From contig NC_010546.1 in NCBI RefSeq assembly GCF_000017845.1, positions 3,480,001 through 3,512,000 of the forward strand: a DNA stretch of 32,000 nt. Reading direction: 5' to 3'. Origin of the DNA: Crocosphaera subtropica ATCC 51142 (GTDB lineage: Bacteria > Cyanobacteriota > Cyanobacteriia > Cyanobacteriales > Microcystaceae). Below are positions 1 to 32,000 of this stretch, in pieces. Every line of letters starts with the position of its first letter. Within the stretch, counting starts at the first letter, position 1. The position numbers and the translations under genes are program-made. Under the pieces are notes generated by a model. The model saw only the letters and a list, made by a program, of their open reading frames with translations, ran no database searches and had not been told where the DNA came from.

Positions 1-144
1 CCTGTTGAAGCTTATGAAGATCAAGTAGAAGCTCGCCAAATGACTTTAAAATGGAGTGAAGAATCCAAGAACCACATTGCTTGCTATCGGGTTCCTATCA
101 TTCCTCAATTTTCAAAATATCTTAAAAGTTTCCAAGGCAGTTAA
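1..144 (+). CDS. 3' end of an unidentified CDS; the start lies outside the window
   Basis: Frame 1 is open from base 1 to TAA at 142-144 and reads PVEAYEDQVEARQMTLKWSEESKNHIACYRVPIIPQFSKYLKSFQGS. I do not recognise the family. Confidence 0.35.
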   Translation, partial: PVEAYEDQVEARQMTLKWSEESKNHIACYRVPIIPQFSKYLKSFQGS

Positions 145-199
145 CTGGGCTACCTTCAATTATTTATGACTTTAATCTCTATGGCACTAAAAAATTATT

Positions 200-688
200 A
201 TGATTTTTCTCAAACTTTTTCAAAGTGTTACCAATAAGCCAGCCAAAGGATTCACTTTAATTGAACTGATGGTTGTCATATTAATAGTATCCGTATTAGG
301 GGTGATTGCATTACCAATGACTATATCTGCTGTCGGAAAAGCAAGGGAAACAGAGGCTAAACAGATTTTGAGTAGTATTGGACAAGGACAACAGGCTTAT
401 TTTTTTGAACACGCAACATTTGCAACTGCACTTGATTCTTTAGATGTCACTTTTTCTGGTCAGTATTATAATTTTGAAGAACCATTATTAATTAATTCCA
501 CTGCAGTCAAACACGGGGCGATTGGCCTAAATGCTCAACAAGCTAATACTAGAGAATATCAATTAGGAATTTACTATAATTTGAGTTCATTTTCTCTTGT
601 TCTTTGTCAAAGTTCCACTGAAAATGATGTAGCTGAAGCCCCCAATAGCTCAAATGACTCTTGTATCCAAGGTACTAGAATAGACTAA
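200..688 (+). CDS. Type IV pilin / pseudopilin-like protein (prepilin N-terminal methylation motif)
   Basis: A short basic leader is followed by the class III signal KG|FTLIELMVVILIVSVLGVIALP (G-F-T-L-I-E with a hydrophobic helix). This is diagnostic of PilD-processed pilins. The C-terminal part is variable and includes a late Cys. Confidence 0.8.
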   Translation: MIFLKLFQSVTNKPAKGFTLIELMVVILIVSVLGVIALPMTISAVGKARETEAKQILSSIGQGQQAYFFEHATFATALDSLDVTFSGQYYNFEEPLLINSTAVKHGAIGLNAQQANTREYQLGIYYNLSSFSLVLCQSSTENDVAEAPNSSNDSCIQGTRID

Positions 689-744
689 ATCATGATAATA
701 ATACGACGGATAATTATTCAAAAAGATAATCACTGAAGTTAGCC

Positions 745-2013
745 TCAACTCCAGTTTTTTAGGGAGTGTCTAGCAAAGTTTAAAGCTTCTTCTTTAGTCG
801 ATATTTTTCCTTCAACTTGAGCGATAGAAACTTCTGTTAAAAGTTGGCCAAGTTGGGGACTAGGTTTCATATTAAGATTTTTGATTAAATCATGACCTGT
901 AATTAAAGCAATAGGATGAGCGACTTTATCTTGAGGATTAAGATAATGATCAATCAGTTTAAAAATTAGTTGATTATTGACTTTTTTGGCTAAAGCAACA
1001 AGAGCAAAAATAGGAAAATTATCACCCAATTCTAAAAATAGAAAATATAGGTTTTTAAAAGATATGTTTTGCTGATTTCCCCTTAGCCAAGGTAAATGAC
1101 TTAAAATATTTAAAATGGCTTTAATATCCTGATTAGAGTATTTTAAATTCATTAATTCTCTCTTAGCAATTTCAGTATTGTTAGAAACTAAACAAGTTAG
1201 TCTTGCTCTTTGAATTAGAGAACTCTTATAAATTTCTTGATTATCTTGAAGATTAAAGAAACTTTTAAACTCTGTTTCTTTTAACTTATTTAATAATAGT
1301 TCAAGAACTCTATCTATTTCTTTCAGTAGCTGTAAATTATCATGGTTGATGTGAGGAAAATGAATTTTTAATAAGCCATCTTTTTCCATTTCACTTAACC
1401 AATAACTACCCCTAGAATTGCCTAATAAATAATTTAATTCAGTTTGTACACGTTCAGTAGCTACTTGAGTGATTAAAGAAGATAATTGAACAATGGTTTG
1501 CCGTGTTTTTGGATCGATTTTAAACTTTAGTTGAGCAGCTTGGCGATAAGCTCTAAATAATCGTAAGGGATCATCTTGTAAATTTTTAACATGAATCATT
1601 CTAATGGTTTTTGTTTGTAAATCTTCTAACCCATTTAAAGGATCAATAACTTGTTGTTGATGAAAGTTATAGGCGATCGCATTAATCGTAAAATCCCGTC
1701 TCCTTAAATCTGTTTCAATGGTATCTCCCTCTTGTTGAGCAAAATCAACAGTTCCTTGTTCAAAAACCACTCTAGCAATCTTTCTTTCTGCATCTAAAAC
1801 CACAAAACCCGCATTATACTGATTTGAAATTTTTTTTGCTGTTTCGATTACTAATTCAGGTAAAACAAAATCTAAATCAAGATAATTTTGCTGATAATTC
1901 AGTAGTGAATCTCGAACCATACCACCTACTAAATAAGCAGGCATAGGTAGCAATTCTAAGTCAAATGGTAAAATTTTAGAAGATAAATTGAAAAATAATG
2001 TCGGCTGACTCAT
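745..2013 (-). CDS. cca: CCA-adding tRNA nucleotidyltransferase / poly(A) polymerase family protein
   Basis: The N-terminal nucleotidyltransferase head motif is present: GGMVRDSLL ... LDLDF, then RRDFTINA. The length of 422 aa is typical of the class II CCA/PcnB family. Confidence 0.8.
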   Translation of the reverse strand: MSQPTLFFNLSSKILPFDLELLPMPAYLVGGMVRDSLLNYQQNYLDLDFVLPELVIETAKKISNQYNAGFVVLDAERKIARVVFEQGTVDFAQQEGDTIETDLRRRDFTINAIAYNFHQQQVIDPLNGLEDLQTKTIRMIHVKNLQDDPLRLFRAYRQAAQLKFKIDPKTRQTIVQLSSLITQVATERVQTELNYLLGNSRGSYWLSEMEKDGLLKIHFPHINHDNLQLLKEIDRVLELLLNKLKETEFKSFFNLQDNQEIYKSSLIQRARLTCLVSNNTEIAKRELMNLKYSNQDIKAILNILSHLPWLRGNQQNISFKNLYFLFLELGDNFPIFALVALAKKVNNQLIFKLIDHYLNPQDKVAHPIALITGHDLIKNLNMKPSPQLGQLLTEVSIAQVEGKISTKEEALNFARHSLKNWS

Positions 2014-2101
2014 GTAACTTAAAGAAATAAACCCTTAAAAATTAGTCAAATTTTTATATCTTACGTTAGATTAATAAGTAACACGGACAAAGGAGAAATC
2101 T

Positions 2102-2350
2102 ATGTGTATTTGTGTTAATTGTCATTACGTTGATAGTTGTCAAACCTATCACGCAGTAGAAGAACAGCATCAACAACCCCATTTAACTAATAATCCTACT
2201 TTCGACCCAAAAGAACCTACCATCAATGTTAACATTCGTCCAAAAGAAGATTATATCGAAATGGAGTGGGATGTTGTAGGTTGTGAAAGCTTTTTAGAAG
2301 AAACGGGAAAATGGATGAAGTTACGTCCTGGAGAACCGGTTCCTGCTTAA
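2102..2350 (+). CDS. ycf34: Ycf34 (small cyanobacterial/plastid Fe-S protein)
   Basis: The N-terminus MCICVNCHYVDSCQTYHAVEEQH..PHL..P.F.P.EPTINVNIR matches the Ycf34 family as I recall it. An AGGAGA SD sits 5 nt upstream of the ATG. Confidence 0.85.
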   Translation: MCICVNCHYVDSCQTYHAVEEQHQQPHLTNNPTFDPKEPTINVNIRPKEDYIEMEWDVVGCESFLEETGKWMKLRPGEPVPA

Positions 2351-2373
2351 AAATATATCTTTATCTTATCAGG

Positions 2374-2407
2374 GAAGTTCATCTTACTGGTGTGGACTTC
2401 TCTTTTT
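2374..2407 (+). terminator. Putative Rho-independent terminator after ycf34
   Basis: Stem 2374-2381 (gaagttca) pairs with 2393-2400 (tggacttc): 8 bp including one G-U. The loop is 11 nt and is followed by tcttttt. Confidence 0.5.
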
Positions 2408-2512
2408 AATTATTGAGAATCAATCAATAATAAATGATACTAAACAAAATGTATTATCCTCAGTTTAACCTGTAGGCTAGAATATGATTGTTGAGGGTGA
2501 GAGGTCATAACG

Positions 2513-2734
2513 ATGCGGTTATGGATTAGTGCCGTTCTTGTTTTATTTGTTTTCGTGCAGTTTTATCAATGGGTGAAAGGCTTTATTTTGCCCTTACCCA
2601 TCTACGTTTTAGCCGGGGCTTTTCTAGCGATCGCCTCGAACTATGATCAGGGGATGGCTAAAATCATCGTTGCGTCTGGTAAACAGTCTTTGACCCCTTC
2701 CGATCATCACACCGAGGAAACGTCACCACAATAA
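2513..2734 (+). CDS. Small hypothetical membrane protein (two predicted TM helices)
   Basis: There are two hydrophobic stretches, LWISAVLVLFVFVQFY and ILPLPIYVLAGAFLAIA. The gene ends 15 nt before the next same-strand gene. No family recognised. Confidence 0.45.
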   Translation: MRLWISAVLVLFVFVQFYQWVKGFILPLPIYVLAGAFLAIASNYDQGMAKIIVASGKQSLTPSDHHTEETSPQ

Positions 2735-2749
2735 TTATCAACATCATTT

Positions 2750-4027
2750 ATGGCACTGTCTGCCTTTGTCCAAGGAATGTTAGGGGCTTCTAGTTTAGCA
2801 TTAGGGGCAACCGTCGGAGTTTTTTTGCCTCCAAAACGGGCTTTATCCGCTTCTATCATGGCTTTTGGCAGTGGGACTTTAATTGCGGCGATCGCCTTTG
2901 AAATCACCCGTAAAGTCTATGAAGAAACGGGTTTTTTCCCTTTAATGTTAGGGTTTGCCTTGGGAGGTATCTTATTTACAACTCTGAGTCAATATATTGA
3001 TCAACATGGGGGCTTTTTACGCAAACCGGCCGCCAGTCGTCGTTATCTCTTTGAGCATCAACCCCAACCAGAAACCATCCCTAGTATTTTACAACGACTC
3101 TCTAATGTACAAGTGTTACAACAGTTACCAGAAGGAGAAAAAGAAGCGATCGCTAACCTTGTCATCCCTGTCCACGCTAAACCCAAACAAGTATTATGCC
3201 AAGAAGGGGAACCCGGAGACTATTTTTATATGATTGCCCAAGGGGAAGCCGAAGTTATCAAAGATCGTAAACACATTACGGTATTAGGACCGGGAGAAAT
3301 TTTTGGGGAAATGTCCTTATTAACCAAAGAACCCCGTTCTGCGACGGTGATCGCTTGTACGCCGATGGAACTGTATCAATTGAATGAGGAAAATTTCGGT
3401 CAAGTTCTGACCCGATCGCCCCATTTAGCCTTAGCCTTAAGTCGCACCTTAGCACGACGGTTACGCCATTCTGTGGACTCCCATGTAGCAGCCCAAAATA
3501 ACTTGGATCGCTGGCAACAACAGTTAATGGAACCAGTGGAACTGGATCGCCTTCTCACGGAAAATTCCCAAACCCTCACCCGTCTAGTGGAACGGTCTAC
3601 CCCTGTGGCTATTTTGGTGGGAACCCTATTAGATAATATCCCTGAAGCCACGGTGATTGGTATGAACGCTGGAACGCAACAGTTGGCTTGGTCTTTTCTC
3701 TTGGCGGTGTTTATCTCTAACTTTCCTGAAGCCTTAAGTAGTGCTTCTGGGATGAAACAAGCCGGAACCTCTAAAGTGCAAATTCTTGCTCTTTGGTTTG
3801 GTATTGTTATTCTGAGTGGTATGATTGCCACCTTTGGTTACTATTTACAAGATAGTGCCTCTTTGTTGTTTATTGGGACAGCCCAAGCGGTAGCTGGTGG
3901 GGCAATATTAGCCATGTTAGCTAGTACCATGATGCCCGAAGCTTACGAATTGGGAGGAAGTTCCGTGTCTTATTCAACCATTGCGGGTTTTTTGTTAGGA
4001 TTTTTAATTGCGATGGTTTCTGGTTAA
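2750..4027 (+). CDS. ZIP (ZupT-like) family membrane transporter with a cyclic-nucleotide-binding domain inserted in the central cytoplasmic loop
   Basis: The TM-rich N-terminus (aa 1-85) and C-terminus (aa 285-425) carry ZupT-like xNxPEx motifs: LLDNIPEAT and FISNFPEAL. Residues about 112-238 (nt 3083-3463) form a cNMP-binding fold with the phosphate-binding cassette FGEMSLLTKEPRSATVIA. Confidence 0.7.
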   Translation: MALSAFVQGMLGASSLALGATVGVFLPPKRALSASIMAFGSGTLIAAIAFEITRKVYEETGFFPLMLGFALGGILFTTLSQYIDQHGGFLRKPAASRRYLFEHQPQPETIPSILQRLSNVQVLQQLPEGEKEAIANLVIPVHAKPKQVLCQEGEPGDYFYMIAQGEAEVIKDRKHITVLGPGEIFGEMSLLTKEPRSATVIACTPMELYQLNEENFGQVLTRSPHLALALSRTLARRLRHSVDSHVAAQNNLDRWQQQLMEPVELDRLLTENSQTLTRLVERSTPVAILVGTLLDNIPEATVIGMNAGTQQLAWSFLLAVFISNFPEALSSASGMKQAGTSKVQILALWFGIVILSGMIATFGYYLQDSASLLFIGTAQAVAGGAILAMLASTMMPEAYELGGSSVSYSTIAGFLLGFLIAMVSG

Positions 4028-4052
4028 TATATTAATTTATCCATTTATTATT

Positions 4053-4712
4053 ATGAGTCTTACCCCTGCTGATGTGCAACCCCTATTAATTTCCGACAAC
4101 CTTGGCGATCGCCTCAAAGGTGTCAATTTATTACGTCAACTCGATCCCACTATCGCCTTTGATCTGATTCAACCTTTAGTAACTGATACCAATGAACGGG
4201 TTCGTTATGCTGCCGTCAGTCAACTTGATCCCTTGGGTAAACAAGATCCAAACAAAGCTTTAAGTTTATTACGCGATCGCATACAAAATGACCCAGAAAC
4301 CGATGTTAAAGCAGCAGCGGCCGATGTCATCGGAGGACTACAATTAACTGAGGCTTATGAGGATTTAAAACAACTCTATCATCAAACCTCTGATTGGTTA
4401 TTACAGTTAAGTATCATTGCTACATTGGGAGAATTAGGAGAACCGAAAGCCATTGAATTGTTAGAAGATGCCTTAAAATCTGATAATGGATTGGTTCGGA
4501 TCTCTGCGGTGAGTGCCTTAGGAGAATTAGGCAATCAAGAAGGCATTAAATTACTGCTTGATTTAGTCAAAGATGAAGATTGGCAAGTCCGTTATCGACT
4601 GGTTCAGGCCTTGGGCAAGTTGGGAGGGGATCAAGCTCAAGAAGCCCTTAAAATTCTAACAGAAGATTCTATGGAACAAGTCGCTAAAGAAGCTAAAGAA
4701 AATTTAGCTTAA
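4053..4712 (+). CDS. HEAT-repeat protein (PBS-lyase HEAT-like repeats)
   Basis: Units of the form R..A...LG.......LL..L.D....VR are repeated, e.g. ERVRYAAVSQL, LVRISAVSALGELG, DWQVRYRLVQALGKLG. I chose the start at MSLTPAD (ATG 4053), because the track's upstream extension overlaps the previous gene. Confidence 0.7.
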   Translation: MSLTPADVQPLLISDNLGDRLKGVNLLRQLDPTIAFDLIQPLVTDTNERVRYAAVSQLDPLGKQDPNKALSLLRDRIQNDPETDVKAAAADVIGGLQLTEAYEDLKQLYHQTSDWLLQLSIIATLGELGEPKAIELLEDALKSDNGLVRISAVSALGELGNQEGIKLLLDLVKDEDWQVRYRLVQALGKLGGDQAQEALKILTEDSMEQVAKEAKENLA

Positions 4713-4714
4713 GT

Positions 4715-4851
4715 TGACATCTTGCACCAGTACAGGAAACCTCAGCAACAAAAAACAGAAAATACATTCTTAAGGAGTTACCATCAAAATGAACTCTGTT
4801 CCCTGTTCCTTCCCTAAAGGAGCTTCGTTTGAGCAAAGGTGCAAGATGTCA
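4715..4851. repeat. Perfect 14-bp inverted repeat bracketing a 109-nt spacer in a convergent intergenic gap
   Basis: tgacatcttgcacc (4715-4728) is the exact reverse complement of ggtgcaagatgtca (4838-4851). The pair starts 3 nt after one stop codon and ends 3 nt before the other. Confidence 0.7.
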
Positions 4852-4854
4852 GTA

Positions 4855-5790
4855 TTATCTAGATTTAAACATTTCTAAAACTAATTGTGAAATAAAAGGA
4901 AGAATGTTTTTATTTTGACTATTCTTTTGACCTTCTGTAAACACCACTAATAAGAAGGGGGGTAGATTAGGGATTTCTATATAAGCAGCATCGTGACGTA
5001 CCTGGGATGTCCATCCTGCTTTTGACCATAATTTAGCATTAGCTGGTAAACTTTCCCCTAAAAACCCTGTAATTTGATTTTCTTCTTGGTTGTCTGCTGG
5101 GGTTGGTGGAAGTTGTCTGTTTAATAATTTCATCATTTGTTGGGATCGCTCTGGGGAAATGACTCTTTCTGCCACCATATTATGAAATAATCTGGCCACA
5201 GCATTAGTGGTTAAACGGTTTCGGTTTTCTCCCTTTTCCCCGACAAACTGCTTTTCTCTGCCATAATAGCCATCGCACCACGTTTTCTGATTAACATTAA
5301 TCTGCTTCAATTCTTCCCAACCAAACCCTTGAAAATAGCGGTTAATTTCGTCGCGTTTCTGTTGCCATTGTGCTAACTCCTGAGGCGGCAATTCTGGTCC
5401 ACTGGTCGTATGGGTTAACATATCTACCACTAAGCTGGTTGCATCGTTACTAGAGTCTACTATCATGTCAGTCATAGCACGATTTAATTCAACTGAAGGT
5501 TTAAGGTTTCCTGCTTCTAACCATTGATGAATTGCCACTAAATAAAACAATTTCACCACACTAGCAGGATAGATAGTTTCGTCCCCTCGATAACTAAATC
5601 CGTTGATAGGATGTTGCCAAAATTCCCCAGGAAAGGTGATCTCTTTTTTGTCAACCATGACAGGGGTATCATAAACTAACCAGGTTAAAGCACATTGATC
5701 ACGGGTTAATTCAGGAAATTCGGCCCAAGTTACTGCTAATATTTGCTTTGCGAGGCTGTTTAATTGCTCATCTGGCATGAAAAAGGTCAT
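4855..5790 (-). CDS. Class A beta-lactamase-related serine hydrolase
   Basis: Three motifs appear in the right order: S-x-x-K (PASVVKLF), an SxN-like loop (DSSNDAT) and a KTG-like triad (SKAGWT). Confidence 0.6.
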   Translation of the reverse strand: MTFFMPDEQLNSLAKQILAVTWAEFPELTRDQCALTWLVYDTPVMVDKKEITFPGEFWQHPINGFSYRGDETIYPASVVKLFYLVAIHQWLEAGNLKPSVELNRAMTDMIVDSSNDATSLVVDMLTHTTSGPELPPQELAQWQQKRDEINRYFQGFGWEELKQINVNQKTWCDGYYGREKQFVGEKGENRNRLTTNAVARLFHNMVAERVISPERSQQMMKLLNRQLPPTPADNQEENQITGFLGESLPANAKLWSKAGWTSQVRHDAAYIEIPNLPPFLLVVFTEGQKNSQNKNILPFISQLVLEMFKSR

Positions 5791-5799
5791 TCATCTATC

Positions 5800-7020
5800 C
5801 TAAAGACTTAACTGTCGTACTAAAGCAAACACAGAAGTATAACCATGCAAAAACGTTTCTCGTCCTACAGGACCGATTTCCCCATTACAGAAAAATCCCC
5901 CTAACGGGACTCCAGAGAAATAGTTAGCAAATAACTGAGAATCAAAATTTGGCATTTGATATAAGGTTTGTCCCCGTCCTAAACAAGAAAACATTAAAGC
6001 ACCTTGAATAGAAGTTGATTGACGATAGGCTTTTAACAGGGTTTCTAAATCATCGGCCGAGGTTTGAGCATCTCGTAGATGAAATTGTAACCGTTGGCCA
6101 GGCCGTACACGATCGCCGACAGCAATGGCCCCTAACTTGGGATCAATTCCTAATAAATTGCGGATTAGAAAATCCCCTGATTGTAAGTTTTGTTTAAATT
6201 CATCCCTTACCACTCCTACAAATAGAGAATGTTGTGCCAGTTGACGATCAGACTCGTCTAAACTTTCCATCAACTCTCGCAAGCAATCTAGAGGCGATCG
6301 CGTTTCTCCGTTTTGGGACAGTTCTAAAATAATATTTCTTTCACCTTTCACCACTTGATAGGGTTGGCCAATGGGGCGACATCCTTGGGCGACAATAGTA
6401 TCAATAGTAATATCGCCACTTAAAGCCAGTCCTACTGTTCCTTGGTGGTAATATCCTGATTGATGATCACCGCTTTGATGGTAGAATACAGTGCCGGGAA
6501 CCCCCATTAAACTACTACTACTTAATCCTCCGACTTTCACTGATTCAGGATAAGCAAAATCTAAACCTGCTAATAAGTCATTAATTCGGGTTGAAAAAGG
6601 ATCAGACAACAGGATAAAGTGCGGTTTCTCTTGGGGTGAAACGCCCATGAAGTCTTGCCAAGTTTCAGGGGAACTATCTAAATCTGGTAAACTTTCAGGA
6701 CTGAGAAAAAAAGGGTTAATCTTAACATTGGGCAAACAGCCCACCATCAAACTAAAAGCCGAGTTGTTTTCTATTTCAGATATTTCATGGCCACTATGTT
6801 GGCCAATAATACCCGCCCCACCACAGCCGATTAACCTTGGTAATGGCAACTTTTCTAAGATTAATGGGATCAAACGGGGATAATCACTAGCATAAGCCGA
6901 AGAAATAAAGAAAATGCCCACATCCGCAGGAGTTGACAAACTGTTCTCGATAGTTTGAATCACCTCTGTCACAGCAGTTTCTAAAGAGGGTCGAGTTGAT
7001 AGGGCATTAGTCCAAAACAT
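5800..7020 (-). CDS. FIST-domain (FIST_N/FIST_C) sensory protein
   Basis: At 406 aa, its layout matches cyanobacterial FIST proteins as I recall them. The N-terminus reads ...ALSTRPSLE.AV.EV... and the C-terminus reads GGFFCNGEIGPVG. Confidence 0.65.
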   Translation of the reverse strand: MFWTNALSTRPSLETAVTEVIQTIENSLSTPADVGIFFISSAYASDYPRLIPLILEKLPLPRLIGCGGAGIIGQHSGHEISEIENNSAFSLMVGCLPNVKINPFFLSPESLPDLDSSPETWQDFMGVSPQEKPHFILLSDPFSTRINDLLAGLDFAYPESVKVGGLSSSSLMGVPGTVFYHQSGDHQSGYYHQGTVGLALSGDITIDTIVAQGCRPIGQPYQVVKGERNIILELSQNGETRSPLDCLRELMESLDESDRQLAQHSLFVGVVRDEFKQNLQSGDFLIRNLLGIDPKLGAIAVGDRVRPGQRLQFHLRDAQTSADDLETLLKAYRQSTSIQGALMFSCLGRGQTLYQMPNFDSQLFANYFSGVPLGGFFCNGEIGPVGRETFLHGYTSVFALVRQLSL

Positions 7021-7047
7021 TCGTTTTTGAGCAGATAATTAGGATAA

Positions 7048-7944
7048 TTAAAGATTGCTGTTGAATTCTCCCGACGGCATGGCATTATTAGGGAAAATCT
7101 CGGCCGGCATGGTATTAAACTCAGTATCAATGGTTAAGTCTAAACTTTTGTCAATTTGTTCAATCATATCAGAGAGATTGGTTCGATAAACCGTTCTGAC
7201 AAAGGTGTCCACATCCACTACTTCTTCTTGAGGCAAAGAAGCAAAGAATATATCCACTTGACTATCCCCCCAAGTATTAGCTTGTACTTTAGTAGCTGAG
7301 GGTAAGCTGACTTGACGTAAAGGGGCTGTCAAGTTGGTAGCAGGACTACCGATGACTGAAACTGGTCCACCAAATCGGGGCAAAGAAGGTTGTTCCAATG
7401 TCGGACTAGGAATACCGGCAACTTGGCCTCCTATGGTTCTTACACCTCCTCTAAGGGCAGGAATGCCATCTATAGGCGGCAAGACACCAACACTGATGGG
7501 TTCACTGAGTTCTTCAGCCGCCCTTGTGCCAAAATCATAAATATCTCGATAGACATCAGCAGCATCTACTTGCGGTAAGATAGGAACCTCTGCCATCTGT
7601 CCATTTTCTTGTTCTGCGTCTAAACTGATTTGGCTGAGAGACGAAACCACAGATTCCAAAGAGATAGCGGATGGTTCTGAAACTGCTTCAGTGATGGTTT
7701 CTGAACTGAACGAATCATTAACCGTTGTTATCCCTTGTTCTGGAGGCACTAATTGACTGAGAAGATCGGATTCAAGAAAATCTTGGCTAGTTACTTCCTC
7801 TATTGTCAAGTTATCCCATGATAGGTCTGGAGATAAGCGAAAGGTTGCTGCAAGGCTTGTGTCTGTTAAGGTATGAATATAGTTAAGGCTGACTACGATT
7901 CCTAAACCAGTCTTTATTAATTTAAAAGATAAGGTCTTTAGCAT
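7048..7944 (-). CDS. Hypothetical secreted or membrane-anchored acidic Ser/Pro-rich protein
   Basis: It is a long uninterrupted ORF with an N-terminal hydrophobic segment (TGLGIVVSL). The composition is low-complexity and rich in S, P, E and D. No recognisable domain. Confidence 0.45.
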   Translation of the reverse strand: MLKTLSFKLIKTGLGIVVSLNYIHTLTDTSLAATFRLSPDLSWDNLTIEEVTSQDFLESDLLSQLVPPEQGITTVNDSFSSETITEAVSEPSAISLESVVSSLSQISLDAEQENGQMAEVPILPQVDAADVYRDIYDFGTRAAEELSEPISVGVLPPIDGIPALRGGVRTIGGQVAGIPSPTLEQPSLPRFGGPVSVIGSPATNLTAPLRQVSLPSATKVQANTWGDSQVDIFFASLPQEEVVDVDTFVRTVYRTNLSDMIEQIDKSLDLTIDTEFNTMPAEIFPNNAMPSGEFNSNL

Positions 7945-8247
7945 GACAAAATTGCTCTAGTCACAGTGATTACTATCTATATTGATAATTTTTGGTTAGG
8001 GAAGATGAAAATTAATGGAATTGAAGTCAATTAATAACAACAATTATAAAAGAGTGGGTAATCATAAGTAAAAATTATTCTTAAGTGTCTAATCACTGCC
8101 TCTAATATTCAGTGAAACAACCTGATCTATTAATTGGTATTACCCATAGCCTAATTCTACCCAAAAATTTCTATCTCACCCCCTTTTCTATAAACTTTAT
8201 ATAATTTTTGTCTAAGGAGTGTTGCACAACTGATAACTGATTAGTGA

Positions 8248-9513
8248 TCATTGGTCACTGTTTTCTAGCTGTTGTTCAACAATTTGAGCAATTTTCTGGG
8301 CAGCCCCTGGCTGGCCTCTAACTTGTAATAAGCGATGGTGAATTTGATTGAGTTTGGAAGGATTATCTAACCAATCCAACACTAAGTCTGCTACTGTCTC
8401 GGCTTGTAATTCTCCTTTCAATTCTGGCACAATTTCTTCTTTTGCCCAGATATTCGGCCAGGCAAATAAACGTCCCATTTTCACTACCCTAGCGTTAATT
8501 AATTTGGCTAACTGACTACCTAATAAGGGCAAATTGGCTAAAATTCCTGGAATACCGTCCCAGGTTCGCATGGCATCCAGTTGTTGGGTGGGTAATAAGA
8601 CGATCATGGGAATCCCTAAAGCCCCTAATTCTGCGGTATTAGCTCCTACTGTGGTTAAAGCTAAACAACATTCTTGCAGGTGTTTATGGGCGGGAAATTG
8701 GCTAATCAGTTGAATTTTTAGCCCTGTTTTCGTTTTTAAATAATAGTTTTCTTTTTTTCCTTTATTTTCGACTATTAATTGACCACTAACCCCTCCCATT
8801 TTCATCACGAAGGGATTAGAGTCAGGATCAGCAAAGCGAACTAAAGTTTCTCGATTTATGGTGGGTGCGATGGGTAGAATAAAATGAGCGTGGGGCTTGT
8901 GCTGATAAATCTTTTCAGCGATCGCTAAACATAACGGAACCCCTTGCGTTAATTTTCCTGCTTTTGACCCAGGCAAAATTCCAATCACTGGATTCGCAGA
9001 CATTTCTACAAAATTTAAGGAGGTTGGGGAAAAATCCGCCATTAAGTCCCCGACAATATTTAATTTATTCCGATAAGACCCAGGAATCCCCTCCATCACT
9101 CTTTGATTCATCACAGCAAAACAATCTAGCCAACGATACCATCTGGCTTCCCATTCAGCATAAATGATGGTACGATATCCCAACCGTTTGCCAATCATCA
9201 GAGGATAAAATTGATCTCCCCCTAAAAATAACACCACTCCTTTGTCTCGCCAATCCCAATTATCAACGGTGTTTCCCCATAACAAAAAGGAAAAAAAGTG
9301 TTCACTCGACTGAACCCGATTCACTTCAGGATAGCGGCGAGCAATGGTGGCTTCTTGTCCTGTACTATGGGGACAAGGGGATAGCATCACTGAAATTCTC
9401 GTCTGAGCAGGATCATCCCCTAATTGTTTTCTTAACGCCCTAACCACAGGGCGAACCCAGGTCGTGATTTCTCCTGGACCATTGGACAAAATGAGGATGT
9501 CAATGGGTTTCAT
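8248..9513 (-). CDS. Lipid-A-disaccharide synthase-related GT-B fold protein (LpxB-like; I recall this as the TIGR03492 type)
   Basis: The N-terminus ILILSNGPGEITTWVRPV resembles the LpxB-like G-rich loop, and the C-terminal half (TTVGANTAELGALGIPMIV) resembles the GT-B nucleotide-sugar pocket. I chose ATG 9513, which overlaps the upstream stop as ATGA. The track's start at 9525 is a TTG. Confidence 0.6.
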   Translation of the reverse strand: MKPIDILILSNGPGEITTWVRPVVRALRKQLGDDPAQTRISVMLSPCPHSTGQEATIARRYPEVNRVQSSEHFFSFLLWGNTVDNWDWRDKGVVLFLGGDQFYPLMIGKRLGYRTIIYAEWEARWYRWLDCFAVMNQRVMEGIPGSYRNKLNIVGDLMADFSPTSLNFVEMSANPVIGILPGSKAGKLTQGVPLCLAIAEKIYQHKPHAHFILPIAPTINRETLVRFADPDSNPFVMKMGGVSGQLIVENKGKKENYYLKTKTGLKIQLISQFPAHKHLQECCLALTTVGANTAELGALGIPMIVLLPTQQLDAMRTWDGIPGILANLPLLGSQLAKLINARVVKMGRLFAWPNIWAKEEIVPELKGELQAETVADLVLDWLDNPSKLNQIHHRLLQVRGQPGAAQKIAQIVEQQLENSDQ

Positions 9514-9932
9514 GGCTCTTGCCAACGGGATCTAATCGAAAGTTTGGGTTTGGTTTGATTTTGGGAGCGAGAACGACGGCGAACAAATTTGCGATTCGTC
9601 TCAGAACGTCGATAATGACCTGTTGAACCGCCTTTCTCCCCTGCTTCTTCATAGATTTCGAGGTAAAGGGTTTGACCCATTTGTTTGGCTGCGATCGCTA
9701 ATACGGTTTGTATCGCCTGGATATTGCGTCCTCCTCTTCCATAGATTCGTCCTTTATCCCCTTCATCAACGGCTAATCGAATCCAAACTCGCTTTGTGCT
9801 GTTAATCTCTTCACAGTCAACCCTTAGGGAGTCTGGAGAGTCTAATAGGGGTTCAATTAAAAAGGCAATGAGTTTTAAGTAATTAGGGGGAACAGAATAG
9901 GATAAATTAGAGGTATCAATCGATTTAACCAT
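9510..9932 (-). CDS. KH-domain RNA-binding protein (YlqC/UPF0109-like) with an Arg-rich C-terminal tail
   Basis: The KH GxxG loop is present ([15 protein letters not shown]), and the gene sits in the conserved position immediately downstream of rpsP. I chose the start at MVKSID, which overlaps the rpsP stop by 8 nt (ATGGTTAA). Confidence 0.7.
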
Positions 9933-10173
9933 TAACTTGTTCAAATACTTTCGCTTTTTCGAGAATACTCCGAACGGTTTCTGTGGGTTGGGCCCCTTGT
10001 TTGAGGCGAGTGACAATGGCAGGAACGTTCAATCTGGTTTCATCGGTTCTGGGATTATAAAATCCTAACTCTTCTAGGGGACGACCATCCCGACGACTGG
10101 CACTATTAATAGCAACAATTCTATAGCTAACTTCTCGCTTTTTGCCGTATTTTTTTAATCGTAATTTAATCAT
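9925..10173 (-). CDS. rpsP: 30S ribosomal protein S16
   Basis: [45 protein letters not shown] is the canonical bS16 sequence. Confidence 0.95.
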
Positions 10174-10254
10174 CTTGATTGCCTTGACTGCTAGTTGAAT
10201 GTTAGTGGTCTTTTGTTTGACTCGAACTTCTTATTATATCATGGCATAATTCGG

Positions 10255-12723
10255 TTAACGGGGAATCCCCTGAATAACTGGGCGGATGCCTGTTCCATCG
10301 AATGGTCCGGGATTTCCTCCCCAATTAAAGTCGCTAATGCGTAAGGAAAGTGATCCCACTTTCAACACTGTATTATAACGCAAGAGAATGCTATAGGTTC
10401 GGCGACTATATTCAACAAATAAATCCGTATTAATCTCTTCGTCTGTATCAATGTTATAGGCACTTTGAACCCCCACTCGAACTGGCCCATAGAGTTGTTG
10501 CGTAATGCCCCAATTTAAGGTTTTGAGATCGGCAAAACGGTCAAACAGAAAAGGAGAGGGATCACCCCGTAATGCTTGACTAAAACTAATATTAAACCCC
10601 GTATAGTCTAGAAACGGTCGGGAAAAATTGCCCAGTTGTCCTGATAAACCAATGGTACCTGAAATGGAGGGCTGAGAGTCTCCATTGCCATAAAGACTGG
10701 TAACCCCAGTGACACCAGTAGATAGGACTAAGTAAGGCAACACTGGGGTAGAGGTATATTTTAATCCTTCTTCTGGGGTTGGGGGCAAGGCTTGTCCATA
10801 CCATAATAAGAAAGGTTTATTTAAAGAAGCAGCCCCTTGAACTCTGGTTAAGCTAACCCGACGATCATCTGAGTCGGTCCCTAGAAGACTTGGACGATCT
10901 GTAAAAGCGTTAACGGTTTGAAGCGACCCTTGATAACTTAATTGTAGGCCAGTATCATCGATGGGAATTTGAGGAGAAACCAGAAGCAACCCAATGCTAC
11001 TACGGACGGTTTGAAACCCTAAAGAGCCGTTAAATAGACGTTCACGATAATTATATTCCAATCGCAGATCATGATTACTCAGAGGCTCAGCTTCACCAAA
11101 ACGGTACTGTAAAAAGGTTTTTGTGCGAACCCGGTCTTCGATATCGCTAAATTCTAAGCTAGTGAGGGAGGTACGAGAAAAGAAGGTGGTTTGTGGACTT
11201 AAATTAGCGTTCAATTCGTTGATAAAGCCGAAGGTTGGGGGACTGATGGCATCAATTTCATCCTTATCTTCTTCAAATAAATCCGTATTGGGATCATCAA
11301 CCGTTAGTCCTTCGGGGTCAATCCCTTTTTGTAGATAATATTGGGGGGTGATTTGCCAACTGAAAGTATTGGTGTCAATAACATTAAATCCCCGTTCAAC
11401 AAAGAAGCCTCCACGATCGCGATCATCGTAACCAAAACCAATCACCCCTGGTTGCCGTTCCCGTCGATCAAAAATTAAACGATCTTGAGTAGGAAAAGAG
11501 GTGGTTTGATCAAGTACCACCCGTGAATTGGTTAGTTTAACTTCATCAACTAGGGGGGCAATATTACGGTAAGTTGCTGTTTCTGCCCGTACTTCGACTT
11601 CAGGGGGCGAAAAGGGATCATTGGTTAAACGGGCATCCGTAGCCCGCCAGCCCTCGGCATCAAATTCGATGCGATCGGCTTCAAAGCGGATACGGTTAAT
11701 TTGGCCGCCACTACCCTGACCCGTATTACCCCCGATGTTTTGAATATTTTCTTGTCCAAAGGACACACCAAAAGAGTAGGTAATCCCTTGGGCGCTGGTG
11801 ATCCGTTGTAGGGGTTGTTGTTGGGCGAGTCGTTCGTTTAAGGTTTGATTGGGGATTAAATTGTTATCAACGGAAGTGGGTAAGGTAGGAGAGAAATCTT
11901 GGCCAGTGGTGGGTTGATAGATTTCTCCATTGGCTTCAAAAATGACCCCACTATCTTGGACAAAATAATATTCAAATCGTTCTCCCCTTAGGGTTTGTTC
12001 CCCACGATCAAGCACAACATTACCTTCGGCGACGGCAAATTGATCAGGAAGATTAATCCAGAGACGATCAGCCAATAAGACTCCATTGGCAAAGCGCATA
12101 ATTACCTTCCCTTCGGCATAAACCACTTCTCTTTCTGCGTCGTACTCCTGGCGATCAGAAACCAATTCTACGACGCTCAAGGTTTCTTGGGGGACTGAAT
12201 TAGGACTGTCTACCGCTCCCTGAGCGAAAGAAGGAGATGGACTGATCAATAATTCTGAGGGTTGGGCTTGAGTGTCTCTGGGTTTGAGTAGTAAACGACT
12301 GGCTTGAGGGGCTTGACCATTTAATGCTCTAATCTCAGAAATCACGGGTTCGTCCTGGGAAATCCTAGGAGAAAACTGTTTATTTCGAGACGTTCCTGTG
12401 GTAATAGGCGCACCTAAGAGATCGGCACTTTGCCCTGTGGATGGTAAAGAGGGGGTAAGGTCTTGGTTAGAAAGTTCTTCAGGGGATGATAAATAGAACT
12501 CAACAACCTCTGGTGGCGTTGTCTTAACGTCTTGGGAGGTGGGGGCTACTAACGGGATGTTTTGTGTCTCAGAGGGAAATTGAGTTAATAAAGTGCGTTG
12601 TTGAGTGATCTCCATCGGTTGTCCTTGGGAGTTCACTAAATTATTTAGCTGCTTTCTCTGGGTTGGAGAAACAACTGTTTGAATTTCGGCTGGGGGATTA
12701 GGTGGTGGAACGAATGGGGGCAT
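10255..12723 (-). CDS. LptD/OstA-like outer-membrane LPS-assembly protein homologue
   Basis: An OstA_N-like beta-jellyroll segment is present (AEGKVIMRFANGVLLADRLWINLPDQFAVAEGNVVLDRGEQTLRGERFEYYF). It is followed by a long region of alternating hydrophobic pattern rich in aromatics and Gly, typical of a large beta-barrel. The protein is 822 aa. Confidence 0.65.
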   Translation of the reverse strand: MPPFVPPPNPPAEIQTVVSPTQRKQLNNLVNSQGQPMEITQQRTLLTQFPSETQNIPLVAPTSQDVKTTPPEVVEFYLSSPEELSNQDLTPSLPSTGQSADLLGAPITTGTSRNKQFSPRISQDEPVISEIRALNGQAPQASRLLLKPRDTQAQPSELLISPSPSFAQGAVDSPNSVPQETLSVVELVSDRQEYDAEREVVYAEGKVIMRFANGVLLADRLWINLPDQFAVAEGNVVLDRGEQTLRGERFEYYFVQDSGVIFEANGEIYQPTTGQDFSPTLPTSVDNNLIPNQTLNERLAQQQPLQRITSAQGITYSFGVSFGQENIQNIGGNTGQGSGGQINRIRFEADRIEFDAEGWRATDARLTNDPFSPPEVEVRAETATYRNIAPLVDEVKLTNSRVVLDQTTSFPTQDRLIFDRRERQPGVIGFGYDDRDRGGFFVERGFNVIDTNTFSWQITPQYYLQKGIDPEGLTVDDPNTDLFEEDKDEIDAISPPTFGFINELNANLSPQTTFFSRTSLTSLEFSDIEDRVRTKTFLQYRFGEAEPLSNHDLRLEYNYRERLFNGSLGFQTVRSSIGLLLVSPQIPIDDTGLQLSYQGSLQTVNAFTDRPSLLGTDSDDRRVSLTRVQGAASLNKPFLLWYGQALPPTPEEGLKYTSTPVLPYLVLSTGVTGVTSLYGNGDSQPSISGTIGLSGQLGNFSRPFLDYTGFNISFSQALRGDPSPFLFDRFADLKTLNWGITQQLYGPVRVGVQSAYNIDTDEEINTDLFVEYSRRTYSILLRYNTVLKVGSLSLRISDFNWGGNPGPFDGTGIRPVIQGIPR

Positions 12724-12855
12724 CTTAAATTGACAGTATCAAGCTCAAAGGTTTATTGGCTACCTGCAGCGTGATCAAATGAGACTGAGATGGGGACGAG
12801 CCATATCTCGCCCCTATCGTTTTACTCACCTAAGTTAACATAACTGAATTGAGTC

Positions 12856-12972
12856 TTATTCAAAGTCCTTCCGTCCGGGGTTACGAGTAGGATCACTCGA
12901 AAGAAAGCCAAAAACGAACAAGGAAATAAAGAAAGCGACAACGATGTAAACAGCAATTTTTAAGGTTAGCAT
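12856..12972 (-). CDS. psbI: Photosystem II reaction-centre protein I (PsbI), 38 aa
   Basis: I hand-translated the minus strand from ATG (12970-12972) to TAA (12856-12858). The product is [38 protein letters not shown], the canonical PsbI sequence. It falls below the ORF-track size cutoff. Confidence 0.93.
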
Positions 12973-13185
12973 AGTATCTAGTTCTCCTTCTTGGGGTTTG
13001 ATCCCTAGCAAATGTTAATTGTTCCTATCTGACTTTAACCTATCAATGGACGTTTTGTCTTGCTGGCTTAAGCATTAACCTAATGAATTTGATTATTAAT
13101 TTAACACGGGGGATTCTCTTTAGTTGTAGTCTTTCTCCTATAATTCAAGAAAAGCATTTGTAGACATATTTATTGTATTAATCAC

Positions 13186-13662
13186 ATGGCACTGCTGACT
13201 ACTGGTAAAGGATTTGTTCGCGCACTAGAAAAGTCGGGCGCATTGGGAGTTTATGCTCCCTTAGAAGGCGGATTTGAAGGACGTTATCAACGGCGTTTAC
13301 GCACAAATGGTTATGATAGCCTTTCTCTGACAGCCAGAGGACTTGGAGATGTGTCGGCCTATTTGATGGGGGTTCATGGGGTTCGGCCTCCCCATCTAGG
13401 AAAAAAGAATATCGGTCAAGGTGCTGCGGTTGGCCCTATTTATTTTGTGCCTCCCATTGCTGCTTATCAACTCGAAAGTTTATCTCCCCAATCAAAAGGG
13501 TTGGTGTTATGGATTTTAGAGGGTTATATCCTTTCTAAAGCCGAATTAGAGTATTTAGTAAGTTTGCCTCAGCAAGAACCTCGCATTAAAGTGGTGGTTG
13601 AACTGGGAGGAGAACGTTATTTTCGCTGGGAACCCTTAGAAAACCTCATTGCAGTTGCTTAA
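13186..13662 (+). CDS. ndhN: NAD(P)H-quinone oxidoreductase (NDH-1) subunit N
   Basis: MALLTTGKGFVRALEKSGALGVYAPLEGGFEGRYQRRLR..GY matches NdhN. The 158-aa length is typical. Confidence 0.88.
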   Translation: MALLTTGKGFVRALEKSGALGVYAPLEGGFEGRYQRRLRTNGYDSLSLTARGLGDVSAYLMGVHGVRPPHLGKKNIGQGAAVGPIYFVPPIAAYQLESLSPQSKGLVLWILEGYILSKAELEYLVSLPQQEPRIKVVVELGGERYFRWEPLENLIAVA

Positions 13663-13952
13663 GTTAGTGGCGTATTCAGAGGCAAGGGAGTAAGTGTAGG
13701 AGGAGGGGGAGTCATTTTTTATTGTCGCAAGAGCGTCAATATGAACAATTACCTAGCCCCTCCTCTAAAAATTGACTCATTTCTGATAACAAACTCAGGT
13801 ATGATTAGGACTATAATTTCTTAATGACGCTGGTAGTATTTTTATTATTACCTGTTGCTTCTACTCAAAGGAGTTGACACATTGCTTGTAGCATATTAAG
13901 AATTGATACAATAGCCGATATAACTTGAGAGGGATCAAAGTAAGAAGCCACT

Positions 13953-15425
13953 ATGTATATTGTCCAAGTAGCCTCAGAATGCGCCCCCGTCGTTAAGGCA
14001 GGGGGTTTAGGTGATGTTGTTTTCGGGCTAAGTCGCGAACTCGAAAACCAAGGTCATATTGTAGATATTATTCTTCCCAAATATGATTGTATGCGTTACG
14101 ACCATATCTGGGGATTGCATGAAGATTATAATGATTTATGGGTACCTTGGGGAAACAGTTCGATCCACTGTACGGTATTTGGTGGTAAAGTTCATGGACA
14201 CAACTGCTTCTTTATTGAACCTCATTCTAATGATAATTTCTTTAATCGAGGCAAATATTACGGGGACAATGATGATAATTTGCGCTTTGCTTTTTTTAGT
14301 AGAGCGGCTTTAGAGTATATGTGTGTGAGTAACAAGCGTCCTGAGATTATCCACTGTCATGATTGGCAAACCGGACTGCTTCCTGTGATGTTATTTGAAC
14401 AGTATAAATATCGTGGAATGGATAGTCAACGGGTTTGTTATACTATCCATAATTTTAAACACCAAGGAGGGGGTAGTGTTGATATTTTACGGGCAATTCA
14501 GTTGAATAATGATGGTTATTATCTGAGTCCCGATCGCCTAAAAGATAACAGTATTCCCAATCATATTAACTTTATGAAAGGAGGCATCGTTTATTCTAAT
14601 GCAGTGAATACTGTATCCCCTCACCATGCTTGGGAAGCCCGTTTTGGTACAGAAGGGTATGGGTTAGGTCATAGCCTTTATGTTCATCAGGATAAGTTTG
14701 GTGGTATTCTCAATGGGTTAGATTACAGAATCTGGAATCCAGAGGTTGATGATTATATTTCTATGCCTTACGGTCCAGATGATTTTGAATTAAAGGCTTA
14801 TAACAAAAAAGGGTTACGAGAACGGTTATGGTTAGAGGAAAAGGACAGACCGATCATTGCATATGTGGGTCGCCTTGATGACCAAAAAGGGGTAGGTTTG
14901 GTTCATCATGCTTTAGAATACGCTCTGAGACGGAGCGCCCAGTTTGTTTTATTGGGATCAGCAACTTCCGGTCAAATCAATGCTCAATTTTGGCAGATCA
15001 AACATCGTTTGAATGATCATCCTGACGTTCATCTGGAACTGGGCTTTGATGAAGAATTATCTCACCTCATTTATGCTGGTGCAGATATGATGGTGGTTCC
15101 GAGTAACTACGAACCCTGTGGTTTAACCCAGATGATTGCCTTAAAATACGGAACAGTTCCCATTGTTCGTGGCGTAGGAGGTTTAGTGAATACGGTGTTC
15201 GACTACGATTACGACGAACTCCATCCCCCTGAAGAACGGAATGGGTTTGTCTTCCATCAAACCGATGCCCCTGCTTTGGAGTCAGCGATGCACCGAGCCT
15301 TAGAGCTATGGTACACTGATCGTAAGGCATTTAATAAGTTAGCGATTCAAGGGATGCGTTACGATTATTCTTGGAAACATCCTGTAGAAAAGTATGTGGA
15401 AGTTTATGAAAGAATCAAAGCTTAA
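13953..15425 (+). CDS. glgA: Glycogen (starch) synthase, GlgA2 type
   Basis: The N-terminal KxGGL motif is present (MYIVQVASECAPVVKAGGLGDVV). The overall 490-aa sequence closely resembles Synechocystis GlgA2 as I recall it (..ILPKYDCMRYDHIWGLH..). Confidence 0.9.
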   Translation: MYIVQVASECAPVVKAGGLGDVVFGLSRELENQGHIVDIILPKYDCMRYDHIWGLHEDYNDLWVPWGNSSIHCTVFGGKVHGHNCFFIEPHSNDNFFNRGKYYGDNDDNLRFAFFSRAALEYMCVSNKRPEIIHCHDWQTGLLPVMLFEQYKYRGMDSQRVCYTIHNFKHQGGGSVDILRAIQLNNDGYYLSPDRLKDNSIPNHINFMKGGIVYSNAVNTVSPHHAWEARFGTEGYGLGHSLYVHQDKFGGILNGLDYRIWNPEVDDYISMPYGPDDFELKAYNKKGLRERLWLEEKDRPIIAYVGRLDDQKGVGLVHHALEYALRRSAQFVLLGSATSGQINAQFWQIKHRLNDHPDVHLELGFDEELSHLIYAGADMMVVPSNYEPCGLTQMIALKYGTVPIVRGVGGLVNTVFDYDYDELHPPEERNGFVFHQTDAPALESAMHRALELWYTDRKAFNKLAIQGMRYDYSWKHPVEKYVEVYERIKA

Positions 15426-15441
15426 TGACTCTTGATTAGCC

Positions 15442-15484
15442 CTCCCATCCTAACTTATTTTAGGTTATGATGGGAGATTTTTTT
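15442..15484 (+). terminator. Rho-independent terminator after glgA2
   Basis: Stem ctcccatcctaac (15442-15454) pairs with gttatgatgggag (15464-15476): 13 bp with one mismatch. It is followed by attttttt (15477-15484). Confidence 0.75.
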
Positions 15485-15512
15485 AGGACATATAGATGTT
15501 GACTCAAATCTT

Positions 15513-15926
15513 TTAACTTTCTACCAATTTAACAATACGGGGAAAGTGATGAGGGGAATTATCAGAAGATTCTTGCAAAGTTTGAGCAACTTCAGCCACC
15601 CGATGGGGATCACTTTGTTGAAGATATTTCAATAACGCCTGACTTTCTTCTAACAATTGAGTGACATTAATGGTTTCATGGTCAGGTTGATAATCACGGA
15701 GTCGTCTCACCCCTTCTCCTAACAAGATAACGGCACCTCGCCAGTTATGATTAGTGAGATGATAGCAAGCTACTGCTACTTGTAAAATGCCTTGATAAAA
15801 GCGTTTATCCGACTCTGCTGCCTCTATCCAAATCGCTTCTAAGGTATCATGACAAGCATAAAATTCCCGTTGATTAAATTGCTCAATCCCTTGCAAAAAT
15901 GCCTCTGATGTCATGATTTTCCTCAA
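15513..15926 (-). CDS. DUF309-domain protein
   Basis: The pattern FN.REFYACHDTLEAIW......D..FYQGILQVAVACYHL is the DUF309 signature as I recall it. Confidence 0.7.
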   Translation of the reverse strand: MRKIMTSEAFLQGIEQFNQREFYACHDTLEAIWIEAAESDKRFYQGILQVAVACYHLTNHNWRGAVILLGEGVRRLRDYQPDHETINVTQLLEESQALLKYLQQSDPHRVAEVAQTLQESSDNSPHHFPRIVKLVES

Positions 15927-16291
15927 GCTGACATACCTTCTCGAACTTCCTTAATAAACTCTAAGTCAATTTCTTGTTCTTGGCCAGCAAACTCGTTGTC
16001 CGGGGTGATAAACAGCATACAATGACATTCTTTGCGTTCTCGCATGGGAACACAAGGACAGTTCCAATAAGTATTTTTCACCTCTGCTTCTTTATCTTCG
16101 TAATGGCGACAAGGACACAACGGGGCCCCTAATTCTTCTTTATGTCTAGCGAGTCCTTCAATGACCACTGCTGTTACAGAGGGTTCGCTACAAAAATAGG
16201 TTTCTGTTCGTTTTGCGTACTGTTCAGCAAAATTCTTCATTGCTTCTAACAGTTTATCACTTTGATTACTATTGGTGTTGGTTGTAGTCAT
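15923..16291 (-). CDS. ftrC: Ferredoxin-thioredoxin reductase, catalytic (beta) subunit
   Basis: The FTR catalytic Cys pattern is present: CPCRHYEDKEAE....WNCPCVPMRERKECHCMLF. I chose the start at MTTTNTN (ATG 16289-16291), giving 122 aa. The stop overlaps the DUF309 start as ATGA. Confidence 0.88.
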   Translation of the reverse strand: MTTTNTNSNQSDKLLEAMKNFAEQYAKRTETYFCSEPSVTAVVIEGLARHKEELGAPLCPCRHYEDKEAEVKNTYWNCPCVPMRERKECHCMLFITPDNEFAGQEQEIDLEFIKEVREGMSA

Positions 16292-16646
16292 AGATATTTT
16301 AAGATGAATTGTTACATTCCATGATGAGGGTTGAATTAACATTGTGACATATTCTTTGTCATTTGCGAGGGTTGGGGACAAGGAAACTTACGCTTGACTG
16401 ATAATTGAAAATTGTTCAATTCATATCCTTAATATTCCAACAATCATTAAAAGTCACCTTTCAACAACGACAAACCCCTTGCCAATCTCTTTGTGAAAGA
16501 TGTCCAATAACGACTATTGTGGTAGAAGTAGGTAGAGTAACGAGAAAACTACGAAACATTAATTCTGTTCTTAAACCTGCTAATTGCTAATCTTGCAGAA
16601 GATGGTTTGATCTTCATATTATTGATCTCCTACAAATATTTACATT

Positions 16647-17642
16647 TTATTCTTCGTCAGATGAATCAATAACGCTAGTCGGAGTCACTTCAAAAATGAC
16701 TTTATAAGGATTTTCTAATTCCCGTTTTAAGCGATTTTCTACAATTTGCACTTCTTCAGGTTTAATCGGATTAGATGCTCTCGCTTTAACCACAACAACA
16801 GGGGGGTTTTTATTCCAGTTTACTCGAACTTGAAAGACACTAATATCAGGTCGATTGACTAAAGAACGAGTGACTAAAATCTTTTGAATAGAATCATGAA
16901 TTTTTGCTTTGCTAATTAATTGCCAAAAACTAATCCCCAATGGCACAGCTAAGAAAATAATTAAAATCACTGAAACTCCCCAGGATAAAGTTCTAGCAAA
17001 CTCATTACTTCGGGCATATCCTCCCAGAAAATAGATGATAATACAAGCTAAATTAATGCCAATTAAATTAGTACAATAAAGTAAACCGGCACCAGAGGCA
17101 ATTTGCCATTCTCCTTGGGATAAAGCTAAGCCAAAAACACAAATAGGAGGCATTAAAGCAACGGCGATCGCTGTTCCTGGAATGGCATCCCCAACGGAAG
17201 GACGAATCTTGGCATAACCACTAATTCCCCCTGCGACAATGGCGATTAATAAATCAATTAATGTCGGTTGAGTTCTCGATAAAATTTCTCCTCCAAATTC
17301 GGGTAAGGAGATAATAACTCCCACCATTGCTGAACAAAAAATAGATAAAAAAGTGGCAAAAATAACCGATATAAAACTACGGCGTAATAACTCAATATCT
17401 CCTTCTAAAGTAGCAAAAGCAAATCCTCTTAACGGTAACATTAAAGGGGCAATAATCATCGCCCCAATAATCACAGCAGCACTATTAATAATCAATCCAA
17501 AGGTTGCTAGTAAACAAGAACCCAGACTAAGAACTAAATAATTTTGTGTTAATTGAGATTCTTCTAATAATGACTCTCTTAGCTTGAGTATTGGGATAGC
17601 CCCTAAACCCAATTTTTTAACCATTTGCCAGCTTCTTTGCAT
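16647..17642 (-). CDS. DUF389 (I recall this as TIGR00341) family integral membrane protein
   Basis: It is a polytopic membrane protein with the motif AAVIIGAMIIAPLMLPL and a soluble C-terminal domain, an architecture typical of DUF389. Confidence 0.6.
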   Translation of the reverse strand: MQRSWQMVKKLGLGAIPILKLRESLLEESQLTQNYLVLSLGSCLLATFGLIINSAAVIIGAMIIAPLMLPLRGFAFATLEGDIELLRRSFISVIFATFLSIFCSAMVGVIISLPEFGGEILSRTQPTLIDLLIAIVAGGISGYAKIRPSVGDAIPGTAIAVALMPPICVFGLALSQGEWQIASGAGLLYCTNLIGINLACIIIYFLGGYARSNEFARTLSWGVSVILIIFLAVPLGISFWQLISKAKIHDSIQKILVTRSLVNRPDISVFQVRVNWNKNPPVVVVKARASNPIKPEEVQIVENRLKRELENPYKVIFEVTPTSVIDSSDEE

Positions 17643-17816
17643 AAATAAATTGACCGCCAGGGAAAGAGATGAATTTATTGTAACAACTTATCTAATTTTG
17701 TGGGTTTAAATGCTGATTATTTTTTCTTATATTCATCCCCATAAGTTAGGTTGCAAAAAAGCCTAGATTGATAATGAAAATTTTGAGTTTATAATAATTA
17801 TTCATGAAATTGCTCG

Positions 17817-18740
17817 TCAAATGTTCTGATCCGATGCAAGATTACAAGGGTATTTCGGATCACCCGTTTCTATTTGTAAAGTAGGATGTTCAATACCGAA
17901 CAAATCATGGAGTTGTTGAGAGGTTTCTGTTAAAAAGTTATCCCCTGGGAAGCCATTAGGCATCACTAAATGAACCGTTAACGCTGTTTCACGGGTACTC
18001 ATCGCCCAGATATGAAGATCATGAATATGATCAACCCCAGGAAGTTCTGTTAAATAAGTTCTGACCGCTTGGGGTTCAATAGCAACAGGAACTGCATCTA
18101 AGGCTAAATTAACGGAATCTTTCAACAGTTGCCATGTTCCAAAAACAATAACAACCACAATGACTAAACTAACCACCGGGTCAAACCATAACCAACCGGT
18201 TAATAGAATAGCGACACCGGTCAAAACCACCCCTAAAGAGATTAAAGCATCGGCTGACATATGTAAAAATGCCCCGCGAATGTTTAAATCGTGATCTCGT
18301 CCTGACATAAATAATAGGGCAGTAGCGGTATTAATAATGACTCCCACCAACGCAACCATCATAATCGTCATACCAGGAATAGGGGTAGGATTAAATAATC
18401 GAGAAATTGCCTCCCAAGCAATGCCTCCCATGACTAATAATAGGGTTAAAGCGTTCAACAAAGCAGCTAAAATAGAAGAACGACGTAAACCATAGGTATA
18501 ACGTTGTGTCGGAGGACGTTGGGCTAAAAAGTTGCCCCCCCAAGCTACCAACAAACCAAAGACATCACTGAGATTATGACCGGCATCAGCTAATAAAGAA
18601 AGAGACTGAGTCCAAAACCCAAAAGCAAACTCAATGACCACAAAAATCACATTCAAAACAGTCCCGATCACAAAAGCGCGAGTATAGTTAGAAGGGGAGT
18701 GATCATGGTGGTGATGGTGATGGGTATGAGAATCAGGCAT
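17817..18740 (-). CDS. Cation diffusion facilitator (CzcD/ZitB-like) divalent metal efflux transporter
   Basis: The N-terminus is His-rich (HTHHHHHHDH). CDF TM2/TM5 metal-site motifs are present (LLADAGHNLSD and HMSADALISLGV), along with a C-terminal cytoplasmic domain (HDLHIW). Confidence 0.85.
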   Translation of the reverse strand: MPDSHTHHHHHHDHSPSNYTRAFVIGTVLNVIFVVIEFAFGFWTQSLSLLADAGHNLSDVFGLLVAWGGNFLAQRPPTQRYTYGLRRSSILAALLNALTLLLVMGGIAWEAISRLFNPTPIPGMTIMMVALVGVIINTATALLFMSGRDHDLNIRGAFLHMSADALISLGVVLTGVAILLTGWLWFDPVVSLVIVVVIVFGTWQLLKDSVNLALDAVPVAIEPQAVRTYLTELPGVDHIHDLHIWAMSTRETALTVHLVMPNGFPGDNFLTETSQQLHDLFGIEHPTLQIETGDPKYPCNLASDQNI

Positions 18741-18803
18741 AATAAGAGTTTGATGTGGTAATGAGAAAAAGGACAGGCAGGGACAATTTAGTTATAGTTT
18801 AAT

Positions 18804-20183
18804 ATGACTCATCTATTATCTTGGCATTGGCGATCGCTTCCCTTAAAAAATTTAACAGGTTCAGAGGTTTTTGAGAGGTTATTTGCTTCTGATGCAACCA
18901 TCGCTACTCTTCTAGAAAGCCCTTTTCCTACCCCTTCTGATTATCCTTATCTATCTCGTTATTCTATTTGTGCAGGGGAACCCAGTGTTATTGACGGCCA
19001 ACCTCAATTATGGACTCCAAAATTGGGAAATGTCTTGCCCTTTTTACAGCAATTATTAACACAAAAAACCGATCAGTCATTTCTTCCTGAACACCTGCCC
19101 TTTGTAGGAGGGTGGTTAGGATGGTTAGGTTATGATCTAGCTTGGGAAATTGAATCTTTACCTCATTATAATCATGATCCCCTTCCTTTCCCCGTTGCCT
19201 ATTGGTACGCACCCGAATCTTTTGCTATTTTAGATCATCTCGAACAAAAATTATGGTTAGCGAGTTACTCTTTGAAAGAGTTAGATAACTTGCAATCTAA
19301 ATTAGAAACAAAAACCTATTCTCTTCCTTATCCTCTCAAGGCTTCTCCCTCTCATTTATGTTTTTATACCCATCAAAAAGAATATGAAAATGCTGTTCGT
19401 CAGGCTAAAAAGTATATTCAAGCAGGGGATATTTTTCAAGCTAATCTCTCTTTAAGATTTCAAAGCACAACTTCATTAACCAGTTGGCAACTCTATAAAA
19501 AATTACAACAAATTAATCCCTCTCCTTTTGCTAGTTATTGGCGATCGCCTTGGGGAGATATGATTAGTTGTTCCCCGGAAAGATTAGTCAGTTTAAATAA
19601 TAAAATTGCTCAAACCCGTCCCATTGCCGGAACTCGTCCCCGTGGCCAGAATTTTACACAAGAAACAGCGATGTTAATGGAATTGTCTTCTGATATCAAA
19701 GAAAGGGCAGAACATATCATGTTAGTTGATTTAGAGCGTAACGATTTAGGGAAAGTTTGTCAATGGGGTTCCGTAGAAGTGGATGAATTATTAACCATTG
19801 AAAGATATAGTCATGTTATTCATTTAGTCAGTAATATTAAAGGCAAATTACATCAAAATAAAACATCCATTGATCTGATTAAAGCCTTATTTCCTGGGGG
19901 AACTATCACGGGATGTCCCAAAGTGAGATGTTTAGAAATTATTGAAGAATTAGAACCCGTTAAACGTAATTTATTCTATGGTTCTTGTGGTTATTTAGAC
20001 TACCGAGGAAATGTAGACTTAAATATCTTAATTCGTACTCTATTATATACGCCTTTATCTTCTAATTTATCCAGTGTTTGGGGACAAGTGGGTGCCGGAA
20101 TTGTGGCTGACAGTCATCCCGAAAAAGAATGGTTTGAGTCTCTACAAAAAGCAAAAGCACAGTTAAAAGCCTTGAATTTATAA
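18804..20183 (+). CDS. Chorismate-utilising enzyme, aminodeoxychorismate synthase component I / anthranilate synthase component I family
   Basis: The C-terminal chorismate-binding domain motifs are present (SPERL, RPIAGTRPRG, ERAEHIMLVDLERND, GGTITGCPK, YGSCGY). The short 459-aa length fits PabB better than TrpE. Confidence 0.75.
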   Translation: MTHLLSWHWRSLPLKNLTGSEVFERLFASDATIATLLESPFPTPSDYPYLSRYSICAGEPSVIDGQPQLWTPKLGNVLPFLQQLLTQKTDQSFLPEHLPFVGGWLGWLGYDLAWEIESLPHYNHDPLPFPVAYWYAPESFAILDHLEQKLWLASYSLKELDNLQSKLETKTYSLPYPLKASPSHLCFYTHQKEYENAVRQAKKYIQAGDIFQANLSLRFQSTTSLTSWQLYKKLQQINPSPFASYWRSPWGDMISCSPERLVSLNNKIAQTRPIAGTRPRGQNFTQETAMLMELSSDIKERAEHIMLVDLERNDLGKVCQWGSVEVDELLTIERYSHVIHLVSNIKGKLHQNKTSIDLIKALFPGGTITGCPKVRCLEIIEELEPVKRNLFYGSCGYLDYRGNVDLNILIRTLLYTPLSSNLSSVWGQVGAGIVADSHPEKEWFESLQKAKAQLKALNL

Positions 20184-20324
20184 GTCTTCAGCTATCGGCC
20201 ATCAGCTATTTTCATATAACACTGACTGCTGAATGCTTACGATCATGCTATTATATAAATGAATTAATCTTGTTTTTTGTCTGCTTAATATTTTTGTTTT
20301 TTCTAAATCTATTTTTCTTGAATT

Positions 20325-21308
20325 ATGTCTTTAATTCCCATTCCTCCTTCCTGGACTATTTCGGAAAATAAAATCACTCCTGAAACCATTTATTTTAACC
20401 GTCGTCGCCTCTTAAAAGGGATGATCGGGGCAAGTATCGCCAGCAGTTTAATTCCCCTTTCAGGATGTCAAAAATCAGCCTCTCAAACCGCATTAGAAGC
20501 AACTTTACAAAAACCTAAAATTCCAGGGGTTAAAACTTCTCCTGAATTTAGTCAAGTGGATCGTCCCATGACCAAAGAAATTTTAGCCGGACAATATAAC
20601 AATTTTTATGAATTTGGAGGAAACAAAAAAATATGGTTAAATGCCCAAAATTTACCTACAGAAAATTGGAAAGTAGAAGTTACTGGATTAGTCAATAATC
20701 CCAAAACTTATGACATCGATGATTTAAAAAAGAAATTCCCTTTAGAAGAAAGAATTTATCGTTTTCGTTGTGTTGAAGCTTGGTCGATGGTCTTACCTTG
20801 GGTTGGGTTTCCTATGAAAGCATTAATGGCAGCAGTCGAACCTAAAAGCGACGCAAAATATGTTCGTTTTACCTCTTTTTACGATAAAGATATTACCACT
20901 GGTCCCAGTTTTCACCTTGGTTATTTACCCTGGCCTTATCAAGAAGGATTAAGAATTGAAGAAATGGCCAACGAGTTAGCCTTTTTTGCTGTGGGAATTT
21001 ATGGCCATGATTTACCGAAACAACATGGCGCACCTTTACGAATGGTTATTCCTTGGAAATATGGATTTAAAGGCGCAAAATCCATTGTCAAAATTGAATT
21101 TTTAAAAGAACAACCCGCAACTTATTGGAACACTATCGACCCCAACGAATACGATTTTGAAGCCAATGTTAACCCTAACAAACCCCATCCTCGTTGGTCC
21201 CAAGCAACAGAAAAATTTATTAGTACAGGACCTGGATTATCTTGGGAAATAAAAGAGACATTACCTTACAATGGTTATGGGGAATATGTCGCTAGTTTAT
21301 ATTCGTAA
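20325..21308 (+). CDS. msrP: Protein-methionine-sulfoxide reductase catalytic subunit MsrP (YedY-type molybdopterin oxidoreductase)
   Basis: A Tat signal is present (NRRRLLKGMIGAS). YedY-like motifs are YNNFYEFG, YRFRCVEAWSMV.PW.GF and GAPLRMVIPWKYGFK. Confidence 0.8.
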   Translation: MSLIPIPPSWTISENKITPETIYFNRRRLLKGMIGASIASSLIPLSGCQKSASQTALEATLQKPKIPGVKTSPEFSQVDRPMTKEILAGQYNNFYEFGGNKKIWLNAQNLPTENWKVEVTGLVNNPKTYDIDDLKKKFPLEERIYRFRCVEAWSMVLPWVGFPMKALMAAVEPKSDAKYVRFTSFYDKDITTGPSFHLGYLPWPYQEGLRIEEMANELAFFAVGIYGHDLPKQHGAPLRMVIPWKYGFKGAKSIVKIEFLKEQPATYWNTIDPNEYDFEANVNPNKPHPRWSQATEKFISTGPGLSWEIKETLPYNGYGEYVASLYS

Positions 21309-21321
21309 GAGAATGCAGATG

Positions 21322-21576
21322 CAATTAACTTATATATGATATCAAATCCGTCTGCGATAGGAGACTCAACATTTTAGTCAATAACGTGAGTTCGATGTTA
21401 GGAGTTCGGAGGTCGGAGGTCGGAGTTAGAATTTTTTAAACGAGGGAATCAGAGTTTGAGACTTCTTGTTGGTTGTCAGTTTTCCATAGATTCTCTTCCG
21501 TCGAACTCAGGTCAATACTTTTCTTTGTTTATGTTTGTGAGTCTCATTTGTAAAGCGGATTTGGTATAGTTAATTG
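21322..21576. mobile_element. MITE-like, ~255-bp imperfect palindromic element
   Basis: The terminal inverted repeat is caattaact (21322-21330) / agttaattg (21568-21576). Nested arm pairings are atatcaaatccg / cggatttggtat (one mismatch), gagactca / tgagtctc, and tgagttcga / tcgaactca. There is no coding capacity. The element lies 13 nt from the msrP stop and 12 nt from the convergent gene's stop. Confidence 0.55.
21401..21428. repeat. Heptamer tandem repeat (GGAGKTM x4) inside the MITE-like element
   Basis: The four consecutive units are ggagttc ggaggtc ggaggtc ggagtta. Confidence 0.8.
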
Positions 21577-21588
21577 AATTTTCATTCC

Positions 21589-23212
21589 CTAAATAACACT
21601 ACTTAAAAAATTAACTTTCCATAATTCTAGATGATCATCTCTAAATACCCTAGTAACTTCAGCGTTTTCTAATTGTTCTAAGGTTTCTTTTCCTTGATTT
21701 GTAACCGTTAATAAAAAAACATTTTGAAACTCTTGAGATAGTTGATAATTATAAGTATCTGAGAATAATTGTAACTTAACATTAGAATCAAGTAAATAAC
21801 TTAATGCCATAATATTACCAGGATTATAACTTTTATAATTACCGATTAATAAAGAGGAATTACTCTGATTAATAATTTGGGCTACTTTGGGTAAGCTATA
21901 ACTGATTACCTTCGTATAAGAGGTATTTTTTTGTAAATTATTGATGCAAGATAGAAGACTAACTGAAAAAATAATCAGGGTAATTATTGACCAAATTCTA
22001 GTATTAAATATTTGAGGAGATATTAATTGATTGGTTAATAAATAAGCGATACTAACATCAGTAACAATATAAAAAGGAATTAAATAACGAGGAGAGAGAG
22101 AACGAACACCTCCTACAACAATATCTGGAATTAATAAACATAAAATTTGAACAACCATCATAATCATAATGAATAGCCAACATTTTTTAGGGGTATTCTT
22201 AATGAGGAAATAGAGAGAATACAAGACTAAAACTAAATAAATGATAATGACAAAATTAGTAATATTACTATTGAATTTTAAATCGAAGTCTACAAAAATG
22301 CGACTGATATTAAACCCCCAATATTTTAATAAGTATATAGCTGAAAAATGAAACTGTTTTGTCCAACTGGTGATTTGTTGATATCTTTCATAATTGGCAA
22401 TAAAAACTCCAATCCAAGGAGTAAATAAAATGACAGAAATTATCAAAGAAATACTATGAAAAATAAAAACTTTTGTTAATCTAAATCGAGTCAATAAAAC
22501 AGTATAAGCTATTTGAGCTATTACCACAAATAAAGTAAATAAAGAAGTATAAAAACTTAGGGTGATTAAAAGTGTATAAATGATCCACATTAAATAAGAT
22601 TTAGATATGCTGATATTTTGAGACTGTGTTAACTCAATACACTTTAATAAAGCAGCACTGGATAAAGTAATTAAAACTGTCCATAAAGCATATTCTCTAG
22701 CTTCTTGAGCATAAAGAATATAAAAAGGAGAAATGGCAATTAATCCTAGGGAAATACCACTTACAATATGTTGTTTAAATAATTGCCAACTTAACCAATA
22801 GATAGCAGGAAAAAATAATAAACTAACCCAAACAGAGAAGCTTCTAATCACTGTACGAGAATCTCCGAACAGTTGCCGCCAGGTTCTGACTAAAATATAA
22901 TATAAAGGAGGATGATGGGGATTCTTCGATCGCCAAAACCTTGAGGGTATCTCCTAAAGTTTTGTGAGGATGATTTTGTAAATAATAGTGTAGTTGTTTA
23001 GGTTCAAAAATTTCTCCCGTAAATAAATTATCTTTCCAATCATTCATGAAAAATCCACTAATATGTAAACTGGTAAATATTTCATCATGCCAGTAAACTT
23101 TTTGTTCAATATTGGTAAATCTAAAAAGGATTCCTAATACAACACATATAAATAGGATTAGATACAAAGACAGAAAGAACTTAGAAAATTTGATTGGATA
23201 ATAATTAGGCAT
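21589..23212 (-). pseudogene. Glycosyltransferase family 39 (PMT_2/ArnT-like) membrane protein, interrupted by a frameshift
   Basis: Two adjacent ORFs (23212-22844 and 22851-21589) are halves of one GT39-type protein. The upstream ORF ends ..LKVLAIEES. The other frame, open from 22953 and continuous with the 420-aa ORF, reads NPHHPPLYYILVRTWRQLFGDSRTVIRSFSVWVSLLFFPAIYW, the conserved HPPLYY region. The shift maps to about 22917-22927. Confidence 0.7.
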
Positions 23213-24542
23213 AATTAGAACTGGTTTGCATATTCAAAAATTTAGTTAATTCTGGCTGAAATAATAGTCTGACGGTTCCCGTCGGTCCGTTACGATGCTT
23301 GGTTAAAAGAATTTCAGCTATTCCTCTATCAACGGTATCGGGGTTGTAATATTCGTCTCGATATAACATCATAATTAAATCTGCATCTTGTTCAATAGCA
23401 CCACTTTCTCGTAAATCTGACATCATCGGACGCTTATTATTTCTCGCTTCAACTGCACGACTCAATTGAGATAAAGCAATCACAGGGGCTTTAATTTCAC
23501 GGGCTAAACCCTTCAAAGAACGGGTTATTTTTGATAATTCTTGAACTCTATTTTCACTACCTGCACCTTCCATTAATTGTAAATAGTCGATCAAAACTAA
23601 ACCAAATTCTCCTTTTTTTTCTGCTAACAGACGACGAACTTGGGATCGAATTTGGGTCACTGTAATGTTAGCAGCATCATCGATATAAATCGGTAAATTG
23701 GATAAAGTTCCAATAGCAATACTAATCTTTTCATAGTCATTTTGAACAAATCTACCGGATCGCAAACGGTTACTTTCGATTCCTGCTTCTGCTGCTAATA
23801 AACGCATAGAAAGTTGTTCTTTTGACATTTCTAAACTGAACATTGCCACCGGTAAATCAAAGTTTTTGGCAATATTTGCGGCCATTCCCAACCCGAATGC
23901 TGTCTTGCCCATAGATGGACGACCCGCTATTATAATTAAGTCAGAACGTTGCAATCCTCCCGTCATCGCATCTAGGTCATAAAACCCGGTTTCGATACCT
24001 GGAAGTGCCGTTTGTTCATGAAGTTTCTCTAACTCATTAAATGTTTTAATAATAGTATCAGAAATAGGAATTAATCCCTCTTGAGGACGCTTTTGAGTTA
24101 AGGCAAAAATCTTTTTTTCTGACTCATCTAAAACAATTTCTAATTCTTGAGTTGTTTCAAATCCTAAATCAACAATTTCATGACCCGCAGCAATCAATTG
24201 TCGGCGTAAATATTTATCCATTACCAAAGTTGCGTAACGGTCAATATTCACAGCAGAAACTGTCCTATCCAATAACTGAGTTAATTTATTTAATCCACCA
24301 ATTTTTTCTAATAAATGGTGATCTTCTAAAGTGCTTTTAACCGTTAAAAAATCTGTCGGTTGTCCCTGTCCATGTAACTTTAAGGCTGCATGATAAATAT
24401 CTTTATGGGACTGTATATAAAACGCTTCTGGGGTTATTAAATCTACCACCCGTCCCATTGCTTCAGGATCAAGCAAAATTCCACCTAAAATAGACTCTTC
24501 AGCTTCAATATTTTGGGGAGGAAGGGTTTGATTAACAACCAT
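23205..24542 (-). CDS. dnaB: Replicative DNA helicase DnaB
   Basis: The N-terminal PPQNIEAEESILGGILLD is present, with Walker A GRPSMGKTAF, Walker B LVLIDYLQLM and the RecA-like C-terminus (SQLSRAVE, IEQDADLI). I chose ATG 24542 as the start. The sequence is contiguous, with no intein. Confidence 0.93.
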   Translation of the reverse strand: MVVNQTLPPQNIEAEESILGGILLDPEAMGRVVDLITPEAFYIQSHKDIYHAALKLHGQGQPTDFLTVKSTLEDHHLLEKIGGLNKLTQLLDRTVSAVNIDRYATLVMDKYLRRQLIAAGHEIVDLGFETTQELEIVLDESEKKIFALTQKRPQEGLIPISDTIIKTFNELEKLHEQTALPGIETGFYDLDAMTGGLQRSDLIIIAGRPSMGKTAFGLGMAANIAKNFDLPVAMFSLEMSKEQLSMRLLAAEAGIESNRLRSGRFVQNDYEKISIAIGTLSNLPIYIDDAANITVTQIRSQVRRLLAEKKGEFGLVLIDYLQLMEGAGSENRVQELSKITRSLKGLAREIKAPVIALSQLSRAVEARNNKRPMMSDLRESGAIEQDADLIMMLYRDEYYNPDTVDRGIAEILLTKHRNGPTGTVRLLFQPELTKFLNMQTSSNYA

Positions 24543-24674
24543 GATCAACTTAACTTAACAACACAACATCCTAATTTTACTCTAATTTTGCTATTTAGGT
24601 AATTGTGTACTAAATATTGAATCCAGACTCCTTGATCAGTTATGCTAAAAATTATAACAATAACGATTTAAACA

Positions 24675-25598
24675 ATGAAAATCGCAATTACTGGCGCAAC
24701 TGGATTTGTGGGAACTCGATTAGTCAATCGTTTAAAAGATGAAGACCATCAATTTGTTATCTTCACCCGAAACGTTAATCGTGCTAAAACAATTTATCCT
24801 GCTTCTACTTTTCCTACTGTAGAGATTGTTCCTTATAATGCTAAAGAATCAGGAGAGTGGCAAGATAAAATTTCGGGATGTAATGCTGTGGTTAATTTAG
24901 CAGGAGAACCTATTGCAGAAAGATGGAGTCCTGAACATAAAAAAGCCATCTTAGAAAGTCGTCAGTTAGGAACCCGAAAAATTGTCGAAGCCATTACTAA
25001 AGCAAAAGATAAACCTTCAGTGTTAATTAATCCTTCTGCCGTTGGTTATTATGGTACTAGCGAAACCAAAACGTTCGACGAAAATAGTCCTCCTGGTAAC
25101 GATTTTTTAGCCGAAGTTTGCCAAGCTTGGGAAAGCGAAGCACAAGAAGTTAAAAAAGCAAATGTCCGTTTAGTGATTTTGCGGTTCGGTATTGTTTTAG
25201 GTAAAGGTGGGGCTTTAGCTCGAATGATTCCCCCCTTTAAACTATTTGCTGGAGGACCTATAGGCAGTGGTCGTCAGTGGTTTTCTTGGATTCATATTGA
25301 TGATTTAGTCGAGTTAATTAAAGAGTCTTTGAAACGATCAGGCATTGTGGGAACTTTTAATGCTACATCCCCTAATCCTGTGCGGATGAATGAACTCTGT
25401 GAAACCCTAGGGGAAGTGATGAATCGTCCCTCTTGGTTACCTGTGCCAGATTTTGCCTTAGAAGTTATCCTAGGAGAAGGATCAAAACTTGTTCTAGAAG
25501 GTCAACAAGTATTGCCCAAAGAAACCCTAGCATTAGGATTTCAATATCAATATCCTACAATTAAATCAGCCTTAATGGATATTGTTCCTAAGATGTAA
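24675..25598 (+). CDS. TIGR01777-family NAD-dependent epimerase/dehydratase-like protein (YfcH type, C-terminal DUF1731)
   Basis: The Rossmann motif ITGATGFVG is present, followed by LAGEPIA.RW, GSGRQWFSWIH.DD and the typical C-terminal L...GF.F.YP. Confidence 0.75.
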   Translation: MKIAITGATGFVGTRLVNRLKDEDHQFVIFTRNVNRAKTIYPASTFPTVEIVPYNAKESGEWQDKISGCNAVVNLAGEPIAERWSPEHKKAILESRQLGTRKIVEAITKAKDKPSVLINPSAVGYYGTSETKTFDENSPPGNDFLAEVCQAWESEAQEVKKANVRLVILRFGIVLGKGGALARMIPPFKLFAGGPIGSGRQWFSWIHIDDLVELIKESLKRSGIVGTFNATSPNPVRMNELCETLGEVMNRPSWLPVPDFALEVILGEGSKLVLEGQQVLPKETLALGFQYQYPTIKSALMDIVPKM

Positions 25599-25644
25599 AT
25601 GACTATTTTTTCTTAATTAATTGCAACATTTAAGGGTGTCAATT

Positions 25645-26922
25645 ATGGCTCATATTGTTGTTATTGGCGGAGGAATAGGAGGATTACCAACAGCCTATGA
25701 ATTGCGCCATTTACTCTTGTCTTCCCATCAAATTACCCTTGTTTCTAATCAACCAAACTTTACTTTTATTCCGTCTTTACCTTGGGTAGCATTAAACTTA
25801 ATTTCATTGCAACGTATTCAATTAGATATAAAGTCTTTACTACAAAAACGAGGCATTAACTGGCTTTTAGGGACAGTAACTCAGCTTGAGCCAGAAAAAA
25901 AACAGATTTTAGTGGAAAATGAGACAATAACCTATGATTATCTTATCGTTGCTACCGGCGCTGAACTGGCTTTAGATACCATTCCTGGACTTGGACCTGA
26001 GATGGGATATACTCAATCTGTGTGTAATCCTCACCATGCAACGCAAGCGGGTGAAGCTTGGTCTGAATTTTTAGCTGATCCTGGCCCGTTAATTGTGGGG
26101 GCAGTTCCAGGGGCAAGTTGTTTTGGACCAGCCTATGAATTTGCGATGTTAGCAAATGCAACCCTCAGACAGTCTCAACCGTGGAAACAAGTTCCTATTA
26201 CCTTTGTCACCCCAGAACCCTATGTGGGACATTTAGGGATAGGTAGCATGGCTAACTCTCAGGCATTAGTTAGGGAACTCATGGCAAAGCATAACATTAA
26301 TATTCTAGAAAATGCTGCTATTTGTCATATTTCACCTGATACGATTTACTTATCCAACGGTGAAAGGTTGCCCTTTAAGTATGCCATGGTGTTACCTCCC
26401 TTTCGAGGACCTAGTTTCTTGCGAGAAATCCCTGGCTTAACCGATGAACAAGGATTTTTACCGGTTTTGCCCACTGGGCAACATCCTGACTATCCATCTC
26501 TTTACGGTATCGGTGTTGTTGTCAAAATTAACCCCCCAGAAGTCACATCTATCCCCATCGGGGTTCCCAAAACTGGACAAATGACAGAAGCAATGGGAAT
26601 GGCAGCAGCCCATAATATTGCTTGTGAATTAGGAGAACTATCGAGTCATTTGATGATTCCAACCCTAGAAGCCTTATGTTTGGCTGATTTTGGAGAAACA
26701 GGGGTTTGTTTTCTTGCTGCCCCCATTTTACCCGATGCTATCACAGGACAACGCAGAAAAGCGATCGCCTTACAAGGACAATGGGTGAATTGGAGTAAAA
26801 CGGCGTTTGAGCAATTTTTCTTATTAAAAATGCGTTTGGGTTGGTCAGTTCCTTGGTTTGAACGGTTAGCTTTGCAAGGGTTGGGATTATCTTTAGTTAA
26901 ACCCTTACCAAATCAAACCTAG
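25645..26922 (+). CDS. sqr: Sulfide:quinone oxidoreductase, type I (SqrA-like)
   Basis: The FAD-binding motif VVIGGGIGGLPTA is present. Three conserved SQR cysteines sit in context: SVCNPHHA, GASCFGPAYEF and LCLADFGE. GVPKTGQM is also present, and similarity to Aquifex/cyanobacterial SQR as I recall them runs along the whole length. I chose ATG 25645, because the track's start at 25621 is a TTG. Confidence 0.8.
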   Translation: MAHIVVIGGGIGGLPTAYELRHLLLSSHQITLVSNQPNFTFIPSLPWVALNLISLQRIQLDIKSLLQKRGINWLLGTVTQLEPEKKQILVENETITYDYLIVATGAELALDTIPGLGPEMGYTQSVCNPHHATQAGEAWSEFLADPGPLIVGAVPGASCFGPAYEFAMLANATLRQSQPWKQVPITFVTPEPYVGHLGIGSMANSQALVRELMAKHNINILENAAICHISPDTIYLSNGERLPFKYAMVLPPFRGPSFLREIPGLTDEQGFLPVLPTGQHPDYPSLYGIGVVVKINPPEVTSIPIGVPKTGQMTEAMGMAAAHNIACELGELSSHLMIPTLEALCLADFGETGVCFLAAPILPDAITGQRRKAIALQGQWVNWSKTAFEQFFLLKMRLGWSVPWFERLALQGLGLSLVKPLPNQT

Positions 26923-26954
26923 GGTCGAAGGGTCATTCGCCTTTACATTAAGCT

Positions 26955-27542
26955 TTAATCTGGGATAAACACCCCATACATTCCCCTTAAATCTCCTGGT
27001 TTAAAATCATAAGCTAAATCTTGGGGATATTTTTCTTGTACAAATTTGGGTCGAGAATTTTTTGTACCATGACAAGCTAAACAACTCCCTTCCACATTAA
27101 TCCGTCGATAATAAGCGGTTCCTTTTTCTCCCTTCATCGTTTCTCGTTGCCAAAACCCCATTAACTTTGGATTTTCCTCAAATTTTGCTAAGGCTATTTT
27201 TTCGGTTAAATTATTAGGAGAATGGGAAGGATTGCGATATTTTTTAGCAATTTGTCTGACTTGCCAGCCATTTTCTTCACTGAGTTGTTTTGCCCTCATT
27301 CCAACTGGTTGACACACTTGTTTAAAGGTTTCTAAATTAGGGGTTTCTGGCTGATCTTTTAAAGTTGAAGCTAACTGCGATCTCATCCTATCAAGTGCTT
27401 CAATTTCTTGAACCGCTTTCGTTAATTGATTGGGATCAGTTTCAGCATTGGCTACAGTAGTATTCCCTATAATTAGTAACAGTATTAGAGGAAAAACAAT
27501 TAACATCAAACCCAAAAACTTGAAAATCTTTTGATGATACAT
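26955..27542 (-). CDS. Tll0287-like (formerly DUF3365) secreted c-type heme protein
   Basis: A Sec signal peptide ends in VANA|E. There is a single CxxCH heme c site (C154-L-A-C157-H158) in the family-typical context CLACHG...P.....YP.D.A..FKPGDLRG. One further Cys (Cys77, VCQPVG) could supply a Cys axial ligand. Confidence 0.65.
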   Translation of the reverse strand: MYHQKIFKFLGLMLIVFPLILLLIIGNTTVANAETDPNQLTKAVQEIEALDRMRSQLASTLKDQPETPNLETFKQVCQPVGMRAKQLSEENGWQVRQIAKKYRNPSHSPNNLTEKIALAKFEENPKLMGFWQRETMKGEKGTAYYRRINVEGSCLACHGTKNSRPKFVQEKYPQDLAYDFKPGDLRGMYGVFIPD

Positions 27543-27562
27543 AATTCAATTTTCTCCTAACT

Positions 27563-27949
27563 TTATTCTGATTTATTTCCCGTTACATTAGGATAGTCTA
27601 ACTGCCACCATTGACTCATTCCTCCTGTGACATTCAAGACCTGAGTAAAGCCCATTTTTAGTAAAGAATTAGCAGCAATGGGACTTCTATGAGCCGTTAA
27701 ACAAATAACAGCAATAGGTTTATCTTTTGGTAAATCTCGGAACCATTTCGGGACAATAAGCTGCCGTAAATAAGCATTTTGTGCCATTAAAATGCGAGGT
27801 AAACTAAGATTAATGGCTCCCTTGGCATGACCCCTAACATATTCAAATTGTGAACGAACATCAATCAATAAAGGAGAATTGGATAATTGATGAAAGTCTT
27901 GAGGAGAAATATTCGTCACCGATGGTTTTAAAGAAGTTGTTGCAGTCAT
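27563..27949 (-). CDS. Single-domain rhodanese (sulfurtransferase)
   Basis: The rhodanese fold motifs are LIDVRS..EY..GHA.GAINL and the active-site loop C83-L-T-A-H-R-S (CxxxxR[ST]). Confidence 0.75.
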   Translation of the reverse strand: MTATTSLKPSVTNISPQDFHQLSNSPLLIDVRSQFEYVRGHAKGAINLSLPRILMAQNAYLRQLIVPKWFRDLPKDKPIAVICLTAHRSPIAANSLLKMGFTQVLNVTGGMSQWWQLDYPNVTGNKSE

Positions 27950-28010
27950 ATTAATTATCCTTTTTCAAAGTTAACAAAAGTAGTTATTCAGAAGATAGAA
28001 AAATATTTTT

Positions 28011-28031
28011 CCCTCTCCTCCCACCCTCCCC
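28011..28031 (-). other. G-quadruplex-forming motif (G3+N1-7 x4) on the transcribed strand between the petC paralogue and the rhodanese gene
   Basis: The plus strand reads ccctctcctcccaccctcccc. The minus strand therefore reads GGGGaGGGtGGGaggagaGGG, four G3+ tracts with loops of 1, 1 and 6 nt. Confidence 0.5.
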
Positions 28032-28075
28032 ACTCTCACTCAACCGTAATATTGATACACTGATTGAAAATCTAA

Positions 28076-28609
28076 TTAAACCCACCAAGGGCGTTCACCC
28101 GTACGAGGATCGGTTTCAGTCCAAGGAGAAAGCCAAATGGCATCATCGATCACTGCGACATGAACCAGTTTTAAAGGACGGTTAGCGGGCCCCCGAACCA
28201 CGGAACCCTCCGCATCGTAACGGGAACCATGACAAGGACATTGGAATTGTTCGGCCGTCTCATTCCAAGGAAAGGTACAACCTAAATGAGTACAATTATC
28301 GACAATACCCCGTCCATCTAAGGTATTAGCATCAGTGACAATAAGATAAGTGGGTTCTCCAGCTAAACCAGCCACTAATGCACGGGTTTCCGGGGGATTT
28401 TCTAGAATTTGGGAGGCAGGAATGGGATTTCCTAGTTTATCTTTAGCCAATATTGCTCCTCCTTCTCCTGTTTCTTTGGGTGGAGTGAAGAATTTAGCCG
28501 CAGGATAAAGGGCCGATCCGGCAACTACTGCAACCGTCGATCCGGTTAAAAAGTTTAACAGTTGTCGTCTGGATAAGGAAGTTTGATCGAAAGAAAGGTT
28601 ATTGTCCAT
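28076..28609 (-). CDS. petC: Cytochrome b6f-type Rieske [2Fe-2S] protein paralogue (PetC2-like)
   Basis: A Tat-like RRQLLNFL motif and TM anchor are present. The Rieske boxes are CTHLGC and CPCHGS. The C-terminus PWTETDPRTGERPWW is typical of PetC. The position directly downstream of a D1' psbA is the basis for the PetC2 assignment. Confidence 0.8.
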   Translation of the reverse strand: MDNNLSFDQTSLSRRQLLNFLTGSTVAVVAGSALYPAAKFFTPPKETGEGGAILAKDKLGNPIPASQILENPPETRALVAGLAGEPTYLIVTDANTLDGRGIVDNCTHLGCTFPWNETAEQFQCPCHGSRYDAEGSVVRGPANRPLKLVHVAVIDDAIWLSPWTETDPRTGERPWWV

Positions 28610-28641
28610 GATGTTTTTTAAAGTGTAACGATAAGGAATGT

Positions 28642-28668
28642 GACCGATAGAAAAAGTGGCTATCGGTC
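28642..28668 (-). promoter_or_regulatory. Perfect 9-bp stem-loop in the psbA / petC-paralogue intercistronic spacer
   Basis: gaccgatag (28642-28650) pairs with ctatcggtc (28660-28668) around a 9-nt loop. The T-run (tattttt) lies on the plus-strand side only, so in the mRNA sense there is no U-tract after the stem. Confidence 0.55.
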
Positions 28669-28683
28669 TATTTTTAGGCAGAT

Positions 28684-29760
28684 TTAGCTATTTACTGCCA
28701 TAGCAATGGGTTGAGAGTCCCCTAACGCTAGATCAAGAGGAAAATTATGGGCGTTGCGTTCGTGCATCACTTCTATGCCGATGTTGGCACGGTTAATGAC
28801 ATCGGCCCAAGTATTGATCACTCGTCCTTGAGAATCGAGAACTGATCCGTTAAAGTTAAAGCCATTAAGGTTAAAGGCCATGGTGCTGATACCAATGGAA
28901 GCAAACCAAATTCCGATCACTGGCCAGGCAGCTAAGAAGAAGTGCAAGGAACGGGAATTGTTAAAACTGGCATATTGGAAGATTAATCGTCCGAAATAGC
29001 CATGAGCAGCCACTAAATTATAGGTTTCTTCTTCTTGTCCGAATTTATAACCTTGATTGGCTGATTGCGCTTCAGTGGTTTCTCGAATTAAACTAGAAGT
29101 CACTAACGATCCGTGCATGGACGCAAACAACGCACCGCCAAACACACCCGCAACCCCTAATTCATGGAATGGGTGCATCAAAATATTATGTTCGGCTTGG
29201 AAGACAATCATAAAATTGAATGTCCCTGAAATGCCCAACATTAAGCCGTCGGAAAAGCTTCCTTGTCCAATGGGATAAATTAAGAGAACGGCCGTTGCAG
29301 CAGCGACAGGGGCAGAAAAAGCAACAGGAATCCACGGGCGCATCCCTAAACGGTAGCTTAACTCCCATTCTCGCCCCATATAAGCAAAAATTCCAATTAA
29401 AAAGTGCAGCACAATTAATTGATACGGGCCGCCATTGTACAGCCATTCATCTAAGGTAGCTGCTTCCCAAAGGGGATAAAGATGCAAGCCAACGGCGGCA
29501 GAAGTCGGCACAACGGTGGCACTAATGATGTTATTGCCATATAACAAAGACCCAGAAACGGGTTCCCGAATGCCATCGAGATCCACAGGGGGCGCAGCAA
29601 TAAAGGCCAGAATAAAGACGATAGCAGCTACTAACCCCGTAGGAATTAATAAAACCCCAAACCAACCAATATATAGGCGATTTTCAGTGCTAGTAATCCA
29701 ATTACAGAACTTTGACCACAGATTACTCTGTCTGGATGACTCCAACGAAGAAATAGTCAT
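28684..29760 (-). CDS. psbA: Photosystem II D1 protein, D1' (low-oxygen / PsbA2-like) isoform
   Basis: This is a full-length D1 of 358 aa with one extra N-terminal residue. All Mn4CaO5 and TyrZ residues are present in context: Y161, D170, E189, H190, H332, E333, H337, D342 and A344. Isoform-marker substitutions, by alignment to canonical D1, are G80A (NIISA), Q130E (GREWE), C144P (PWIPV), F158L (AVLLIY), M172L/P173M (SDGLMLG) and A at 286 (WFAS). Confidence 0.9.
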
Positions 29761-29818
29761 GGTTTAAATCCTCTTTGAGACAATTGTATTAGAAGGAATT
29801 TCTTAGCTTCTAATTCTA

Positions 29819-29834
29819 CTATACAACAGTATAG
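29819..29834. promoter_or_regulatory. Perfect 6-4-6 palindrome upstream of psbA (candidate operator or 5'UTR stem)
   Basis: The sequence is ctatac-aaca-gtatag at 29819-29834, 59-74 nt upstream of the psbA ATG. A second inverted repeat, tagaag-N11-cttcta, lies at 29790-29812. Confidence 0.4.
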
Positions 29835-29903
29835 CTAATTAGTTATACAATTTAATTAACTTTTGACAAAATGACTAAATAGTTATATTTTAAAAATAGG
29901 AAA

Positions 29904-29935
29904 GCGATCGCTTCAGTCTCAGGATCTGCGATCGC
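29904..29935. repeat. Two HIP1 octamers (GCGATCGC) 24 nt apart; HIP1 recurs throughout the window
   Basis: GCGATCGC occurs at 29904-29911 and 29928-29935. Other copies include 4105-4112, with more seen by eye in many genes. HIP1 over-representation is a cyanobacterial hallmark. Confidence 0.85.
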
Positions 29936-29971
29936 CTAACTTAAACAGAATTTTACTTGAGAGTAACCATA

Positions 29972-30499
29972 ATGAGACATCAACACCGCAGACAGAGACG
30001 TTTTAACCATTCTTCGACGGCAGCAACTTGTTTAGCCGTAATGGCCACAACAAATTTAGTTTCCCAACCCGTTTCCACTAGCAAGATTAACTTAGATGCT
30101 AGAACCCAACAGGCTATGATTGATGCTATCAATGATGAATATTATGCCCGTGCCTTGTATAATGCCATCATTGAGAAGTTTGGCCAGGTTCGTCCTTTTA
30201 TTAACATTGTTCAAGCTGAAAATCGCCATGTACAGCTATGGAATAAGTTATTTAACCAATATGGCTTACCCATTCCTGAAGATGCTTATGCTGGAAAAAT
30301 AGAAGCTCCTGACAGCCTCAAAACAGCCTGTCAGATGGGGGTTGAGGGAGAAATTGCCAATGTGCAAATGTACGATAAATTCCTGGAATTTGTCCAAGAA
30401 AGGGATTTAAGGGCTGCCTTTACACAACTGCGTGAAGTATCTCAAAACAGACACAAAGTCGCCTTTGAACGTTGTCTATCAAGGTTTTCGGACTTCTAA
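29972..30499 (+). CDS. DUF2202 ferritin-like (four-helix-bundle) domain protein with a basic, signal-like N-terminus
   Basis: The pattern is AINDEYYARALY ... FINIVQAENRHVQLWNKLF..YGLPIP ... GVEGEIANVQMYDKFL ... LREVSQNRHKVAFERC. This matches the two-lobed DUF2202 pattern (E...Y / ExxH repeated). I chose ATG 29972, because 29957 is a TTG. Confidence 0.6.
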   Translation: MRHQHRRQRRFNHSSTAATCLAVMATTNLVSQPVSTSKINLDARTQQAMIDAINDEYYARALYNAIIEKFGQVRPFINIVQAENRHVQLWNKLFNQYGLPIPEDAYAGKIEAPDSLKTACQMGVEGEIANVQMYDKFLEFVQERDLRAAFTQLREVSQNRHKVAFERCLSRFSDF

Positions 30500-31030
30500 A
30501 GCTAACCACTCCCACAACACAGTACGACATTGAAGACAAGTTAAATCTTTCAATAACTGATTAATTCCTTCGGAATGGTTGGGATAAGTTCTTCCCAACC
30601 ATTGATCACGGATAATGGTATGAGGGGAAATTTCTGCCACAAAACCATATAGTTTTTGATTGGAAAAAGAGCTATTAATGGCCCAACCTATGTGATTAAG
30701 AGGTGTTAATGTCAGAATATCTGAATGTAAGAGTCCTAGTTCTCGATGGAGTATTTCATAAGCATTAGCATGAAGACTTAACCCTTGAGTGACCCTTCCT
30801 CCAGCAAAATCAAGGGTTACTTCTTTAACCCCAGGACGATAGGACAAATTTGGTAAAATAAGCTGATTATTTTGAATAGTAATAATAATCAAAGAATCAG
30901 CTTTTTCGACTCGCCAATATTCTAAGATTTGTTGACGTTCATCTTCTAATTTTTCCCCGATGAAAGTTAGCCAAGGCGTATGAATTTCAATAAAACGTTC
31001 AAGGGTGTGCCAATGGGATTGCTCTTTCAT
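30479..31030 (-). CDS. Nudix-fold-like protein with a degenerate Nudix box
   Basis: The layout resembles ADP-ribose-pyrophosphatase-type Nudix proteins (W..LE......TPWL ... EYWRVEKADS ... SYRPGV....LDFAGGRV). The box region GGRVTQGLSLHANAYEILHRELGL lacks the catalytic REUxEE glutamates. Confidence 0.4.
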   Translation of the reverse strand: MKEQSHWHTLERFIEIHTPWLTFIGEKLEDERQQILEYWRVEKADSLIIITIQNNQLILPNLSYRPGVKEVTLDFAGGRVTQGLSLHANAYEILHRELGLLHSDILTLTPLNHIGWAINSSFSNQKLYGFVAEISPHTIIRDQWLGRTYPNHSEGINQLLKDLTCLQCRTVLWEWLALEVRKP

Positions 31031-31059
31031 GGTTCAATGATTTAGACTAAAGTATAAGT

Positions 31060-32000
31060 TTAATATCCCTCTCCTTCGTTAACAACCTTGCCCCGAAACA
31101 CCACATAATTATAGATATTATAAAACAACATGACTGGGATCAGAAAGCCGATAAAAATCAGCATAAAGACTAAAGCACTCGGAGCAGCAGCAGCTTGATA
31201 AATAGTGATTTCCGTGGGAATAATATAAGGAAAAACAATTAATCCTAACCCAATAAAACTCAATAAAAAGATAAGGATAGTCCAAATAAAAGGAGTGCTT
31301 TCTTCTCGTTGATTGAGACTTTGTAGAAGTAACCAAACTAACACCATCCCCAGAATCGGGATGGCAGCAAAAATATAAACCAAAGGCGCACTAAATAAGC
31401 GATCTCTGAGGCTTTCATAAAAAATTGGGGTGGTAATCGTAATTAAAATTGCCCCTAATAATGTGGTTATCCCTGCTAATTTAGCGGTTCGATAATGGGT
31501 GTTTTGTAGTTCTCCCTCTGTTTTCAAAATTAAGTAGGTTGAACCGATCAAGACATAACCCTGAATCAAGGTTAATGCCACCAATAGATTGCGCCAGTTT
31601 AACCAATCCCAGGTAGACCCGATAAAATGCCCCATTGCATCGACTTTGATTCCTTGAATCACCGTACCGAGAGCAAATCCTTGGCCTAAAGCGGCCAGAA
31701 AACTACCGATTCCAAAGGCAAAATTCCAAAATATCTTATTATTAGCCTGTTCTCGAAATTCAAAGGCAACTGCCCGAAAAATGAGGCCAAAAATCATGAT
31801 AAAAATGGGAATATACAGAGCATTGAGAATCGTCCCGTAAGCCAAAGGAAACGCCCCGAATAACCCGCCTCCCATCAAGACTAACCAAGTTTCGTTAGCA
31901 TCCCAGATATTCCCTAAACTGGTCATTAACAGGGTTCTTCGTTCTTCGTTAGAACTGGTGAGAGACAAGATACCGACTCCGAGATCAAAGCCATCTAACA
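31060..32000 (-). CDS. cydB: Cytochrome bd quinol oxidase subunit II (CydB); the N-terminus runs off the window
   Basis: The minus-strand frame stays open to base 32000 and there reads ..LDGFDLGVGILSL, the conserved CydB N-terminal motif. Downstream come GGGLFGAFPLAYGT..NALYIP and multiple TM helices. The track's start at 31968 is an internal TTG. Confidence 0.85.
   Translation of the reverse strand, partial: LDGFDLGVGILSLTSSNEERRTLLMTSLGNIWDANETWLVLMGGGLFGAFPLAYGTILNALYIPIFIMIFGLIFRAVAFEFREQANNKIFWNFAFGIGSFLAALGQGFALGTVIQGIKVDAMGHFIGSTWDWLNWRNLLVALTLIQGYVLIGSTYLILKTEGELQNTHYRTAKLAGITTLLGAILITITTPIFYESLRDRLFSAPLVYIFAAIPILGMVLVWLLLQSLNQREESTPFIWTILIFLLSFIGLGLIVFPYIIPTEITIYQAAAAPSALVFMLIFIGFLIPVMLFYNIYNYVVFRGKVVNEGEGY

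What the first reader, a model, noticed from the sequence alone, without database searches (positions are those of the whole stretch)
25645..32000. Candidate low-oxygen / sulfide electron-transport island: sqr, Tll0287-like heme c, rhodanese, alternative Rieske, D1' psbA, DUF2202, Nudix-like, cydB
Within 6.4 kb, nearly every gene points to electron transport under microoxic or sulfidic conditions. They are a type I SQR (sulfide to plastoquinone), an alternative b6f Rieske subunit, a D1' PSII isoform, a His/Cys-type c-heme sensor-like protein, a sulfurtransferase, a ferritin-like di-iron-fold protein and the high-affinity cytochrome bd oxidase. On the minus strand, psbA, the petC paralogue, the rhodanese gene and the Tll0287-like gene are co-oriented with gaps of 74, 126 and 20 nt, so they are plausibly one or two transcripts. 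The D1'/PetC2 linkage is known from Synechocystis, where psbA1 (slr1181) and petC2 (slr1185) lie in one low-O2-induced cluster. I am not aware of a description that joins these with SQR, a rhodanese, a Tll0287 homologue and cyd as one locus. My hypothesis is a dedicated module that re-wires PSII, the PQ pool, b6f and the terminal oxidase, and also handles sulfane sulfur, when O2 is low or sulfide is present (for example at night or in mats).
Basis: partly seen in the sequence, partly recalled or inferred. Interest (0 to 1): 0.75.

Follow-up and report, generated by a model that had tools for sequence, protein, structure and literature searches.

The report
Cyanobacterial low-oxygen/sulfide gene cluster
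This stretch of the Crocosphaera subtropica (Cyanothece) ATCC 51142 chromosome places a sulfide-oxidising enzyme next to alternative photosystem II and cytochrome b6f parts; the grouping is real, recurs in dozens of cyanobacteria and shares a DNA control site, but its core was already published piecemeal.

Summary
The window is Crocosphaera subtropica ATCC 51142, genes cce_3407 to cce_3414. They encode a type I SQR, a Tll0287-like His/Cys c-haem protein, a single-domain rhodanese, PetC2, D1' (psbA2), a DUF2202 ferritin-like protein, a degenerate Nudix-fold protein and cydB (cut by the window end).

The juxtaposition is not chance. In 78 species-level genomes outside the Crocosphaera group, anchored on the Tll0287 homologue, 41 carry the SQR orthologue, 37 PetC2, 20 the rhodanese, 17 an atypical psbA and 17 DUF2202. 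The window's housekeeping neighbours appear in none. All 22 linked psbA genes are group 2 or group 3, never standard D1.

An 18-bp palindrome, TATAACTAATTAGTTATA, lies upstream of psbA2 here. It also lies upstream of sqr, petC2 and D1' genes elsewhere, and next to ArsR-type regulator genes. This argues for one regulon.

The novelty claim is overstated. Low-O2 induction of the psbA-rhodanese-petC2 cluster is published (reported for this strain too, in a paper I could not open), as are sqr-psbA proximity, sqr-petC2 adjacency and the Tll0287-PsbA2/H2S link. I found no description of the conserved sqr-Tll0287-DUF3122 unit, the DUF2202 and Nudix members or the shared operator. The cydAB linkage is weak. 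Function under sulfide remains inferred.

The parts
25645..26922 (+). sqr (cce_3407), type I sulfide:quinone oxidoreductase, 425 aa
   Evidence: Pyr_redox_2 match. Scores 306-309 bits over the full length to A. ferrooxidans and Aquifex type I SQR, against 57 bits to human type II. The three catalytic Cys align. The orthologue (at least 50% identity) lies next to the Tll0287 homologue in 41 of 78 other genomes. Locus tag.
26955..27542 (-). Tll0287-like (DUF3365/sCache_haem) c-type haem protein (cce_3408), with an N-terminal signal peptide
   Evidence: PF11845 E=4e-30. Scores 190 bits to PDB 5B82, with the Cys axial ligand (C77) and C154-x-x-C157-H158 conserved and invariant in 30 homologues. 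The hydrophobic N-terminus ending VANA/E can be read directly from the sequence.
27563..27949 (-). single-domain rhodanese (cce_3409)
   Evidence: PF00581 E=4e-19. A Cys-containing loop, VICLTAHRS, is visible in the translation at the place expected for the active site (no alignment to a reference rhodanese was printed). The orthologue lies in 20 of 78 anchored loci, usually downstream of petC2.
28076..28609 (-). petC2 (cce_3410), alternative Rieske subunit of cytochrome b6f
   Evidence: NF045928 293 bits; TM_PetC plus Rieske domains. Shares 52% identity with M. laminosus PetC1, against 68-76% with cluster-linked PetC of other orders. The genome-scale model lists PetC1 as cce_2958 (next to petA) and PetC2 as cce_3410.
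28684..29760 (-). psbA2 (cce_3411), D1' (group 3) isoform of the PSII D1 protein
   Evidence: TIGR01151 720 bits. The best PDB match is T. elongatus PsbA2 (706 bits, against 686 for PsbA3 and 676 for PsbA1). Carries A80, L158 and A286 plus P144, M173 and E130, with all Mn ligands intact. Literature: psbA2 of this strain is the low-O2-induced D1' (PMC2776144).
29830..29847 (.). proximal copy of the palindromic operator TATAACTAATTAGCTATA, 70-87 nt upstream of the psbA2 start codon
   Evidence: Zero mismatches to the pattern. Conserved in Cyanothece BG0011 and C. chwakensis. The same palindrome is enriched: 46 hits against 0-2 in controls in the intergenic DNA of 80 related loci.
29870..29887 (.). 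distal, weaker copy of the palindrome (TATAACTATTTAGTCATT), 40 nt from the proximal one, inside the psbA2/DUF2202 divergent promoter region
   Evidence: Three mismatches. The block is conserved in C. chwakensis. It abuts a -35-like TTGTCA on the psbA side and overlaps the -10-like hexamer of the plus-strand promoter-like site found (read).
29972..30499 (+). DUF2202 ferritin-like protein (cce_3412), divergent from psbA2
   Evidence: PF09968 22.4-22.5 bits against a cut-off of 22. The family profile hits the MJ0754 structure at 4e-6. Nine of 10 homologues hit DUF2202 and 4 of 10 hit Rubrerythrin. E56, E83, H86, E127 and H161 are invariant. Lies in 17 of 78 anchored loci.
30479..31030 (-). degenerate Nudix-fold protein (cce_3413), 29 nt downstream of cydB
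   Evidence: The window copy has no Pfam hit. The family profile hits Nudix structures 2YVM (2.5e-5) and NudE 1VHG (9e-4). Six of 9 homologues hit PF00293. The Nudix-box Glu residues are largely missing. Lies in 12 of 78 anchored loci.
31060..32000 (-). cydB (cce_3414), cytochrome bd subunit II, 5' end beyond the window
   Evidence: PF02322 273 bits. The reading frame stays open to base 32000. The full gene is 337 aa in locus L001. CydAB1 is cce_3414/3415 in PMC3329150.

Best explanation
This is the Crocosphaera subtropica ATCC 51142 version of a widespread cyanobacterial gene neighbourhood. The neighbourhood equips the photosynthetic and respiratory electron-transport chain for anoxic, sulfide-exposed conditions.

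Proposed working:
- A promoter flanked by two copies of the palindrome TATAAC-N6-GTTATA drives psbA2-petC2-rhodanese-tll0287 on the minus strand. It drives the DUF2202 gene divergently.
- A Cys-containing ArsR/BigR/SqrR-like repressor, encoded elsewhere in this genome, is inferred to occupy the palindrome. It would leave when sulfide or persulfide rises or the cell becomes reduced.
- SQR then oxidises H2S to sulfane sulfur and reduces plastoquinone.
- Plastoquinol is oxidised by b6f carrying PetC2, feeding PSI, or by the sulfide-insensitive, high-affinity cytochrome bd.
- D1' replaces standard D1 in PSII.
- The cytoplasmic rhodanese handles the sulfane sulfur.
- The exported His/Cys haem protein acts on the lumenal or periplasmic side as a redox/sulfur sensor or a sulfane-handling partner of SQR.

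Shown here: the gene identities, the conserved linkage and the shared palindrome. Shown in the literature: low-O2 induction of psbA2, reported for this strain by a review, joint rise of cce_3410-3411 mRNA in this strain under ammonium-limited growth, and microoxic co-induction of the homologous cluster in Acaryochloris. Inferred: the identity of the regulator, co-transcription, any response to sulfide in this strain, and the roles of Tll0287-like, DUF2202 and Nudix-like.
For: **Identities.**

**Source organism and locus tags.**

**Synteny in the Tll0287-anchored scan of GTDB species genomes.**
- The SQR orthologue lies in 43 of 80 loci. In 37 of these it sits upstream of the anchor on the same strand, in 35 of them with a gap of 55-1021 bp.
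- PetC lies in 39 loci, Rhd in 22, PsbA in 19, DUF2202 in 18, Nudix-like in 12 and CydB in 5.
- The control neighbours ThyD and DnaB lie in only 1, a sister species.
- Outside the Crocosphaera group, 43 of 78 loci hold at least 2 of the other seven families and 27 hold at least 3. ThyD and DnaB are in 0 of 78.

**Atypical psbA only.** All 22 psbA genes in these loci are group 3 (10) or group 2 (12), with no standard D1.

**Other recurrent neighbours fit sulfur or anoxia.** These are an ArsR-type regulator, DUF302, an MBL-fold protein like persulfide dioxygenase, TauE, further rhodaneses, YgaP/DUF2892, an NrdG-like activase and an ACR3-like transporter.

**D1'-anchored check.** Three of 8 D1' genes have PetC2, plus SQR and/or ArsR, MBL and rhodanese. 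Five of 8 have an ArsR-type regulator gene within about 4.5 kb.

**Operator.**
- 46 hits in 170 kb of intergenic DNA, against 0-2 in dinucleotide shuffles and 0-2 for permuted palindromes.
- It lies directly upstream of 36% of SQR, 21% of PetC and 19% of PsbA genes, against 2% of other genes.
- It lies about 50-390 nt upstream of D1' (mostly 50-100 nt) in 6 of 8 independent loci, four of them only at 4 mismatches.
- In an unbiased metagenome scan for the exact palindrome, 5 of 80 loci carry a homologous ArsR gene. In four the gene starts 27-39 nt from the palindrome; in the fifth the palindrome lies between arsR and a rhodanese/MBL run.

**Expression.**
- cce_3410-3411 are co-upregulated in N2-fixing chemostats.
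- The cce_3411 protein is 8.7-fold higher in the dark than in the light with nitrate.
- The Acaryochloris psbA1/rhodanese/petC/AM1_0451 genes rise 6- to 90-fold under microoxia.
Against: - No experiment links any gene of this locus in this strain to sulfide.
- In the window sqr is convergent with, not co-transcribed with, the psbA2 unit. It has only 46 nt of upstream spacer and no palindrome.
- No ArsR-type gene lies in the 32-kb window.
- The presence of the palindrome does not correlate strongly with an ArsR gene in the same locus: 15 loci have both, against about 12 expected.
- Neither cydB nor the Nudix-like gene is found in the fetched flanks of either sister species. DUF2202 is also missing from C. 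chwakensis.
- ChlR, not an ArsR-type protein, is the published activator of Synechocystis psbA1.
- The Tll0287 haem potential of about -255 mV is too low for a simple electron acceptor downstream of SQR.
- The terminator and promoter scans are no better than chance, so operon structure is unproven.
Confidence: 0.65

Rival explanations
1. This is purely a low-oxygen (nitrogen-fixation-related) module. D1', PetC2 and cytochrome bd would serve the nightly respiratory drawdown of O2 in this unicellular diazotroph. SQR, the rhodanese and Tll0287-like would be inherited passengers with no sulfide role in this strain.
For: Published data for this strain concern O2 and N status only. psbA2 is reported as low-O2 induced. 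cce_3410-3411 rise with nif genes under ammonium limitation. The D1' protein peaks in the dark. In the window sqr lacks the palindrome and is not in the psbA2 unit. Some D1' loci sit next to low-O2 tetrapyrrole genes (ho2, a HemN-like gene, a cyclase) rather than sqr.
Against: The sqr orthologue is intact, with all catalytic Cys. It is the commonest partner of the Tll0287 homologue across orders. Neighbouring families elsewhere are sulfur-specific: PDO-like MBL, TauE, DUF302 and rhodaneses. The shared operator sits beside ArsR/BigR-like genes and rhodanese/MBL operons even outside this set. The D1' protein was lower, not higher, in N2-fixing dark cells than in nitrate-grown dark cells (D-/D+ = 0.1).
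Confidence: 0.2
2. This is a sulfide-detoxification cluster only. SQR, the rhodanese and Tll0287-like would remove sulfide and dispose of sulfane sulfur. D1' and PetC2 would be co-located merely because anoxia and sulfide coincide in nature. There would be no dedicated rewired electron-transport chain and no anoxygenic photosynthesis.
For: Some sqr-bearing cyanobacteria tolerate sulfide but do not grow on it (statement in PMC8002359). Islands in other genomes carry export and detoxification genes such as TauE, MBL/PDO-like and ACR3-like. PetC2 keeps the Rieske cluster-binding motifs CTHLGC and CPCHGS; I did not examine residues that tune its redox potential.
Against: The tight, often divergently transcribed PetC2/SQR pairing with the operator between them suggests more than ecological coincidence. 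So does the exclusive association with group 2/3 psbA.
Confidence: 0.12
3. This is a chance juxtaposition of unrelated genes in one strain.
For: The right-hand part (Nudix-like, cydB) is not found next to psbA in either sister species, and DUF2202 is also missing from C. chwakensis. cydB is near the anchor in only 5 of 78 other genomes.
Against: The core linkage recurs in dozens of species-level genomes, while the housekeeping neighbours ThyD and DnaB recur in none. With about 14 kb of flank per locus and an assumed genome size of a few megabases, a single-copy gene would be expected in fewer than one of the 78 loci. A shared operator is present.
Confidence: 0.03

Closest known systems
Synechocystis PCC 6803 low-O2 cluster slr1181-slr1185 (psbA1 ... 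slr1184 rhodanese, slr1185 petC2) and its Acaryochloris counterpart AM1_0448-0451
   Same: It combines a D1'-type psbA, a rhodanese-domain protein and an alternative Rieske subunit in one co-oriented cluster. Microoxic induction is published (PMC5295598; PMC2776144). By my recollection of its abstract, the original study (Summerfield 2008) also examined the ATCC 51142 cluster.
   Different: The descriptions I could read of those clusters mention neither sqr nor a Tll0287 homologue; Acaryochloris has a DUF2892 protein instead. Gene order differs. The window adds SQR, Tll0287-like, DUF2202, Nudix-like and cydAB.
sqr next to group 2/3 psbA genes (Grim and Dick 2016) and type I sqr flanked by petC2 (Thermostichales MAGs, 2024)
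   Same: The same pairwise linkages were noted. sqr types I, II and VI lie within a few genes of low-O2 or rogue psbA in 15 genomes, including four Cyanothece, and linked regulation was suggested (PMC5061849). sqr-petC2 adjacency was linked to hypoxia (PMC11304991).
   Different: Those papers do not mention Tll0287/DUF3365, DUF3122, DUF2202 or the Nudix-like gene. They do not mention a shared operator or cydAB. Neither 'rhodanese' nor 'petC' occurs in the 2016 text.
Tll0287 of Thermosynechococcus elongatus (PDB 5B82)
   Same: The window protein shares the family, the His/Cys axial ligation residues and the CxxCH motif. Tll0287 accumulates when PsbA2 (D1') is the only D1, and was proposed as a microaerobic redox sensor or a cytochrome subunit of an H2S-oxidising system.
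   Different: In T. elongatus the link to PsbA2 is physiological, not positional. A Thermosynechococcus D1' locus shows no island genes. Here the gene is in the psbA2 unit itself. I could not read the 2017 structure paper, so I cannot say whether it already reports the sqr adjacency that I see in 37 genomes.
sqr-arsR operons of Geitlerinema PCC 9228 and the Synechocystis plasmid suoRSCT system; BigR/SqrR persulfide-responsive ArsR repressors of proteobacteria
   Same: An ArsR-family regulator is encoded next to sqr, and DUF302 and transporter genes lie in the same cluster. The regulator family has a Cys in helix 2 and C-terminal Cys residues, and a weak match to the BigR model.
   Different: The window has no arsR, DUF302 or transporter gene. 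The BigR model match (39 bits) is far below its cut-off of 155. The operator proposed here was not found described in the papers I could read.
Flavocytochrome c sulfide dehydrogenase (FccAB)
   Same: It pairs an SQR-related flavoprotein with a c-type cytochrome gene. This is a possible analogy for sqr followed by tll0287-like.
   Different: The window SQR matches FccB only weakly (32-36 bits). Tll0287-like is a Cache/PAS-like single-haem protein with His/Cys ligation and a potential of about -255 mV, not a dihaem electron carrier.

Membership tests
D1' (group 3 PsbA, microaerobic D1) | Substitutions G80A, F158L and T286A relative to standard D1 (Mulo 2009, PMC2776144) | tested here: met
   A80, L158 and A286 are present. 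P144 and M173 also match T. elongatus PsbA2. The best PDB match is the PsbA2 chain 7YQ2.
D1' (group 3 PsbA, microaerobic D1) | Complete Mn4CaO5 ligand set (D170, E189, H332, E333, D342, A344), which distinguishes it from group 1/2 rogue D1 | tested here: met
   All six are present. The group 2 genes in other loci lack them (same call).
D1' (group 3 PsbA, microaerobic D1) | Induced by low oxygen | not testable with these tools
   Literature only. psbA2 of Cyanothece 51142 is reported as low-O2 induced.
PetC2 (alternative b6f Rieske) | Full-length PetC with an N-terminal TM anchor and the Rieske motifs CTHLGC and CPCHGS | tested here: met
   TM_PetC plus Rieske domains; NF045928 293 bits. The motifs are visible in the alignment.
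PetC2 (alternative b6f Rieske) | A paralogue distinct from the petC1-petA copy, forming its own orthologous group | tested here: met
   It shares 52% identity with a PetC1, against 68-76% with 39 cluster-linked PetC of other orders. The gene downstream here is the rhodanese, not petA. PetC1 is cce_2958 in PMC3329150. No tree was built.
Type I SQR | FAD-binding fold with three conserved Cys (A. ferrooxidans C128, C160, C356) and a C-terminal membrane-binding region | tested here: met
   The full-length alignment covers residues 2-419, and all three Cys align.
Type I SQR | Closer to type I than to types II to VI | tested here: met
   306-309 bits to the A. ferrooxidans and Aquifex SQRs. By my knowledge of the Marcia 2010 scheme these two are type I, the Acidianus enzyme (98 bits) is type V and the human enzyme (57 bits) is type II. 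No phylogeny with types III, IV and VI was built.
Type I SQR | Sulfide-dependent quinone reduction | not testable with these tools
   No assay. Named sulfide-quinone reductase by the depositor.
Tll0287-like / sCache_haem (PF11845) | CxxCH haem c attachment motif, plus the distal Cys axial ligand of the stand-alone His/Cys type | tested here: met
   C154-L-A-C157-H158 and C77 align with 5B82 and are invariant in 30 homologues.
Tll0287-like / sCache_haem (PF11845) | Extracytoplasmic location (needed for haem c attachment) | tested here: inconclusive
   The N-terminal hydrophobic segment with a VANA/E site can be read from the sequence. No signal-peptide predictor was available.
Rhodanese (sulfurtransferase) | Rhodanese domain with the catalytic Cys loop | tested here: inconclusive
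   PF00581 69 bits. A Cys-containing loop, VICLTAHRS, is visible at about the expected place in the translation. No residue-level alignment to a reference rhodanese was printed, so the catalytic assignment is by eye. Activity and substrate are unknown.
DUF2202 / ferritin-like | Pfam match above the gathering score and four-helix-bundle di-metal ligands (E, ExxH, E, ExxH) | tested here: inconclusive
   22.4 bits against a cut-off of 22. The profile hits MJ0754 at 4e-6. E56, E83-x-x-H86, E127 and H161 are invariant, but the last motif is QxxH. No structure was predicted.
Nudix hydrolase | Nudix box GX5EX7REUXEEXGU with catalytic Glu residues | tested here: not met
   The fold-level relation is supported. 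But the family has xILQRELG in place of REUxEExG, and the window copy also lacks the Gx5E Glu. I therefore call it Nudix-fold, not a Nudix hydrolase.
Cytochrome bd oxidase subunit II (CydB) | Full-length match to PF02322/TIGR00203, adjacent to cydA | tested here: inconclusive
   PF02322 273 bits; TIGR00203 117.7 against a cut-off of 117.3. The gene is cut by the window end and cydA is outside it. cce_3415 is cydA only by PMC3329150.
ArsR/BigR/SqrR-type persulfide-responsive regulon | The regulator gene is present and binds the operator | tested here: not met
   No ArsR-family gene lies in the window. Orthologues exist in sister genomes on other contigs. Binding is untested. Only the palindrome-ArsR adjacency is shown.

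The most novel reading that the evidence does not exclude
The most novel reading is that the so-called low-oxygen D1' and PetC2 genes belong to a pan-cyanobacterial sulfide/persulfide-responsive regulon. The regulon would be defined by the operator TATAAC-N6-GTTATA and a Cys-containing ArsR/SqrR-like repressor. Its conserved core would be the unit sqr-(arsR)-tll0287-DUF3122, transcribed divergently from petC2-rhodanese. On this reading cyanobacteria would carry a dedicated, co-regulated 'sulfidic-mode' electron-transport chain made of SQR, an exported His/Cys haem partner, PetC2-b6f and a modified or non-water-splitting PSII. Part of what has been called low-O2 induction of D1' would then be sulfide signalling.
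Probability: 0.3. Interest if true: 0.7.

Novelty: new variant of a known kind. Interest (0 to 1): 0.5.

Why it matters
[quoted passage not shown] The genetic basis beyond sqr is poorly defined.

This locus lies in a well-studied strain for which a targeted psbA4 deletion mutant has been published. It puts SQR, D1', PetC2, a rhodanese and the enigmatic Tll0287 haem protein within 4.2 kb. The comparative data turn a loose set of pairwise proximities into a defined gene set with a candidate operator and a candidate regulator family. That makes the regulatory link between sulfide, anoxia and PSII/b6f remodelling directly testable. It also gives a functional context to four families of unknown role: Tll0287-like, DUF3122, DUF2202 and the degenerate Nudix-fold protein.

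Tried and rejected
- **Rfam scan of the window:** no RNA family reached its gathering score.
- **tRNA and repeat scans:** no tRNA, integrase or flanking repeats, and G+C is like the rest of the window. This is therefore not a mobile genomic island.
- **Promoter and terminator scans:** counts are no better than shuffles, and no terminator lies in the 74-, 126- and 20-nt gaps. They give no evidence either way on operon structure.
- **ChlR as the regulator:** its published motif TTMCC-N3/4-GGWAA is not what is conserved upstream of psbA2. The conserved GGGATTCC block has the half-sites in the wrong order. I rejected ChlR as the palindrome binder but did not exclude it as a second regulator.
- **Palindrome upstream of sqr in the window:** only one half-site-like stretch is present.
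- **Search of the window for the extra island families** (DUF3122, ArsR, DUF302, MBL, TauE, ACR3-like, NrdG-like, YgaP): absent.
- **Primary papers:** Summerfield 2008, Motomura 2017 and Toepel 2008 could not be opened.
- **Proteomics and transcript supplements:** the proteomics supplement is not held. The supplement search of PMC3329150 found cce_3410 and cce_3414 only in the metabolic-model file, so no per-gene transcript values were available.
- **Logan contigs carrying the exact protein:** they add no flank beyond cydB.
- **Not used:** structure prediction and fold search, because sequence profiles already settled the Nudix and ferritin-like assignments.

Full report
**What is there**

Curated profiles confirm the families.
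- sqr lies at 25645-26922 on the plus strand. The ORF tool begins at an upstream TTG, but the gene called in an independent assembly is 425 aa.
- Four co-oriented genes follow on the minus strand: psbA (28684-29760), petC (28076-28609), a rhodanese (27563-27949) and a Tll0287-like protein (26955-27542). From these coordinates the gaps are 74, 126 and 20 nt.
- A DUF2202-like gene (29972-30499, plus) is divergent from psbA.
- A 183-aa ORF (30479-31030, minus) lies 29 nt downstream of cydB (31060 to beyond 32000, minus).
- cydB is cut by the window end. The frame stays open to base 32000 and encodes the usual LDGFDLGVGIL N-terminal region, so the listed TTG start is an artefact. The full protein is 337 aa.

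An exact protein look-up identifies the source as Crocosphaera subtropica (formerly Cyanothece sp.) ATCC 51142, genes cce_3407 to cce_3414.

**Gene-by-gene checks**

*D1.* The protein has A80, L158 and A286, the published D1' signature. It also has P144, M173 and E130, and all six Mn-cluster ligands are present. Its best match among solved structures is the PsbA2 chain of T. elongatus, ahead of PsbA3 and PsbA1.

*Rieske protein.* It has the PetC membrane anchor and both cluster-binding motifs. It shares only 52% identity with a housekeeping PetC1, but 68-76% with 39 cluster-linked PetC proteins of other orders. A genome-scale model of this strain lists it as PetC2 and lists cce_2958, next to petA, as PetC1.

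*SQR.* It aligns end to end with the A. ferrooxidans and Aquifex SQRs, which I take to be type I, at 306-309 bits. It scores 98 bits to the Acidianus enzyme and 57 bits to the human enzyme. All three catalytic cysteines are conserved.

*Haem protein.* It matches Tll0287 (5B82) at 190 bits and keeps the Cys axial ligand and the CxxCH motif. Its N-terminus reads as a cleavable signal peptide, which fits c-type haem attachment outside the cytoplasm. This last point is an inference from the sequence.

*DUF2202.* The assignment is borderline for the window copy alone. A family profile supports it by hitting the ferritin-like MJ0754 structure, and five candidate metal ligands are invariant.

*The 183-aa ORF.* It is Nudix-fold at the profile level, but its Nudix box has lost most catalytic glutamates. 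I therefore do not file it as a Nudix hydrolase.

**Is the grouping more than chance?**

I aligned 30 Tll0287 homologues and used the alignment to scan one genome per GTDB species. I kept the best 80 of 159 loci and searched them with the window's proteins.
- Orthologues of SQR lie within the fetched flanks in 43 loci, PetC2 in 39, the rhodanese in 22, psbA in 19, DUF2202 in 18, the Nudix-like gene in 12 and cydB in 5.
- The window's housekeeping neighbours ThyD and DnaB recur only in a sister species.
- Leaving out the two Crocosphaera-group genomes, 57 of 78 loci hold at least one of the seven other families. 43 hold at least two, 27 at least three and 16 at least four. ThyD and DnaB are in none.

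The genomes span Chroococcales, Pleurocapsales, Nostocales, Oscillatoriales, Coleofasciculales, Leptolyngbyales, Nodosilineales, Elainellales, Thermosynechococcaceae, Spirulinales and others (record titles; the order names are my own reading of them).

The usual layout differs from the window's. sqr, often followed by an arsR-type gene, lies upstream of the tll0287 homologue on the same strand in 37 loci, in 35 of them with a gap of 55-1021 bp. In many of these, petC2-(NifX-like)-rhodanese-(ACR3-like) is transcribed divergently from sqr. Crocosphaera has a compacted, rearranged version.

Every one of the 22 psbA genes in these loci is atypical. Ten are group 3 (D1') and twelve are group 2 (rogue, with the Mn ligands replaced). 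None is a standard D1.

**The wider island**

Clustering all ORFs of the loci showed further recurrent families that the window lacks:

| Family | Loci |
|---|---|
| DUF3122, directly downstream of the tll0287 homologue | 58 |
| ArsR/SmtB-type regulator | 31 |
| ACR3/SBF-like transporter | 20 |
| NrdG-like radical-SAM activase | 17 |
| DUF302 | 16 |
| MBL-fold protein resembling persulfide dioxygenase | 15 |
| TauE | 14 |
| Exported rhodanese | 13 |
| NifX-like protein | 11 |
| YgaP/DUF2892 | 9 |

**View from D1'**

Of the 100 full-length top homologues of the window's D1, 88 carry the D1' signature. I looked up the context of eight D1' genes from named genomes.
- Three lie in sulfur islands: Gloeothece citriformis PCC 7424, Nostoc PCC 7524 and assembly GCA_000331305. 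These carry PetC2 plus SQR and/or ArsR, MBL and rhodaneses.
- Two Nostocales genes are flanked by an NMO-family gene and the same ArsR-type gene.
- One lies next to DUF3122.
- Two (a Thermosynechococcus contig and Oscillatoria FACHB-1406) show nothing related.

The linkage is therefore frequent but not obligatory.

**A shared operator (not part of the original finding)**

The psbA2 upstream region is conserved among three Crocosphaera-group genomes around an 18-bp palindrome, TATAACTAATTAGYTATA.
- In the window it lies at 29830-29847, with a weaker copy at 29870-29887 and nowhere else in 32 kb.
- Read on the psbA strand, the distal copy abuts a -35-like TTGTCA. The proximal copy begins with a -10-like TATAAC, 16 nt further on.
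- On the other strand the promoter-like site for the DUF2202 gene overlaps the distal copy.
- This is the arrangement expected of a repressor-controlled divergent promoter. That reading is an inference.

Across the 80 loci the palindrome (up to 3 mismatches) occurs 50 times, 46 of them intergenic. Dinucleotide shuffles of the intergenic DNA give 0-2 hits, and 30 permuted palindromes of the same composition also give 0-2.

It lies directly upstream of 36% of sqr, 38% of DUF302, 21% of petC2 and 19% of psbA genes, against 2% of unrelated genes.

In the D1'-anchored loci, related sites lie about 50-390 nt upstream of D1', mostly 50-100 nt, in six of eight cases. Two of these have only 2 mismatches; the other four match only at 4 mismatches, a threshold I did not calibrate against shuffles. 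Related sites also lie upstream of arsR in two loci.

An unbiased scan of metagenome contigs for the exact palindrome returned mostly unrelated DNA, as expected for an AT-rich 18-mer. Even so, 5 of the 80 loci kept carry a homologue of the island's ArsR-type gene. In four the gene starts 27-39 nt from the palindrome. In the fifth the palindrome lies between arsR and a run of rhodanese, MBL and rhodanese genes.

The sqr-adjacent and D1'-adjacent ArsR proteins form one family. They have a conserved Cys in helix 2 and a C-terminal LCxLVC motif. Orthologues exist in the two sister Crocosphaera genomes on other contigs. The palindrome differs from the published ChlR motif.

I infer that this ArsR/BigR/SqrR-like family binds the palindrome and ties sqr, petC2 and atypical psbA genes into one regulon. 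Binding has not been tested. The window itself contains no such regulator.

**What was already known**
- Mulo et al. 2009 list psbA2 of Cyanothece 51142 as a D1' gene induced by low O2, citing Summerfield et al. 2008. I could not open the primary paper. By my recollection of its abstract, it reports the psbA gene as part of an upregulated cluster with an alternative Rieske protein in two of three strains.
- Hernandez-Prieto et al. 2016 show microoxic co-induction of psbA1, a rhodanese-domain gene, petC and a neighbour in Acaryochloris. They also describe the Synechocystis slr1181-slr1185 cluster, including the slr1184 rhodanese.
- Grim and Dick 2016 report sqr within a few genes of group 2/3 psbA in 15 genomes, including four Cyanothece, and suggest linked regulation.
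- A 2024 study notes type I sqr flanked by petC2.
- Tll0287 was found to accumulate with PsbA2-PSII and was proposed as a microaerobic redox sensor or a cytochrome subunit of an H2S-oxidising system.
- In this strain, cce_3410-3411 mRNAs rise together under N2-fixing chemostat growth. The D1' protein is 8.7-fold higher in the dark than in the light with nitrate.

Full-text searches found no paper that joins DUF3365/Tll0287 or DUF3122 with sqr in cyanobacteria, and none that describes the operator. The library lacks many subscription papers, so this absence is weak evidence.

**Mechanism, with what is shown and what is inferred**

Shown: the identities, the conserved linkage and the shared palindrome. 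Also shown, in the literature, are low-O2 induction of psbA2, reported for this strain by a review, joint upregulation of cce_3410-3411 in this strain under ammonium-limited growth, and microoxic co-induction of the homologous cluster in Acaryochloris.

Inferred:
- Under anoxia or sulfide a Cys-based ArsR-type repressor leaves the palindromes. psbA2-petC2-rhd-tll0287 and cce_3412 are then transcribed.
- SQR feeds electrons from H2S into plastoquinone.
- PetC2-b6f passes them to PSI. Alternatively cytochrome bd oxidises plastoquinol. From general knowledge of E. coli bd oxidase, it is sulfide-insensitive and has high O2 affinity.
- D1' modifies PSII.
- The rhodanese moves the sulfane sulfur.
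- The exported His/Cys haem protein senses or handles reduced sulfur on the outer face. From general knowledge, this ligation is a hallmark of SoxAX, TsdA and DsrJ. Its low potential argues against a plain electron-carrier role.
- The DUF2202 and Nudix-fold proteins have no assignable role.

**Weak points**
- In the window sqr is convergent with tll0287. It has a 46-nt upstream spacer without the palindrome, so its co-regulation here is doubtful.
- The cydAB and Nudix-like genes are not found next to psbA in either sister genome, and DUF2202 is also missing from C. chwakensis. cydB is linked in only 5 of 78 others. With about 14 kb of flank per locus and a genome of a few megabases, that is above my rough expectation of well under one locus, but it is a loose association.
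- Promoter and terminator scans are uninformative.
- Nothing here tests sulfide physiology.

**Verdict**

This is a real, conserved and biologically coherent cluster. Its core is already in the literature, reportedly for this very strain as well. The additions from this analysis are the breadth of the synteny, the conserved sqr-tll0287-DUF3122 unit, the exclusive tie to group 2/3 psbA and the candidate operator/ArsR regulon. They make it a useful, testable extension rather than a new kind of system.

Noticed in passing
window 29830-29847 and 29870-29887; also L005 7685-7702, L014 7717-7734, L090 9918-9935, L092 9712-9729 and others: An 18-bp palindrome, TATAACTAATTAGTTATA, lies upstream of psbA2. 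It recurs upstream of sqr, petC2/DUF302, D1' and arsR genes in many cyanobacteria, with 46 intergenic hits against 0-2 in controls. It also lies next to ArsR-family genes in unrelated metagenome contigs. It is a candidate operator of a BigR/SqrR-like repressor and is distinct from the ChlR motif.
   Followed up: yes
L007-L084 (for example L032 10650-11189), immediately downstream of the Tll0287 homologue: A DUF3122 protein of about 179 aa with an N-terminal hydrophobic segment follows the tll0287 homologue in 58 of 80 loci. It also lies next to a D1' gene in Allocoleopsis (L088). It is absent from the window. Its function is unknown, and it is the most faithful partner of Tll0287.
   Followed up: partly
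loci L005-L084, psbA genes: All 22 psbA genes within 10 kb of a Tll0287 homologue are group 3 (10) or group 2 rogue D1 (12). None is a standard group 4 D1. Two loci (L043, L048) carry one of each.
   Followed up: yes
L087 11144-11506, L089 11160-11522, L090 11153-11515: In Nostocales the D1' gene is flanked by an NMO-family (nitronate monooxygenase-like) gene upstream. A 120-aa ArsR-type gene lies convergently downstream. This ArsR belongs to the same family as the sqr-adjacent ArsR of other orders.
   Followed up: partly
one search hit list (P0321, P0302, P0310, P0317, P0323): The island-type ArsR family is retained in the reduced genomes of UCYN-A (Atelocyanobacterium thalassa) and the Rhopalodia/Epithemia spheroid-body endosymbionts. 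UCYN-A is reported to lack PSII (title of Zehr et al. 2008, seen). The regulator may therefore control more than the photosynthetic genes.
   Followed up: no
window 30479-31030 and homologues (alignment A2): The Nudix-fold family has lost most Nudix-box glutamates. It has invariant NSSFSNQ and C-terminal CLQCR motifs. It may be a non-hydrolytic or redox-sensitive binding protein.
   Followed up: partly
window 30479-30499: The 3' ends of the DUF2202 gene (plus strand) and the Nudix-like gene (minus strand) overlap convergently by 21 nt.
   Followed up: no
window 20325-21308 (+): A 327-aa protein with a molybdopterin-binding oxidoreductase domain (PF00174) lies 4.3 kb upstream of sqr. By my recollection this domain belongs to the sulfite oxidase/YedY family. 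It was not among the recurrent families of the related loci and may be unrelated.
   Followed up: no
window 21589-23212 (-): Two overlapping ORFs (420 aa and 122 aa), AT-rich (29% G+C), have no Pfam match. The longer one looks like a polytopic membrane protein. They lie between the molybdoenzyme gene and dnaB.
   Followed up: no
L086 2764-7292 (Gloeothece citriformis PCC 7424): Between petC2-rhodanese and arsR-rhodanese-MBL-rhodanese-psbA(D1'), this genome carries a heterodisulfide-reductase-like set (Fer4/CCG proteins plus a flavoprotein). This points to a larger sulfur-oxidation module attached to D1' in some strains.
   Followed up: no
window 29899-29932: Two HIP1-type GCGATCGC palindromes lie in the psbA2/DUF2202 intergenic region. 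By my recollection these are common cyanobacterial repeats, probably without specific meaning here.
   Followed up: no

Follow-up and report, generated by a model that had tools for sequence, protein, structure and literature searches.

Does the presence of a gene for the c-type heme protein Tll0287 in one gene string with a D1'-type psbA gene reflect a functional relationship between the two proteins, and of what kind would it be? The locus examined lies in a 32,000-nucleotide stretch of the Crocosphaera subtropica ATCC 51142 genome (the window, which means this whole stretch), and its genes are as follows:

25645..26922, plus strand: type I sulfide:quinone oxidoreductase (sqr, cce_3407), by PDB similarity; convergent with the Tll0287 gene
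26955..27542, minus strand: Tll0287 ortholog (cce_3408), 195 amino acids, ATG start
27563..27949, minus strand: single-domain rhodanese (cce_3409), PF00581 (E 4e-19)
28076..28609, minus strand: alternative b6f Rieske subunit, PetC2-like (cce_3410), PF25471 and PF00355
28684..29760, minus strand: psbA2, D1' by its sequence (cce_3411), PF00124 and TIGR01151
29957..30499, plus strand: DUF2202-like (ferritin-like) protein, PF09968 (E 1.2e-4, just above the cut-off); divergent from psbA
30479..31030, minus strand: conserved 183-amino-acid protein (orf183), family-less, with a faint Nudix-like resemblance
31060..31968, minus strand: cydB, cytochrome bd quinol oxidase subunit II, PF02322 (E 3e-81)

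Identity and predicted structure of cce_3408

Tll0287, a cyanobacterial c-heme protein with His/Cys ligation, has a true ortholog in C. subtropica ATCC 51142, the protein cce_3408 (ACB52756/WP_009545422). An earlier note on this DNA had recognised a Tll0287 homologue with a signal peptide, a single CLACH site, an additional Cys77, and a C-terminal YP.D.A..FKPGDLRG motif, all of which are present, and the two comparisons that it had proposed, with the PF11845 profile and with the Tll0287 crystal structure, agree with its assignment. Specifically, a Pfam scan matched the protein to PF11845 ("Tll0287-like") with an E value of 4.2e-30 and 105.5 bits against a cut-off of 24.1, covering profile positions 5–144 of 144, and residues 21–194 matched the crystal-structure chain 5b82_A (Tll0287) with an E value of 3.3e-55. 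An NCBIfam scan of the window had no Tll0287 model to match. Cys77 aligned with residue 68 of 5b82_A (gap-free alignment) and His158 with residue 145, which we take to be the axial heme ligands; the axial Cys/His ligands of Tll0287 were reportedly described by Motomura in 2017. On this alignment, Cys77 is the predicted distal axial ligand, with His/Cys ligation as in the Tll0287 subgroup. The protein has only one CxxCH, the c-heme attachment motif C154-L-A-C157-H158, and Cys77, Cys154, Cys157, and His158 were invariant in an alignment of 19 cyanobacterial sequences. The C-terminal motif reads Y172-P-Q-D-L-A-Y-D-F-K-P-G-D-L-R-G187.

The N-terminus, judged by inspection, consists of a basic n-region and a 17-residue hydrophobic core followed by VANA|ET, and the AlphaFold2 model (pLDDT 81.5) has an N-terminal helix at residues 3–26. 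The protein is thus predicted to carry a Sec-type signal peptide and to be extracytoplasmic, as c-heme maturation needs. The modelled fold is Cache/PAS-like, as in 5B82, to which Foldseek matched the model with an E value of 2.8e-17, a TMt of 0.85, and an rmsd of 2.7 over 161 columns; the next-best matches were chemoreceptor and histidine-kinase sensor domains.

Gene string and the linked D1' gene

On the minus strand, the genes run in the order psbA2, petC2, rhodanese, and cce_3408, which ends the string and has AGGAG 13 nt 5' of its ATG start. The gaps are 74 bp (petC2–psbA), 126 bp (rhodanese–petC2), and 20 bp (cce_3408–rhodanese), and a promoter/terminator scan, which returned fewer sites overall than in shuffled sequences, placed no terminator-like site in them; we infer that cce_3408 is co-transcribed with the psbA2 string. 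The rhodanese has the active-site loop C83-LTAHR-S and no signal peptide, and its GlpE/PspE-like NCBIfam matches were under the cut-off. The Rieske protein, with the motifs CTHLGC and CPCHGS, scored 292.8 bits against the NCBIfam PetC equivalog (cut-off 250) and about E 1e-54 against the main PetC found in b6f structures that have been solved, and was 68–76% identical to island PetC copies from other orders. The sqr gene lies tail-to-tail with cce_3408, with 32 bp from stop to stop. Its listed ORF begins at TTG 25621, and the ATG at 25645 agrees with RefSeq. NCBIfam types cce_3407 as SQR only weakly. GenBank names it sulfide-quinone reductase, and it matched the SQRs of A. ferrooxidans (3sz0_A, E 3.8e-91) and Aquifex (3hyv_A, E 3.4e-90); its segments SVC(N), GASCFGPAYE, and ALCLADFG align with the three catalytic Cys positions of SQR. 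It was 55% identical to the T. vulcanus SQR that adjoins tll0287. The co-orientation with a PsbA2-like psbA and the placement with an alternative Rieske protein and sulfur enzymes that the earlier note had described were both borne out, with petC2 and the rhodanese gene co-oriented and the type I sqr convergent.

The D1' signature has been defined as Gly80Ala, Phe158Leu, and Thr286Ala with the Mn4CaO5 ligands retained (PMC2776144). cce_3411 carries G80A/F158L/T286A together with C144P and P173M, has E130 and L172, and retains the Mn ligands D170, E189, H332, E333, H337, D342, and A344; its closest PDB match was T. elongatus PsbA2 (7yq2_A). By these residues, cce_3411 is a D1' (group 3 psbA) gene. 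The cce_3411 protein has been detected and was 8.7-fold higher in the dark than in the light with nitrate (PMC12518598).

The window cluster is already published as the low-O2-induced psbA/alternative-Rieske cluster of Cyanothece 51142, and the Tll0287 gene sits within this psbA2 cluster, whose low-O2 induction was established by experiment in a strain that has been studied in depth. PMC2776144, citing Summerfield 2008, gives Cyanothece 51142 psbA2 as low-O2 induced, and microoxic induction has been reported for the psbA1–petC–rhodanese cluster (PMC5295598) and, in these two papers and through them from Summerfield 2008, for low-O2 psbA/Rieske clusters. Such clusters include Synechocystis slr1181–slr1185, Acaryochloris AM1_0448–0451, and Cyanothece 51142 psbA2, of which the window holds the copy; they share a co-oriented D1'-type psbA, petC2, and rhodanese-domain gene. 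Descriptions of these clusters in PMC5295598 and PMC2776144 name no Tll0287/DUF3365 member. Full-text literature searches found no mention of cce_3407, cce_3408, or cce_3409, and nothing for DUF3365 with psbA or sqr.

Genomic context of Tll0287 genes in cyanobacteria

The synteny set consisted of the 80 species-level Tll0287 loci most similar to the query (1.18 Mb); these loci are phylogenetically non-independent, and 33 have full flanks. The core context of Tll0287 is an operon-like unit in the order sqr, (Cys-rich arsR), tll0287, DUF3122. The sqr gene was immediately 5' of tll0287 and co-oriented with it in 34 of 72 eligible loci, frequently with a Cys-rich ArsR gene between them, and a DUF3122 gene followed immediately 3' in at least 57 of 78 loci. 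The unit usually stands beside a divergent petC2–rhodanese pair and often beside a non-standard psbA. Overall, sqr was present in 44 of the 80 loci, petC2 in 38, and rhodanese in 22, and 11 of the 33 full-flank loci had none of sqr, petC2, rhodanese, or psbA near tll0287.

An atypical psbA occurred within 10 kb of the Tll0287 gene in 15 of the 80 loci (10 of the 33 with full flanks), and the other 65 had no psbA in the flanking sequence covered. The psbA-linked loci fell on at least nine scattered branches and had several distinct layouts. Among the 20 psbA neighbours, 12 were of the D1' type and eight encoded a Mn-ligand-deficient ("rogue") D1; all 20 had A80/L158/A286, and none was a standard D1. 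By our own estimate (approximately four copies per 5 Mb), chance would place about one psbA, whatever its type, in 1.18 Mb. The idea that sqr-linked and psbA-linked Tll0287 genes are separate paralog clades was rejected, as the contexts were scattered on a neighbour-joining tree. In Thermosynechococcus, the genus from which the co-purification of Tll0287 with PsbA2-PSII was reported, tll0287 stands between sqr and DUF3122 (as seen in T. vulcanus), and psbA2 lies far off, beside psbA1. In a sample taken in the reverse direction, none of eight D1' loci had a Tll0287 gene within 10 kb.

The Tll0287/D1' linkage is thus real but facultative; it is weaker than the links to sqr, DUF3122, ArsR, and PetC2, and probably secondary to them. 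The interpretation in the earlier note is borne out in part: the linkage recurs and involves no standard psbA, but it was absent in the reverse sample and is outweighed by the links to sqr, DUF3122, and petC2. The note had also argued that such linkage would show the Tll0287/D1' relationship to be functional rather than a purification artefact. The synteny does give independent support for a biological relationship, but it shows no physical association with PSII, so the question of an artefact is not one that synteny settles.

A palindrome shared by island promoters

The psbA promoter in the window contains a palindrome of the form TATAAC-N6-GTTATA, which is a candidate operator:

29830..29847, no strand: 18-bp palindrome TATAACTAATTAGCTATA (also written TATAACTAATTAGTTATA), candidate operator, 69 bp 5' of the psbA start codon
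29870..29887, no strand: second, degenerate copy (3 mismatches), in the divergent intergenic region of psbA and the DUF2202-like gene

The two copies are 40 bp apart and form a direct repeat. The palindrome is conserved in the psbA promoters of loci L001 and L002, and elsewhere it occurs upstream of sqr, petC2, tll0287, psbA, rhodanese, PDO-like, and ArsR genes, at 60–130 bp 5' of sqr and 66–75 bp 5' of D1'. With up to two mismatches it had 23 hits, compared with a mean of 0.18 for 100 composition-matched palindromes, and with up to three mismatches 54 hits, compared with a mean of 2.57. In Thermosynechococcus promoters it was barely recognisable, and the upstream regions of sqr and psbA2 shared only the 10-mer TAACTATATA, which we took as non-significant because it overlaps a −10-like sequence.

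Sulfide, low oxygen, and the Tll0287/D1' linkage

We consider that the linkage most likely reflects one sulfide/low-O2 regulon, and Tll0287 looks like a part of this regulon, not a dedicated PSII subunit. On balance, we lean towards the more specific proposal that the Tll0287 ortholog is an accessory of the SQR pathway and is switched on together with D1' and PetC2 by one ArsR-type regulator. In this scenario, Tll0287, with its predicted Sec export to the thylakoid lumen or periplasm and its single c-heme under predicted His158/Cys77 axial ligation, would work at the positive face of the membrane and assist the oxidation of sulfide by SQR. Through its low-potential Cys-ligated heme it would detect sulfide or sulfane sulfur or take part in their conversion. 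A single ArsR-type regulator would turn it on with D1' PSII and PetC2 b6f, such that its appearance with PsbA2-PSII would stem from co-expression and not from a structural role in PSII. The stronger links to sqr, DUF3122, ArsR, and PetC2, the Thermosynechococcus gene order, and the empty reverse sample argue for such co-regulation. We also counted in its favour the atypical psbA neighbours, the promoter palindrome, and the reported dependence of Tll0287 production on the psbA2 promoter. On the other hand, the convergent sqr in the window would lie outside the cce_3408 transcript, which we counted against this proposal, together with the lack of DUF3122 and ArsR genes in the 32 kb, the 11 full-flank loci that have none of the partner genes, and the faintness of the palindrome in Thermosynechococcus. 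bioRxiv 10.1101/2023.02.13.528314 gives the Em of Tll0287 as about −255 mV and proposes a role in an H2S-oxidising system or as a redox sensor. A heme of −255 mV would be a poor acceptor on the way from SQR to plastoquinone, so that a simple "cytochrome subunit of SQR" is unlikely; we also gave this candidate less weight because the protein has one heme, of low potential, and does not fold like a cytochrome.

A wider form of the regulon, which we regard as speculative and rather improbable, would place D1'-PSII, PetC2-b6f, type I SQR, rhodanese/PDO-like proteins, and the exported pair Tll0287/DUF3122 under an ArsR-family repressor of the persulfide type acting via TATAAC-N6-GTTATA. The low-oxygen induction of D1' would then be a response to sulfide or sulfane sulfur, and Tll0287 would be a lumenal coupler that links sulfide oxidation to the remodelled donor side of PSII, protecting it or feeding it electrons.

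Alternatively, Tll0287 could be a dedicated lumenal partner of D1'-PSII, as an extrinsic subunit, assembly factor, or donor-side protectant, and the linkage would mirror this partnership, which seems unlikely to us. The position of cce_3408 at the end of the psbA2 string fits such a role, as do several layouts elsewhere. In L068, psbA, tll0287, and DUF3122 follow one another with a 273-bp gap and D1' directly adjoins tll0287; D1' and tll0287 are divergent in L040 (397 bp) and convergent in L004 (319 bp), all three loci being without sqr or petC2; and L029, L036, and L079 have the order tll0287, DUF3122, DUF2202, psbA. The psbA neighbours are also all atypical. However, a dedicated partner would sit poorly with tll0287 standing beside sqr in Thermosynechococcus, with psbA2 elsewhere, or with the reverse sample, the 65 loci lacking psbA, and the eight linked psbA genes whose D1 is Mn-ligand-deficient. 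The PsbA2-PSII crystal structure (7yq2) contains, to our knowledge, no Tll0287 chain, which we also weighed against this alternative. In its favour, bioRxiv 10.1101/2023.02.13.528314 describes co-purification with PsbA2-PSII and the dependence of Tll0287 production on the psbA2 promoter.

It is similarly doubtful that Tll0287 acts by itself outside the cytoplasm as a sensor of redox state or gases (sCache_heme) that signals anoxia or sulfide to a membrane partner and regulates the island without any sulfur chemistry. The Cache/PAS-like fold, with sensor domains as the next structural matches, is consistent with sensing, as is an Em near the sulfide/sulfur couple (bioRxiv 10.1101/2023.02.13.528314), and the exported DUF3122 protein encoded directly 3' could be the partner. 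Nevertheless, Tll0287 has no output domain, the loci contain no conserved kinase or MCP gene, and the island already has cytoplasmic ArsR-type regulators. Moreover, a characterised stand-alone homolog showed stable Cys/His ligation, poor ligand exchange, and weak O2/NO binding (bioRxiv 10.64898/2026.02.01.703092). Finally, the window linkage is very improbable as a functionally meaningless rearrangement of the Crocosphaera clade: within the 80-locus set, the co-oriented order psbA, petC2, rhodanese, tll0287 is limited to the window, L001, and L002, and no gene for the usual partners DUF3122 and ArsR was found within the 32-kb window, but psbA linkages arose independently on scattered branches in differing layouts, none of the neighbours is a standard psbA, and the psbA promoter motif of the window is common to sqr and tll0287 promoters elsewhere.

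Comparison with known systems

Among the closest known systems is Tll0287 of Thermosynechococcus elongatus/vulcanus (5B82; PF11845/DUF3365/"sCache_heme"), with which cce_3408 shares about 54–60% identity over the mature protein, the CxxCH, the predicted axial Cys/His and fold, stand-alone export, and a nearby type I sqr. The two differ in that tll0287 follows sqr and precedes DUF3122 in Thermosynechococcus, apart from psbA2, whereas in the window it belongs to the psbA2–petC2–rhodanese string and sqr is convergent. Group 2/3 psbA genes are known to lie near sqr (Grim & Dick 2016, PMC5061849), and the sqr–arsR operons in that paper have, as here, a type I SQR, an ArsR-family gene 3', and an atypical psbA a few genes off. 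Our results add that the genes after sqr–arsR are tll0287 and DUF3122, and that a promoter palindrome is common to the island genes. The pieces are thus largely published, and the synthesis and the candidate operator are modestly new.

His/Cys-ligated c-hemes occur in the sulfur-oxidising enzymes SoxAX, TsdA, and DsrJ, and flavocytochrome c sulfide dehydrogenase has a cytochrome subunit. By analogy, Tll0287 may resemble these systems in placing a Cys-ligated low-potential c-heme beside a sulfide-oxidising flavoprotein and sulfurtransferases, but it has no sequence or fold kinship with them, being Cache/PAS-like rather than a class I cytochrome c. A flavocytochrome c sulfide dehydrogenase-type subunit was rejected on the single heme, the Cache-like fold, and the convergent sqr of the window. 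The likeness would be one of function and not of membership, even though sqr and tll0287 are co-oriented in other genomes.

The regulon hypothesis bears on the function of Tll0287, a question since 2013, on the selective advantage of D1', and on photosynthesis under sulfide. With it, what had been a biochemical curiosity becomes the subject of a testable hypothesis of sulfide/low-O2 remodelling of the photosynthetic chain, for which cce_3407–3411, DUF3122, the ArsR genes, and the candidate operator are candidates for experiment.

The remaining genes of the locus also recur in part. The DUF2202-like protein matched MJ0754 weakly (E 1.6e-3), and orf183 had no Pfam or NCBIfam match and a non-significant resemblance to NudE (E 0.2). 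Homologs of the DUF2202-like gene were found in 16 of the 80 Tll0287 loci, and also adjoining sqr in L084, while homologs of orf183 were found in 12 loci and of cydB in six.

Gene neighborhood of the Tll0287 ortholog

The gene encoding the Tll0287 ortholog (tll, cce_3408) is part of a conserved sulfide-oxidation and low-O2 gene neighborhood. As the earlier note had described, it is co-oriented with a PsbA2-like psbA, in the minus-strand order psbA, PetC-type Rieske, rhodanese, tll. Its placement with an alternative Rieske protein and sulfur enzymes was also borne out: the Rieske and rhodanese genes lie within the string, and a type I sulfide:quinone oxidoreductase gene (sqr, cce_3407) is convergent with tll, with the stop codons 32 bp apart.

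Genes of the island (window coordinates)
26955..27542, minus: Tll0287 ortholog (tll, cce_3408), 195 aa, ATG start, AGGAG 13 nt upstream
27563..27949, minus: rhodanese (cce_3409)
28076..28609, minus: PetC-type Rieske (petC, cce_3410)
28684..29760, minus: psbA (cce_3411)
29957-30499, plus: DUF2202-like (ferritin-like) gene, upstream of and divergent from psbA
30479-31030, minus: orf183, conserved 183-aa ORF without family, overlapping and convergent with the DUF2202-like gene
31060-31968, minus: cydB (cytochrome bd oxidase subunit II), adjoining the island toward the window end

The psbA/Rieske, Rieske/rhodanese, and rhodanese/tll gaps measure 74, 126, and 20 bp; all three were free of terminator-like sites. 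The D1' signature G80A/F158L/T286A (defined in PMC2776144) is present in the psbA product, together with C144P, P173M, E130, and a complete set of Mn4CaO5 ligands; the numbering is that of a Synechocystis D1 sequence, which gave the expected standard residues. Its closest PDB match is T. elongatus PsbA2 (7yq2_A), followed by PsbA3 and PsbA1. The psbA2 of Cyanothece 51142 has been reported as a low-O2-induced D1' with the same substitutions (PMC2776144), and in a 2025 proteome, cce_3411, labeled psbA2, was 8.7-fold higher in the dark than in the light with nitrate (PMC12518598).

The SQR matches those of A. ferrooxidans (E 3.8e-91) and Aquifex (E 3.4e-90), with three catalytic cysteines aligned. 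The mechanical ORF starts at TTG 25621 (433 aa, as in GenBank ACB52755), and the RefSeq start is ATG 25645 (425 aa), which places the FAD-binding GGGIGG motif at the N-terminus. Because only 46 bp separate sqr from the upstream epimerase/DUF1731 gene, the two may be co-transcribed. The orf183 product has a degenerate Nudix-like stretch (weak NudE match, E 0.2). Bd oxidases are insensitive to sulfide, so cydB beside the island fits the sulfide theme. The other 25 kb of the window encode unrelated housekeeping functions.

Heme site and fold

The tll product belongs to PF11845 (Tll0287-like; Pfam E 4.2e-30, 105.5 bits vs a gathering score of 24.1) and matches the Tll0287 crystal structure chain 5b82_A over residues 21-194 (E 3.3e-55). 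It is 100% identical to ACB52756/WP_009545422 of Crocosphaera subtropica (Cyanothece) ATCC 51142, and its family membership was already annotated in UniRef and RefSeq. All features noted earlier were found: a signal-peptide-like N-terminus up to VANA|ET, which, judged by eye, predicts export; a sole CxxCH (C154LAC157H158); Cys77; and Y172PQDLAYDFKPGDLRG187. Cys77 aligns with 5b82 residue 68 within a gap-free stretch and His158 with residue 145 past a four-residue gap; Motomura et al. 2017 reportedly identified these positions as the axial heme ligands. Across an alignment of 19 cyanobacterial homologs, Cys77, Cys154, Cys157, and His158 never vary. The AlphaFold2 model built from this alignment (pLDDT 81.5, pTM 0.71) superposes on the crystal structure with a target-normalized TM of 0.85 and an rmsd of 2.7 Å over all 161 residues; 5B82 was its sole strong PDB match (E 2.8e-17), followed by Cache/PAS sensor domains (E > 0.01). 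Judged by alignment and model, the product has kept the fold of Tll0287 and its His/Cys c-heme site.

Recurrent association with atypical psbA

An alignment-based scan of species-representative genomes identified 220 relatives, of which the best 80 loci, all cyanobacterial, were kept (1.18 Mb; flanks of up to 10 kb per side; numbered L001 onward with local coordinates). Many lie on short contigs, and 33 have full flanks. Being the closest relatives, they are a non-random and phylogenetically non-independent sample.

Window-protein homologs near tll (tblastn against the best 80 of 220 loci; all 80, then the 33 with full flanks)
sqr: 44/80; 19/33
petC2 (alternative Rieske): 38/80; 17/33
rhodanese: 22/80; 13/33
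DUF2202-like: 16/80; 10/33
psbA: 15/80; 10/33
orf183: 12/80; 8/33
cydB: 6/80; 3/33

The DUF2202-like gene and orf183 thus recur in Tll0287/sqr islands. All 20 psbA genes in these best 80 loci encode A80/L158/A286, and none of the 20 is a standard D1. Twelve, spread over 11 loci, are D1'/group 3 with every Mn ligand. The remaining eight, in eight loci, are without several of the Mn ligands (E170, A/Q/D189, A333, V/L342), like 'rogue' group-2 D1 (L009 3701-4690, L010 3607-4593, L026 1555-2595, L029 1615-2655, L036 1034-2080, L039 18096-19124, L040 2551-3579, and L079 5310-6380). These deficient genes usually lie within the petC2-rhodanese arm, and four of the eight loci (L029, L036, L040, and L079) additionally contain a complete D1'.

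By our estimate of ~4 psbA copies per 5 Mb genome, approximately one psbA of any type, most probably standard, would be expected in 1.18 Mb. The psbA-linked tll genes are spread over at least nine separate branches of a neighbor-joining tree of Tll0287 proteins, and their layouts vary: psbA>tll>DUF3122 in L068, sqr>tll>DUF3122>DUF2202>psbA in L029, L036, and L079, divergent psbA and tll in L040, and convergent in L004. The co-oriented layout of the window is common only to Cyanothece BG0011 and C. chwakensis (L001, L002). Tll0287 is therefore genuinely and repeatedly associated with atypical psbA.

sqr, DUF3122, and ArsR as tighter partners

The commonest layout is rhodanese< petC2< (psbA<) | sqr> tll>. 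Among the best 80 of 220 loci, a co-oriented sqr lies directly upstream of tll in 34 of 72 eligible loci, and a DUF3122 gene (PF11320, E 1e-40 to 1e-54; e.g., L081 10589-11065, L008 10598-11083, L016 10624-11175, and L028 5555-6172) directly downstream in at least 57 of 78, including Thermosynechococcus. DUF3122 is a predicted exported protein, and our literature search found no mention of it. In approximately 20 of these loci, sqr-tll 'gaps' of 400-900 bp hold a Cys-rich ArsR/SmtB-family gene (L010 9229-9528, L052 9655-9957, L057 6301-6621, and L017 9599-9916), which points to a sqr-arsR-tll0287-DUF3122 unit. The encoded protein is small and has five cysteines that are conserved (AIC..E..V.EIC...ACRR.G.CRYY...LC). 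ArsR genes of a second class are found in other parts of the loci, and 36 of the best 80 loci contain at least one ArsR-family gene. DUF3122 and ArsR are absent from the window, L001, and L002.

Shared promoter palindrome

The psbA start is preceded, at a distance of 69 bp, by an 18-bp palindrome, TATAACTAATTAGCTATA (window 29830-29847), which is conserved in the psbA promoters of L001 and L002; a degenerate second copy occupies 29870-29887, 40 bp from the first. When the perfect palindrome TATAACTAATTAGTTATA (TATAAC-N6-GTTATA) was scanned over 1.40 Mb, six hits had up to one mismatch, 23 up to two (mean 0.18 and maximum 7 for 100 composition-matched control palindromes), and 54 up to three (control mean 2.57, maximum 22). 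Its distance to the gene behind it is 66-75 bp for D1' (window, L001, L002, L040, L068, and L088) and 60-130 bp for sqr (L003, L007, L009, L010, L013, L038, and L050); it also precedes petC2, tll, the DUF2202-like gene, and genes for rhodanese, metallo-beta-lactamase (persulfide-dioxygenase-like), thioredoxin-reductase-like, and ACR3/SBF proteins, as well as ArsR-family genes themselves. Copies include L001 7685-7702, L002 7723-7740, L010 7717-7734, L003 6666-6683, L068 8591-8608, L088 9918-9935, and L084 11540-11557; Thermosynechococcus has only a weak trace. The gene content behind the palindrome resembles persulfide-responsive regulons (BigR, SqrR, and CstR). We regard the palindrome as a candidate operator for a sulfide/low-O2 regulon of the ArsR type; an ArsR-family repressor would bind to it, co-regulating D1', PetC2, SQR, and Tll0287.

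Relationship to known clusters

A low-O2-induced psbA/alternative-Rieske/rhodanese cluster was reportedly described for Cyanothece 51142 by Summerfield 2008. Such a cluster has also been published for Synechocystis and Acaryochloris (PMC5295598). Published work likewise places group 2/3 psbA near sqr and sqr near arsR (PMC5061849), and petC2 adjacent to sqr (PMC11304991). The tll locus therefore belongs to a known system, and the novelty is modest: the synthesis, the pairing of Tll0287 with DUF3122, the finding that only atypical psbA genes are associated, and the shared candidate operator. Our literature search found no mention of DUF3365/Tll0287 together with psbA or sqr.

Possible function and the view from D1'

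We propose, with moderate confidence, that Tll0287 and DUF3122 act on the lumenal/periplasmic side as accessories to SQR-dependent sulfide oxidation. Sulfide or sulfane sulfur would be sensed or processed at the Cys-ligated heme of Tll0287. Tll0287 would be induced together with D1' and PetC2, which would account for its presence in PsbA2-PSII preparations with no need for it to be a PSII subunit. A preprint (bioRxiv 10.1101/2023.02.13.528314) gives an Em of ~-255 mV, states that the psbA2 promoter is required for Tll0287 production, and proposes a redox sensor or an H2S-oxidizing system. The Cys/His ligation of a stand-alone homolog from Pseudomonas is stable, and this protein is a poor binder of O2 and NO (bioRxiv 10.64898/2026.02.01.703092).

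That Tll0287 is a dedicated partner of D1'-PSII seems unlikely. The linkage of PF11845 to D1' proposed in the earlier note held from the Tll0287 side, with atypical psbA in 15 of the best 80 loci, but not from the D1' side: of eight group-3 D1' genes sampled in reverse across diverse genomes, none had a PF11845 gene within 10 kb. Thermosynechococcus vulcanus, whose Tll0287 shares 99% identity with the 5B82 chain, has the gene order SQR-like>Tll0287>DUF3122 (SQR-like 55% identical to the window SQR), with no psbA, petC, or rhodanese gene within 10 kb of the Tll0287 gene; the psbA2 of a Thermosynechococcus adjoins psbA1 in an unrelated neighborhood. A pure sensor, for which the Cache/PAS resemblance speaks, we judge improbable to the same degree. 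A meaningless rearrangement as the origin of the tll-D1' linkage is highly improbable in view of its recurrence on separate branches.

Other members of the proposed sulfide/low-O2 neighborhood did occur in the reverse sample: PetC2 in three of the eight D1' loci, SQR in two, and an ArsR-family gene in four. In one of the eight (L085), DUF3122 lies directly upstream of the D1' gene with a sqr fragment in between. Gloeothece citriformis PCC 7424 (L083 663-9796) has a large sulfur island with D1' and without Tll0287; ahead of D1' it holds petC2, three rhodanese-domain genes, two heterodisulfide-reductase-like (Fer4/CCG) pairs, and flavoprotein, ArsR, and metallo-beta-lactamase genes.
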